Assembly: GCA_964016885.1 (NCBI GenBank)
Contig: OZ024742.1
Span: 51,398,001 to 51,462,000, forward strand
Direction: 5' to 3'
Length of the DNA: 64,000 nt
Origin: Eledone cirrhosa
Taxonomy: Eukaryota
The notes beneath the pieces were generated by a model. That model worked only from the letters and a program-made list of their open reading frames with translations. It was not told the DNA's origin and made no database searches. Each line of letters opens with the position of its first letter. The first letter of the stretch is position 1. Below are positions 1 through 64,000 of the stretch, one piece after another. Made by a program: the position numbers and the translations under genes.

Positions 1-1
1 C

Positions 2-133
2 GCAACGTGCGAAAAGGGAAATTTCGCAATTTCCCCCTTCTTTAAGATAAGGACGGACAACGAAAACTTCCGAAAATATACAGAAGAATTCTTTATTAGA
101 AAATACAAATCACTACTGAACACAAAAAAGTGA
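2..133 (+). mobile_element. 3' end of a Penelope-like element ORF (GIY-YIG endonuclease C-terminus), cut by window edge
   Basis: Frame 2 reads ATCEKGNFAISPFFKIRTDNENFRKYTEEFFIRKYKSLLNTKK*, matching the R..E..FI....LN end of PLE GIY-YIG domains. Confidence 0.6.
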
Positions 134-331
134 TATTCTATCTTCAAGCAACGGGATTCTTCCCCTCTCTTTTCTTTAAAAAATTCTCATATTGAAAAAG
201 AAAAATAGCTGATGACACCCGTACTTTCAAACATTCGATCGCTGAAGAGAAGAAAAACCCTCAGAGGTACAATAACATTTCATTAATTTCCACTTCCCCA
301 CACCAATGTATATATGAACTTAAACACTTGA

Positions 332-373
<42 letters not shown>

Positions 374-429
374 TGGCTGCCAACTCGTTTTCGAGTACGG
401 CCACTACTTTATATCCATGTAGGAGAACC

Positions 430-978
430 CCTACCGATGCGCTGAACGAATGTGACTTTAGTCCAGCCAGCGACTTGAAAACTCTGGTACAAAGACTACA
501 CTTGTGACCATTATTGACACATAGTGCAGGGCCCATGGTACCATGTGATGACAAGTGCAGAGAGATCTCCAGATATAAAGCAATGCCTGTGCTGTGAAGC
601 TTTTATAGTGAGCAAAGGCACTGCACAAAGCCAGTCCCACTCTCTTAACCAAGATGATATTTACCAAAAAGAAGAACAAGTCAACATCATTGGATACCAT
701 CAGAGTTGCAGGTGTTATATCAGAGTTTTCCTTCTCCTAGAATTCTGCCTTGACAAAGGCTAAGGGGTCATCTCTCCCGGTGATTTTGGATGGCTATTGA
801 CTCTTAAGAGCTCCCTTGCCCTTTGACAGGTTTTGTTTTTAGTCCTGCAGGATGTCCAAAGTCACCCTCCTCACCAAGAAACCTTGGTGGGGTTGCCAGT
901 TTAGTCGCCAACGACCCGACCATGAGACAGGTTGTACTGGGATACATGTTACCAGTAGCACCAACTGGTGACCTGACA
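430..978 (-). mobile_element. Degenerate RTE-like LINE derivative (5'UTR-like part plus C-terminal C2H2 relic)
   Basis: Minus ORF 261-554 contains HKCSLCTRVFKSLAGLKSH, like the terminal zinc finger of RTE ORFs; flanked by (TA)n. Confidence 0.4.
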
Positions 979-1126
979 TAAATATATATATATATATATA
1001 TATGAATATAGACATAGAATATTCGAAAATATTCTGTATGTTTATAATAAACATTTTGAAGACCTAATCGCTATAGAATAGAATACGTCACGTATTACAA
1101 TTAGATTCTCGATAAAAGCAAGGGAA

Positions 1127-1169
1127 GTAATCTACGCGTTTCATTCTCGTTAGAAATCATCAGGACTAC
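1127..1169 (-). ncRNA. Type I hammerhead ribozyme, unit 1
   Basis: Minus: GUAGUC-CUGAUGA-UUUCU AACG AGAAU-GAAA-CGCG-UA-GAUUAC. Helix I GUAGUC/GAUUAC, extended by a perfect 16-bp inverted repeat 1105-1120/1178-1193. Confidence 0.85.
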
Positions 1170-1436
1170 ATATCCAGTGCTTTTATCGAGAATGACACAG
1201 CTAGAGACTTATAGAATACTTAGCTGTGTACAGGAACTGGTTTGAAAGAGCGGTTGCCGGTCCGGCAGAAATTAGAAATTGGAATAAATGCTCTGAAATA
1301 GCGATATATATGTGAATATAGACATAGAATATTCGAAAATATTCTGTATGTTTATAATAAACATTTTGAAGACCTAATCGCTATAGAATAGAATACGTCA
1401 CGTATTACAATTAGATTCTCGATAAAAGCAAGGGAA

Positions 1437-1479
1437 GTAATCTACGCGTTTCATTCTCGTTAGAAATCATCAGGACTAC
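1437..1479 (-). ncRNA. Type I hammerhead ribozyme, unit 2
   Basis: Same sequence as 1127-1169, shifted +310. Confidence 0.85.
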
Positions 1480-1746
1480 ATATCCAGTGCTTTTATCGAG
1501 AATGACACAGCTAGAGACTTATAGAATACTTAGCTGTGTACAGGAACTGGTTTGAAAGAGCGGTTGCCGGTCCGGCAGAAATTAGAAATTGGAATAAATG
1601 CTCTGAAATAGCGATATATATGTGAATATAGACATAGAATATTCGAAAATATTCTGTATGTTTATAATAAACATTTTGAAGACCTAATCGCTATAGAATA
1701 GAATACGTCACGTATTACAATTAGATTCTCGATAAAAGCAAGGGAA

Positions 1747-1789
1747 GTAATCTACGCGTTTCATTCTCGTTAGAAATCATCAGGACTAC
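1747..1789 (-). ncRNA. Type I hammerhead ribozyme, unit 3
   Basis: Same sequence as 1127-1169, shifted +620. Confidence 0.85.
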
Positions 1790-2056
1790 ATATCCAGTGC
1801 TTTTATCGAGAATGACACAGCTAGAGACTTATAGAATACTTAGCTGTGTACAGGAACTGGTTTGAAAGAGCGGTTGCCGGTCCGGCAGAAATTAGAAATT
1901 GGAATAAATGCTCTGAAATAGCGATATATATGTGAATATAGACATAGAATATTCGAAAATATTCTGTATGTTTATAATAAACATTTTGAAGACCTAATCG
2001 CTATAGAATAGAATACGTCACGTATTACAATTAGATTCTCGATAAAAGCAAGGGAA

Positions 2057-2099
2057 GTAATCTACGCGTTTCATTCTCGTTAGAAATCATCAGGACTAC
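2057..2099 (-). ncRNA. Type I hammerhead ribozyme, unit 4
   Basis: Same sequence as 1127-1169, shifted +930. Confidence 0.85.
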
Positions 2100-2294
2100 A
2101 TATCCAGTGCTTTTATCGAGAATGACACAGCTAGAGACTTATAGAATACTTAGCTGTGTACAGGAACTGGTTTGAAAGAGCGGTTGCCGGTCCGGCAGAA
2201 ATTAGAAATTGGAATAAATGCTCTGAAATAGCGATATATATGTGAATATAGACATAGAATATTCGAAAATATTCTGTATGTTTATTATAAACAT

Positions 2295-2349
2295 ATGTAT
2301 ATATGTATGTGTGTGTGTATGTATGTGTATGTGTGTGTGTATCTGTGTG

Positions 2350-2380
<31 letters not shown>

Positions 2381-2411
2381 ATCTGTGTATATGTATATGT
2401 GTATGTATGTG

Positions 2412-2480
<69 letters not shown>

Positions 2481-2655
2481 GTGTATATGTATTGTATATG
2501 TATGTATGTATGTATGTGTGTATGTATGTGTGTGTACATGAATATATATTTATATTTATATATATTTATATATTTTTTATATATGTGTGTGTGTTTTTAT
2601 GTGTGTATATGTGTTTGTGTGTGTGTTTATGGTTGCGCGTAAGTGTGTGAGTGAG
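2295..2655. repeat. (TA)n/(TG)n/(TATG)n compound microsatellite, one of many in the window
   Basis: Direct reading; explains the YI/CV/TH-rich spurious ORFs. Confidence 0.95.
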
Positions 2656-2689
2656 TATGTGTTTTTTTGTTTTTTTGTTTTTTTGTGAA

Positions 2690-3214
2690 TGTGTCTGTTG
2701 ATTTTTGGCATATAGTTGATTAGTTTAAGAGAAGTTCGAAGATAATAGTAAGATATGCACTCAGTATTTTGAATCTGTCTGCAGAATTCTCTGGACCTTT
2801 GTCACTTAGTAGAACCTTAATGACTTTAGCTTTTAAAGAATCTCCCTTCTCTTTAATTCTATCGACCATGACTGACCCCCCACTGACTTTATAGACATCT
2901 GTTAGCTTAAGAGAAACTTATTGACAAGGAATGGTATGCCATCCGGAACCCGTTTATAGAATTCTGTCTGCCTTTGTTACTCTAAAAACATAAATAAATA
3001 TAAATAAAAATAAAAATAAACTATAGCTTTGTAGAATTAGCTTTTAATGAATTCCCTTTTCTATCAACCAATGACCTGCACCCATCCCACCCCCCACCCT
3101 CTCCTACCACTTGTAGAGACCTATAAATACCATATTTATTTTTTGATACCCAGATTCCTGATGATTTCTAATGAATGAAACAGTTCTAGTCCTGTAGATT
3201 CTCTTCTATATTAA

Positions 3215-3252
<38 letters not shown>

Positions 3253-3760
3253 ATATGTGTATATGTGCTTGAATATGTTTCTATATGTGTGTGTCTGTGA
3301 ATGTGCCTGTAGACACCTGAAATATAGTTTAAGAGAAACATGACAATTTGGACAGGCACCCAATATTTGAACTTGTTTATAGAACTCTCTCTGCCTTTGT
3401 CACTCTAATTAGAGCTTTAAAGATGACTGACCCCCAACGATCTTATAGACACCTGAAATATAGGCATTGTTGGCTTAAGAGAAACTTAAAATTAAGGAGT
3501 GGCACCCCAATTTGAACTTCTTTATAGAATTATTTCTGCCTTTGTCACTCTAAATATAAATGATAGCTTTAAAGAATTAGCTTTTAATGAATTCCCTTTT
3601 CTTTCAACCGATGACCTCCACCCATCCCACTCTCCACCCTCTCCTACGACCAGAAAAGATATAAATACCACCAAATTTATTGTGACAGTCAGATTCATGA
3701 TGTTTTCTCAATAATGAAACAGTTCTAGTCCTGTAGAATCTCATCTATATTTAAAAAAAA
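2690..3760 (+). repeat. Diverged ~540-bp partial tandem duplication with an HHR at the end of each unit (pLTR-like)
   Basis: gaattagcttttaatgaattccctttt...gaaacagttctagtcctgtaga occurs near 3033-3198 and 3573-3737. Confidence 0.7.
3152..3202 (+). ncRNA. Type I hammerhead ribozyme (decayed paralogue at 3691-3741)
   Basis: AGAUUC-CUGAUGA-UUUC UAAU GAAU-GAAA-CAG uucuaguc CUG-UA-GAUUCU. The paralogue has perfect helix I (GAAUCU) but a mutated core (AUGAUGU). Confidence 0.75.
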
Positions 3761-3908
3761 AAAATATATATATATATTTTAATATAGATGAGATTCTACA
3801 TATATATATATATATATATAATGTAGGAGGTGAGTTTTATTGTAGTACAATAAAGCAATGCAGATATCGGATAAGAAGCACTCTGCAGTTTGTAGGACTG
3901 GAGTATAC

Positions 3909-4106
3909 ATAATATATAAGATCAAAAGATGGTTAAAGGAGTTCCATGTATTTTATTATGCGCATTTCAAAAACAAACATCATCATGCAATAATATTTGT
4001 GTTTATCTGATGAAAACACAAATATTATTGCATGATGATGTTTGTTTTTGAAATGCGCATAATAAAATACATGGAACTCCTTTAACCATCTTTTGATCTT
4101 ATATAT

Positions 4107-4109
<3 letters not shown>
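3909..4109. repeat. Perfect palindrome with 96-bp arms and 9-nt spacer ATCTGATGA
   Basis: 3909-4004 is the reverse complement of 4014-4109. Confidence 0.9.
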
Positions 4110-4139
<30 letters not shown>

Positions 4140-4156
4140 ATGTATATGTATCTATG

Positions 4157-4247
<91 letters not shown>

Positions 4248-4258
4248 ATGTATATGTA

Positions 4259-4311
<53 letters not shown>

Positions 4312-6557
4312 ATATAGGTATGTATGTATGTGTTGATATGTGTGTGTGTATGTGTTTGTATGTAATACATGTGGCCTGTAGATATATTTACATATAGGGA
4401 AGTAAATATGTGAGCCACCATGCCCCCCTCCCACACACACACACTTCCTCTCCCAAACCAATATCAATAACACATCGTTGACAAATGTTCCCAAACTATC
4501 CTTCTTTTCTCTTTTTTCCTGTCATCCCATTCGTATCAAAAGACATGTATCTCACACCACATTAAAACCCAGACAAGCACCTAAATTTATCTTTGATATA
4601 GAAATTTGTTGAAGATATACTTTATGGGTTTGGAATAGTTGATTCAGCTATGCCATTATATATTCATCAAAGGTCAGCTAATGAAATAACACCAGCAGGA
4701 GAGTATGTTTACAACCACCTTCTCAAACACCCATATCTTGCAACCTCACTATTTTCTGAGTGTATATATATGTGTGTCTGTACGTGTGTGTGTATGTATG
4801 TATGCTTTAATTCCTCCGGACCTTCATCGTCATCAAAACTCGTTAACACCAAACACTTCATCCCAGACACATTCAAATCTCTCTTATATATAGTCACACA
4901 TTTCCACACAACATGATCTCAGTTTGACAATCGCCACAGACAGACGAATGCGAGAAAGTTCTCCAACCCAAGTTAACCAGGAATCTTTAAAATTCTTCCC
5001 ACCGAAGTTAACAAAGAACTTACTGGATATACCAACTCATAATATTATAATATAAAATTAAATCAAAAATTCTTTAACACTACAAGTGAAGTCATTCTTT
5101 TCCTTTTCTTCAAATATATATATACACACACACATATATATATATATGTATATATATATATATGTGTTATGTGTGTGTGTGTGTGTGCGTGCGTGTACGC
5201 GTGTGAGTAAATAATCAATGCGTAAATCAGAAATTCCAGGCAGCAGGTTGTTGTTCGAACGCTGTAACACAAGGAATAAATAGCCTGCCCTATTCATCTG
5301 CATTTCAAACAATGTTAGTGTGCTTTCTATAATTGAGGCTTTGAACGTGAATCTTCCACAGTGTTTTAACTGTAAATTTGGCTGGAGTCAGAGGATAGTT
5401 GTAAAAAGATATAATGATATATGAATATCTATTATAGAAGAATCGAAATTTTATATTTGCCAAACAACAAAGGTCATTTATCTATGGTCAAATTTTATAC
5501 TTACCGATTTTATGCATTGCGAAGACGAATTTGAAAGAGAATGAGAATATTTTATTACATGACTTTTTGTCGAATCATCAATATTGATCTATTCTCGATT
5601 CTGTTAGTTTGAAGGTGAAAGTGAAGAGATAATTTAATTTAATTCATTTCACAGACAACTGAAATTTTCTCTGCCAAAGACGCATTGGCTTTTGATGTTT
5701 GAAAATCATCTGAAGACATTAAAAGCGATAGTATAGGTTCATAACCTCCAGTTTGGAGCAATATATGGGGTTAAGTTTGATGATATACATGCAACAAATT
5801 CTCCTGTTGTTAAAAGCTAAATGAACAATAGTGAAATAAGGTAGAGATGGAGAACCTAACTAGATGAGAGAGTGAAGAGAGTGTGACGGAGATAGGAGAA
5901 TGCAGACGAAGCCAAATGATCAATCCTGAAATATAGTAGGAAATAGGGAGAACGTGAGTTAGGCGTGATATATAGAAGATAAATACATAGGTGGAACAAT
6001 AATATGAACCGATATAATAACATGGAATGCGTGATAGAGAGAGTAAAAGAATGAGGGAATATATGAACAAACATGAAATATGGACAGCTTCGTGATAATG
6101 GAATCAATAAAATTGAAAGTACATGCAAGAAATATAATTGTAAAACATCATTAATAACCATCGGCAAATATTCAACGAAATAAAATTTGGCATTAGAAAA
6201 CTTTAAATTTTGGAACATATAACAACACACATTGCTAAAGAACTCCGGATGCTATAACCATCATTACTGTTGAGAATATTACGCAAAACACATCACATCT
6301 CAATCGTTACTAAAGTGATTGATACGAGAGATTCCATTTGACTATAATATATCTTTACATCATCATAAACGCTAATATCATCGCCACCTGCGCCACAGCC
6401 ATATCAGCTATATGAAATTCTATTAGAGAAAACTTATTATTATGTTCACAAACAAGGCAATGCAACCAAGATAATCATCAATATCATCGTTTTATATTTT
6501 ATAGAACAGAAGCAATGAAGTCTTCACAACCTGTTACCATCATCATTATTATTATTA

Positions 6558-7730
6558 TGTGGCTAATGATGCGCAGACATGCGCTGAGGCTGCGACATCT
6601 CCAAATATTCTGCCTAAACGGTGAACAGGTGTGGTCGCCGTTTATCAGACGGGCCTTTCCGCAGCTTGTTTCTTTTACTGAGCTGCAGTCCTGGGTCAAG
6701 AAGAGACGAAGACTGGGTTGGGCGACTGGCACCTGGAATGTTGCCAGGTACTCACTGCCCTCTACTAAGCGGGCAATGCGATCAGTGGAACTTCCAATCT
6801 CGAGTTCTAGAGAGGATTAGTGGTGGGCAAGAGCGATGACGCACTCGGAGAAGCACTGGGCCTCGACGAAGTCGAACTGACCAGTCTGTTCCGAAGGACT
6901 TTCGAGCTGGGTATAATGGACAATTTCCAGAAATCCCTCGCTTGGCAGTGCTACCGGGGGGGGGGGGGGGGGGGCACTGCCTGTTCGAGATAAACTATAC
7001 AGGCACGGAAGTGCTGTCAGACGGACCTGCCCAATATGCGCACAGAGCGACGAAACCATTCTGCACGCACGTGTCCAATGTCCGCGCAATACTGGCTTGT
7101 GGTGTTATGTTGAACAGCTATTGTCGCGTGTAGAACGGATCCGGCTATCGGCCGAGTCCATAGTGAAGACCGACCCGCTGCTTTCCTTTGGTCAGGAAAA
7201 GCAGACAATTTTCCTCTATTGGCAGTTGCCAAAGAGGTTATATGGTGAACCGGATTGAAAGGACTGAAGACAGACACTTTTCCTTTGGCCAATTCCTCAT
7301 CAACTTCTTCAAGTTTCACCTGGAAAGCAAGGTGAGGGTGGAGACAAAAGTGGTGCCCCACAATATATTTGCTAAAAGGTGGATGAATGTGGCGAGAATT
7401 GCTCGTGTGAATGGGCCTACTCTGACCATGCACGGATTGGCTAGCTATTTTGAGTAGGAGAGGGGTGCTCTCTCCGGATGCCCTAGAAGCCCAGGGTCGT
7501 TCAGGATTGGTGTGGTACCTGAGTCACAGAAGGATTGCCCCCACACCACACACATATAGGGGAATTTAATTTGTTATATTTATACATAGTTTATCTTATA
7601 TTTTTTATATCTTCATTGTTAAATTAATCTTGCCATTGTGCACTTTTGCGCGAGCTTATTTTAAACACCCACTGTCCGTGTCTTTGTATTGTCCCCTACA
7701 TGTCGGACCTTGTGTCCAATAAATTAAATC
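6558..7730 (+). mobile_element. 5'-truncated Tx1/L1-like LINE (ORF2 C-terminus plus 3'UTR)
   Basis: WLMMRRHALRLRHL and CPICAQSDETILH zinc-knuckle region homologous to 17520-18300; AATAAA then (ATT)n. Confidence 0.8.

Positions 7731-7790
<60 letters not shown>
7731..7790. repeat. (ATT)n tract between two LINE 3' ends
   Basis: Direct reading. Confidence 0.95.
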
Positions 7791-7792
<2 letters not shown>

Positions 7793-10700
7793 AGTTGCAT
7801 TTATCTTGCTTTATGTTCATACGAGTTATCACCAAGTCACAACCAGTGACCTCAAGAGACAACAAGGTCCGCCATGTTCAAGAAAGAACATACATACTCA
7901 CCCATGCATCTTTAGTGTTTAGACTTGTGATGTACTTATATTGACAGAATCTTCCTTAGTATATGGGCAGTTCCCATTAGTACTATCTTTTGTATTTCTC
8001 CTATACGCAGGTTTCCTGGGATTTGCTATATGTAATCATTAGACCCCTTAGGTATCATTCCCAGAGTGCCTACAAACACTGGTATTGTTTTAGTTCTCAA
8101 TTACCACATTTTTCCAATTTCTATTTCCAGGTCCTTATACTTGCTCAATTTTTCAAATGTTTTTATAGATACATTCTTGTCTATTGGAACGGACATATCA
8201 ATTAGCAGGCATACCCTCTTTTTAAAGTCCTTCAATATTATATCAGGTCTATTTGCATCTATTTTTCGGTCTGTTTGGATGGTAAAGTTCGACAAGATTG
8301 AGATGTGATCTTTTTCAAGTATGGGAGGTAGTTGATGCTCCCACCAATTCTTTTGATGGGGCAGGTCAAAATGCTTACACATTATCCAATGTATGTATTG
8401 TGCAGCTCTGTCATGCCTGTTTAGGTATTCGGTTGGAGCTATAGGACTGCACATTGAAATTATATGGTCAATGGTCTCTGGTTGTTTTTTGCATACACGG
8501 CATAATGGGCTGCATCCATTTTTTATTATGTTGGCTTGGTAATTTATTGTTGGAAGACACTGATCTTGTGCTGATATAATCAGTCCTTCAGTCTCCGATT
8601 TCAGTCCAGAGGATGCCAACCACTGATGGGTTAAAGTTTTGTCAACGTCAGGATTGTTAGCTCGCTCTGGGTATTTTCCATACAGAGGCTTTTCTTGCCA
8701 TTTCTTAGCCAGTTTCTGTAGCAGTTCTTTCTTTGCAGTTACTTTTACCTGCTTTGCTTTTTCTGTGTTTTCCATTTCAGCAGTAAATGGGACTTCTGAA
8801 ATTTGTAGTCCATTACTGTATCTTTGTGCATTTTTGTAATGGAATATGATCTTTTGATGCTTTCGTGTTTCAAAACGAGTTGGATCATCCAATCATGTGA
8901 TTCCCTTAGATATGTAGATAATCCAATTGTTGCAGTTTTCAACGCAATTTCTAACTGGATTAACCCACGTCCTCCTTCTTTCCTAGGGAGATATATTCTA
9001 TCTATATCTGCCTTAGGGTGATGCATTCTGTGCATGGTTAAGAATTTTCGAATTTTTGTATCGAGCCTACGGACCTCTGTGCTTGACCAGTTGATGACAT
9101 TGTAACTGTAGGTTACTACTGGTATGGCAAGCTTGTTTATGGCATCGATCCTATTCCTTGCATTCAATTCCGTTCTTAAGACAGCTCTTACTCTGCGGTA
9201 ACATTCCTTCCTTATCCTTTCCCTCATTGTCGAGTGTTTGATTCCGTCTCCTTCACAAACACCTAGATATTTGTAAGTTTTTTCTTGATCAAGTTCTCTT
9301 ATCACGTTCCCCCGATCAAGATTAATGTCTGAACTCTTCAGCAGCTTTCCTCTGGTGAACGTTGCTTTGGCGCATTTATCTAGTCCAAACTCCATTTTAG
9401 TGTCATCACTGAACTGCTCCACAGTGAATAATAGCCCTTGCAATTGTTCATCATTTTTTGCAAATAGTTTCAGGTCATCCATGTAGAACAAGTGATTAAT
9501 GGTTTTGTCATAGACTTTATATCCATGTTTTATTTCATTGAGCATTTTACTTAATGGTATAAGTGAGATGCAGAATAAAAGCGGTGATAAAGAGTCACCC
9601 TGAAACATTCAACAATTAATATTAACTTCTCCAGCTTCCAGTGATTTTGTTTCACTATTCAAAAGGAGTGTTGTTTTCCATGTCTTCATACTGAATGACA
9701 AAAACCTCCTGACAACGGGGGATATTTTGAAAATCTCTAAACATGTTTCAATCCAACTGTGTGGCAAACTATCGAATGTTTTTTTATAATCTATCCAAGC
9801 AATCGATAGATTTTCGTGTCTATTATGACAATCTTCCAGTATCATTTTGTTAACCAGAAGCTGATCCTTACAGCCATATGAGCCTCGTTTACACCCTTTC
9901 TGCTCAATGGGAAATAGATCATTTGTTATCAGGTGGTCATATGTGTATTCAGTTAGGACTGATGTTAAAAATTTATACATTGTGGTCAAGCAGTTATCGG
10001 TCTGTAATTTTGGGGATTGTTTGTCTCATCATTCTTCGGAAGCAGGAATGTAATGCCGTTAACGAGCCATGATGGTATCTTTTCTGGCTCCTTAACTATT
10101 TTATTGTAAAGTTGGGCTAACAGCTCATGAGACTCTGTGAAGGCATTTATCCAAAAGTTTTGTATTTTGTCTTTTCCTGGGGATTACCATTTGCTGGTTT
10201 TTCTTAGAGCCAAGCGCAACTGTTCAACTGTTATATTCTCCCATATTTGTTCCTCAAGGTGAGCTGTATCTTTCATTTGTCTGTCTATCCATGGGGCATG
10301 TATGTTATGAACTTTTTCTTCGGCCCAGATCATTTCCCAGAATTCTTGCACTTCCTCCTTGGGTTTGTATTGATTTAGCAGTTATTGTTGACTAACCAAT
10401 TTTTCTGTAGAAGTTTCTTTGGTTGTTTTTGAACATATTATTGTCCTCATAGAATCTAGATCGTTTTTCAAAGCGCCTTATACGAGCAGCTTTGGCCGAC
10501 ACTTTTTGCTTGATTATTTCTATCAGCATGTCTATGTCACTTGTTGATTTTATACAGTACTTTTTTTCAATTTTCTAAGTTTAGTTTGTTTAACATGTTC
10601 ACCTACTTTATAGTTTGTTAAAATTTCTATGTCAGATCGGAGAAGGTTTATTTGGCGATTGATGTTCTCTTGCCAAGTAGATTTCTTGTGGGAATTCCTT

Positions 10701-11750
10701 TGTTTTTTCATCTTCACTCCACATAAGTGAGTGGTGACTTTAGCAGATGCATAATAGAGATGATTTAAATCAGTAATGTTTAGTTTGTTTGTGATGATAA
10801 TGTTTTTGAGAATTATTGTAGTCTTGTGTATTATCTTTTGGTTCTGTTTGGAGTTCTGGATCTTAGGGAGGGTGTCTCGTTGCCCCATGTCAGATTCTTT
10901 CATTTTCACCCGTTCGATCATAATTTCGTCCTTCAAGTTGGCAAGTTCATTCTCATTCAATTCTTTATCATTTACGATCTCATTATTTTCATTTGGAGTT
11001 TCATCTTGAGCATGCTCTCCCTCCACTTTTTCGATCCTTTCTTTAATTTGTTCTGTTGCCAGTGATTCCGCCCCAACCCTGGGATTCGAAGTGTTACAAT
11101 TTACCTCATTTTCACTGACACATGTTTCATTTTCCCTTCGCTGACTTTGTGCTAATAGCTTGATCTGATCAATTTATATATCAGTTAGTAACTTTTTTCT
11201 TACAAGATTTCTTCGTATATTGGCTAGTTTGTTACTGTCAATATAGCCTCTGTTTTCGGGATGTTTCTTTTTCCAGTTGATATATGTCTGTTCTGTATTC
11301 GATGTATTTGATGGGTAGTACATGGCAGTGTAGAAAGCCTCAAGGACTTCTTTATTATCTTCCCTTGACCATTTTTCTCTCTTTTTCTTTGGATTTCTTG
11401 GTGGTGAGCATGGAGGGCCAACAGTAGGAGTATTCCGGTTATGGGAGGTCTCCAGCTCCGAAGTGATGGGAAGGTTTGAACCATTAGCTGATTTTTCGAC
11501 CCCAGTCTGGTTCCCCTCTGAGGGACGCGGCCCTTTTTTACCCGGGTGACGGCCGATCCGGTATGAGATTTTATCATTAGACATTTACTTTATTTTGTCG
11601 CGTTTTATCCTTATCCGCCAAGGGGTAATCATTCCGTGTTACCATTTCTAGAACGAGTGTCAACCAAGACTAGAGGGGTCGTTCTCTCCTAGAGACACGG
11701 CTATTCCCCGCCGGCCGCCATCCCGGTATTTCTTGGTCACGGGGTTTTCT
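7791..11750 (-). mobile_element. Near full-length Dong/R4-like non-LTR retrotransposon with restriction-like endonuclease
   Basis: RT motifs FQGDSLSPLLF and YMDDLKLF; CCHC CRVC..ETIDHIISMC; RLE motifs RHD, RPDII, LIDMSVP, K..KY; 3' end abuts (TAA)n. Confidence 0.9.
7936..11584 (-). pseudogene. Disrupted single ORF (RT plus CCHC plus RLE) of the Dong/R4-like element
   Basis: Split into ORFs 11174-11584, 10550-11026, 9609-9989, 8745-9608 and 8101-8892 by stops and frameshifts. Confidence 0.85.
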
Positions 11751-12737
11751 TTTTGTTGTTTTTTTTTTAAATTGTTATTATCATGAGTGGTTCCTTAATG
11801 TGAGCATTGAGTGGCTTAAGAATGAAATTATTAATAATTGTCTCCACTCCAGGCACAAGGCCAGCAATCACCCAGTGCATTACAATAATATAATATACTT
11901 TTTGCTGAAGTTGCCTGTTATTGTTGTTGGCTATGTCGGTGGTGGTGCTGGGGCTTTTTATATTGTTGGTGAGGGAGGGGTGAGCCAGCAGTGCCATAAT
12001 TGTTGACGTTTGGCCGGTGGCCAGGTCACTAAGTCAATCTATTTATATCTTTTGCTAGCCTCTCCCTTGTCTAGTGATACCGCCACCTTCCCCTTTCTCA
12101 AGTTAACAGGGGAATAGTGGTGGTAGCAATGAAGGAGTGGTGGCGGCGGTGATGGGATAGTGGTAGCAATGATGGATGGAGTGGTGGCGGCGATGGCGTT
12201 GTCGTTACTGAGTTTTGAGACATGTAGTATCGATGAGTTTGTATCGCGTTTGTTTAATATATATTGTGTTGACATATTCCCGTAAAATTGGAATTAAACA
12301 TTTTGTTAAAACTTGAGACAATAATAATAGTAATTATTATTATGATGCTGGGATTGGTGGTGGTGGTGGTGAAATTGCCGTTATCTGGCTGTTATATTTA
12401 GTGTGATGGGGTAGGTGGTGTATCAAGTTTCTGTTCTTGGTGAAATTGCTGTTATTTGGCTGTTCTATATAGTGTAGACAGAAGGTGTTTTCTTCCATTT
12501 ATAACCATTTTCTTTTTTGAATACAAAATATATAATACAAAATTGAATATTTGAGCGATATAACAATATAATATGGATCCGAAATTTTATGGGACTTGAT
12601 TCGATGATTTATGCAACATTTGTACTAAGAATTGTTATTTCACAATTGATTTAAATATGTTAAAAATCAAAAACTTACGGGAGCGATTTCATGACATTCT
12701 ACCACCACGTGCGTCTTCTTCCCTTATTCTTCTTCCC

Positions 12738-12774
<37 letters not shown>

Positions 12775-12786
12775 TATTATTATAAA

Positions 12787-12970
12787 GGCGGTAGATTGGC
12801 AGTATCGGTAGAGAGTCGGACACCATTCTTTCCAGCATAGTTACGTCCCTTTACGGTCTGAGTTCAAATCCCGCCGAGGTTAACTTTGCCTTTCATCCTT
12901 ACGAGGTCGATAAAATAAAGTACCAGTAATGTACTGGGCAATTGCTGGCCTTGTGCCAAAAGTAGGAACA

Positions 12971-12975
<5 letters not shown>
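12787..12975 (+). mobile_element. tRNA-derived SINE with (ATT)n tail
   Basis: A-box-like TGGCAGTATCGG, B-box GAGTTCAAATCC, conserved core gcctttcatccttacg(a/g)ggtcgataaaataaagtaccag (Nin/Deu-like, tentative). Confidence 0.85.
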
Positions 12976-13024
<49 letters not shown>

Positions 13025-13815
13025 GGCGACCTACGTAGGAAATCGTATCATTGCGAGCTCCGCAAAGTTTGTTGTTTTCAGTTGTTGCAAATTGCCATTT
13101 ATGGAACATTTTTGTTATTATGTGTTTATAAGGTCACAAAATTTGCTTCCGGAAAGGGACACTCAAAAAGATTGGGGCCTTGAGCCCAAAATTTAAACTT
13201 TTATAATTATTAAAAAAAAATTTCTTCGAAAAATCATGGACGATTCACAGCTACACCAAGCAGCTGAGAGCCTTCCTCACAAACTAACACCACCATTGTA
13301 AATATTACAACGTTTGCCAACACTAAACATATAAAAAGTAGCAATAATTTAAATTTGTCTCATGCAGACATTCATTTCCTGCCACGTGTTGAAGCCCCTC
13401 CCCACACTCCACCACCACCACTACCACAGCGACAGCAGAAAAAAAATTATCCCGTGACATCGAAATGGATTCACCCAGAATGGACTCTTCCACACCGAAC
13501 ACCACTGACGCCACCACCACCACAACTGACACTAAAAATAACAATAATAAAAGTAACAATAACAACAACAGCAACAACAACAATGAGAATAACAACAAAC
13601 ACATCGACACCAGCGCAAATGTGTCGTTTGCCAAAGCAGCAAAAAAAGGGAAACAATCCAGGTAAGCCGGGAAGAATTAAATAAAGCCAAGTGAATGGTA
13701 AAATAACATGGGTACAGGGTCAGACAACCCCCACACACACACCTAATAAAATGGACCAACGGCGCCTATGCACCGTGTCATATCGGACGATTAACATAAA
13801 ATCGGGCCGAGTGGA

Positions 13816-14673
13816 ATGAGCATCCAAGTCCCAAATCCAAAAAGCTTTGGGACATGTGTGGGCAAAAAAACCTACATCAGACGTGGGCAGAAATATGGAA
13901 CAACACAGGAGGCTAGAGAACACTCCATGGCCCCATTAAGAAGTGACGACTTCACACTCGTCCCAAGCTATTGTGGCCAGAGACTCGTGAAGATCAGGGT
14001 GACCCACGTTCCACCGGCCATCGAAATTCTCTGGCTAATGGCTGCCGTCCTAGCCGGGATCGAGGCCAACACCACGATAATCGAAATAGCGAAAGTAAAG
14101 CAGGAGAACTGGTCCGGATCTGGGATGGAGCTCCTGATCAAAGCGGACCAAAAAAGCATTGAGGAGATCCCAGAGGTAATAGACCTCACTGACGGCAACC
14201 ACCTCACCGTAATCGTTGAGGGCAGAAGGCCTAGGTGTGTCATTTGCGGTGAAGGAACCCACCTAAGGGCTTTCTGCTCTCAGGCTAAAAGGTTGAAGCC
14301 ACCTCTGTTACCCACCCCAGTGACTCAACCATCAAAACTCAGAGCAGAAATGGCTGCAACAACTGTAGCAGCAACAACAGAGCCAACTGTTACAGTAACA
14401 ACCCCAGCAACAGTAGCAAAGCCAACACCACCACCACCCAACGCGCCAGAACTAGTACCATCGCCTACACCATCCACCACGCCACAACCAAAACCAACGC
14501 CTGCGGAGGATTTTCCACTCCCTAGCTTATCGCAACTGGAGACAGATTGTGACGAGGAGGAGTGGGAAACTGTATCAGGAAAAAAGAAAGAAAAGAAAAA
14601 GAACCCAAAAAAGAAACAAATTCTCTTCCTTCCCCCTCCAAAAACAAAATACAAGGGGAAACAAATAAGCTAA
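13816..14673 (+). CDS. LINE ORF1 (gag-like CCHC zinc knuckle, P/T-rich linker), probably incomplete
   Basis: CVICGEGTHLRAFC = C-x2-C-x4-H-x4-C; EEEWETVSGKKK motif typical of Tx1 ORF1. Confidence 0.75.
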   Translation: MSIQVPNPKSFGTCVGKKTYIRRGQKYGTTQEAREHSMAPLRSDDFTLVPSYCGQRLVKIRVTHVPPAIEILWLMAAVLAGIEANTTIIEIAKVKQENWSGSGMELLIKADQKSIEEIPEVIDLTDGNHLTVIVEGRRPRCVICGEGTHLRAFCSQAKRLKPPLLPTPVTQPSKLRAEMAATTVAATTEPTVTVTTPATVAKPTPPPPNAPELVPSPTPSTTPQPKPTPAEDFPLPSLSQLETDCDEEEWETVSGKKKEKKKNPKKKQILFLPPPKTKYKGKQIS

Positions 14674-15183
14674 CAAACAAAAAGGTTAGCTATGCACCAT
14701 CCCCACCAGCATCCCCAACACCATCACCACAAACACCAACACCATCACCATCATTAACCCCAACACCACCATCACCAACACCAGAAAAGTCACCAAAAAG
14801 CGTAACAGAAACAAACCCACAATAAACGCAAACAACCAAAACAACCAAAACGATACACACTACACAGCATTTAATTTGAACAACCAATTATTACACTACA
14901 TCCAACACAACACCAGCATCACAGAAAAAGACTACACAACAACCCAAAAATTCACACCACCTCCACACAGACAAATCACTCGCATCACACAGAAAACGTA
15001 CACGACACTAAAACAAATATTCCCCAAAGACATCGGAGACCTCCGACAAGCACTGTCCAGGAGGATTTATGTGGACATCCTTCCGGAGGAGGCCACAAGC
15101 AGTTAAAAGGATAGGAGAAACCATCCTTCCTCTACGAGAAGTAAGGTAAATGGTCTTTCCCATCTTTTCCACTCCATTTCAAC

Positions 15184-18100
15184 ATGACCTCACTCAGAAT
15201 AGGCAGCATAAATGCGCGTGGCTTGTGGTCGTCAACGAAGCACGGCCAGCTGCTCAACGATCTCAGGTCTCTAAACATTGATATAGTGGCCATCAGCGAG
15301 CCAGAATCTCCGAAGCACGGGCCTTCGCACCGATCTTCGACGGCTGCGATGCGTACGCATCTCCCAGTCGTCCTGGATCGGGGAGAAGAGTTGCTGTGCT
15401 TTTTCGGAGAGGTTTGGATCTCGCCACGGGCCATCTTCCTGGACCCAGAGGGTAAGTTGGTGGTGCTGGAAGTGACCAGCCGGGACGGGCAAGCTTTCAG
15501 GCTAGTGGCAGTCTATGCTCCAACGGGAGCAGGTCGACCTGATTTCTTCCGGCGTCTGGAGACCTTTCTTGGAACGACTCGCTCTTTAGTGTTAGTGGGC
15601 GACTGGAACGGGATCTTAGATGCACGCTGGGACGGTGTGGGATTAGCGGATAGGGGTGGAGGGTGCAAAAGACTCACCAATCTGCTCAGGCATTTTGAAC
15701 TGTCTGACAGGTACCGATTGGATTTCCCGAATGTGCCAATGTGGACTTGGACAAATCTCGTCGGGTCATCCAGATCATATCTAGATAGAATACTCTATCT
15801 AGATATGATCTGGAATGACACTATGCGGTTTGTAGGGAAATAGATAGGTCTAGCATAGGCTGTCCACATTTCAAGATAGTCAGCTACACGGACCACAAAC
15901 TCTTGATCTGTGTGCTTGAATTAGATAGGCTTCATAGACGAGGATCCGGCTACTGGAAGCTAAACGCGTCCTTACCAGCGCACAAGGCCTACAGAGACCG
16001 GATTAGCGAACTATTTAAGCGGGCGTTAACGGGGGCCATTGTCAACACAAATGGTGTTTTGCTATGAAAAGAGCGATTAGAATAGAGTCCATTAGGTTTA
16101 GTAAGGCTTTATCAATAGAGAAAAATAGAACAGAGGGAGAACTTGTTAGAAAATCAGAAGAGGCGCTTAGCGAAGGCATCGCGACCTTCGTACTTGCGTT
16201 GAAATTGGAATTTGACCAATTCTTCAATGCAAGTCACGAAGGCTGCGTTGTCAGAGCTAGGGTCCGTGCTCTCAGAGACGAGGTGACGAAAGCCGTTCAA
16301 TGGGCCCGAGTGGCGGAGGCGCGCCTTGGCAACAAAACCACGATCCGGTCTCAGGTGGACCACGACGCGCGCATGCTACTGGATCCTGGGCAAATGTGTG
16401 AAGCTTTTCAGCGACACTTCGCTCAGCTGTTCGGGGGCAGTGGCGGGCCGGATCGAGGGATGGACTTTAGTGTCTACCTCGACGGACTGCCGCGGCTCTC
16501 GACCACTGAGGCGGAGTGTTGCGAAAAGCCGATAACAGCCGCTGAAGTACGGGAGGCAATGACTGGCTCTACAAGGGTTAATCGCCTGGTTTGGATGATC
16601 TGCCTTATGAACTTTACGTACAGATGGCAGACTTGTTCGGAGGCCTCTTGGCGGACGTCTACTGCAACTGGCAACAGAACAGGAGAATTCCCAGCTCTGT
16701 GAGCCAAGGAGCGGTGGCGCTTCTGAGAAAGGATCCGAAACAAGGGGGATAACATAGATAATTTCAAGCCCATAACTCTGCTAAACGCAGACATGCGCCA
16801 TTCAAGACAGATCCACCCAAGACAACCTCCACCCCATGCGATACATCCTGGAGAGGGTAGCTAGGGAACCTAGCACGGGTGAGTGCTTGATCAATTTAGA
16901 TCAGTCGAAAGCTTTCGATAGGTTCGACCATCGTTACCTAGCGGCAGTCCTGAGGGCGGCTGGCTTTGGGCCCGTCTTCAGAGGCTAGATCGCTGCCATG
17001 CACAGCGACATCTGTTCTGTGGTGAGAGTGAACGGTCACCATTCGGAACCGTTCACCATCAAGCGCTCGGTCCGCCAAGTATATCCCCTCTCGTCCTTCT
17101 TGTACGTATTGACTCTAGAGCCATTACTGCACAAACTGGAGACGCAGGCACCCCAAGAGGCAGGTCCATGCCGTCCAACAGCGTCGTCGGGCACTGGATG
17201 GACGGACCGGTTAACTTGCTAGGGGTCTGTTTCCCCAGACCTCCAGACGGACAAAAACTGGGACGAGGTAACGAGCAAGGTGACTTCTCTCACCCAGAAA
17301 TTGGCGGAGAGGAAACTGTCCCTGAAAGGTTGAGCGGAGGTGGCTAAGGCGTACATCGCGTCCGGCATCTACTACCGCCTGACCGTCGTACCTTGTCCTA
17401 AGCCCCCCCCCCCCCTGACTGCGCTGGAGTGTTTGCTCTTTCGCGTTTTGTGGAAGGGACGCGCTCCAATGGTCAGGCGGTCCATCTGCTGTCAACACCC
17501 GCTAGGTGGAGGGCTGGGCATGCCGTGGCTGATGATGCGCAGACACGCGCTCAGGCTACGACATCTCCACCTCTTCCTCGACGGTGATCAGGTGTGGTCG
17601 CCGTTTGCTAGACACGTCTTTCCCCAGCTCGTCTCCTTGACGGAGCTGCAGTCCTGGGTCAACGAAGACCGAGAGGGAGCGCTTGGAGACTGGAATGTCT
17701 TCAGGCGCTCACAGCCCTCGACCAATCGGGCAATGTGATCGGTGGAAACTCCACCTTGGCGTTCTATAGAGGATTAGTGGAGGGGAAGAGCGACGACGTA
17801 CTGGGAGAAACTCGAGGCGTCGACCAAAATCTACTAGCCAATCTCTTCGGAAGAACTTTCGGGCCGCGGCCTATGGACAACTTCCAGAAATCCCTGGCCT
17901 GGCAGTGCTACCAAGGAGCTTTGGCGGTTCGGGATAAACTCTACAGGCATGGAGGTGCCGTCAGCCGGGCATGTCCGAGATGCGCGCAGGGCGACGAAAC
18001 CGTCCTGCACGCACTCGTCCAGTGTCCGAGCATTGCTGAGTTGTGGGTTTATGTCGAACACGTGCTGTCGCGTGTAGGACAGATCCAGCTAACAGCTGAG

Positions 18101-18300
18101 TCCATCGTGAGGATTGCCCCGCCCTCTTCTTTAGCGGGGAGCGTAGGCAGTTTTTATGTGTCTCGTGGCCATGGCGAAAGAGATAGTACGGTGGAGACGT
18201 TTGAAAGGACTGAAGAGGAGCATTTACCTTTTCGGTGATGCCCTGATTAACTCCCAGCATTTTGTTGAAAGATTCGTGAGAGAAGCAAGAATGGCCCGAG
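15184..18300 (+). pseudogene. LINE ORF2 (APE endonuclease, RT, CCHC), disrupted
   Basis: SINARGL, VAISE, VYAP, GDWN, LDRI, TDHK; RT DQSKAFDR and SVRQVYPLS; CPRCAQGDETVLHALVQC; many stops and frameshifts; YADD region appears deleted. Confidence 0.85.
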
Positions 18301-18580
18301 TGAATGAGCCTACTCTGAGTACGTGTCTGTAAATTAAAGGTGGAAAACTGGGACAGGGCACTTGCACTGGTGGTCAGGGTCACTGTGGCCTTTTAATGGT
18401 CTTTTTACACAAATGTCCCTCGGAAGTCTCCTTCCTATTGGGAAATTTTTCATTGTTAATATTTCGTTACATCCTGTTTTTGTTTTTTACACGCAGCTAT
18501 GCCCATTTATACCGTCCTGTATTTTCTCGTACTGTCCTTTATGTCTACTTTATGTAAACACTTGTTGTTAATAAAGAAAG

Positions 18581-18616
<36 letters not shown>

Positions 18617-20372
18617 AGTTGCATTTATCTTGCTTTATGTTCATACGAGTTATCACCAAGTCACAACCAGTGACCTCAAGAGACAACAAGGTCCGCTATG
18701 TTCAAGAAAGAACATACATACTCACACATGCATCTTTAGTGTTTAGACTTGTGATGTACTTATATTGACAGAATCTTCATTAGTATATGGGCAGTTCCCA
18801 TTAGTATTATCTTTTGTATTTCTCCTATACGCGGATTTCCTGGGATTTGCGATAAGTAATCATTAGACCCCTTAGGTATCATTCCTAGAGTGCCTACAAC
18901 CACTGGTATTGTTTTAGTTCTCAATTTCCACATTTTTCCAATTTCTATTTCCAGGTCCTTATACTTGCTCAATTTTTCAAATGTTTTTATAGATACATTC
19001 TTGTCTATTGGAACGGACATATCAATTAGCAGGCATACCCTCTTTTTAAAGTCCTTCAATATTATATCAGGTCTATTTGCATCTATTTTTCGGTCTGTTT
19101 GGATGCTAAAGTTCCACAAGATTGAGATGTGGTCTTTTTCAAGTATGGGAGGTAGTTGATGCTCCCACCAATTCTTTTGATGGGGCAGGTCAAAATGCTT
19201 ACACATTATCCAATGTATGTATTGTGCAGCTCTGTCATGCCTGTTTAGGTATTCGGTTGGAGCTATAGGACTGCACATTGAAATTATATGGTCAATGGTC
19301 TCTGGTTGTTTTTTGCATACACGGCATAATGGGCTGCATCCATTTTTTATTATGTTGGCTTGGTAATTTATTGTTGGCAGACACTGATCTTGTGCTGATA
19401 TAATCAGTCCTTCAGTCTCCGATTTCAGTCCAAAGGATGCCAAACTGATGGGTTAAAGTTTTGTCAACATCAGGATTGTTAGCTCGCTCTGGGTATTTTC
19501 CATACAGAGGCTTTTCTTGCCATTTCTTAGCCAGTTTCTGTAGCAGTTCTTTCTTTGCAGTTACTTTACCTGCTTTGCTTTTTCTGTGTTTTCCATTTCA
19601 GCAGTAAATGAGACTTCTGAAATTTGTAGTCCATTACTGTATCTTTGTGCATTTTTGTAATGGAATATGATCTTTTGATGTTTTCGTGTTTCAAAACGAG
19701 TTTGATCATCCAATCATGTGTAGATAATCCAATTGTTGCAGTTTTCAACGCAATTTCTAACTGGATTAACCCACGTCCTCCTTCTTTCCTAGGGAGATAT
19801 ATTCTATCTATATCTGCCTTAGGGTGATGCATTCTGTGCATGGTTAAGAATTTTCGAATTTTTGTATCGAGCCTACGGACCTCTGTGCTTGACCAGTTGA
19901 TGACATTGTAACTATAGGTTACTACTGGTATGGCAAGCGTGTTTATGGCATCGATCCTATTCCTTGCATTCAATTCCGTTCTTAAGATTGCTCTTACTCT
20001 GCGGTAACATTCCTTCCTTATCCTTTCCCTCATTGTCGAGTGTTTGATTCCGTCTCCTTCACAAACACCTAGATATTTGTAAGTTTCCTCTTGATCAAGT
20101 TCTCTTATCACATTCCGTCGATCAAGATTAATGTGTGAACTCTTCAGGAGCTTTCCTCTGGTGAACGTTGCTTTGGCGCATTTATCTAGTCCAAACTCCA
20201 TTTTAATGTTATCACTGAACTGCTCCACAGTGGATAATAGCCCTTGAAATTGTTCATCATTTTTTGCAAATAGTTTCAGGTCATCCATGTAGAACAAGTG
20301 ATTAATGGTTTTGTCATAGACTTTATATCCATGTTTTGTTTCATTGAGCATTTTACTTAATGGTATAAGTGC
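18617..20372 (-). mobile_element. 5'-truncated Dong/R4-like copy flanked by (ATT)n on both sides
   Basis: Highly similar to 7791-9565; ORFs 19566-20351 (YMDD) and 18760-19443 (CCHC plus RLE). Confidence 0.9.
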
Positions 20373-20373
20373 A

Positions 20374-20454
<81 letters not shown>

Positions 20455-20479
20455 GCTGTTGCTATTATTATTATTATTC

Positions 20480-20706
20480 TGGCAGTGGAGTGGCAGTATC
20501 GGTTAACAGTCGGACACCATGCTGTGCAGCATAGAGTTATGGTTCTTTGCGTTCAGAGTTCAAATCCCACCGATGTTAGCTTTGGCATTTATCCTTACGA
20601 GGTCGATAAAATAAAGTTCCAGTAATGCACAGGGGTCCATTTATTCGACTTTTCCATCCCCCTTCAAATTTCTGGGTGTGTGCCAAAAGTAGAGACAATT
20701 ATTATT
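20480..20706 (+). mobile_element. tRNA-derived SINE copy
   Basis: Same head, core and tail as 12787. Confidence 0.8.
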
Positions 20707-22041
20707 TTAAACAAAAATTGTAGTAGCATTTCACCAAATATTGAGTACTCTGTTGAATATTGGTCTAACAAGTATTAAATTGAATACATGCTGATATATA
20801 TATATATATATTAGTAAGTGAGTTTTTTTTACAACACGAAAAATAACCAAGTTGTCCTACTCGAGTGAAATCATGAGGAAAAAAATGAAATCGAAAATGC
20901 AACTGGAGTCTTTGAATGTTACGTCTGATTTATATGGAAAAAAGTGGCCCGAAATGCCAGGTTTTTAGAGAAGTAATTTGGTTGGTTGGTGAATAAGTAT
21001 AGTAAATTCCGCGCCTGCTCGCGTTACAAAGTTCTTCAAACAAGTGGGGGGGGGGGGACTCAGGTAGGTTTGTTTTCATTTATTAGTGAAGTTTGGTTTG
21101 TTGATGCACTCACGTGAATAAGCACATCAGCTTTCGCGCCAGTTTGTGTTTGAATTTCTTTTTACTTAAAAAAGGGGCCCACGAAGGCTTTTTTCTAGTA
21201 TTATATATATATATATATATATGTATATCGAACACACAAATCTGCTACATATCTCTTCAGAATAATCTTTAATATCTTCATTGTTTTATGTTGTTAGTCG
21301 TCATTAATATGTTTTCATTCCTCAGTAGTTTCTATTTTAATTTGCTATGCTCAAATCCAGTGAACATAAAACTATCGCTTTTATATTTTTAGCATTTTCA
21401 ATTGAATTGTAGTGATCTGTATTGGTGTTAATTTTATATGCGATACCGCATACATATATTTTATCCTGAAGTATATCAGAATTAAGCTTATCTTAGAATT
21501 TCATTCGGTGGAAATTTAACACTTACGCCGTGGTTCGCCACACTGCATGTATGGAATTGCATCAACTGCACATAGATGGAATTGCATCAACTATGACTAC
21601 AAATTGTCTTTATTTTTGTCTAACACTTTATATATCACAAAAACAATTAGATTTACATTATTGATAATGTGGTAAATTTGCTTATTTTGGGCTCCAGTTT
21701 AAATTATTTTATTTCACGTAAATTAGTTTTTTTTGTTTTTTTCCTGCTTTTAAAATATATCAATTCGGGCAGGGAACAGTTTCTCACACTGCATATCCTA
21801 CTAACTATTCTCCTCACATAATCCTACAATTTGCGACTTATCTAAACAGAGTCATTTTTTTATAAACCCGTGAACCCTTTCACACAAGACTATTAATTCA
21901 TTTGCACATCTACTTCATTTCCGTTTTTTCAAAACACAGACCTCTATTTAATTGATTGCAGATAACTTCAGGAAATTTGTTTTGCATATTGTCTAAGTTA
22001 TGTACCAAAATAAAACATTTCTATTATTTTAGTGCATTCAA

Positions 22042-22235
22042 CGGTGGTGGATTGGCAGTATCGGTAGAGAGTTGGACACCATGCTTTGCAGCAAAGAGTT
22101 ACGGTCCTTTACGATCTGAGTTAAAATCCTGCCGAGGTTAACTTTGCCTTTCATCCTTACGGGGTCGATAAAATAAAGTACCAGTAATGCACCGGGATGA
22201 TTGCTGGCCTTGTACCAAAAGTAGAAACAATTATT
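22042..22235 (+). mobile_element. tRNA-derived SINE copy
   Basis: Same family as 12787. Confidence 0.8.
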
Positions 22236-22319
22236 CCTCACTACATAATTATTTGAACTTATATTTCCTCCCTGATAATTTGAGACATCTATCTCGTATT
22301 TAAAGAGCTTCATTTGTTG

Positions 22320-22495
22320 TATCGGTAGAGAGTTGGGTGCCATGCTTTCTAGCATAGTTACGCCCCTTTACGGTCTGAGTTCAAATCCCGTCGAGGTTAA
22401 CTTTACCTTTCATCCTTACGGGGTCGATAAAATAAAGTACCAGTAATGCACTGGCTAATTGCTGGCCTTGTGCCAAAAGTAGAACCAATTATTTA
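22320..22495 (+). mobile_element. tRNA-derived SINE copy, slightly 5'-truncated
   Basis: Same family as 12787. Confidence 0.8.
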
Positions 22496-22833
22496 TTAAA
22501 TTGTCAACTACTGGAATTCTCAATAGAGTAAATGCAACATATTTCCGAAACGTTCCTAGCATGGACTGCCTTATGTGGCTTCATTTGAAAAGTTAATTCC
22601 AGTTGTACAGTCGAAAATCTAATGAAGATGTGCCATTGGAAGCAAAGCGTGAGGCGGTGGTTTAAAACAATGATATATAAAAGTTGAGATTCCTATAAAA
22701 GAACAAATTACAACGTAGTACTTGCTTTTGAATATAGTATATAGTATCTCGTTTGTAAATAAATAGATATAAAAGAGACAACAATCAGTCTTGAAAGAAT
22801 GATCCAATTTGGCCATATATATATATATATATT

Positions 22834-22974
22834 TAATTAGAAATTGAACAACACAATATATAACTACTCCATTACCAAAGGTTTCAGGACCTTAGACGTA
22901 TGTTAATATTGTGTAGGGCCCGGAAATCTTTGGTAATGGAGTAGTTATATATTGCGTTGTTCACTTTCTAATTA
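22834..22974. repeat. Imperfect palindrome made of two HHR 3' halves plus pLTR tail
   Basis: Each arm reads GAAA-(C/T)C TTT GG-TA-atggagt outward; the tail at 22990-23012 (acatagagcactcttttttcct) matches the reverse complement of ~58393-58414. Confidence 0.7.
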
Positions 22975-23036
22975 TATAGCTCAGTTTTATACATAGAGCA
23001 CTCTTTTTTCCTTTGCTTTGTCTTCGGAAATACTTA

Positions 23037-23068
<32 letters not shown>

Positions 23069-23071
23069 GTA

Positions 23072-23552
23072 TCCGTATTTTGACTAAAGAAATTATTTAG
23101 CCCGATAGTGGGGTTAAAAACCCTCGGAGAAATGGAAAAAGATGAATATTGACGTACATGGGAGTCGACTCCCATGTACGTCAATATTCATCTTTTATCA
23201 GGCTAAATAATTTATTTCGTCAAAATACGGCGATAGCTTACATTTCTAATAATTTCAAACCCACTCGCTGTTCCGAAAATATTCTTACTTTACATTTCAG
23301 TCGCTAAGTTTATAGCTTCTAATTTGAATGGAAAAAGACGGGTGATGTGTTGGTGTAAATGGTAGCACAGTGGTCCGGATAACCAAAACTGTGGGTTTTA
23401 CTCCAATGTACGTCAATATTCATCTTCCTCCATTTCTCCGAGAGTTCTTAACCCCACTATCAGGCTAAATAATTTCTTTAGTCAAAATACGGCGATAGCT
23501 TATATTTCTAATAATTTCAAACCCACCCGCTGTTTCGAAAATATTCTTACTT
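23072..23552. repeat. Inverted plus tandem repeat containing a tRNA-like module (~23345-23416)
   Basis: Palindrome centred on gggagtcgactccc (~23167); A-box TGGTGTAAATGG, degenerate B-box, acceptor-like gatgtg/tacgtc; 23197-23290 repeated at 23458-23551. Confidence 0.6.
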
Positions 23553-23960
23553 GATATATATATATATATTTACGAAGAAATTGATGAAAGAGAAGCAAGC
23601 AGTTAAAATATATTTATAAGAAACTTTTACACATGTTACGCCAAAGTTAGATTCCTCAGAGGTATACAGGAAATAAAGGATTTAATAAACAACACTGAAT
23701 GGGTATGAGTACGGTTTTAACATCGAAATTCATATCTCAGTGTTACAAAGTTCAATGATTATGTTTGTGAACAAAGGGAAGTAATTCCGGTGTTGGATTT
23801 ATCTTCTATTATTGCAAAATATGTATGTATTCCCCTACTTCTAGTTACTACGTGCTAATTTAATTATGCTTTGTCAATCCAATTTAATGAGGCACAGTTA
23901 ATGTATGGTTGTGAGTGTTCAATATGATTATGATCAATGAAGATTATATATATATTTATA

Positions 23961-24011
<51 letters not shown>

Positions 24012-24113
24012 AAGTTTCATTCTCTGATGAACGAATGCGGACGTTTCTTGTATTCGTCTTATTCGGGAAACCTCTGGTAATGAGGTAATTATACTGTATT
24101 GTTTATTATACAT

Positions 24114-24177
<64 letters not shown>

Positions 24178-24289
24178 ATAACAAGATATTGTTTAAGGTA
24201 ATCCAGCTAGAGGTTATAAGTACTCTGTATATAGGATAGTTTTAACGTTCGGTGTCGTTTAACTCAACAACAAGTTTCCTTAGCGAACT

Positions 24290-24398
24290 GTATTCTGACG
24301 ATCAGGTCAGGTGTCGACTGTAATTAAAGTCTAGTGACGTGACTTCTAACGATTATCGACTTTTAGAAACACCTGACTAATGAAACAATTGTTAAAAC
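24290..24398 (+). ncRNA. Type I HHR with long helix II (80 nt) and palindromic helix III
   Basis: GUAUU-CUGACGA-ucag GUCAGGUGU...ACACCUGAC uaau-GAAA-CAAUUG-UU-AAAAC; same family as 38705-38823. Confidence 0.7.
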
Positions 24399-24466
24399 TT
24401 TAAATAAAACCTATTGTAAATCCGACCATGTTATTCCTCACTTTTTTACTATTTATATATATGTGA

Positions 24467-24517
<51 letters not shown>

Positions 24518-24551
24518 TATCTGTTAGTCTGAATAGAGGTAGGCGCAAACG

Positions 24552-24655
<104 letters not shown>

Positions 24656-25160
24656 AGAGTGTATGTGTGTGCATCTCAGGATCTTTTCTTTAGTGTTTCC
24701 ATAGTTCTCCTTGTCATTTAAAGATGCTTATATTTATGAGAATAGAAAGCTAACAAATTCATGAAATTTAAGTTTTTCACTTAAACTCTGCCTTTTGTTA
24801 CCAGACGGCCCTTTATAATAGTTATTATTGAAATACTTTTTGTTGCCTTCTAAATAATTTTATTCTAAATATGAAATATATTTGTTCCAAAAAATCATCT
24901 TGAAATATATATTACGTTTTTCGTGATAGCAAAATATTATAAGATATGAATATGATTCTAAAAATGAGATACAATATATATTTTTATGTAAGATTTAATT
25001 GCATTTTCACCACCTAAAAACAATTTATAAAATATATCACAATAATATATGATTCAGAGAGAAAAATATGTTTTCTCTAAATAATCGTAAACAAATCGCA
25101 TAAAACATATTTCATTCATTTCCATTCCAACAAAAATAACTAAGTTCAAAGCTTGTATAT

Positions 25161-25250
<90 letters not shown>

Positions 25251-25253
25251 ATA

Positions 25254-25297
<44 letters not shown>

Positions 25298-25362
25298 ATA
25301 TATATATTATATATATATATATTATATATATATATATATTATATATATATATATTATATATA

Positions 25363-25995
25363 TATAAAGAATTAGTATATCTACCAACATATTTATACAG
25401 AAGTATACTTATGCTAGCAAGATATATGTTTTGTCTTTGTAACTTTGTGGTTCAATACAAAAATGTACAACAATTATATGAAAGACGTAAAATAAGAAAA
25501 TTATAATAATTAACTTACTTACTTAAGTTTCAGTCCAACTAATTAGTTTCTGAAAGGGGATATACATAGTGTTCAAAACCATGGAGAATTCCTTTCTTCA
25601 TCAGGGAGTCAATTCTCTGCTAAGATCCCACACGATAGGCTGACACAGGGATCTCAAACAAAAATAATTCAGAGAATGGAAAAGAAGCAAGCGCTAACTA
25701 AATTTCAAGACCCTGAACATTTCACTACCTTCCCTGTCAGTGGAAAATTCAAAAGAATCAATCACGTGACATCGAGGTTAATCAGTGAGGAGTGGGGTGT
25801 TAAAAAGACAGTAGCCAACATATTACTATGAATCATAGCAGTAATTCAGGCGAATTTTTGCTCGACAAATAATTTGGAGATAATTATAAAGAATTAATAT
25901 ATCTACCAACATATTTATACAGAAGTATACTTATGCTAGCAAAATATTGGTTTTGTCCTAGTAACTTTGTGGTTCAATACAAAAATGTAGAACAA
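25363..25995 (-). repeat. Unit with ~105-bp direct repeats 522 bp apart enclosing an HHR
   Basis: tataaagaatt...caatacaaaaatgta at ~25363-25467 and ~25885-25988. Confidence 0.75.
25533..25608 (-). ncRNA. Type I HHR with 47-nt helix II and palindromic helix III
   Basis: Minus: UCC-CUGAUGA-a GAAAGG...CCUUUC a-GAAA-CUAAUUAG-UU-GGA. Confidence 0.7.
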
Positions 25996-26010
25996 ATATA
26001 TATATATATG

Positions 26011-26073
<63 letters not shown>

Positions 26074-26084
26074 GTGTGTGTGTG

Positions 26085-26179
<95 letters not shown>

Positions 26180-26407
26180 CTGTTTATCCATGTGCATGTT
26201 ACTTGGTTCAAATTATCCATGGTCAAATGTATTTAAGTGTAACCTCCTTTCAGCTACAAAATATATATGGAAACAAAAGCCTTTAACAGAATTTTATTTC
26301 AAATTCTCCTATATGTTTCTTTTATATTTGTGTGGCCATTCCAGTTTTGGACATATTTCATACAAAATTCTCCCCTCTGACAATTATATATATATATATA
26401 TATATAT

Positions 26408-26492
<85 letters not shown>

Positions 26493-26821
26493 TGGAGAGC
26501 GATAATCAGTCATAGTTTTAAAAACCATTGAGCGGATGTGATTCTTTTAATTTATGTTAGCTTTAAGTTAGCAACTGCAACGTATTTTTTACTATGAAAA
26601 ATACTTTCAGTGTATCAGCTAGGGAGGGAACATTGGAGTTCTTTGTCTGTGGGACTTGAATTTTTATTTGAATTATGCCAGTCGGCTGTGTGACCATTTA
26701 TACCAAAACAATTATTTATAGTTTTTCACTAAATTATTGGCTCTTCCATCCATTTCACTACCCATGTCACTGTATCTCACTCAGTGGTAACTTTAGATTT
26801 CCATCACTCACTCACACAGTC

Positions 26822-26852
<31 letters not shown>

Positions 26853-28849
26853 TGTGTGTGTCGCATTTTACCTATAACGAGTAGAATATATTTGAAACAA
26901 ACCAGACTATTTTAAGACCGAAAATAGCTTCAGAGTTGTCTCGAGGCAAAGACGCTAAAAGGGAAGGAGGTGACCTGGTTGATCCCAGGCTTTTGTAAAT
27001 ATTTTAAGAAATTCAATATAAAAAAATTCCATGTACCCTCCGTGTTCGCCTCATTTTAGAACAGCTCGTGCGCGAATACTTCCATCGGTATGTGTATCGA
27101 TGTCCCTAGTATTTTTCCAATACATCTAAAATTAAAGTTGTTTCTGTCTTCGAACAACGGTAAAAACACTCAATCCCCATGCATTCCCATCATGTTTTAT
27201 TATTTTAGACAACGCCATGTTCAATCCACATAAATCAATAAAATTTAAGATTTCTTCTCATAAATTAATGCATTTCTTCTCTTGCTCATATAGAGATTTT
27301 ATAAAAGTGCTCACCATTTGCCATAACCAACTTCGATTCGGTTAACAGCGGAATCTGTTCTTCGCATGATAATCGTTGCTTAGTATTATTTCTGCTGGCC
27401 TCATCTTTCTGGCTCCCAATTGTACATATATGTCCTTTGCAGCAGTGATGGTGTTGAGGTTACAGTGTCCCTCGTGTGCTTCTGTTCTTGCTGCTGGTAA
27501 TAGTGTTTGCAGTCTATCCTCTCTATACAACAAATAGGAGTTGCGTACTAGTTTCGATAAAACTGACTGTACAGTTCGACCTATAAAATATGTCTCCATG
27601 TTTATATATCAAATTAATAATCAACCGAATAAGGAATACACCGGATTTTTCACAGATTATTTAGTTAAAGTCCAGTGGTCATCGCTTGATTTGCACCGAC
27701 AAGAAAACGAGTCGAAGTATATTGTGTACAACGCTGTAATACTTTTGCCACACAATTATGTGACAAGACAACGTATTTGTCGACGATGTGATGATGTAGA
27801 GCAAAGATGAACTTCCCGGGATTTGAAAACAGTTGTCAAAAAGCCAGAATATATACCGCAAATCATACGACTTTAATGTATTGAACCAAGGAAATATATC
27901 GTATTTCTTTTCAAAACTGATTCAACGTGATACCCATACATAATATCCTTTCGTCTCTGAAATGTTCTTACTCTAAGGTAGACTACAAGAAAACAAGAAA
28001 TTGTACTATTTAGTATTTGAAAACGTTCCAAGATAGTAACAAAAATTGTATACGAGAATTAATATTCTGAAATGTTTAAAAGAATTGGTAAAGCAACAAA
28101 GTTGTCTAAATATCTTGAATCTGAATGCAATTATCAAAATATAAAATGTGTAATAATATTATAAATTTAATATTCTGAAATTAGAAATTGAAATGATTTG
28201 AAATGAAAAAAATAAGACTTTGTGTTATAACTGTCACTGAGAAAATCGAATTGATTTTGTGTCTAAAAGGTGTGTGAGGAGGGTAAGTTCTGGTTTATTG
28301 TTGAAGAACGTCCCAAGATATTTGCCAAATGTAATTGAATTCTATGGTCACTAGAAATAATTAATTCTGTTTATTAGATAATATATCATCGTTATTGTCA
28401 TCGTCATCAGCAACACCAGAGTCTTCCTTCACTTCATTATCATCAACAACATCAACGTCCACCTACAGTTCATTATAATCATCAATTATCATCATAATAA
28501 TCTAGAATGTTATCATTATTTTCTCATTATCCCTATAGGTATTGTTATTATTGTTATTATTGCCATGATTACTAATATTATCAATAATATTATTTTTATG
28601 ATTGGTGGCAGATATTGTGAATTATTTGTTGAATATTTTTGTTTCAAGCTGAGCATAGGATATACATTTATGCTCTAAAGCTAGGAGACCCCATAATATA
28701 TGGGTCAAACGCCCAAATATGTGAAGTTTATGTTTTAGTTTCACGCCTGTAAGCGTTGAAAAATGGAGGGAGAAAAGCCTCTCTTCGAGACAGCTGACAG
28801 GCGACAGCAATACAAAGGTCGACACTAGCGTCACCACCTCCATAGTCAT

Positions 28850-29195
28850 CAGTGTTACCACTACTACCACTGAAGACATCAAGGCCAATATCCCTAACAA
28901 CAACAACGACAACAACAACAACAACAGCAACTAGGACAATGACAACAAAAACAGCAAAAGCAAAAACAATGGCAACAAGAATAGCAACAAATACAGCAAT
29001 AACAACAAAAAAGTCAACAACGACAATAACGGCAACAAAAACAGAAACAGCAGCAACGCCAAAGGCAATGACTGCAGTAGTATAAACAAGAAAGAAATTA
29101 AGAGCAACAACAGTAGCCTCAACGACAGCAGTAAGAGCTACAAAAATAACAAAATCGACAAAACGACATTTGCATCAACGGCGGTAAAAACAACT
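28850..29195. repeat. Degenerate (AAC/AGC)n trinucleotide tract
   Basis: Direct reading; explains T-rich and L-rich spurious ORFs. Confidence 0.8.
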
Positions 29196-31440
29196 AAACT
29201 TCTGAATATGGACTAATACAGATGAATGTTTATCTCAGGCAACTAAACAAGTAAAATAGGATAAAACTTGGGACAACATAAATGTTCCGCCTGAGATGTT
29301 GGAAGCAGCAGAAAGAATATATTAGTGAATATATGAAATTACCGACATTAAATCCCAAAACAGGGAGCTAGCACCACCATCGCAGCGGAGGCTGCTCTGA
29401 CTGGTTTAATGCCATACATTCAACACGTAAAAAGAGCCGAGCATTTTGTGAGCATTTCGAAGTTCTTTAGTTGCGAGAGCCTTGCAAAAATTTACTGTGT
29501 CATTCCCTTATATATATCATATATATATATATGTATGTATGTGTGTTACAGCGCTAAAGACAACTATTAACATGAGTAATTCTGCATAAAAGTTGTGTTG
29601 ACATTAAATTGAATGCGAAGTAGTTTAATATCAATGGCTTTATCAAGACTGAACTCAGCATGAGTATAGTTTTTCTTGTTAAAACAATGCAGTCGCCGAT
29701 ACAATTAAATGTGAGTAATATGAGGAAGTATAGATATATAACTGAATCAGTATCAGAACTAACGTGATTATCATGCAGTCCAGTAGATCACTTTAATGTG
29801 TCTAACTTTCACAATTATGACACTATTAATATAGAAATGACAATATGGTGAATGAAAGAGAGCATCTCAATGGATAATGCTTTCGTCTAACATCTTAACT
29901 ATTGAAACAGAACACGACAAGAACACAAGTTTCTTTATCTTTTCTTTATGAAAGGTTGCCAAAAAGAAATTCATATAAACAACTCATGGATGATAGATTT
30001 GGCAAATATTCATATTTATTGTATTTAAATCAGAATAATGTGACCACGAAAATTATTCTTCTCTCTGTTAACCTCTCATTAAATGCGAGAATTGAAACTT
30101 TTCTTTTCTAGTTGTTTAAGTAGACTCCCACTGTCTTATAATAAATAAGTAATGACATTCATTTATTATTGCTCAAAGAAATCTACCTTGTTCAGTCATA
30201 CGTAACAAGTTAGAGTAATCACATTATTAATACTTTCTTTTTCGCGTCATATCCTATTTCCGTTTTTTTCTTTTGATATTTTTTATTGCTATTTCTGTAG
30301 TTACTGGTAATGTCTATGATTTTATTGTATTGTTGGATTTTAAACGTAGATCAGCAAGGATAGAGTGAATGTAGGCGTTCCATCCATGACCTTTCGTATT
30401 TATATCAAACAGTATATCTAAAATTCCTTTAGGTGGTCCAGTTCTTTTTTCTACAAAATATTAATGTGTGATATTCAAGGAGATTTTGCTGTACTTTCTA
30501 GTCCATTGATCAGAAATGTTATATATGAAACTTTGATGCATTTTTCGTTTTTTCAGTTGCTGCTAGGCTCAGTATATATGATACGCCTAACTTGAGTACA
30601 TCCAATTTACTAATCTATTTCATTATTATCTAATGTTGGAGTTCTTGCTTTGATTCATACTGCATCAGCTACTGTAAGATTTTATATAACAATTTCTATA
30701 CCTAATAAATGGTTTCATGTGTTTCTATACAACAAGTCTACTGCTATTTGGTATTTAAATACTGTTTCAATATTGCATTATATCTAATATTAAAACGATA
30801 GAGCACAGTTTGTATAATGAAGAGATTTTCATATCAAGTATATTGCACTTATCCCCCCCCCCCTCTCTCTATCTCTCTCTCTTCACTCAGAAACCACTAT
30901 GTATAACTATGAAAACGTTGATACATCTACATTTTAAACTATCAAATATTACTTTGGACCTAATTTCACTGTGCTTCTAAATCTATAAAGTCACATAAAT
31001 GTATTTTTATATATTTGTAGTGCATGAGCTCTGGTTGGTTATGTTTGTAGTTCTATAATTGAGATAAAGTATAGAATATCATGCAATTTTCTTTTAATTT
31101 GTCGAACACCATTCAAGCTTCTTCAAAATAAACAAATAATGATGTAAAGTTTTCAAAAGCAATTTGCCACGAAAGCAGTGTTAGCCTATGTAACCACATG
31201 CTGGAAAGTATTATACGATGAAGCACTTTAGATTATGAATGTCTTATGGTATTTCATAACGAACCACACGATTGACAGATAATATGTTGTTCGACTACTC
31301 AGAACAATATCTTATTTTGAAAAATTCATTAATTTGAATGTACCAAGCCACACCAGATTCCTCTTCTTACATGCGACATAAAGAGAAGAATCCTAGAAAA
31401 ATGCTATATTTAAACGCATTATTATTCATATTGTTTGAAC

Positions 31441-31625
31441 GCGGTGGATTGGCAGTATAGGTAGAGGGTCGGACGTCATGCATTGACGCATAGTGTTACG
31501 GCCTTTTCCATTCTGAGTTCAAATCCCGCCGAGGTCAACTTTGCCTTTCATCCTTACGGGGTCGATAAAATGAAGTACCAGTAGTGTACTGGCCTTGGGC
31601 CAAAAGTAGAAACAAGTATTATTCA
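31441..31625 (+). mobile_element. tRNA-derived SINE copy
   Basis: Same family as 12787. Confidence 0.8.
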
Positions 31626-32468
31626 TATTATTTTAAAAATAAATCTATGTATAATTTAAAATGAAATTCAAATATTAATATAAATAAATTGTTACCGACA
31701 AGTTCCAAATGACCTCTGTAAATCCAGCAAATCAATAAACCGGAAATTTCATAATATTTTTAAAATTCATTTAATTAAATTTAGATAAATTACTTGTTCA
31801 CGGGTATTTAAAGATTACTCCAAAATTAGAACATTTCCATAGTTACATGCTACATACGCTAAATGTGGGATGCATCCTCTGCATTATGAACATCTAACAT
31901 CAGAAAATAAACACTTATTAAGAACAATCATTTGATCAAAAGTAGTTTTCCATAAAATGGTAGCTTACATTATATGTATATGTTATCGATAGATTCCTAC
32001 TATATCTGCAGAAATTGATCGCCATCACACTATTTGGTGAAAGTGACGATACTATGTGTTAAATATTTATAACACAATTTATAACACATTTAGCTATCCT
32101 TGGTAATTTGTGAGTTTATTGTACGAAAATAAGATGGTGTCATATCTCTTTGATTTCCTTTATACTGTGTCATGCAGCAACTCGTGTAGACATTAGTTAA
32201 AAATTACATACATGGAGTCGCACATACTCATACACACACACATGCATACACAACACACATACCCCCACCCCACCCCCACCCCAACACACACACACACTAT
32301 ATATATATATATATATATATATTCGTACAATGTATATGTGTGTCTCTACACATTTATAGGAATAACAAGATTGGAAAGTAGCAAAAGCGATAAAATGGTG
32401 AGGATAATGGAAATAGAGGGAGTGACATACACACATAGACACACACACTCACGGACATACACACACAA

Positions 32469-32500
<32 letters not shown>

Positions 32501-32522
32501 GAATGTATATCATATCTCTCTC

Positions 32523-32610
<88 letters not shown>

Positions 32611-33259
32611 TGTTTGTGTGTATGTACGCATAATTAGTTATTCCAGATAAAGATATGGAATCATGGAGAAATAATCACATAATTGCTGCACCCATCAGGC
32701 ATGTATCAAAATAGGCAAGGTGACTAACAGCATAATAATGTATGTATATTTCTGGACTCATAAATGTTTTATTCAAATCGATCAACAATTTCAGTGTGAG
32801 TTCTGATGTGTCAAATAATCGTATGACCCTTGTTCACTTTGGAATATAATATTTAATAGTCCAGTAATTAGTAAAGTGCTTCTTCTCTTCCAACCAGTGT
32901 CTCCCTAGAGTATCACAGATTTCTAGTTCCATCCCTCAATCCGGCACTCTGTGAAAATATATTCAATCATAGTTTACAAATACGAAATAACTAGAAATGT
33001 GGAAGTAATGAATTTATGGCTGAAAACTTCTAATGTACTGTTGTATGTCGTAGTACAAGTGTTCCGTGTTTATGCATTACATATTTATATATCACGTGTT
33101 CCGTGTAAATGAGGTTTTAATGCATCAATGACACGGTGAAAAATTATAAATAGAAATTATGTGGAAGTCTGGCAGTGTGAGTGTATATTTTATGAATATA
33201 GATATGTATGCATACACGTCTGTATATGTATAAACTCATTACAGCGTATGGATATTAAA

Positions 33260-33402
<143 letters not shown>

Positions 33403-33440
33403 AGTTTACGAAATGGAAATGCGGATATATAGAATTTATT

Positions 33441-33557
33441 AGGTAAGAATTGTTTCTATAGTGTATGGGTTACCTATACCTCGCTATTTGAATAATATAC
33501 AAATATTATCATCAACCGAAGGTACACTGTAAGAAAACACACCATGTCGTCAGACCT
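33441..33557 (-). ncRNA. Long-helix-II type I HHR in the PLE 3' pLTR
   Basis: Minus: AGGU-CUGACGA-c AUGGUGUGU...AUACACUAU a-GAAA-CAAUUC-UU-ACCU; helix III palindrome has one substitution. Confidence 0.65.
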
Positions 33558-33967
33558 TTGTATTAGAATGATATGAAAATATTTTATACACTAGATAAAA
33601 GATAAAGAAGGAGGTAGGAAGAGACGGGAATGAGGGAAGTGAGTAAGGTGGAGGGAGTCTTAGGATTTAAGACTGTCAGACTAGTAGAGATTGTGAGGAG
33701 AAAATGTTTTGGCAGCAGTTAGCTTAATGAGGCATGCTGAGGTTGGCGGGGGAGTAGATTCTTCTAGTAGTGTTGTTCGGACAAAATTTAGTTAAAGGGG
33801 TCAAAGTGGTACAGTGTCACAGACAAGTTATTAGGGTTATTATAGTAGCAGGTTATTTCTAAAGGGGTCCAGAAAAACAGTGTTTAGTACTATTATTATA
33901 GAAAGCCATATCTTGTGTATAAACATATAAGACAGAAATTTGCAAACGGTGGTGTAAAAAGGTAACA

Positions 33968-35359
33968 TTATATGCATTTAAAAAAAGAAAAAGTCGTTTT
34001 CAAACGATGGTTACAGTATAGAGAACGTTCAATTTTGCTGTTCAAAAGTTTGTTTACCGACGTTAAAATGCAGTATATCTCTAAATTGCATAACTTGCAG
34101 AATCGATGATTTTGCTGATATGCAGGCGCAGCTGCAATAATTTGCCAATCAAGGGTGAACGCTTGATTGTTCCTCCGAAGCTGCCAGGCTTTATCGGCGA
34201 GGGTTGTTACGGAGCGCATTTTCTCGTGCCTGATCGAAGATCGATGTTGGTATAGGCGAGCCTTGAAAGAAGTTGCGGTACATCCGACGTAATACCATTT
34301 GTTGGTTCCGGAATTTATTGTACATCGGTAGACAATATTGCGTGCTAGGCACTGGTTATTCAGTGGGCACGTACCTGGTTTGGTGCAGTTACAATTATTT
34401 TTATGTTTTGCAGTAGAATCCTGGATAGTTTGGTGGGGTTGTGGTTGCGTGTTAGTGCGTTGTATGTTGCTATGCTGGTGCGCTGAGTCATTAGGGATGT
34501 ACTTATTCAGTATTGCTGAGTTGAGTTTTCTAATTAGTTGTTCTATGTTAGGTGTAGTGGAGTATGAGAGTCTAATGGTGCGCGAGTTAAAGATTTTATA
34601 GTATTTATGTGAAGTTGTAAAGTGTTTATTGATTAGTGTATAGAATTGTGAGATAATCTTAGTGCTAATAGAAGAATTGTACACGGGGTTATACTATATG
34701 TACTCTCTACGTCTGACTCTATTTGCTGGTTTGCACCTATTAGTATGCCTATTGGTGTGTGTGTGTGGTGCAATACTAGTTCGACTTAGATGTGTTTTAT
34801 TCATAGTACTTATGTGGTTATCGTCTAGATATTCTATTTTCTCGCAGTAGCCAGCTTTTCTAAGTGCGTCATTATAATATTCAGCATGCTCGTTGAAGGT
34901 CTGCAAATTAGACGACAGTCGGGAGATCCTTATGGATATATTTTTAGGGATAGATTTAATAATGGAATGAGGATGGTTCGATTTTACATTAACGTACTTA
35001 AGATTTTCATTAAGTTTGTGAAATGGCTCTATATTACCGTTATTAAGGTTGAAGGTGACATCCAAGAAGTTGACCACCTTAAGATTGTGTTCGAAGGTAA
35101 TATTAAGCCCTAGTTCTAAGAAAAGTTTCCTAATGTTTTTACGTCGCCTTTCTAGGTTTTGTTTGTTCATATTCTTGACTAATAGAAGTGTATCGTCGCG
35201 GTATATTCCGCCGTGGAGGTCCGTAAATTCGCTCTGGAGTCTATGGGCTATATAGATCCCAACCAAATCCGTGACCTCCGCCGAATCATTAGAACCCATC
35301 GTAATGTCGAATTCCGAGGGTCTATCCCTGCGGACCCAATAACTATTTTCAAAGTGCAT
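33968..35359 (-). pseudogene. PLE RT/GIY-YIG ORF, interrupted near 34690
   Basis: ORFs 34694-35359 and 33968-34684, separated by a stop (probably W to TAG). Confidence 0.85.
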
Positions 35360-36697
35360 ATATATGCGTCAAATTGCCTGGAAGAGAATTGTGAAATCAA
35401 AAGTTGGAGCCGCAAGGCTCGCGGTCAGGATTGTGGCCTTTAATATATATCATTAACTCCTATTGATAGTCAATACTTTCGATCCCATAGTACCATATCT
35501 GTCAAAAAACGGTTGGTCTGGAAAATGCTTTATTCAGAGCGCACTCAAGAAATATCATGCTGTGGTATCAGCATTGTTAACATCTTATAAATATGTAATA
35601 TAAAAATAAGCACAGAAGTACTGACAGTAAAGATACTACTCACATTATTTCATCCTTACGGGGTCGATAAAATAAAGTACCAGTAATGTACTGGTTAATT
35701 TCTGGCCTTGTGCCAATAATAGAAACAATTATATTAGTAAATTATCTTCCTCATAACTTATACAGCGCTGTTTCGAGTTGAGAGCAACTTCATCAATGTT
35801 CATTAATTAGTAAATTTAAGACGACAATCTTCAATAGTAGACTATCTTATTAATTAGACAACATATTAACAGAATACGTATATATTTTTATTTTTTGTCA
35901 TCCAATGAAGAGATACATCTAAATAGTAAACGTAAATACAAATACAGAACATGTGGTAGACGTCATCATCGGTACGTTGGAGCAGTAAAACAACTTTTAT
36001 ATGTAATCAGTGTTATATAAGTGTACTACACTTTACTACACACTTATAAGTTTTCATACACGAATTCATTAGTCCTATTATTTTAGTAATTTATTTTAAT
36101 TTTTCTACTTTTAAAATTATGTTGTTATTATTTATTTTATTTCGGGTGTTTCTGATTAATTTCCATTTTTTCCATGTTTGCCGTTATTGCGCCATTTTCT
36201 AAATTCTACTGGGAGGAAAAGGATTCCTCATTTTCCCTTTTATCGCAATAATCCATCTAATATAATTAATGTTCTTCACATACATGGTTATTCTCTGATG
36301 GCCTTTGAAACAGTTACATCCATCTATTCTGTTGTTCGTTGGACAGGTTAAATATGTTTCGAAGAAAATTTATTTTTGGTACAAGTCCAGGTAAATTCTG
36401 TTGTGTATCAAGACGACTTATAAAATGTTACTTTCACAGAGATCTATTTGTATGAATTGGAAAGTTTGTTTTACTATATAGTGCTTTAAACCCGTTCAGA
36501 GCGGATTCATACAACGTAACAATATTTTAAATTTACTTGGGTAACCCTTCTCTGAATTAATTCTAATACGGTATTAGAAAGTTAATAAATGTATAGACCA
36601 CAACATTAATTCTGCAAATCATCTATAAGACCCATCGTAAAACATTACAAATATATATATATATATCTTTCTCTCTCTATATATATATATATTTGTA

Positions 36698-36741
<44 letters not shown>

Positions 36742-37785
36742 GTGTGTGTGTCTGCTGGTAGCTATGATGCTTCCATAGGCGGTATGCCGGTTGAGCACTC
36801 ATATATATATACATTACATATATATACATTACATATACATATATATATATATATATAGAGAGAGAAAGAGAGAGAGAGAGATAGAGAGATAGAGAAAGAA
36901 AGATAGGACAGAGAGTGAGAGAGAGAGAGGCAGACAGAGAGACAGGGAGAGAGGGGGAGAGACAGAGAGGGAGAGAGGCAGAGAGCGAGAATATTAACGT
37001 TTCCAAGAAGCAAGTGGCAATGACGTCAATGTTTCAGCTTCGAAAATCCTTCTGGCTACGTCTTATTTTGGGTTCAGTTTCTTTGAATAGTTTATATTGG
37101 TTTAGATAGTGAGAAGCGTTTGGAGTGTTGGCATGCTATTGTGATGAAGTACTAGATGTGATAGCTAGATATGTAGATGGAGAAAACGAGAGATGAGATT
37201 GATAATATTGATGGAGCTTTCGTAAATTTTCGATTTGTTGTTATGTGCAGATATCCACTCGTGTATTATATACATAAATAAAATAAACATAGCATTTATA
37301 TTTATTTGTAAGTAAAATCTAATAATCTATGATTGTTGTAAAATATTATAATCATAATTAATGCATTGTCACTAACCTTTTTCAAAAATTCGAGCAGTTA
37401 TAATTTGTCTATATCTATGGTAAACTGCTTTAATAAGACACTGTTGAAGACTTGTGTAACGTTATCTGCTATGAATTTTGAGTATGATTTCTGTTATTGA
37501 AACTGTCTAATTCGACAAAAAATATGGAATTAATGATATTGAGGAACCTTTTGATCAATGTAGTAGAACGAAATGAAACGTTACCACGTTGATTGATATT
37601 TTCGTAATCTAGGATGACGAAGCAGCTAAACATAAGGATTGAAAAGCGATTGCAAAATCCCTCCCTTAAAATATGCAATAACATTCATTATGCAGTGACA
37701 TAACTGACATCACCTCAAAATTCTCCTGACGGTTTTGACACTCTTCATGAAATATAAATTATACATATATGATTTCTATATATAC

Positions 37786-37875
<90 letters not shown>

Positions 37876-38116
37876 TAGAAAGTGAATTTTTTTTTAATAA
37901 AATGAAAATTAACCGAGGTGTCCTACACGAGTGAAAGTATAAAGAAAAAAAAGATGAAATCGAAAATACAACTGGAGTCTTACTTTTTAAAATATATATA
38001 TATTTACTTGGTTCCTTTACCGGTTTCGCAGTTCTTCTGCTTTTCGAAAATAGAGCTGAGATGGAGGGTCTGTGGTTTTTTCTCACATCTGGTGGGTCTC
38101 TGAATGTTACTTGTTT

Positions 38117-38152
<36 letters not shown>

Positions 38153-38165
38153 CACATTATTGTGA

Positions 38166-38335
38166 AGGCGTGTGGCTGAGTGGTTAGATAATTGGATTCG
38201 CAATAGTAAGGCTGTGAGTTCGATTCCTGGACCAGGCGATGCGTTATGTCCTTGAGCAAGACACTTTATTTCACGTTGCTCCTTCTACCTGGAGTTGCGA
38301 CCGATAGATAGTATTAGCAATTGGAAAGACCAACG
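38166..38335 (+). mobile_element. Second tRNA-derived SINE family
   Basis: A-box TGGCTGAGTGG, B-box GAGTTCGATTCC, core tgtccttgagcaagacacttta. Confidence 0.7.
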
Positions 38336-38385
38336 GAAACATTGTTCCCTCTGTCCGATTTGACGAAAGTCGATCGTTCCTATAC

Positions 38386-38416
<31 letters not shown>

Positions 38417-38445
38417 CATATATATACATATATATATATATATAC

Positions 38446-38491
<46 letters not shown>

Positions 38492-38704
38492 GTGGAGGGT
38501 GGAGGAGTGTAACAAGTTATCGTTATAGGTAATCCAGTTGGAGGTTGTGAGTACTCTGCGTCGTGGCTAGTTTAACTCAACAAGATGTTTCCATAGTTAG
38601 GCAGCTAGTTCGCGGTAATTCCTATCCAGGTTATACTTGAAGTAATAATAGTGAAACAGTGAAGAATAACATGGTTGGCCGTACAACAAGGGGTTTTATT
38701 TCAT

Positions 38705-38823
38705 GTATTAACAATTGTTTCATTGATCAGGTGATCGCTTGAAGTTGCTAATCGCTAATAGCTTGAAGTTGCGTCACTCGATCTCCATTACATTATTTAC
38801 CTCTGACCAACTCCTCAGAATAC
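38705..38823 (-). ncRNA. Type I HHR with 90-nt helix II and palindromic helix III
   Basis: Minus: GUAUU-CUGAGGA-GUUGGUCAG...CUGAUCAAU-GAAA-CAAUUG-UU-AAUAC; helices I, II and III all pair. Confidence 0.8.
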
Positions 38824-40162
38824 GAAAATATAATATATATACATATATACATATAAATATATATATATGTGTGTGTGTGTGTGTATGTCTGTGTGTGTGC
38901 GTGTGTGTGCGTGTGTGTTTCTGTGCGTGTGTGCGTGTGTGCGTTTGCGTGTGTGCGTTTGTGTATGTGCGTGTGTGTATGTATACATATAATTTCTCTT
39001 GGTCCAATATTTGGTTCATCGTAGAGGCCTTTGGTGTAACGGTTGATTTTGTAGATCGCACATTAAACTCTATATAGAATCAGGCACTGGTTAGATATAA
39101 TTCAATGAAATTTGGCACATACAATATTGCAGATGAAAAAGTAATTCAATCGATCGAAGTAGTTACCGTTTGCTTATTCGTAGCATAGTGACGGCCGTTA
39201 TAACCGACCAGACATCTAATCACATTCCTTCCGGGTCAGATAATCCCATATTTATATCGGACAAATACTATATAATTCTGAAAAATCGTTCGTGTCTAAA
39301 TGAATGTACATATACACACACGCACGCACACACACACATACACATACATATATATATATATATATATATGTATGTATATGTCTATATATATAAAAGGTAA
39401 ACAGAAATAACAAAACAAACGGCACAGTATATCGAAGATATATATTAGTTCAACACTTGAATTGAGACCTAACGTTTTGGACACTAGTCTTTCATTTGAA
39501 GATAGGGTTAGAAATAGAAAATAAATAGAAAGTAAAGAGAGATAAGAGGAAGGAACGAGGAAAATTAGAGGGAAAGAGGGAAGAGAAAAATCACACGTGC
39601 GTATTCACTTGACTATCTTCAAGAATGGTGGGTCAATGGTATCATACGCGTTAGTGAGCTTTAGGAAATGAGGTAATCAATGTAAATGTGGGAAGGACAT
39701 GGGAGTATGCGTGTCTGTGTTGATGTGTGTGCGTTTGTTAGAAAGAGAACCCTTGAACCCTGGTGGACTGGCTGCTGTGAGAGTGTGGATGTGTGTTGAG
39801 CGCTAGAACTGTCCGACGTAAGAGGGTATATCAGAATGTATATAAATTTCTACATATACGTGCATAAACACACACATAGTAACAGCCGAGAGGGTCTCTG
39901 TAGAAAAGAGGAGGTAGTAAAATGGTTGTAGCCTGTATCATTACCTGGTGTGATCGTAAGAGAAGCTGCTTAGCTTCATATGCGACGATGCAGTGGTACC
40001 ACCTCAAACGGCTAAGAGACAAGGGGTGATGTCATTACGTGCGTAGGGGTGTATAGAGCCGTATATGTATATAAATGCATATATATATATAAAGAAAAAA
40101 AGATGAAATCGAAAATGCAACTGGAGTCTTATTTTTTTTTAAATATATATATATATATATAT

Positions 40163-40210
<48 letters not shown>

Positions 40211-40228
40211 TAAGTGTGTGTATGTGTG

Positions 40229-40293
<65 letters not shown>

Positions 40294-40519
40294 GTGTGTG
40301 TGTACGTGTGTGTGCGTGTTTGAATATGTATGCGTGCTTTCTTCAGAAGAAAATGTTTCGAGTTACACTGCTTCCTTGGCCGTTTTTTCTATCGAAAGTA
40401 CTCGAACACTCATGATTCAATTCCTGTTATTATTTATTTCCTGTTATGAAACTTTGGCTTAATTTCGAGTTTTCCAGTAAATCCTGACAATTTTCCAGTC
40501 GGTGCGCCAGTTACTCCAC

Positions 40520-40715
40520 AGAAAAAAATGTTTGGGTATTATTTCTGCACAAAGCTTCCACATGTACAAATTGATTCTAAAAATTCTTTGAACTTCATTT
40601 TTATCCATGCCGGTTTCTTCTGCATCAATCAGTATCAACGTTCGCAGTTTGTTCATTTGTTGTTGAGATTGACCTTGCAGAACGAGGGTCGTATTCAACA
40701 TTGAAGTTTTGAAAG
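40520..40715 (-). pseudogene. Mariner/Tc1 transposase N-terminal relic
   Basis: Frames give EYDPRSARSISTTNEQ, AEETGMDKNEVQRI and LYMWKLCAEIIPK, resembling mariner DxPRSGRP, HTH and WVPxxL motifs. Confidence 0.55.
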
Positions 40716-40720
40716 CTTAA

Positions 40721-40754
<34 letters not shown>

Positions 40755-40850
40755 GTAATTGTTTCTACTTTAGGCACAAGGGCAGCAATTACCCAGTGCA
40801 TTACTGGTACTTTATTTTATCGACCCCGTAAGGATGAAAGGCAAAGTCAA
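40755..40850 (-). mobile_element. SINE 3' fragment
   Basis: Reverse complement of the SINE core and tail. Confidence 0.75.
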
Positions 40851-40861
40851 TATATTATATA

Positions 40862-41040
40862 TAGTAATAATAATAAGTTAGAAGTCTAAAATCCAAAGAG
40901 AGCTCGATAAAGATAAATATATAAGAACCGTAGAGAAAATATTTATTAAAATAACAGAAGATCCCGTTTCAGAAAATCCCGTTAAGGGTGAATGCAGCGA
41001 TTCTTTGCTTAAACTGTAATCTTTTATTTTAATAAATGTT
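40862..41040. repeat. Rearranged fragment of the mini-PLE/HHR family at 42444-43905
   Basis: Shares cagaagatcccg...gcagcgattctttgcttaaact and the inverted tail. Confidence 0.75.
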
Positions 41041-42443
41041 GTATAATATTAACAACACCCACCCCTCCCCCAACCACACACCAGTATATATATATATATA
41101 CACTAACTCACACTATTCAAACATCCTACTACAACCACTAACCCCCACGCACACCATCCACATTCGACCACCCCACCACTAATAATACAAACCATCCCCA
41201 CCCATCTTCCCCCTTACAACGCACACACGAACACACCCACCCTACCACACACGCACTCATACCCAAACACGCACACACACATCTGTATTTTACACTCACT
41301 CATATGGCACCCAGCACCTTCTCTTTTTCCCCCCTCTGTACTACCAAAACACTCCCACACACAGACGCATCCTACTAACACCGCCACTACTATTCACACA
41401 ACCCCCCTACACAGACCACCATATCTCCTTCAACTTTCACACTGACCCACCTCCTATCCTGTCCACCGCACATCAGCACACACATACATACATTCCTCCA
41501 CACCTGCTACTACCTCTGACACTGACTACCCTTTCATTCCTCTTCTCCTCCCTTCTCCTTCTCTCGCACACTTCGCCCTGCCTTCTCCGCCCCCTACATT
41601 GACCATCTTGACCACTTACTGTTGCGCGCGCTTCACAACGTTCTACTTCCTCCTCACCCATGCCACGGATCCTACACCGTGGGTCACACTCTCAGGATAT
41701 CTACGAGATAATACCCGGATTTTCACCATCTGTCCCCACATTCACCGAGAAACCAATCAGGAACACACACAAATAAACACTTACATCATTTTCGCACACA
41801 CGGAACCATATTATCCCCACGTATCCCCACCACACAAAAACAAACACACATATGTGCGTATCCTCACATACACCGACTCTGCCTCCAGACTCCACATGCT
41901 GCCTCTCCCCTATTCCTTCCGACCCATCTCCATCCACACACACATACTTACACCCCACCCATGTACACACAGGTCTTCTAAACACCCGAGCATGGAAACC
42001 CGTTCTCCCCAAACTCTCGCATGCACACACACGTGCACCTACACCCCCCATCCCTCCGCCCTCAACACTCGGACTCCTAATTTCCTTGCACCTCTCACTC
42101 CCCCTCTATACACCCAACACCTCACCCACATGCCTCACACCCTTACACCACTTGTTTTCAACTTATTTTCCCACACCTGTTATTTTTATTTTTTTTATTT
42201 TCCCTTCATTGTTTTTCCTGTTATTTTAATGTGTTTCCACTATTCCCCCCTCACACCCTCTCGGAAATCCTCTCCTTCCCACCATTCTCCTGATTAAAGT
42301 CTGATGCCTGAAACATCGTCCGTCACCCCACTCCAACTCTCAAGCGTTAACCTATTACCTAACACCTTTTGTAACTGTACTCATTGTTGTTATTTACTTT
42401 TCCAATTCTTTGTTATGCATGCATATATATATATATATATATA

Positions 42444-43509
42444 TTAAAATAACAGATTAAAGTTTAAGCAAAGATTCGCTGCTTTCACCCTTAACGAGAT
42501 TTTCTGAAACTAACAAAGTCAATCTGTGAACGCAGAAGTGAATATTTCAAAAAAAGTTGCAACCGGAGGAAGACAGGAAGACGATACTTTGGTCCGTGGA
42601 AACGTTCCCTGGCAAGCACGTGGGCCGCATTTAGTCATGGTCAAAAGACCATCATCACGGTACAAACAACCGCCCACGTTGGGGAATTCTTCCTTGTTAG
42701 AGAAAAGAAGGCTGTTTTCTGTATCAGTAGTTTTAGGTATGTTTTGCTGCTTGGTACGGGAATGTTCTTTGTAGAAATATCCAGATGTTGTTACTTTCCT
42801 CCTGTTGCAACGTTTCTTGAAATATTCACTTCTGCGTTCACAGATTCACTTTGTTAGTTTCAGAAGATTCCGTTAAGGGTGAAAGCAGCGATTCTTTGCT
42901 TAAGCTTTAATCTGTTATTTTAATAAATATTTGCTCTACGGTTCTTATATATTTGATATATATTTATCCTTATCGAGCCCTCTCTGGATTTTAGTCTTCA
43001 AATTTATTATTATTACTATTTGGCTCCTTCGGTTGAGCACTCTATTGACTTATATTCATCATGCAGAAACAACATCTGAATATTTCTACAAAGAACCTTC
43101 CCGTACCAAGCAGGAAAACATACCTAAAACTGATACAGAAAACAGCCTTCTTTTCTCTATCAAGGAAGAATACCCCAACCTGGGCGGTGGTTTGTACCGT
43201 GATGATGGTCTTTTGACCATGACTAAGTGCGGCCCACTTGCTTGCCAGGGAACGTTTCCACGAACGAAAGTATCGTCTTCCTGTCGTCCTCCGGTTGCAA
43301 CGTTTTTTGAAATATTCACTTCTGCGATCACAGATTGACTTTGTTAGTTTCAGAAGATCCCGTTAAGGGTGAAAGCAGCGATTCTTTGCTTAAACTTTTA
43401 TCTGTTATTTTAATAAATATTTGCTCTACGGTTCTTATTATATTTGATATATATTTATCCTTATCGAGCCCTCTTTGGATTTTAATCTTCAAATTTATTA
43501 TTATTACTA

Positions 43510-43550
<41 letters not shown>

Positions 43551-43629
43551 TAATGTGTGTGTGTGTGTGTGTATTTATATATATGTGAGGGTGTCTGTGG
43601 GCGTGCGTGATTATATTTATATATAGTCG

Positions 43630-43686
<57 letters not shown>

Positions 43687-43901
43687 ATAATAATAAATTT
43701 GAAGACTAAAATCCAAAGAGGGCTCGATCAGGATAAATATATATCAAATATATAAGAACCGAAGAGCAAATATTTATTAAAATAACAGATTAAAAGTTTA
43801 AGCAAAGAATCGCTGCTTTCACCCTTTGTTAGTTTCAGAAGATCCCGTTAAGGGTGAAAGCAGCGATTCTTTGCTTAAACTTTAATCTGTTATTTTAATA
43901 A

Positions 43902-43905
<4 letters not shown>
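42444..43905. mobile_element. Cluster of ~490-bp non-autonomous PLE-derived units in tandem and inverted orientation
   Basis: Period 490 (42861 to 43351); unit encodes YPNLGGGLYRDDGL (PLE RT motif); an HHR in each unit. Confidence 0.8.
43346..43396 (+). ncRNA. Type I HHR, CAGAAGA core variant (other copies 42856-42906 +, 43831-43881 +, 42461-42511 -)
   Basis: AGUUU-CAGAAGA-UCCC guuaa GGGU-GAAA-GCA gcgauucuu UGC-UU-AAACU; distal helix I ACAGAU/AUCUGU. Confidence 0.7.
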
Positions 43906-43971
<66 letters not shown>

Positions 43972-44340
43972 TTATATATATGTGTGTGTGTGTGCGTGCG
44001 TGAATATATTTATATGTAGTCGTATATATATATATTTATATAGATAGATATGTATATGTTTTTTAAGAAAAGATAAGTATATATCTGTTTCTATTACCTG
44101 TTCTTATTTTATAATTTGATGTATAGCTCTGATATCGAGTCAATTTAATTATTTCGATTATTTGGTCTCTCGTAGACTTGTGTATGTTCATTTTAAAGAA
44201 ACATTCTATGTATAGCCCTTATAAACTTGTGTGTGTTTGTTTGAGCATCATTTATGGCGTCGACATCATAACTGATCTTTGAATAATACAGAAAAGATAC
44301 CAGATTCCGTATATTATTCTTATATTTCTTTTCCTCCTAA

Positions 44341-44530
44341 GGCGGTGAATTGGCAGTATCGGTAGAGGGTGGACGCCATGCTTTCTACCATAATTACGTC
44401 CTTTTACGGTCTGAGTTCAAATCCCGCCAAGGTTAACTTTGCCTCTCATCCTTACGGGGTCGATAAAATAAAGTACCAGTAATGTACTGGGTATTTTTGT
44501 TGGCTTTGTGCCTAAAGTAGAAACAATTAT
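44341..44530 (+). mobile_element. tRNA-derived SINE copy
   Basis: Same family as 12787. Confidence 0.8.
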
Positions 44531-45646
44531 ATTTCTTCTCCTCCGATTCCTTGCACCTGAATACGTCCATCCATGTATTTTGACTAGTGTTTCAGATTGA
44601 AGTGCAGATAATTTCATAGTGAATAAAGGCCGGTATCTACATTACAAAAACAAATATTCATCATTTAGTAGAGAATAACATGAATGTAATTAATTACAAT
44701 AATGTTTGAGATAAGGTTTTACTTGCCTTTTATATAACTGTTGTAGCATTTCATCCGCCATGCGTCATTGAGATATATTAAAATGAGTCCTCTAAATCAG
44801 TGATTGTTCTCATCAGTGTTTGTAATGTTTTAACTAGGAGAATCGGCTACGCCTACAGCACCGGCTTGGCTTCAGATTGTGCTGATTGTGCTAATATCTA
44901 CCTGACACGTTGTCATGTATTGAAATATCCACTCTGTTTTGTTTGGCTGGGTGATCCCAAATTGGAACTAATGCCGCAATACCCAATTACGAAGTTACTT
45001 GTAGAAACGGCAACAGATTATATAATACATTTTGCGGTATTTCATCCAAATCGTTTTCCTAATCGATCTTATATAATACACAAAATCATTCTAGGAAACT
45101 AAAACAAAATATTATTAATTTTTCTCCACATTATCATTTTTGACAACAGTTGTTTGTGTGCTAATAATGCTAATGTAATTGTTGTTATTATTCTATAAAT
45201 TTCAACTGTCAATAATTTATTATATTTCTGCATTTTCCGTTGTATTATATACCTTCGATTAACGGAATTTCTAAATTTAATGCATTAAAGATTTTCAATA
45301 CTGCGTTTATTTCTCTTCAATATGTAAAACCAATTTCGGTATATTTCGTTTATTTATGTCACTAAACTCATTTCAAAGTAATGCTAATTTCGTTTAACCT
45401 CTGTTGCGGTTGCCCTACGAGAGAGAAAAAATTATTCTAGATTTATTACAAACAAATGGATATAGCAAATTATAAACAGTTTCTTTATTCTTGAGAATAT
45501 TGCGAAACAATGATTATCCTCCTTGCACAAGCATGAATAAGTCCATTTCCACAAGGATATTTCATGAAAGCTAAGTATAGAAAATCAGTTGAATAATATA
45601 TTATATTTAGAATTTTTCGAATGGAGATATGCTTTGAAGGGATAAT

Positions 45647-47791
45647 TAGGAATGTATCTATCTGATTAATAAACAAATCCGCGCATTTCACATTTCTTTA
45701 CATCACAATGCCGTTGATTATCAAAATAGCCTCCCAAAGATTGTATTTTGACCTTACTAACAAGCTTTTTTATCATAAAAGGACACATTATTCAGTGTAC
45801 AGACGAATTACTATAAACTGTGAACAACTTACATCTAGGTCACTACAATGTGTCCTTTTATACAGTAGTCCACTGCCCAATAGGTGCATGTATATCATAG
45901 GCATCATCTTCAAACACTTATTCAGATGATCGACAAATAGATTCAAAACGGCTAAAACGTGATTTAAAAAAACAATTTTCGCTAATCCTGTTGCTAAAAA
46001 ATTATAAACTATCAAAACATTACACTAGATATGATTATTTTAAACTTAGAAAATGGTATAGATCACATCAAACTTAAGAATAATAATAATGATTTAAATT
46101 CTGTTTCACACTGTCGCAAACTAGGGAACTTAAAGCCAATAAAAATGACAACAACAAAAACAACAACAATAATAAGGAGGTTATAGTTCACTTGAAGCAT
46201 TGTGTAATGAGGTATAAACGTTTGAATATGTATAATAAAGCCAAAACAATGCAGGTATGGACATAGAAAAAAGAATGCAATTGCAAAAGATATTGTTGAC
46301 AAATCGTCTTTTACCTTAGATTTATTTAAATGTCTTTAATTTTTGAGATAATATCTCTTCTTCAGAGTGAAATAAAGGTCTCATACCAGCGTTCTAAATA
46401 TATTGCCAAGCCATGCTGACAGGAAATAGTATAGAGTATCTGTTCTATCTTTAATGTCAAAGAGTTAAAATTAGGTGGATAAAGAGTAGTCTCCCTTTAA
46501 AAGAGGTTTGTTTAGGGTTGTTGTTTTTTCTATATATACATTCCTGTTTAAGTGTGTGGGAGAATGCATGAAGGTGTAAGTATGTGAGTGTGTGTGTGTG
46601 AGTGTGAGAAGATAAGTCTATTCGTAAATGTGGGGGATAAGTGTTATCTGGTGTTAGAACTGGTTTTGTGTGTGTATGTGTGAGAGAGAATAAGTGGAGG
46701 TGTAAGCGTGTGTGTGTGTGCTTGTGTGTGGGGGGTGGGGATAAATATGGGGTTAGAAGCCCTATCAGGTTATAAATTGGGTGTTGAGTTCTAGTCTATT
46801 ATTGATTGGTGGTTGTGTTTTATCTATAATTAGTGCTTCCTTAATTCTAAGATTGCCGAGGTTTCTTTCCTTAGTTTCTATCCTAACTGTTATGGTTTTG
46901 TCGGTGTTTTTGCATTTAACTACATGTTTCTTAAACGAGGAAGCGTTAGTATTGAGGTGTTCTTTTATTCTTATGTGGAGTGGTCTGGTGGTGCTACCTA
47001 CGTAGAAGTTGTTGCATTTGTCACACTCTAGTCTGTATACGACGTAAGCCTGGTGGCATAGGTCTGTGTCGTTGATGGGGCAGTTGGCTAGTCTACAGCA
47101 GTTGTCATGTCTGGTGGAGTGTCTTTTGGTTAGCTGTTCGCGTAGAGAAGGACCTGAGTGGGCCAGTTGGATATCTAGTCCCTCTCGTCTGATGGCTCTG
47201 CGGATGGCTGTTGTTGTTTCTTCACTGAAGTGTGGGAGCTTCAGGAATCAAGTGTTAGTGCCTAGGAATGTATCTATCTGATTAATAAACAAATCCGCGC
47301 ATTTCACATTTCTTTACATCACAATGCCGTTGATTATCAAAATAGCCTCCCAAAGATTGTATTTTGACCTTACTAACAAGCTTTTTTATCATAAAAGGAC
47401 ACATTATTCAGTGTACAGACGAATTACTATAAACTGTGAACAACTTACATCTAGGTCACTACAATGTGTCCTTTTATACAGTAGTCCACTGCCCAATAGG
47501 TGCATGTATATCATAGGCATCATCTTCAAACACTTATTCAGATGATCGACAAATAGATTCAAAACGGCTAAAACGTGATTTAAAAAAACAATTTTCGCTA
47601 ATCCTGTTGCTAAAAAATTATAAACTATCAAAACATTACACTAGATATGATTATTTTAAACTTAGAAAATGGTATAGATCACATCAAACTTAAGAATAAT
47701 AATAATGATTTAAATTCTGTTTCACACTGTCGCAAACTAGGGAACTTAAAGCCAATAAAAATGACAACAACAAAAACAACAACAATAATAA
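45647..47791. repeat. 529-bp direct duplication (45647-46175 and 47263-47791) flanking a PLE fragment
   Basis: Offset 1616; duplicated ORF calls 45708 and 47324 are identical. Confidence 0.9.
46176..47262 (-). mobile_element. 5'-truncated PLE copy (GIY-YIG plus pLTR), apparently identical to 49769-50855
   Basis: Offset 3593; duplicated ORF calls are identical. Confidence 0.9.
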
Positions 47792-48042
47792 TAATTGTTT
47801 CTACTTTTGGCACAAGGACAGCAATTACCCAGTGCATTACTGGTACATTATTTTATTAACAACAATAATAATAATGGTGGGTTCTGATTTAGGCACAAAG
47901 CCAACAATTTTGGGAGAAAGAGCATTACAGGTACTTTATTTTATCGACCGCGTAAGGATGAAAGGCAAAGCTAATCTTGGCAGGATTTGAACTCAGAATA
48001 TGCCGCTAAGCCTATTGTCCGACGCCCAACTGATTCTGCAAT
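47792..48042 (-). mobile_element. SINE fragments (reverse orientation)
   Basis: Reverse complements of tail, core and B-box (ggatttgaactcag). Confidence 0.7.
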
Positions 48043-48064
48043 TCTATATATTATTAACAATTGC

Positions 48065-48765
48065 GATGGACCATAAAGAGATAAGATGTTTCTTATTAAC
48101 ATAATCATTCCATTAGATCGTAAAACATCCTGAAAAGGGCTTTGAAAAGTCAGCAACTATAAAGATCTATCAATTGAAATTGAGAAAATGTGGCATCTTA
48201 CCGCATCTACATTACCAGAAAGAGTCGGCACTCTTGGAATGGTAAAAAAGGAACTGAAAAATATTTGGACCAGTTAGCTGGAAAGCCATAAAGCAAGATA
48301 TACAAATTGGCCCTTTCCATGTTATGAGAAGGACATTATCAATTAAAAAAACCTTGCAAAGCCATTTACTGTTGCCTGTATCCCATGACATCATTTGGCA
48401 AACACCCGACAAAACGCCACTGGACTCCTTCAATGGAGCCGGCTCTGCTCACTCAGGGTGCATGCAACTACAAGTACACGTAAGTAAGCGATGAAAATGT
48501 TGATTCAATTAGACGCGCACAAAAAAGAAAAAGCATGGGAAGAAATCTCGATGGCAGACGCATAGGTGGTGTACACAAAATCTCCTGGTATAGATCGGGT
48601 GGCAGATTTCTGGTATTCATCGCTATTGTACTCACTCAAAATGTTATTAATTTATGAAAGATCCTGACAATTGTCTCACTGGATATCAAGTAGTATTAAT
48701 TACTTACTACCAAAGAATATTGGAAGTAAAGTTCCAAAAATGTATCAGTCTAAGACATGTAAATC
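48065..48765 (+). mobile_element. Old Dong/R4-like relics (RLE fragment and RT N-terminal fragment)
   Basis: NYKDLSIEIEKMWHL...VGTLGM at ~48155-48242; KSPGIDRVADFWY...YLLPK at ~48577-48715. Confidence 0.6.
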
Positions 48766-48769
48766 CACC

Positions 48770-49680
48770 GATTGGCAGAGGGCTGTGAGTGCCGGACATT
48801 CCAAATGTCTGACACGCACTCTTTTTCTATACTTAACCCTAGGCTACAGCACAGTCAAAGATGAGCTGCAGGATAAGATGCCTAATAAACTCTCTTCAAC
48901 TTTTAAGAATATATGCAAGTGGTGCATATTCAGAGTATTTTTGCGCGTCATCAGCCACAGTATGCTCAACCTTCCCAGTAAACGGTCTCGGCAGCAAATA
49001 GAGGGCCTGGACAATGGAACAGCTCCTTTTTCCAAGGTGAAAGAGCAGGAGCTTCAATCTACTGGAGCGTTGCTTGGGTCAAGTCAAGGTGGTCAAGTGA
49101 TATTGGATGACAGAAATAATGTATGCGTTTGCAAAATCAGCCTGGCCTTTCAAAATTAGCTTCATCTCAGCCAATGTCTGAGTCAAAATATCCATCCTGC
49201 TCGTTCCCTTATACCATGATCAATATACTGACTAATCTAAGTTAATTTTTGCCCCAGTCAACGATTTCTAACAATCTATGTATTTGCTGGCTATCTAGCT
49301 ATACGGGATGTTCGACATCATCACGGTGCAGTCGTCCACATATGCCGACACATCATTTCCTCTTCCCGGTTCGAGCGGGATGTCCTGCAACAACTCCAGC
49401 CTCGGCGTGATGGCTTTAGTTTACAGCACTTTCGTTGGGAAGATGGGGGTATCATTGAGGGATCGAGCGCTTGATCTGAAATGATTTTGGTAGAGAAAAG
49501 TTATTCTAAATCCAAGCAGATACCGCTGTGTAATGTAACGATCCATGTTGTGAAGATTGGCTTTGAGGTTAGCTTCAAATTATCGATGGTCGACCCTATC
49601 GAATGCTTTCAAATGATCTCAATTGACCAGAGCCCCACCGAAGCCAAGAAGATGTCCATAGGAAAAGATATGTTGTAATA
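48770..49680 (-). mobile_element. Old Tx1/L1-like RT relic
   Basis: Minus frames give DHLKAFDRVDHR (~49600) and VSAYVDD (~49335). Confidence 0.6.
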
Positions 49681-49706
49681 ATTGAGAACGAAAGTAAACA
49701 GTGTTG

Positions 49707-49765
<59 letters not shown>

Positions 49766-49767
<2 letters not shown>

Positions 49768-52700
49768 AGGAGGTTATAGTTCACTTGAAGCATTGTGTAA
49801 TGAGGTATAAACGTTTGAATATGTATAATAAAGCCAAAACAATGCAGGTATGGACATAGAAAAAAGAATGCAATTGCAAAAGATATTGTTGACAAATCGT
49901 CTTTTACCTTAGATTTATTTAAATGTCTTTAATTTTTGAGATAATATCTCTTCTTCAGAGTGAAATAAAGGTCTCATACCAGCGTTCTAAATATATTGCC
50001 AAGCCATGCTGACAGGAAATAGTATAGAGTATCTGTTCTATCTTTAATGTCAAAGAGTTAAAATTAGGTGGATAAAGAGTAGTCTCCCTTTAAAAGAGGT
50101 TTGTTTAGGGTTGTTGTTTTTTCTATATATACATTCCTGTTTAAGTGTGTGGGAGAATGCATGAAGGTGTAAGTATGTGAGTGTGTGTGTGTGAGTGTGA
50201 GAAGATAAGTCTATTCGTAAATGTGGGGGATAAGTGTTATCTGGTGTTAGAACTGGTTTTGTGTGTGTATGTGTGAGAGAGAATAAGTGGAGGTGTAAGC
50301 GTGTGTGTGTGTGCTTGTGTGTGGGGGGTGGGGATAAATATGGGGTTAGAAGCCCTATCAGGTTATAAATTGGGTGTTGAGTTCTAGTCTATTATTGATT
50401 GGTGGTTGTGTTTTATCTATAATTAGTGCTTCCTTAATTCTAAGATTGCCGAGGTTTCTTTCCTTAGTTTCTATCCTAACTGTTATGGTTTTGTCGGTGT
50501 TTTTGCATTTAACTACATGTTTCTTAAACGAGGAAGCGTTAGTATTGAGGTGTTCTTTTATTCTTATGTGGAGTGGTCTGGTGGTGCTACCTACGTAGAA
50601 GTTGTTGCATTTGTCACACTCTAGTCTGTATACGACGTAAGCCTGGTGGCATAGGTCTGTGTCGTTGATGGGGCAGTTGGCTAGTCTACAGCAGTTGTCA
50701 TGTCTGGTGGAGTGTCTTTTGGTTAGCTGTTCGCGTAGAGAAGGACCTGAGTGGGCCAGTTGGATATCTAGTCCCTCTCGTCTGATGGCTCTGCGGATGG
50801 CTGTTGTTGTTTCTTCACTGAAGTGTGGGAGCTTCAGGAATCAAGTGTTAGTGCCTCGGGTGTGGTGTCCTCTGTTCTTTCTGGCACGGCCTGTGGTGGA
50901 TGTCGTGTATCCGTTCAGTTTGAGTACTTCCAGGAAATGTGGGGTGTGTGTGTCTCGGTCTCTAGCGTCGGTGCATTTGTTCCAGATACGTGCCAGTTCG
51001 TTCCTTATGTATCCGAACTTGGCACCGAGTGGGAGGGCCGATCTGAAATGTACGAACAGGTCCCTGCTGGCGGCTTTTTTATAGAAGCAGGCGTGGATGT
51101 TGCCTTCCTCTGTTACCCTGAGTTGGAAGTCCAGTAGGGATAGGGATCCGCTGTCAACGGGGTGTTCCATGCTGAACTTATTACTGGCGTCCATGATGGA
51201 GAATGTTGTGTATATTTTATCTGCCTCCTCACGGGATGATGTAAGGATGAGTATGTCATCTACATATCGTGTGAAGAAGGCATGGGAATGGCAGGTGTTG
51301 AGGGCTCGGCATTCTAGCTGGTTCATGTAGGTGATGGCCAGCAGGCCCGATAGGCTGGATCCCATGGGTAATCCTGTTGTCTGTGTGTATGTGTGGTGGT
51401 GGAAGGTGAAGTATGTGTTGTCTACTGTGAAGGACAAAAGCTGGTGTATATCCGTCGGGTGGAGGCCGTAGCAGTGGATGTCCTCTGCGACCACGCAGTC
51501 CGTCAATAAATCGACAGCTGGATGAGCGGGAACTGTAGTGTAGAGGGAGACAACGTCTAGGCTAAAAGCGTAATTATTTAGTTTAAGTTGTTCTGGCTGG
51601 AGTTGGTGTAGTCTACGTATAACTTCGTCGGAGCTACTGACATGCCCGGGAAAGGTGGAGAGTAGAGGCTTGACGACCTGGGAGAGGAGCCAGGAAATGT
51701 TGTATAGGGGTCCTTCTATTCTAGAGACGATGGGTCTTATTTGCGTCTTAGTACTATTCTTGTGGGTCTTGATGAGGTGGTAGAAAGTGGGCAGTCTGCT
51801 ATCTCTAGTGGTGTAGTTGAGCTTAATTTTACTTGAGAGTTGTCTTCTCCTACAGATATCGAACCAACACATTTCCTGAAAGTACTCAAACTGAACGGAT
51901 ACACGACATCCACCACAAACCGTGCCAGAAAGAACAGAGGACACCACACCCGAGGCACTAACACTTGCTTCCTGAAGCTCCCACACTTCAGTGAAGAAAC
52001 AACAACAGCCATCCGCAGAGCCATCAGACGAGAGGGACTAGACATCCAACTGGCCCACTCAGGTCCTTCTCTACGCGAACAGCTAACCAAAAGACACTCC
52101 ACCAGACATGACAACTGCTGTAGACTAGCCAACTGCCCATCAACGACACATACCTATGCCACCAGGCTTACGTCGTATACAGACTAGAGTGTGACAAATG
52201 CAACAACTTCTACGTAGGTAGCACCACCAGACCACTCTACATAAGAATAAAAGAACACCTCAATACTAACGCTTCCTCATTTAAGAAACACCTAGTTAAA
52301 TGCAAAAACACCGACAAAACCATAACAGTTAGGATAGAAACTAAGGAAAGAAACCTCGGCAATCTTAGAATTAAGGAAGCACTAATTATAGATAAAACAC
52401 ATCCACCAATCAATAATAGACTAGAACTCAACACCCAATTTATAACCTGATAGGGCTTCTAGCCCCATATTTACCCCCCCCCCCCACACACACACGCTTA
52501 CACCTCCACTTATTCTCTCTCACACATACACACACAAAACCAGTTCTAACAACAGATAACACCTATCCCCCATATTTACGAATAGACTTATCTTCTCACA
52601 CTCACACACACACACTCACATACACCTTCATGCATTCTCCCACACACTTAAACAGGCATGTATATATAAAAAAAAAAAAACCTAAACAAACCCCTTTTAA

Positions 52701-52980
52701 AGGGAGACTACTCTTTATCCACCTAATTTTAACTCTTTGACATTAGAGATAGAACAGATACTCTATACTATTTCCTGTCAGCATGGCTTGGCAAGATATT
52801 TAGAACGCTGGTTTGAGACCTTTATTTCACTCTGAAGAAGAGATATTATCTCGAAAATTAAGGACATTTAAATAAATCTAAGGTAAAAGACGATTTGTCA
52901 ACAATATCTTTTGCAATTGCATTATCTTTTCTATGTCCATACCTGCATTGTTTTGGCTTTATTATACATATTCAAACGTT

Positions 52981-52981
<1 letters not shown>
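49766..52981 (-). mobile_element. Penelope-like element (YVDD type) with an inverted upstream partial copy (51857-52981, +)
   Basis: RT IRPIVS, DVVSLYT, GLPMGSSLS, RYVDD; GIY-YIG VVYRLEC..C..FYVG..T.R.L..RIKEH; fold-back junction ~51856. Confidence 0.9.
50358..51856 (-). pseudogene. PLE RT/GIY-YIG ORF, 5'-truncated, with a single in-frame TGA at 50841-50843
   Basis: The frame continues open after the TGA through ...LIIDKTQPPINNRLELNTQFIT*. Confidence 0.85.
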
Positions 52982-53060
<79 letters not shown>

Positions 53061-54287
53061 GATATATCTACCAAAAATATACGGTAGTGTCCAATCCCTA
53101 TGAAGAACTCAATGTAATCCAAATATCATGAAAAATAAAGATGTATTCAAAAATTTTTTCGACGAATATCACAGGAAAACAGAGTAAAGATAAATTAATA
53201 AAAACAATGAATAAAAACAAAGAAACAGTTTAACTTATTCATATATAGGTGCTACTTCTAACCAATTTAAAGTAAGATTTAATATCCCAAAACATAGTTT
53301 TTAAAATGCCACATTAGCTAATATAACATACTTGGCTGAAATAATTAATAATTATAGAAAAAAGAATATCGATTATAACCAGACCTGAAGTGTGCTCAAA
53401 AGAGCCACCCCTTATCAAAATAAAAGATATGAGTGTAGATTATGTTCCCAGGAATGTTTTGAAATAATGAAATCTAAGGTTATCCTATTTAAATAAGCGA
53501 CAAGAATTAATTATATCGTGCAATCATAGAATTAGAAGAACTTTCAAATATTATAAATCTAATTAATATACACCTTACACTTATATTTTACAAGCTATTA
53601 TAATTAGTTTTTTAAATTTTTAAATTAGTTAACCTATAATTAGTATTTTACTACTGAGAACTTCATAATTTTATTTCCCTTTTACAGTTCTCTTTTCCTA
53701 AAATTAATACCTATATGTATACATATAAACTATTTTAATTTCCTGTTAAGAATCTAAATTCCTTGACTATATAAGTTTTTTATTTCTCACTAATTTTTTT
53801 TCCTTCGTTTTTAACAACATTCTTTAATAACATCTAACTATTATACATCACATCTATATGAATTAATATAAATGTATCCCTATAAGTATACCTATCAATT
53901 AAATTAATTTAATTCCTTGTTATACATCTAAATTCCTTGTGTTTTAAATAAGATTGGTATTTCTCACTAACACATTTACCCTAAAATGTTATTCTCCTTC
54001 TATTTTAACATTAGCATTATTCTTTAATAACATCAAATTTTCGTGTACCTTTCACCGACTTGACCTCTTTTCATCCCCAAAGTAATCTTTTCATTCAAAG
54101 TATTCTTCCATTCAAACCTGAAGTCTACATTGCTCTACCCCTAAATTAAATTTCTACTACTACTATTCTATCAACTTGACCACTCACTAATTTTCTATTG
54201 GTCAATTCAAAACCTGTTCCCAAACTGACCTATTTTATTACATTTTTGGGGGTTTTTTTCAATAAACAAATATTATTTCTGAAGACA

Positions 54288-54470
54288 GCGGTGAATTGGC
54301 AGTATCGGTAGAGGTTCGGACATGCTTTCCAGCATAGTTACGTCCCTTTATGATCTGAGTTCAAATCCCGCCGTGGTTAACTTTGCCTTTCATCCATACG
54401 GGGTGGATAAAATAAAGTACCAGTAATGTACTGTGTAATTGCTGGCCTTGTGCCAAAAGTAGAAACAATT
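54288..54470 (+). mobile_element. SINE inserted in a pLTR HHR with 16-18 bp target-site duplication
   Basis: attatttctgaagacagc at 54272-54289 and 54468-54485. Confidence 0.85.
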
Positions 54471-54611
54471 ATTTCTGAAGACAGCAGATATATGTGTAAG
54501 TATGTATATTCCCTCTGATAGTTTGTAAATTTTACATAAATTTTTACTTAGATCTATATGATAAACATACCAACACACACATATAGATCCTAGAAACGAT
54601 CGTAAAATGAT
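54468..54611 (+). ncRNA. Long-helix-II type I HHR (upstream pLTR copy)
   Basis: AUUAUUU-CUGAAGA-...-GAAA-CGAUCG-UA-AAAUGAU. Confidence 0.75.
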
Positions 54612-54905
54612 GAATTTTTGAATATAAGGAACTGTTTCTATATTTTTTTCATTGTTTTTTATTAATTTATCTTGACTCTGTTTTCCTGTGATTTTCATCG
54701 AAAACATTTTTGAATACATCTCTTTTCATGATATTTGGATTACATTGAGTTCTTCATACGGATTTGACACTACCGTATAGTTTTGGTAGATTTATCTACA
54801 TACTTTGCTCCTAATTTTAGACAGGTATTCATATTTTAATATATATTTTTTATATTTATATATATAATTTTATAACTCCCTATATATATAGTTGAGCTCT
54901 CTTTC

Positions 54906-57405
54906 TTGGAAAAACAATACTTGGGAACTTCTCTAAAGAATATACCAATATCTTCTAAGGATGAATTCTTACTTCTTATGATACAAAAAACCAACCAATT
55001 CATCAAAATGGTCAGATGGAGGGCCTACCACTTTGATAAAAAAACAAAATGTACTGATAAGAAATATTTATATGATTTCACTACATATAAGAACCCACTA
55101 CACAACTCCTTGCTTGAAAACTTCGAGAAAGACCTTTTTAACTTTAACAAACACCTCAAATTTAAGAAATATAAATCTAATTTTCATAAGGATCTTGATT
55201 CTACACTATTGGATCTAAAAAAATCTAACAAAATCCACGTCCACTCTGACAAACTGGAAATCTGTACCACATGGATATTGATAATTACAATGAGTTCATT
55301 TATAAAGAACTCAGGAAAAATTATAAAAAAACAAATAATGTGACACTTACCAATATCAACAACAAAACATACAACATAGTAAATAAACTCAATATTTAAG
55401 ATAGAACTGAACCTTTGGCACTGAAAAAAAAAAACACTTTAACCTGAAAGATCACAAATCTAATTTTAACTCTAATCCTTCTATAAGACTTATATGCCCT
55501 TCCAAATCTGACATTGACATCATTAGAAACATTTTTTTAGATAGAGTCATCCCACAATTAAGAAAACGTGTTAATTTACCACTCTGGGAAAACACATCCC
55601 AGGTAATTAACTGGTTTACTAATATTAGAATTAAATCATCTACTTCATTTCTACAATTCGATATAAATGCTTATTATCGCTCTATATCACCCATACTCCT
55701 GAACAAAGCCTTGATATTTGCCAAAAATAGATCAAACTTAACTATGGATGACATTAATATTATCACGCACGCTAGACAAACCCTACTGGAATTTCAGAAG
55801 GAATACTGGACAAGAAATACATATAGTAATCTATTCGACATTACTATGGGCTCTAGTGATTCTGCCCAGATTACCCATCTTGTGGGCCTCTTTCATCTAT
55901 TTAACATAAATGCTTCTTTTCCCCACCTTAAAGGTGGTTTATATCGTGATGACTATCCTCTTCTTTCCACTAACCTTAGCCTATCAGAAATTGAAAAAAA
56001 TAAAAAAAACTTATTAGAACTTTCCTCAAAGACTACTATAATCTCATTATTACATTTGAAAACACCAGTAAAGTAGTTAATTTCCTTGATATAACTTTAG
56101 ACATATCTACGGGTATCTACCAAACTTACCATACACCTAATCAAAACTTACATTACATACACTCACAATCTAATCACCCTAGATCTATCCTTAAAAACCT
56201 AGCATATAATATCTCACTCAAAATTTATAACCTTTCATCTAACCAGGTTGTATTCGATAAAAATGCGACCTTTTATAACGAAGCTTTAGATAGAAGCTGC
56301 CACGAAAGTTGATTAGTCTATATACCTTGTACCAATAATACTTCAAACATACAACCCAATATTACCAACAAACACCAAATGAAAAACAGACACCTAAATG
56401 CCACTCACATTATACCCAAAAATTCCAACTTAAAACTTAATTTCTCTACCTCTTCTCACATACAATCTAATAACTTTCAAAAAAATATTCATCCTAATAC
56501 TCCTATATACGTTAATAACATTACTAACAAATTCCTAATAATCAGACTAAAACACCTAAATCAGTTAATCTAACTAAACATATGTATAATAAATTCACTA
56601 ATACTAACTCTCTTAGTAAACATCCTGATACATCGTATAACTATAAAAAACAACATCGAAACCGTAATAGACGAGTTACTTGGTATAATGCTCCATTTAA
56701 TCTATAAATTAAAGATAATATCTCTAAAACATTTTTTACTATCCTAGAGAAAAACTTCCTGCCAAGCCATAAATACCATCACATTTTAAATAGATCAACG
56801 GTCAAATTTTCCTACTCCACTACCGAAAATATACAACAAAATATAAGTGCCTACAATGCATATAAATGTAAACAAACCATGAATATACCACCAACACATC
56901 AAACTAACCATAATACTAAAATAAACCGCAACAAAGCACCATCTCATTTGACTAACTCCCCTGATATAATATTCACGAATGGTTGTAACTGTAGAAACAA
57001 AGCAAATTGCCCACTAAAAGGAAATTGTCTGATTAATAACATAGTATATAAATGTAAAATTAGCACTAAGGACTCAACTTATTCATATATAGGAGCTACT
57101 TCTAACCAATTTAAAGTAAGGTTTAATACCCACAAACATAGTTTTTAAAATGCCGCATTAGCTAATACAACATCCTTGGCAGAAATAATTAATAATTATA
57201 GAAAAAAGAATATCGATTATAACCTGGCCTGGAGTGTTCTCAAAAGGGCCACCCCTTATCAAAATAACAGATATGAGTGTAGATTATGTTCCCAAGAATT
57301 TTTTGAAATAATGAAATCTAAGGATATCCTATTAATTAAGCGACAATAATTAATTATATCGTGCAATCATAGAATTAGAAGAACTTTCAAATATTATAAA
57401 CCTAA
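54906..57405 (+). pseudogene. PLE ORF, multiply frameshifted
   Basis: ORF fragments 54906, 55711, 56379 and 56879 in domain order. Confidence 0.8.
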
Positions 57406-58121
57406 TTAATATACACCTTACACTTTTATTTTACAAATTATTATAATTAGTTTTTTAAATTTTTAATTTAGTTAACCTATAATTAGTATTTTACTGCTGA
57501 GAACTTCATAATTTTATTTAACCTTTACAGCTCTATTTTCCTAAAATTAATACCTATAAGTATACATATAAACTATTTTAATTTCCTGTTATGAATCTAA
57601 ATTCCTTGTTGTCTATATACGTTTCATATTTCTCACTAATACATTTAACCAAAAGAAAAAAATGTTTCCATCGTTTTTAGCAACATTATTTAATAACATC
57701 TAACTCTTATTTATCACATCTATATGAATTAATATAAATGTATCCCTATAAGTATACCTATCAATTAAATTAATTTAATTTCTTGTTATAGATCTAAATT
57801 CCTTGTGTTTTAAATAAGATTGTTATTTCTCACTAACACATTTACCCTAAAATGTTATTCTCCTTCGATTTTAACATTAGCATTATTATTTCATAACATA
57901 AAATTTTCGTCTACCTTTCACCGGCTTGACCTCTTTTCATTCAAAGTATTCTTTCCATTCAAAACTGAAGTCTACATTCCTCTACACTTAAATTAAATTT
58001 CTACTATTACTATTCTATCAACTTGACCACTCACTACTTTTCTATTGGTCAATTCAAAACCTGTTCCCAAACTGACCTATTATATTAAATTTGTGTAGTT
58101 TTTTTTTCCAATAAACAAAAA

Positions 58122-58275
58122 TCATTATTTCTGAAGACAGCATATATATGTGTAGGTATGTATATTCCCTCTGATAATTTGTAAAATGTTTACATACATT
58201 TTTACACAGATCTATATGATATACATACCAACACACACACACATATATATCCTAGAAACGATCGTAAAATGATGA
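58122..58275 (+). ncRNA. Long-helix-II (117 nt) type I HHR (3' pLTR copy)
   Basis: UCAUUAUUU/AAAUGAUGA 9-bp helix I; CUGAAGA; helix II AUAUAUAUGUGU/ACACAUAUAUAU and GGUAUGUAUAU/AUAUACAUACC; GAAA-CGAUCG-UA. Confidence 0.8.
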
Positions 58276-58327
58276 ATCTTTTCACATAAGAAACTGTTCT
58301 TTGTTTTTATTCATTGTTGTTATTAAT

Positions 58328-58364
<37 letters not shown>

Positions 58365-58468
58365 AATGAAGTAATTCCATCGGAAAAGTCCAGGAAAAAA
58401 GAGTGCTCTATGTAAGCAACAGAGCTTAATTATTATTATTATGTAATAAACAACATAAGGCAATTATT

Positions 58469-58524
58469 CCATTTACCAGTGGTTTCTTAAAAGCAAAAGG
58501 TTTTGCTTTCAATCCTCAGAATGA
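58469..58524 (-). ncRNA. Type I HHR with intact core
   Basis: Minus: UCAUU-CUGAGGA-UUGAAAGCAAAA CC UUUUGCUUUUAA-GAAA-CC ACU GG-UA-AAUGG. Confidence 0.85.
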
Positions 58525-58639
58525 AAAATCCTGGTTTGTTTATTGAATATGGATTCTAAAAACGAAAATGCAATCTATATGAAAGTGAGGCTGGAAAAGG
58601 GAGAAGGAAAGGAAAAATAAAATAAAATAAAATAAAACT

Positions 58640-58740
58640 ACACATGCAAACACACACAAAAAAACACAAAAGCATACTTACACACACACACATATATACA
58701 CATATAATTTGCACGCATACACATATACACATACACATAC

Positions 58741-58785
<45 letters not shown>

Positions 58786-58950
58786 CACATACATACACAT
58801 ATATATATATAAAGAGCGTACACCTACACACACATATACACATATATATACACACATATACACATACATATATTCATACATACACACGCACACACACACA
58901 CACACACATATATACACACACACACACATATACATACACATGTACATATC

Positions 58951-58996
<46 letters not shown>

Positions 58997-59433
58997 CATA
59001 TACACACATATACACATATACATACACACACACACACATGTGTGTGTACAAGCCTACACATACACACACACATATATATACACACACATATACATACATT
59101 CACACAAACATACAACGTACATACATACATACATATACATGAATGCACTCCACTACATATCAACACACGCAAATAAATATAAGAAAAAAATATATAAATA
59201 ATATTAACAAATATTTGACAGCGATACATGCCCCAGCTAACAGGACAGACACGCGTGGTAAGTAATACACACATAAGCACATATACATACGTTCGAAATA
59301 GTAAACACATACACACACTCTCACACATAAATATACATATACAAATACGTACATACACATACATACGCAAACACGTACACGTATACAATATAAACACACA
59401 CATGTATATGTAATTATATACACACACACACAC

Positions 59434-59470
<37 letters not shown>

Positions 59471-60200
59471 CAAAATATAAAAATATAAACGCACACACAC
59501 ATATAAATACGTAAACACACATATACATACATAGCTAAACAATTATACACATGCAAATACGTATATATCAAAAGAACGCACAACCAAATACAAACACACA
59601 CACATATATACACACACACACACACCCACACACAAACCCACACATACATAAAAATAAATAAAAACACACGCAACATATACATACATACACATACATATAC
59701 ATACACACATGTACATATATATACACACACATACATATACACAAATATATATATACATACATATATATACACACATACACGTACACATACACACATGCAT
59801 ACACATACACACACACATATACATGTGTGTATGTGTAAAGCTCAGTATTAGATAAGACAAATGAACCTTACATAAACGTATATATAGTAGTAAAGTAATA
59901 AAGCCATACAAGGCAATTAATCCATTCACCAGAGGTTTCTTAAAAGCAAAAAAAGTTTCCTTCAATCTTCAGAATGAAATATACAAATATATACACACAT
60001 ACAGACACGCACACACACATATATATATATACATATATATATATATGTACATATATACATATATATACATACAGACATATATACATACACACATATACAC
60101 ACACATACATATACATACATACATACACATACATATACATACACAAACATACACGTACACATATACATATATACACACAAAAATACATACACATACACAT
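58640..60200. repeat. Long (CA)/(TA)/(CATA) compound microsatellite within the PLE 3' region
   Basis: Direct reading. Confidence 0.9.
59922..59977 (-). ncRNA. Type I HHR paralogue with GUG cleavage triplet (probably inactive)
   Basis: Minus: UCAUU-CUGAAGA-UUGAAGG...CUUUUAA-GAAA-CC UCU GG-UG-AAUGG; downstream of the minus-strand PLE. Confidence 0.7.
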
Positions 60201-60366
60201 AGGTATGTGAAGGGCAAAACAAAAAGAATATATGGGGTGGGGGGCCTAGAGGAGGTAAAAATATAAAGGGAGGTAAGGGAGAAAAAAATATTTTTAAAAA
60301 CAAGAGTACAGAAGGTAGAAGCAGCAAAATAAACGCCGTAGCAAAAGTAAAGAGCAGAGAAGGAGT

Positions 60367-62173
60367 TCAAGGCGGTTGATTTATCGTAGGAGTGTCAATC
60401 CAGTTACAGATCAGATGCGATTTCAGATGAGGACAGCATCTGAAGATCTCAGTCTTAGAGTTAAGGCAAGCGGAAGTGTCTCTCAAGTTTAGCAAAATCC
60501 TATACTTTTCTGTGGTACACAAAGAACAATTCTTTGTGCCCCTTTGGTACTCCCTCGAATGGTCTAATATAGACCAATCAATAGAGTACGGGATATTACT
60601 ATCCTTGAGATCCCATACCTTACTTGCGAGGGCCGTTGATGTTCGTTTATCTGAGTGTTTAAAAGAAGCGACATGTGAGTAAAATCTGGTTTTAAACCTG
60701 TCCTGGGTCATACCGACATATCGCTCGCTTCTGGCTGGCTGGTTGTTGATAACTGGCGTTATTTTAGCCTCATAAACGACAGATTTTGTTTTACATTTAC
60801 CCTGCAATGGGCATTCATCCGGCTTCCTGCAACTGCATCCTGGATTTATCCTCGTACGGTTTGAACTGGTGATTTTGGATTTCATGGATGGACAACAAGA
60901 GTAGCTGATCTTAACTACATTCCTATTAAAAATCTTATAATATCTATGAATAGGAGGAAAATGTTTGTCTAATAGTTCAAGGAATTTCCTTCCTACATTA
61001 GTTTTGACATTTAGAGAGAAGGGGGGTGTGAACCAAATAATCTTCCTTTTCCTGTTATTATGGTTAGTTTTAGGGGGGGGGAATAGGTAAATAAGAAATA
61101 TTTTCTGTAAAACCGCTGTTCTTAAGGGCTTTATTATAATAAGGGGCGGCTTTATTAAAAATGTCTATAGACGAAGATAAAGTAGAAATCCTACGGCTAA
61201 TGTTAGGAATAAGATTATTAAAAACTATAGGGGGATGGCAAGACTCTTTGTGTATATACCTAAGATTTTCATTAGGTTTATGATAGGGTTTAAAAGAGGC
61301 AGTAAGTAGATCAAGATTAATATCAAGAAAGTTAGCATTAGTAAGGTTCGTATCTATAGTAATTTTAAGGTTAAGATTAGCAAAGGTACTAATTAAATCT
61401 TTACGGAATTTATCAAGATTATGGCCATTGGTGGTATGAGAAACTGCTAATCCGTCATCACGGTATAAACCGATATTATGGGACGGAAATTTCTCTTTGA
61501 GTGTGTGGAGAAGGAATAATCCTACTAAGTCGCACACATCCGCACTGTCATAAGAACCCATTGCAACATCGAAAGAGTTTTCAGGGTTTGACTTTTTAAC
61601 CCAAATCTTATCATTAGTAAAAAGTAAAGTTTTTCTGGCATGAAAGATAATGTCCTCTTCTAATTTGGAGATATTAATGAAGGGTCTTGCAAAATCTAAG
61701 GCTTTAGTTAATAAGGAAACGGTAATAGAAGGGTAAAAATCGACAATATCAAATTGCGTAAATCTACACTTATTTTTACCTTGTATATTATTGAACCAAG
61801 AAATAACAGAGGAAGTATTTAGCCACTGTGAAAGGACAGTGTTAGTTCTAATTTGGATAATTATTTTTCTTAAGATTTTCTTACTAGCAAGGCCAACCTC
61901 GGATTTAGCCGGGTTAATCAGTCTACAACTAGGTCGATTAGTAAAGTCCAATTTATGGTCTTTAAGGGTAATATATGCTTTACGCTTAGCTAAGCTTTCA
62001 ATCCGGTTATCTATTTGTAAAGAACTAGCTAGTTCTTTAGCTTCTTTATTGATAGTATTGTAGCTATTATTATTAGTTAATTGATATTTATTGGTAATAC
62101 TATTAGTTAAAAGTTGGTTATACAAATTACTATTAACTTCAAAGAGGTTTTTGGTTTTATCAGAAAAAACCAA
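60367..62173 (-). pseudogene. PLE RT/GIY-YIG ORF (Naiad-like, tentative), 5'-truncated, +1 frameshift in the G-run at ~61073
   Basis: Mirror of 62206-63963; G9 here versus C8 in the plus copy. Confidence 0.9.
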
Positions 62174-62205
62174 AAACCAAAAACCTCTTTGAAGTTAATA
62201 GTAAT

Positions 62206-63963
62206 TTGTATAACCAACTTTTAACTAATAGTATTACCAATAAATATCAATTAACTAATAATAATAGCTACAATACTATCAATAAAGAAGCTAAAGAACT
62301 AGCTAGTTCTTTACAAATAGATAACCGGATTGAAAGCTTAGCTAAGCGTAAAGCATATATTACCCTTAAAGACCATAAATTGGACTTTACTAATCGACCT
62401 AGTTGTAGACTGATTAACCCGGCTAAATCCGAGGTTGGCCTTGCTAGTAAGAAAATCTTAAGAAAAATAATTATCCAAATTAGAACTAACACTGTCCTTT
62501 CACAGTGGCTAAATACTTCCTCTGTTATTTCTTGGTTCAATAATATACAAGGTAAAAATAAGTGTAGATTTACGCAATTTGATATTGTCGATTTTTACCC
62601 TTCTATTACCGTTTCCTTATTAACTAAAGCCTTAGATTTTGCAAGACCCTTCATTAATATCTCCAAATTAGAAGAGGACATTATCTTTCATGCCAGAAAA
62701 ACTTTACTTTTTACTAATGATAAGATTTGGGTTAAAAAGTCAAACCCTGAAAACTCTTTCGATGTTGCAATGGGTTCTTATGACAGTGCGGATGTGTGCG
62801 ACTTAGTAGGATTATTCCTTCTCCACACACTCAAAGAGAAATTTCCGTCCCATAATATCGGTTTATACCGTGATGACGGATTAGCAGTTTCTCATACCAC
62901 CAATGGCCATAATCTTGATAAATTCCGTAAAGATTTAATTAGTACCTTTGCTAATCTTAACCTTAAAATTACTATAGATACGAACCTTACTAATGCTAAC
63001 TTTCTTGATATTAATCTTGATCTACTTACTGCCTCTTTTAAACCCTATCATAAACCTAATGAAAATCTTAGGTATATACACAAAGAGTCTTGCCATCCCC
63101 CTATAGTTTTTAATAATCTTATTCCTAACATTAGCCGTAGGATTTCTACTTTATCTTCGTCTATAGACATTTTTAATAAAGCCGCCCCTTATTATAATAA
63201 AGCCCTTAAGAACAGCGGTTTTACAGAAAATATTTCTTATTTACCTATTCCCCCCCCTAAAACTAACCATAATAACAGGAAAAGGAAGATTATTTGGTTC
63301 ACACCCCCCTTCTCTCTAAATGTCAAAACTAATGTAGGAAGGAAATTCCTTGAACTATTAGACAAACATTTTCCTCCTATTCATAGATATTATAAGATTT
63401 TTAATAGGAATGTAGTTAAGATCAGCTACTCTTGTTGTCCATCCATGAAATCCAAAATCACCAGTTCAAACCGTACGAGGATAAATCCAGGATGCAGTTG
63501 CAGGAAGCCGGATGAATGCCCATTGCAGGGTAAATGTAAAACAAAATCTGTCGTTTATGAGGCTAAAATAACGCCAGTTATCAACAACCAGCCAGCCAGA
63601 AGCGAGCGATATGTCGGTATGACCCAGGACAGGTTTAAAACCAGATTTTACTCACATGTCGCTTCTTTTAAACACTCAGATAAACGAACATCAACGGCCC
63701 TCGCAAGTAAGGTATGGGATCTCAAGGATAGTAATATCCCGTACTCTATTGATTGGTCTATATTAGACCATTCGAGGGAGTACCAAAGGGGCACAAAGAA
63801 TTGTTCTTTGTGTACCACAGAAAAGTATAGGATTTTGCTAAACTTGAGAGACACTTCCGCTTGCCTTAACTCTAAGACTGAGATCTTCAGATGCTGTCCT
63901 CATCTGAAATCGCATCTGATCTGTAACTGGATTGACACTCCTACGATAAATCAACCGCCTTGA
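62206..63963 (+). CDS. PLE reverse transcriptase plus GIY-YIG endonuclease, open frame but 5'-truncated
   Basis: FDIVDFYPSI, FDVAMGSYDSA, GLYRDDGL, CSCRKPDECPLQGKC, SVVY..RYVG, R..SH, CSLCTTEK, CPH. Confidence 0.9.
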   Translation: MYNQLLTNSITNKYQLTNNNSYNTINKEAKELASSLQIDNRIESLAKRKAYITLKDHKLDFTNRPSCRLINPAKSEVGLASKKILRKIIIQIRTNTVLSQWLNTSSVISWFNNIQGKNKCRFTQFDIVDFYPSITVSLLTKALDFARPFINISKLEEDIIFHARKTLLFTNDKIWVKKSNPENSFDVAMGSYDSADVCDLVGLFLLHTLKEKFPSHNIGLYRDDGLAVSHTTNGHNLDKFRKDLISTFANLNLKITIDTNLTNANFLDINLDLLTASFKPYHKPNENLRYIHKESCHPPIVFNNLIPNISRRISTLSSSIDIFNKAAPYYNKALKNSGFTENISYLPIPPPKTNHNNRKRKIIWFTPPFSLNVKTNVGRKFLELLDKHFPPIHRYYKIFNRNVVKISYSCCPSMKSKITSSNRTRINPGCSCRKPDECPLQGKCKTKSVVYEAKITPVINNQPARSERYVGMTQDRFKTRFYSHVASFKHSDKRTSTALASKVWDLKDSNIPYSIDWSILDHSREYQRGTKNCSLCTTEKYRILLNLRDTSACLNSKTEIFRCCPHLKSHLICNWIDTPTINQPP

Positions 63964-64000
63964 ACTCCTTCTCTGCTCTTTACTTTTGCTACGGCCTTTA

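Follow-up and report, generated by a model that had tools for sequence, protein, structure and literature searches.

Retrozymes have already been proposed to be pLTR-derived parasites of PLEs (10.64898/2026.07.22.740005; PMC7229834; reviewed in PMC6765202), and the parts of this literature drawn on here base the PLE origin on co-occurrence and pLTR similarity (10.64898/2026.07.22.740005). Non-autonomous deleted derivatives are likewise known, among them the R2 SIDEs (PMC3414825) and the Chlamys non-autonomous elements. As the template of PLEs, circles have been proposed (PMC4209133), and uncut RNA was found to serve in vitro (PMC11167929). In the sections of these papers considered here, PLE hammerheads are often weak (PMC4209133), and their cleavage is dispensable for insertion in vitro (PMC11167929).

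In a 64,000-nucleotide stretch of Eledone cirrhosa DNA (the window), the initial annotation had singled out a short unit as a possible link between PLEs and retrozymes. The locus, 42437-43510, resembles the metazoan non-LTR retrozymes, as described in the portions used (PMC7229834; 10.64898/2026.07.22.740005), in its size range, its head-to-tail units with type I-like motifs, its pLTR ancestry, and the proposed mobilization by PLEs. It differs from them (PMC7229834) in being a single locus with one full unit, coding remnants, and a non-canonical core, known from DNA alone. With one full unit between two motifs whose cores are both non-canonical, and with one forward and one reverse match for each junction rather than many copies, 42437-43510 is not itself a retrozyme. 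The suggested link nonetheless gains support from the sibling minis described below, although it was already in print (10.64898/2026.07.22.740005, in the part covered). With these minis, the PLE origin of retrozymes becomes testable, and so does, with defined sequences, the question of whether a circle or uncut RNA serves as the PLE template.

A deleted PLE copy and its parent family

The parental PLE was found and is abundant. Its monomer measures 3.3 kb in the fetched genomic copies, and its 713-codon frame, whole in three of the four loci checked, carries NIP, RW[KR], DKT, YRDD, CxCX5C, a GIY-like motif, CxxC, and CxH in that order (RW[KR] at 41 as RWR, DKT at 119, YRDD at 350, CxCX5C at 568, IVY..YIG at 587, CxxC at 666, and CxH at 694). 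There is a single ORF, with the RT followed by a C-terminal GIY-YIG EN, and insertion is into (TA)n as a partial tandem plus an inverted copy. Assigned by its motifs, the parent is a Hydra-clade PLE. It has in common with the C-terminal EN+ PLEs of that clade, as far as the relevant part of PMC8557442 describes them, the motif set, the (TA)n target, and the tandem with an inverted 5'-truncated copy. However, those elements are "generally <3 kb" with a tail of 30-40 nt, compared to 3.3 kb and 89 nt here, and their canonical hammerheads are universal (PMC8557442), whereas the parent core is non-canonical in 10,499 of 10,565 matches. Atlas neighbours of the parent protein lay at 0.95-0.99, with HTH_animal/GIY-YIG/RVT_1 on some members; Pfam returned 0 matches for three parent protein pieces, and a PDB sequence search returned 0.

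In the 3.0-Gb genome, we counted 10,565 exact matches of the pLTR motif, 698 exact matches of the ORF start, and 2,096 matches at <=2 mismatches of an undeleted RT-region 30-mer. A 713-codon stop-free frame was present in 15 of the 100 protein matches among those listed; together with the whole ORF in three of the four checked loci, this makes a helper protein acting in trans plausible. In the 3' UTR of the parent (L067, r2819-3093), there is also a diverged 138-bp tandem duplication (~80%), located just 5' of the right-hand breakpoint window of the minis.

Placed on the parent (r coordinates are positions in genomic copy L069), the mini-unit consists of r1-128, r1027-1126, and r3086-3353 (Table 1). 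The annotated mini-PLE of ~490 bp is thus indeed an internally deleted copy of the 3.3-kb PLE, in which the ORF start, 100 bp of RT, and the pLTR are joined at two mapped junctions, and a pLTR-like tail does follow the RT remnant. Junction J1, at 43145/43146, is blunt, without microhomology, with ~0.9 kb lost and the reading frame broken; J2 has a 4-nt microhomology at 43242-43245, with ~1.96 kb lost. Both are repeated exactly in both arms. The forward stretch has a period of 490 bp (42797/43287), and the inverted copy spans 359 bp (42437-42795) at 93.6% identity. The short tandem and inverted units of the initial annotation are real in period and in inverted arm, but they form no array: the locus comprises one full forward unit plus a partial pLTR, and one inverted arm. 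The pLTR of the inverted arm terminates at r3264, the short fixed end of the parent family, and that of the forward arm at r3353, the long fixed end; (TA)n adjoins both. Related pieces had also been announced close by, and the one near 40862-41040 was recovered as a pLTR-only piece that is likely a separate and older insertion. The pLTR-only piece downstream is likely separate from 42437-43510 as well.

Table 1. Features of the 42437-43510 locus and neighbouring pLTR pieces
Feature	Position	Strand	Remark
Inverted arm, pLTR part (r3086-3264)	42437..42615	-	reference is genomic copy L069
Inverted arm, RT fragment, 100 bp (r1027-1126), YRDD inside	42612..42711	-	
Inverted arm, ORF start (r45-128), KNIPVPSSKTYLK, 5'-truncated	42712..42795	-	
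Forward arm, upstream pLTR (r3130-3353), 5'-truncated; hammerhead-like core 42861	42796..43019	+	
Forward arm, 5' leader and ORF start, ATG 43061	43021..43145	+	
Forward arm, RT fragment, 100 bp, with YRDD	43146..43245	+	
Forward arm, 3' pLTR (r3086-3353)	43242..43510	+	
Type I hammerhead-like motif	43346..43396	+	descriptor search
pLTR-only two-armed piece (r3208-3353 inverted, r3183-3264 forward)	43681..43905	.	
pLTR-only two-armed piece, more diverged	40861..41040	.	

The RT YRDD motif is retained: LLFSIKEE..GLYRDDGLLTMTKCGP genuinely derives from the RT, with 96-98% identity to family copies. The translation quoted in the initial annotation is present in the sequence, but its second half alone is real coding sequence; its supposed N-terminal NIP ("KQENIPK") is an out-of-frame coincidence. 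The true N-terminal motif, KN[L/I]PVPS.KTYLK, is read from ATG 43061, in a frame that stops after 51 codons. This is also the frame that corresponds, in the window, to the ORF of family copies, which begins MQKQHLNISTKN(I/M)P. The ORF start does abut the YRDD piece as had been proposed, but the frame of ATG 43061 differs from the YRDD frame, which has no Met before YRDD, so the fusion is out of frame. With just a 51-codon frame from an ATG and a Met-less YRDD frame, the mini-unit is non-coding in the sense applied to retrozymes, and its retention of YRDD is without functional meaning. The unit is best explained as a product with no useful coding capacity and no descendants.

A hammerhead ribozyme had been reported as retained too. 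What we found is a three-helix hammerhead-like motif (helix I of 5 bp, CAGAAGA core, helix II of 3 bp, GAAA, helix III of 4-5 bp), with cleavage predicted after 43391 (CUU); none of 1000 dinucleotide-shuffled versions of the pLTR did as well. However, the core is CAGAAGA, not CUGANGA, and it is non-canonical family-wide; at the foot of helix II, a U-U takes the place of the G10.1-C11.1 pair, and the triplet is CUU. At -5.0 kcal/mol, the hammerhead fold lies 3.8 above the minimum-energy fold (-8.8 kcal/mol) and hence is not the preferred fold, and in the inverted arm (42506-42500, minus strand) an extra G8A change breaks the core further. Single-strand folding of six motif windows gave z about 0. 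Rfam had no hammerhead match within the window at E<=0.1, a weak negative, since the canonical motifs at 1163-2093 escaped it as well.

Of the 10,565 pLTR motif matches, 10,499 have A at core position 4 and just 66 another base; thus, the core change is ancestral to the family expansion. No canonical hammerhead was present in parent copy L066, and no precedent for a U4A hammerhead core was found in the openly available literature searched. More than 10,000 pLTR copies with a non-canonical core fit the view that cleavage is dispensable. Furthermore, the predicted cut lies upstream of both fixed insertion ends and coincides with none of the mini junctions; the hammerhead-like motif did not create the mini junctions. 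At L182 and L183, motif pairs on opposite strands have in common a rare A-to-T at core position 4, in agreement with one template per insertion.

Copy number and sibling minis

According to the initial annotation, the unit is now amplifying at retrozyme size. A 490-bp retrozyme-like family in the course of amplification, with YRDD retained, would account for the size, the tandem period, and the hammerhead-like motif in each pLTR, but we regard it as exceedingly improbable. The J1 and J2 patterns each had one forward and one reverse match in 3.0 Gb, all at 42437-43510 (control, 2,096), and no second locus has the same deletion structure; by the criterion that the initial annotation itself set, current amplification is refuted for this assembly. 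By arithmetic, a 30-mer at 3% decay keeps <=2 mismatches ~94% of the time, so an amplified family would have been detected. In DNA searches, other matches span single pieces only, with 40 scored from among 3,542 candidates in one search and 40 from among 2,640 in another. Four contig runs from one study contained one exact 96-letter record over J1, which, with 30 letters on its short side, fell one below the bridging threshold and was not counted. Moreover, the two arms diverge from the family majority at 13/490 (2.7%) and 14/356 (3.9%) positions, compared to a family mean of 2.4%, which puts their decay at or above the family level; YRDD is out of frame, and the non-canonical core is worse in the inverted arm. 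The 42437-43510 locus is a one-off decayed single-locus fossil.

The two arms differ by 6.4%, and their mutations are nearly independent. They have in common one family polymorphism and one private substitution, q79; q79 T occurred in 0 of the first 100 among the 698 family matches, and the chance expectation for such sharing is ~0.1. Palindromic arms can undergo conversion, and deletions in one arm could in principle have been followed by gene conversion or local inverted duplication after insertion. Such decay is very unlikely as the source of the structure, given the divergence and near independence of the arms, their ends at two family-fixed sites, and the repetition of the pattern at six other loci.

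Minis of ~350 bp occur at at least 41 other loci, with breakpoints in the same two narrow windows. A genome-wide pattern with gaps of 15-45 nt recovered 50 arms at 41 loci besides 42437-43510, and gaps of 46-76 nt gave 11 further matches. A sample without selection was formed by the first 100 ORF-start matches in the list of 698; all lie on contig C1, and 30 were covered over 1.5 kb and 70 over 4 kb. Here, 21 arms were minis, jumping from r107-123 to r3067-3118; other large deletions were present in 8 arms, and 71 had no jump to the 3' end within the stretch examined. One class, mini-A, made up 9 of the 21. With mini-A counted once, both breakpoints fell within the windows in 12 of 20 deletion loci, compared to 0.002-0.017 expected per event under a uniform-breakpoint null with truncation bias; the windows were drawn after data inspection, and the genome-wide gap patterns favour short gaps. 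Right ends cluster at r3104-3108 (28/41), and the outer breaks of 42437-43510 (r128 and r3086) fall within the windows of the sibling minis or on their margin. Mean decay was 1.5% for minis, 1.8% for long copies, and 2.5% for 42437-43510; minis are about the same age as long copies.

The 41 loci displayed 31 junction kinds, 26 of them singletons (34 classes and 29 singletons when scripted, as point mutations split classes). Within loci, however varied the kinds, each of the seven with multiple junctions had the same junction throughout, one L167 pass being shorter by 1 nt: the junction was identical between both arms at six loci and occurred three times within one arm at L167. The tandem passes of L167 have no private change in common, a weak test against later tandem duplication, as multiple passes were seen only in L167-L169 and few mutations occur there. 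Five junction kinds recurred, over 15 loci, and each spans differing parental haplotypes (in the commonest, three of five loci share a haplotype), which indicates that junctions form repeatedly. Junctions show 0-3-nt microhomologies and short inserts, and in one mini the ORF-start piece is re-duplicated at the junction, resembling RT jumping. Locus-specific mini-PLE junctions had no precedent in the openly available literature searched; this family pattern of locus-barcoded junctions is the new result.

Two other sources of the junctions were rejected: splicing, given that the junctions are heterogeneous and not GT-AG, and the landing of a pLTR in an older copy, which would have left ORF rather than the observed (TA)n on the right. 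Mini-A, with junction r111/r3096 and 135 matches (L254-L297), was rejected as an amplified retrozyme, being single-armed and riding inside a larger repeat: an r3150 start lies behind one common foreign flank in nearly all of 29 loci, 20 of the 30 fetched stretches have a downstream flank in common with 16-19 others, and an opposite arm within 8 kb was found in 0 of 14 longer stretches. The larger host repeat is non-coding and built of diverged ~420-bp subunits, in one to three tandem passes. Locus L116 has a mini arm at the short fixed end and two mini-A diagnostic bases, yet another junction.

A common template and the origin of the joins

Counted over the eight commonest values, the pLTRs of the mini loci have their 3' end at r3352-3353 in 60 cases, at r3262-3264 in 37, and elsewhere in 7. 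The two fixed ends fit two internal RT start sites with both strands extended. Rare variants were common to opposite arms in 16 of 119 cases, compared to 1.1 across loci (44 pairs; maximum of 4 in 200 shuffles), and at common polymorphisms opposite arms agreed in 139 of 152 comparisons. As the sharing of rare variants is far above the cross-locus level, opposite arms derive from one template or source. Locus-specific junctions thus serve as molecular barcodes, which show that both arms of an insertion have one template. In vitro, the PAc Poseidon element (PMC11167929) is like the parent in its two internal RT starts around the tail, the extension of both strands, and its AT-rich targets; it is unlike it in belonging to another clade and in RT starts inside the ORF, and the portion of that work covered here includes no ORF-skipping products.

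J1, J2, and the captured RT fragment are exact in both arms of 42437-43510, a repetition hardly to be expected from independent RT jumps, so that the join would have been in the template. Judged from sequence, there is an even chance that the locus was copied from an RNA with its pieces already joined, most likely a short circle. A PLE RNA fragment running from the pLTR ~80 nt into the ORF, its termini near r3105 and r110 determined by where transcription starts, by protein protection, or by a combination of the two, would be joined end to end into a circle, the join thereby pre-existing in the plus-strand template; at 42437-43510, an extra 100-nt ORF fragment would have been joined in. PLE protein acting in trans would then prime cDNA at two internal sites, at both ends of the cut in (TA)n, and synthesis could pass the circle junction more than once. 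For PAc Poseidon, of another PLE clade, the part of PMC11167929 used here likewise places a minimal RNA near the pLTR/ORF junction and finds ribozyme cleavage unnecessary, as proposed here.

More broadly, and more tentatively, the family may continually shed short pLTR/ORF-start RNA circles, joined without a ribozyme and copied by its own protein from both break ends. If so, the genome records single RNA-circularization events, nascent retrozymes at birth, and 42437-43510, with its captured RT fragment in both arms, would be the clearest single sign of a join in the template. Circle-derived minis would then represent a route for the birth of ribozyme-bearing parasitic repeats. The preprint cited above (10.64898/2026.07.22.740005), in the part covered, has retrozymes born through local DNA amplification of inserted terminal sequence, whereas the minis point to an ORF-skipping join at the RNA or RT level.

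Each arm of 42437-43510 crosses the junctions just once, so this locus does not discriminate between a circle, a lost master, and RT jumping. In RT template jumping, the enzyme, on a linear RNA, would reach the 5' end near r3105 and jump to a 3' end near r110; at 42437-43510 the jump would pass via a loose 100-nt ORF fragment, with the second arm recopied or the jump repeated. R2 RT switches templates in vivo (PMC3414825, in the part seen), and the 0-3-nt microhomologies, the short inserts, and the re-duplicated piece at one junction are in line with jumping. We nonetheless hold it to be rather doubtful, because both arms run in one sense as seen from their primers, each thus needing a plus-strand template, and because the jump would have to be repeated exactly to give identical junctions, blunt or with inserts, in the two arms and in three passes.

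The structure of 42437-43510 is explained just as well by a linear pLTR-body-pLTR transcript from a genomic master with the deletions as by a joined RNA, and the private q79 in both arms slightly favours such a master. In this scenario, DNA-level deletions would have generated short SIDE-like masters, transcribed from an upstream pLTR, moved once or a few times, and later lost or else missing from this assembly. It accounts for the identical junctions and for q79, short units are over-represented among arms reaching the ORF start, and SIDEs are known for R2 (PMC3414825); as described in the sections used, R2 SIDEs resemble minis in retaining the ribozyme and cis ends, with the ORF gone and the enzyme in trans. 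SIDEs, however, are lineages from DNA joins, whereas most minis occur once each, and their breakpoints recur and cluster. Dozens of independent masters would be required, both ends in narrow windows (null, 0.002-0.017) and almost none with a visible parent; the same junction occurs on differing haplotypes; and 42437-43510 would need two deletions with its outer ends both inside the windows. DNA masters thus appear unlikely, and we retain the pre-joined RNA as the preferred reading.

Other repeats in the window

Other Hydra-like PLE relics, with 31-46% amino-acid identity to the parent, are located at 33980-35359, 53239-57412, and 60427-63903, the last arranged back-to-back as a pair. A canonical type I hammerhead at 58519 on the minus strand (CTGAGGA, long helix II, GTA) stands ~1.9 kb 3' of a minus-strand PLE relic, to which it may belong. 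At 994-2294, a 310-bp tandem of 4.2 copies, 99% alike, carries a canonical CTGATGA hammerhead per copy, also on the minus strand. The C/A-rich element at 41060-42410 includes a degenerate hammerhead-like stretch at ~42290-42325, and its 3' end has no second copy within the window. A SINE-like dispersed repeat is abundant, with about ten copies in the window (e.g., 40752-40850, 44410-44529, and 47788-47997). The 300-bp direct repeat at 45647-45946 and 47263-47562 (100% identity, 1,616 bp apart) represents either a recent duplication or an assembly artefact. Near-perfect palindromic, MITE-like hairpins are present at 3948-4070 and 62120-62211.
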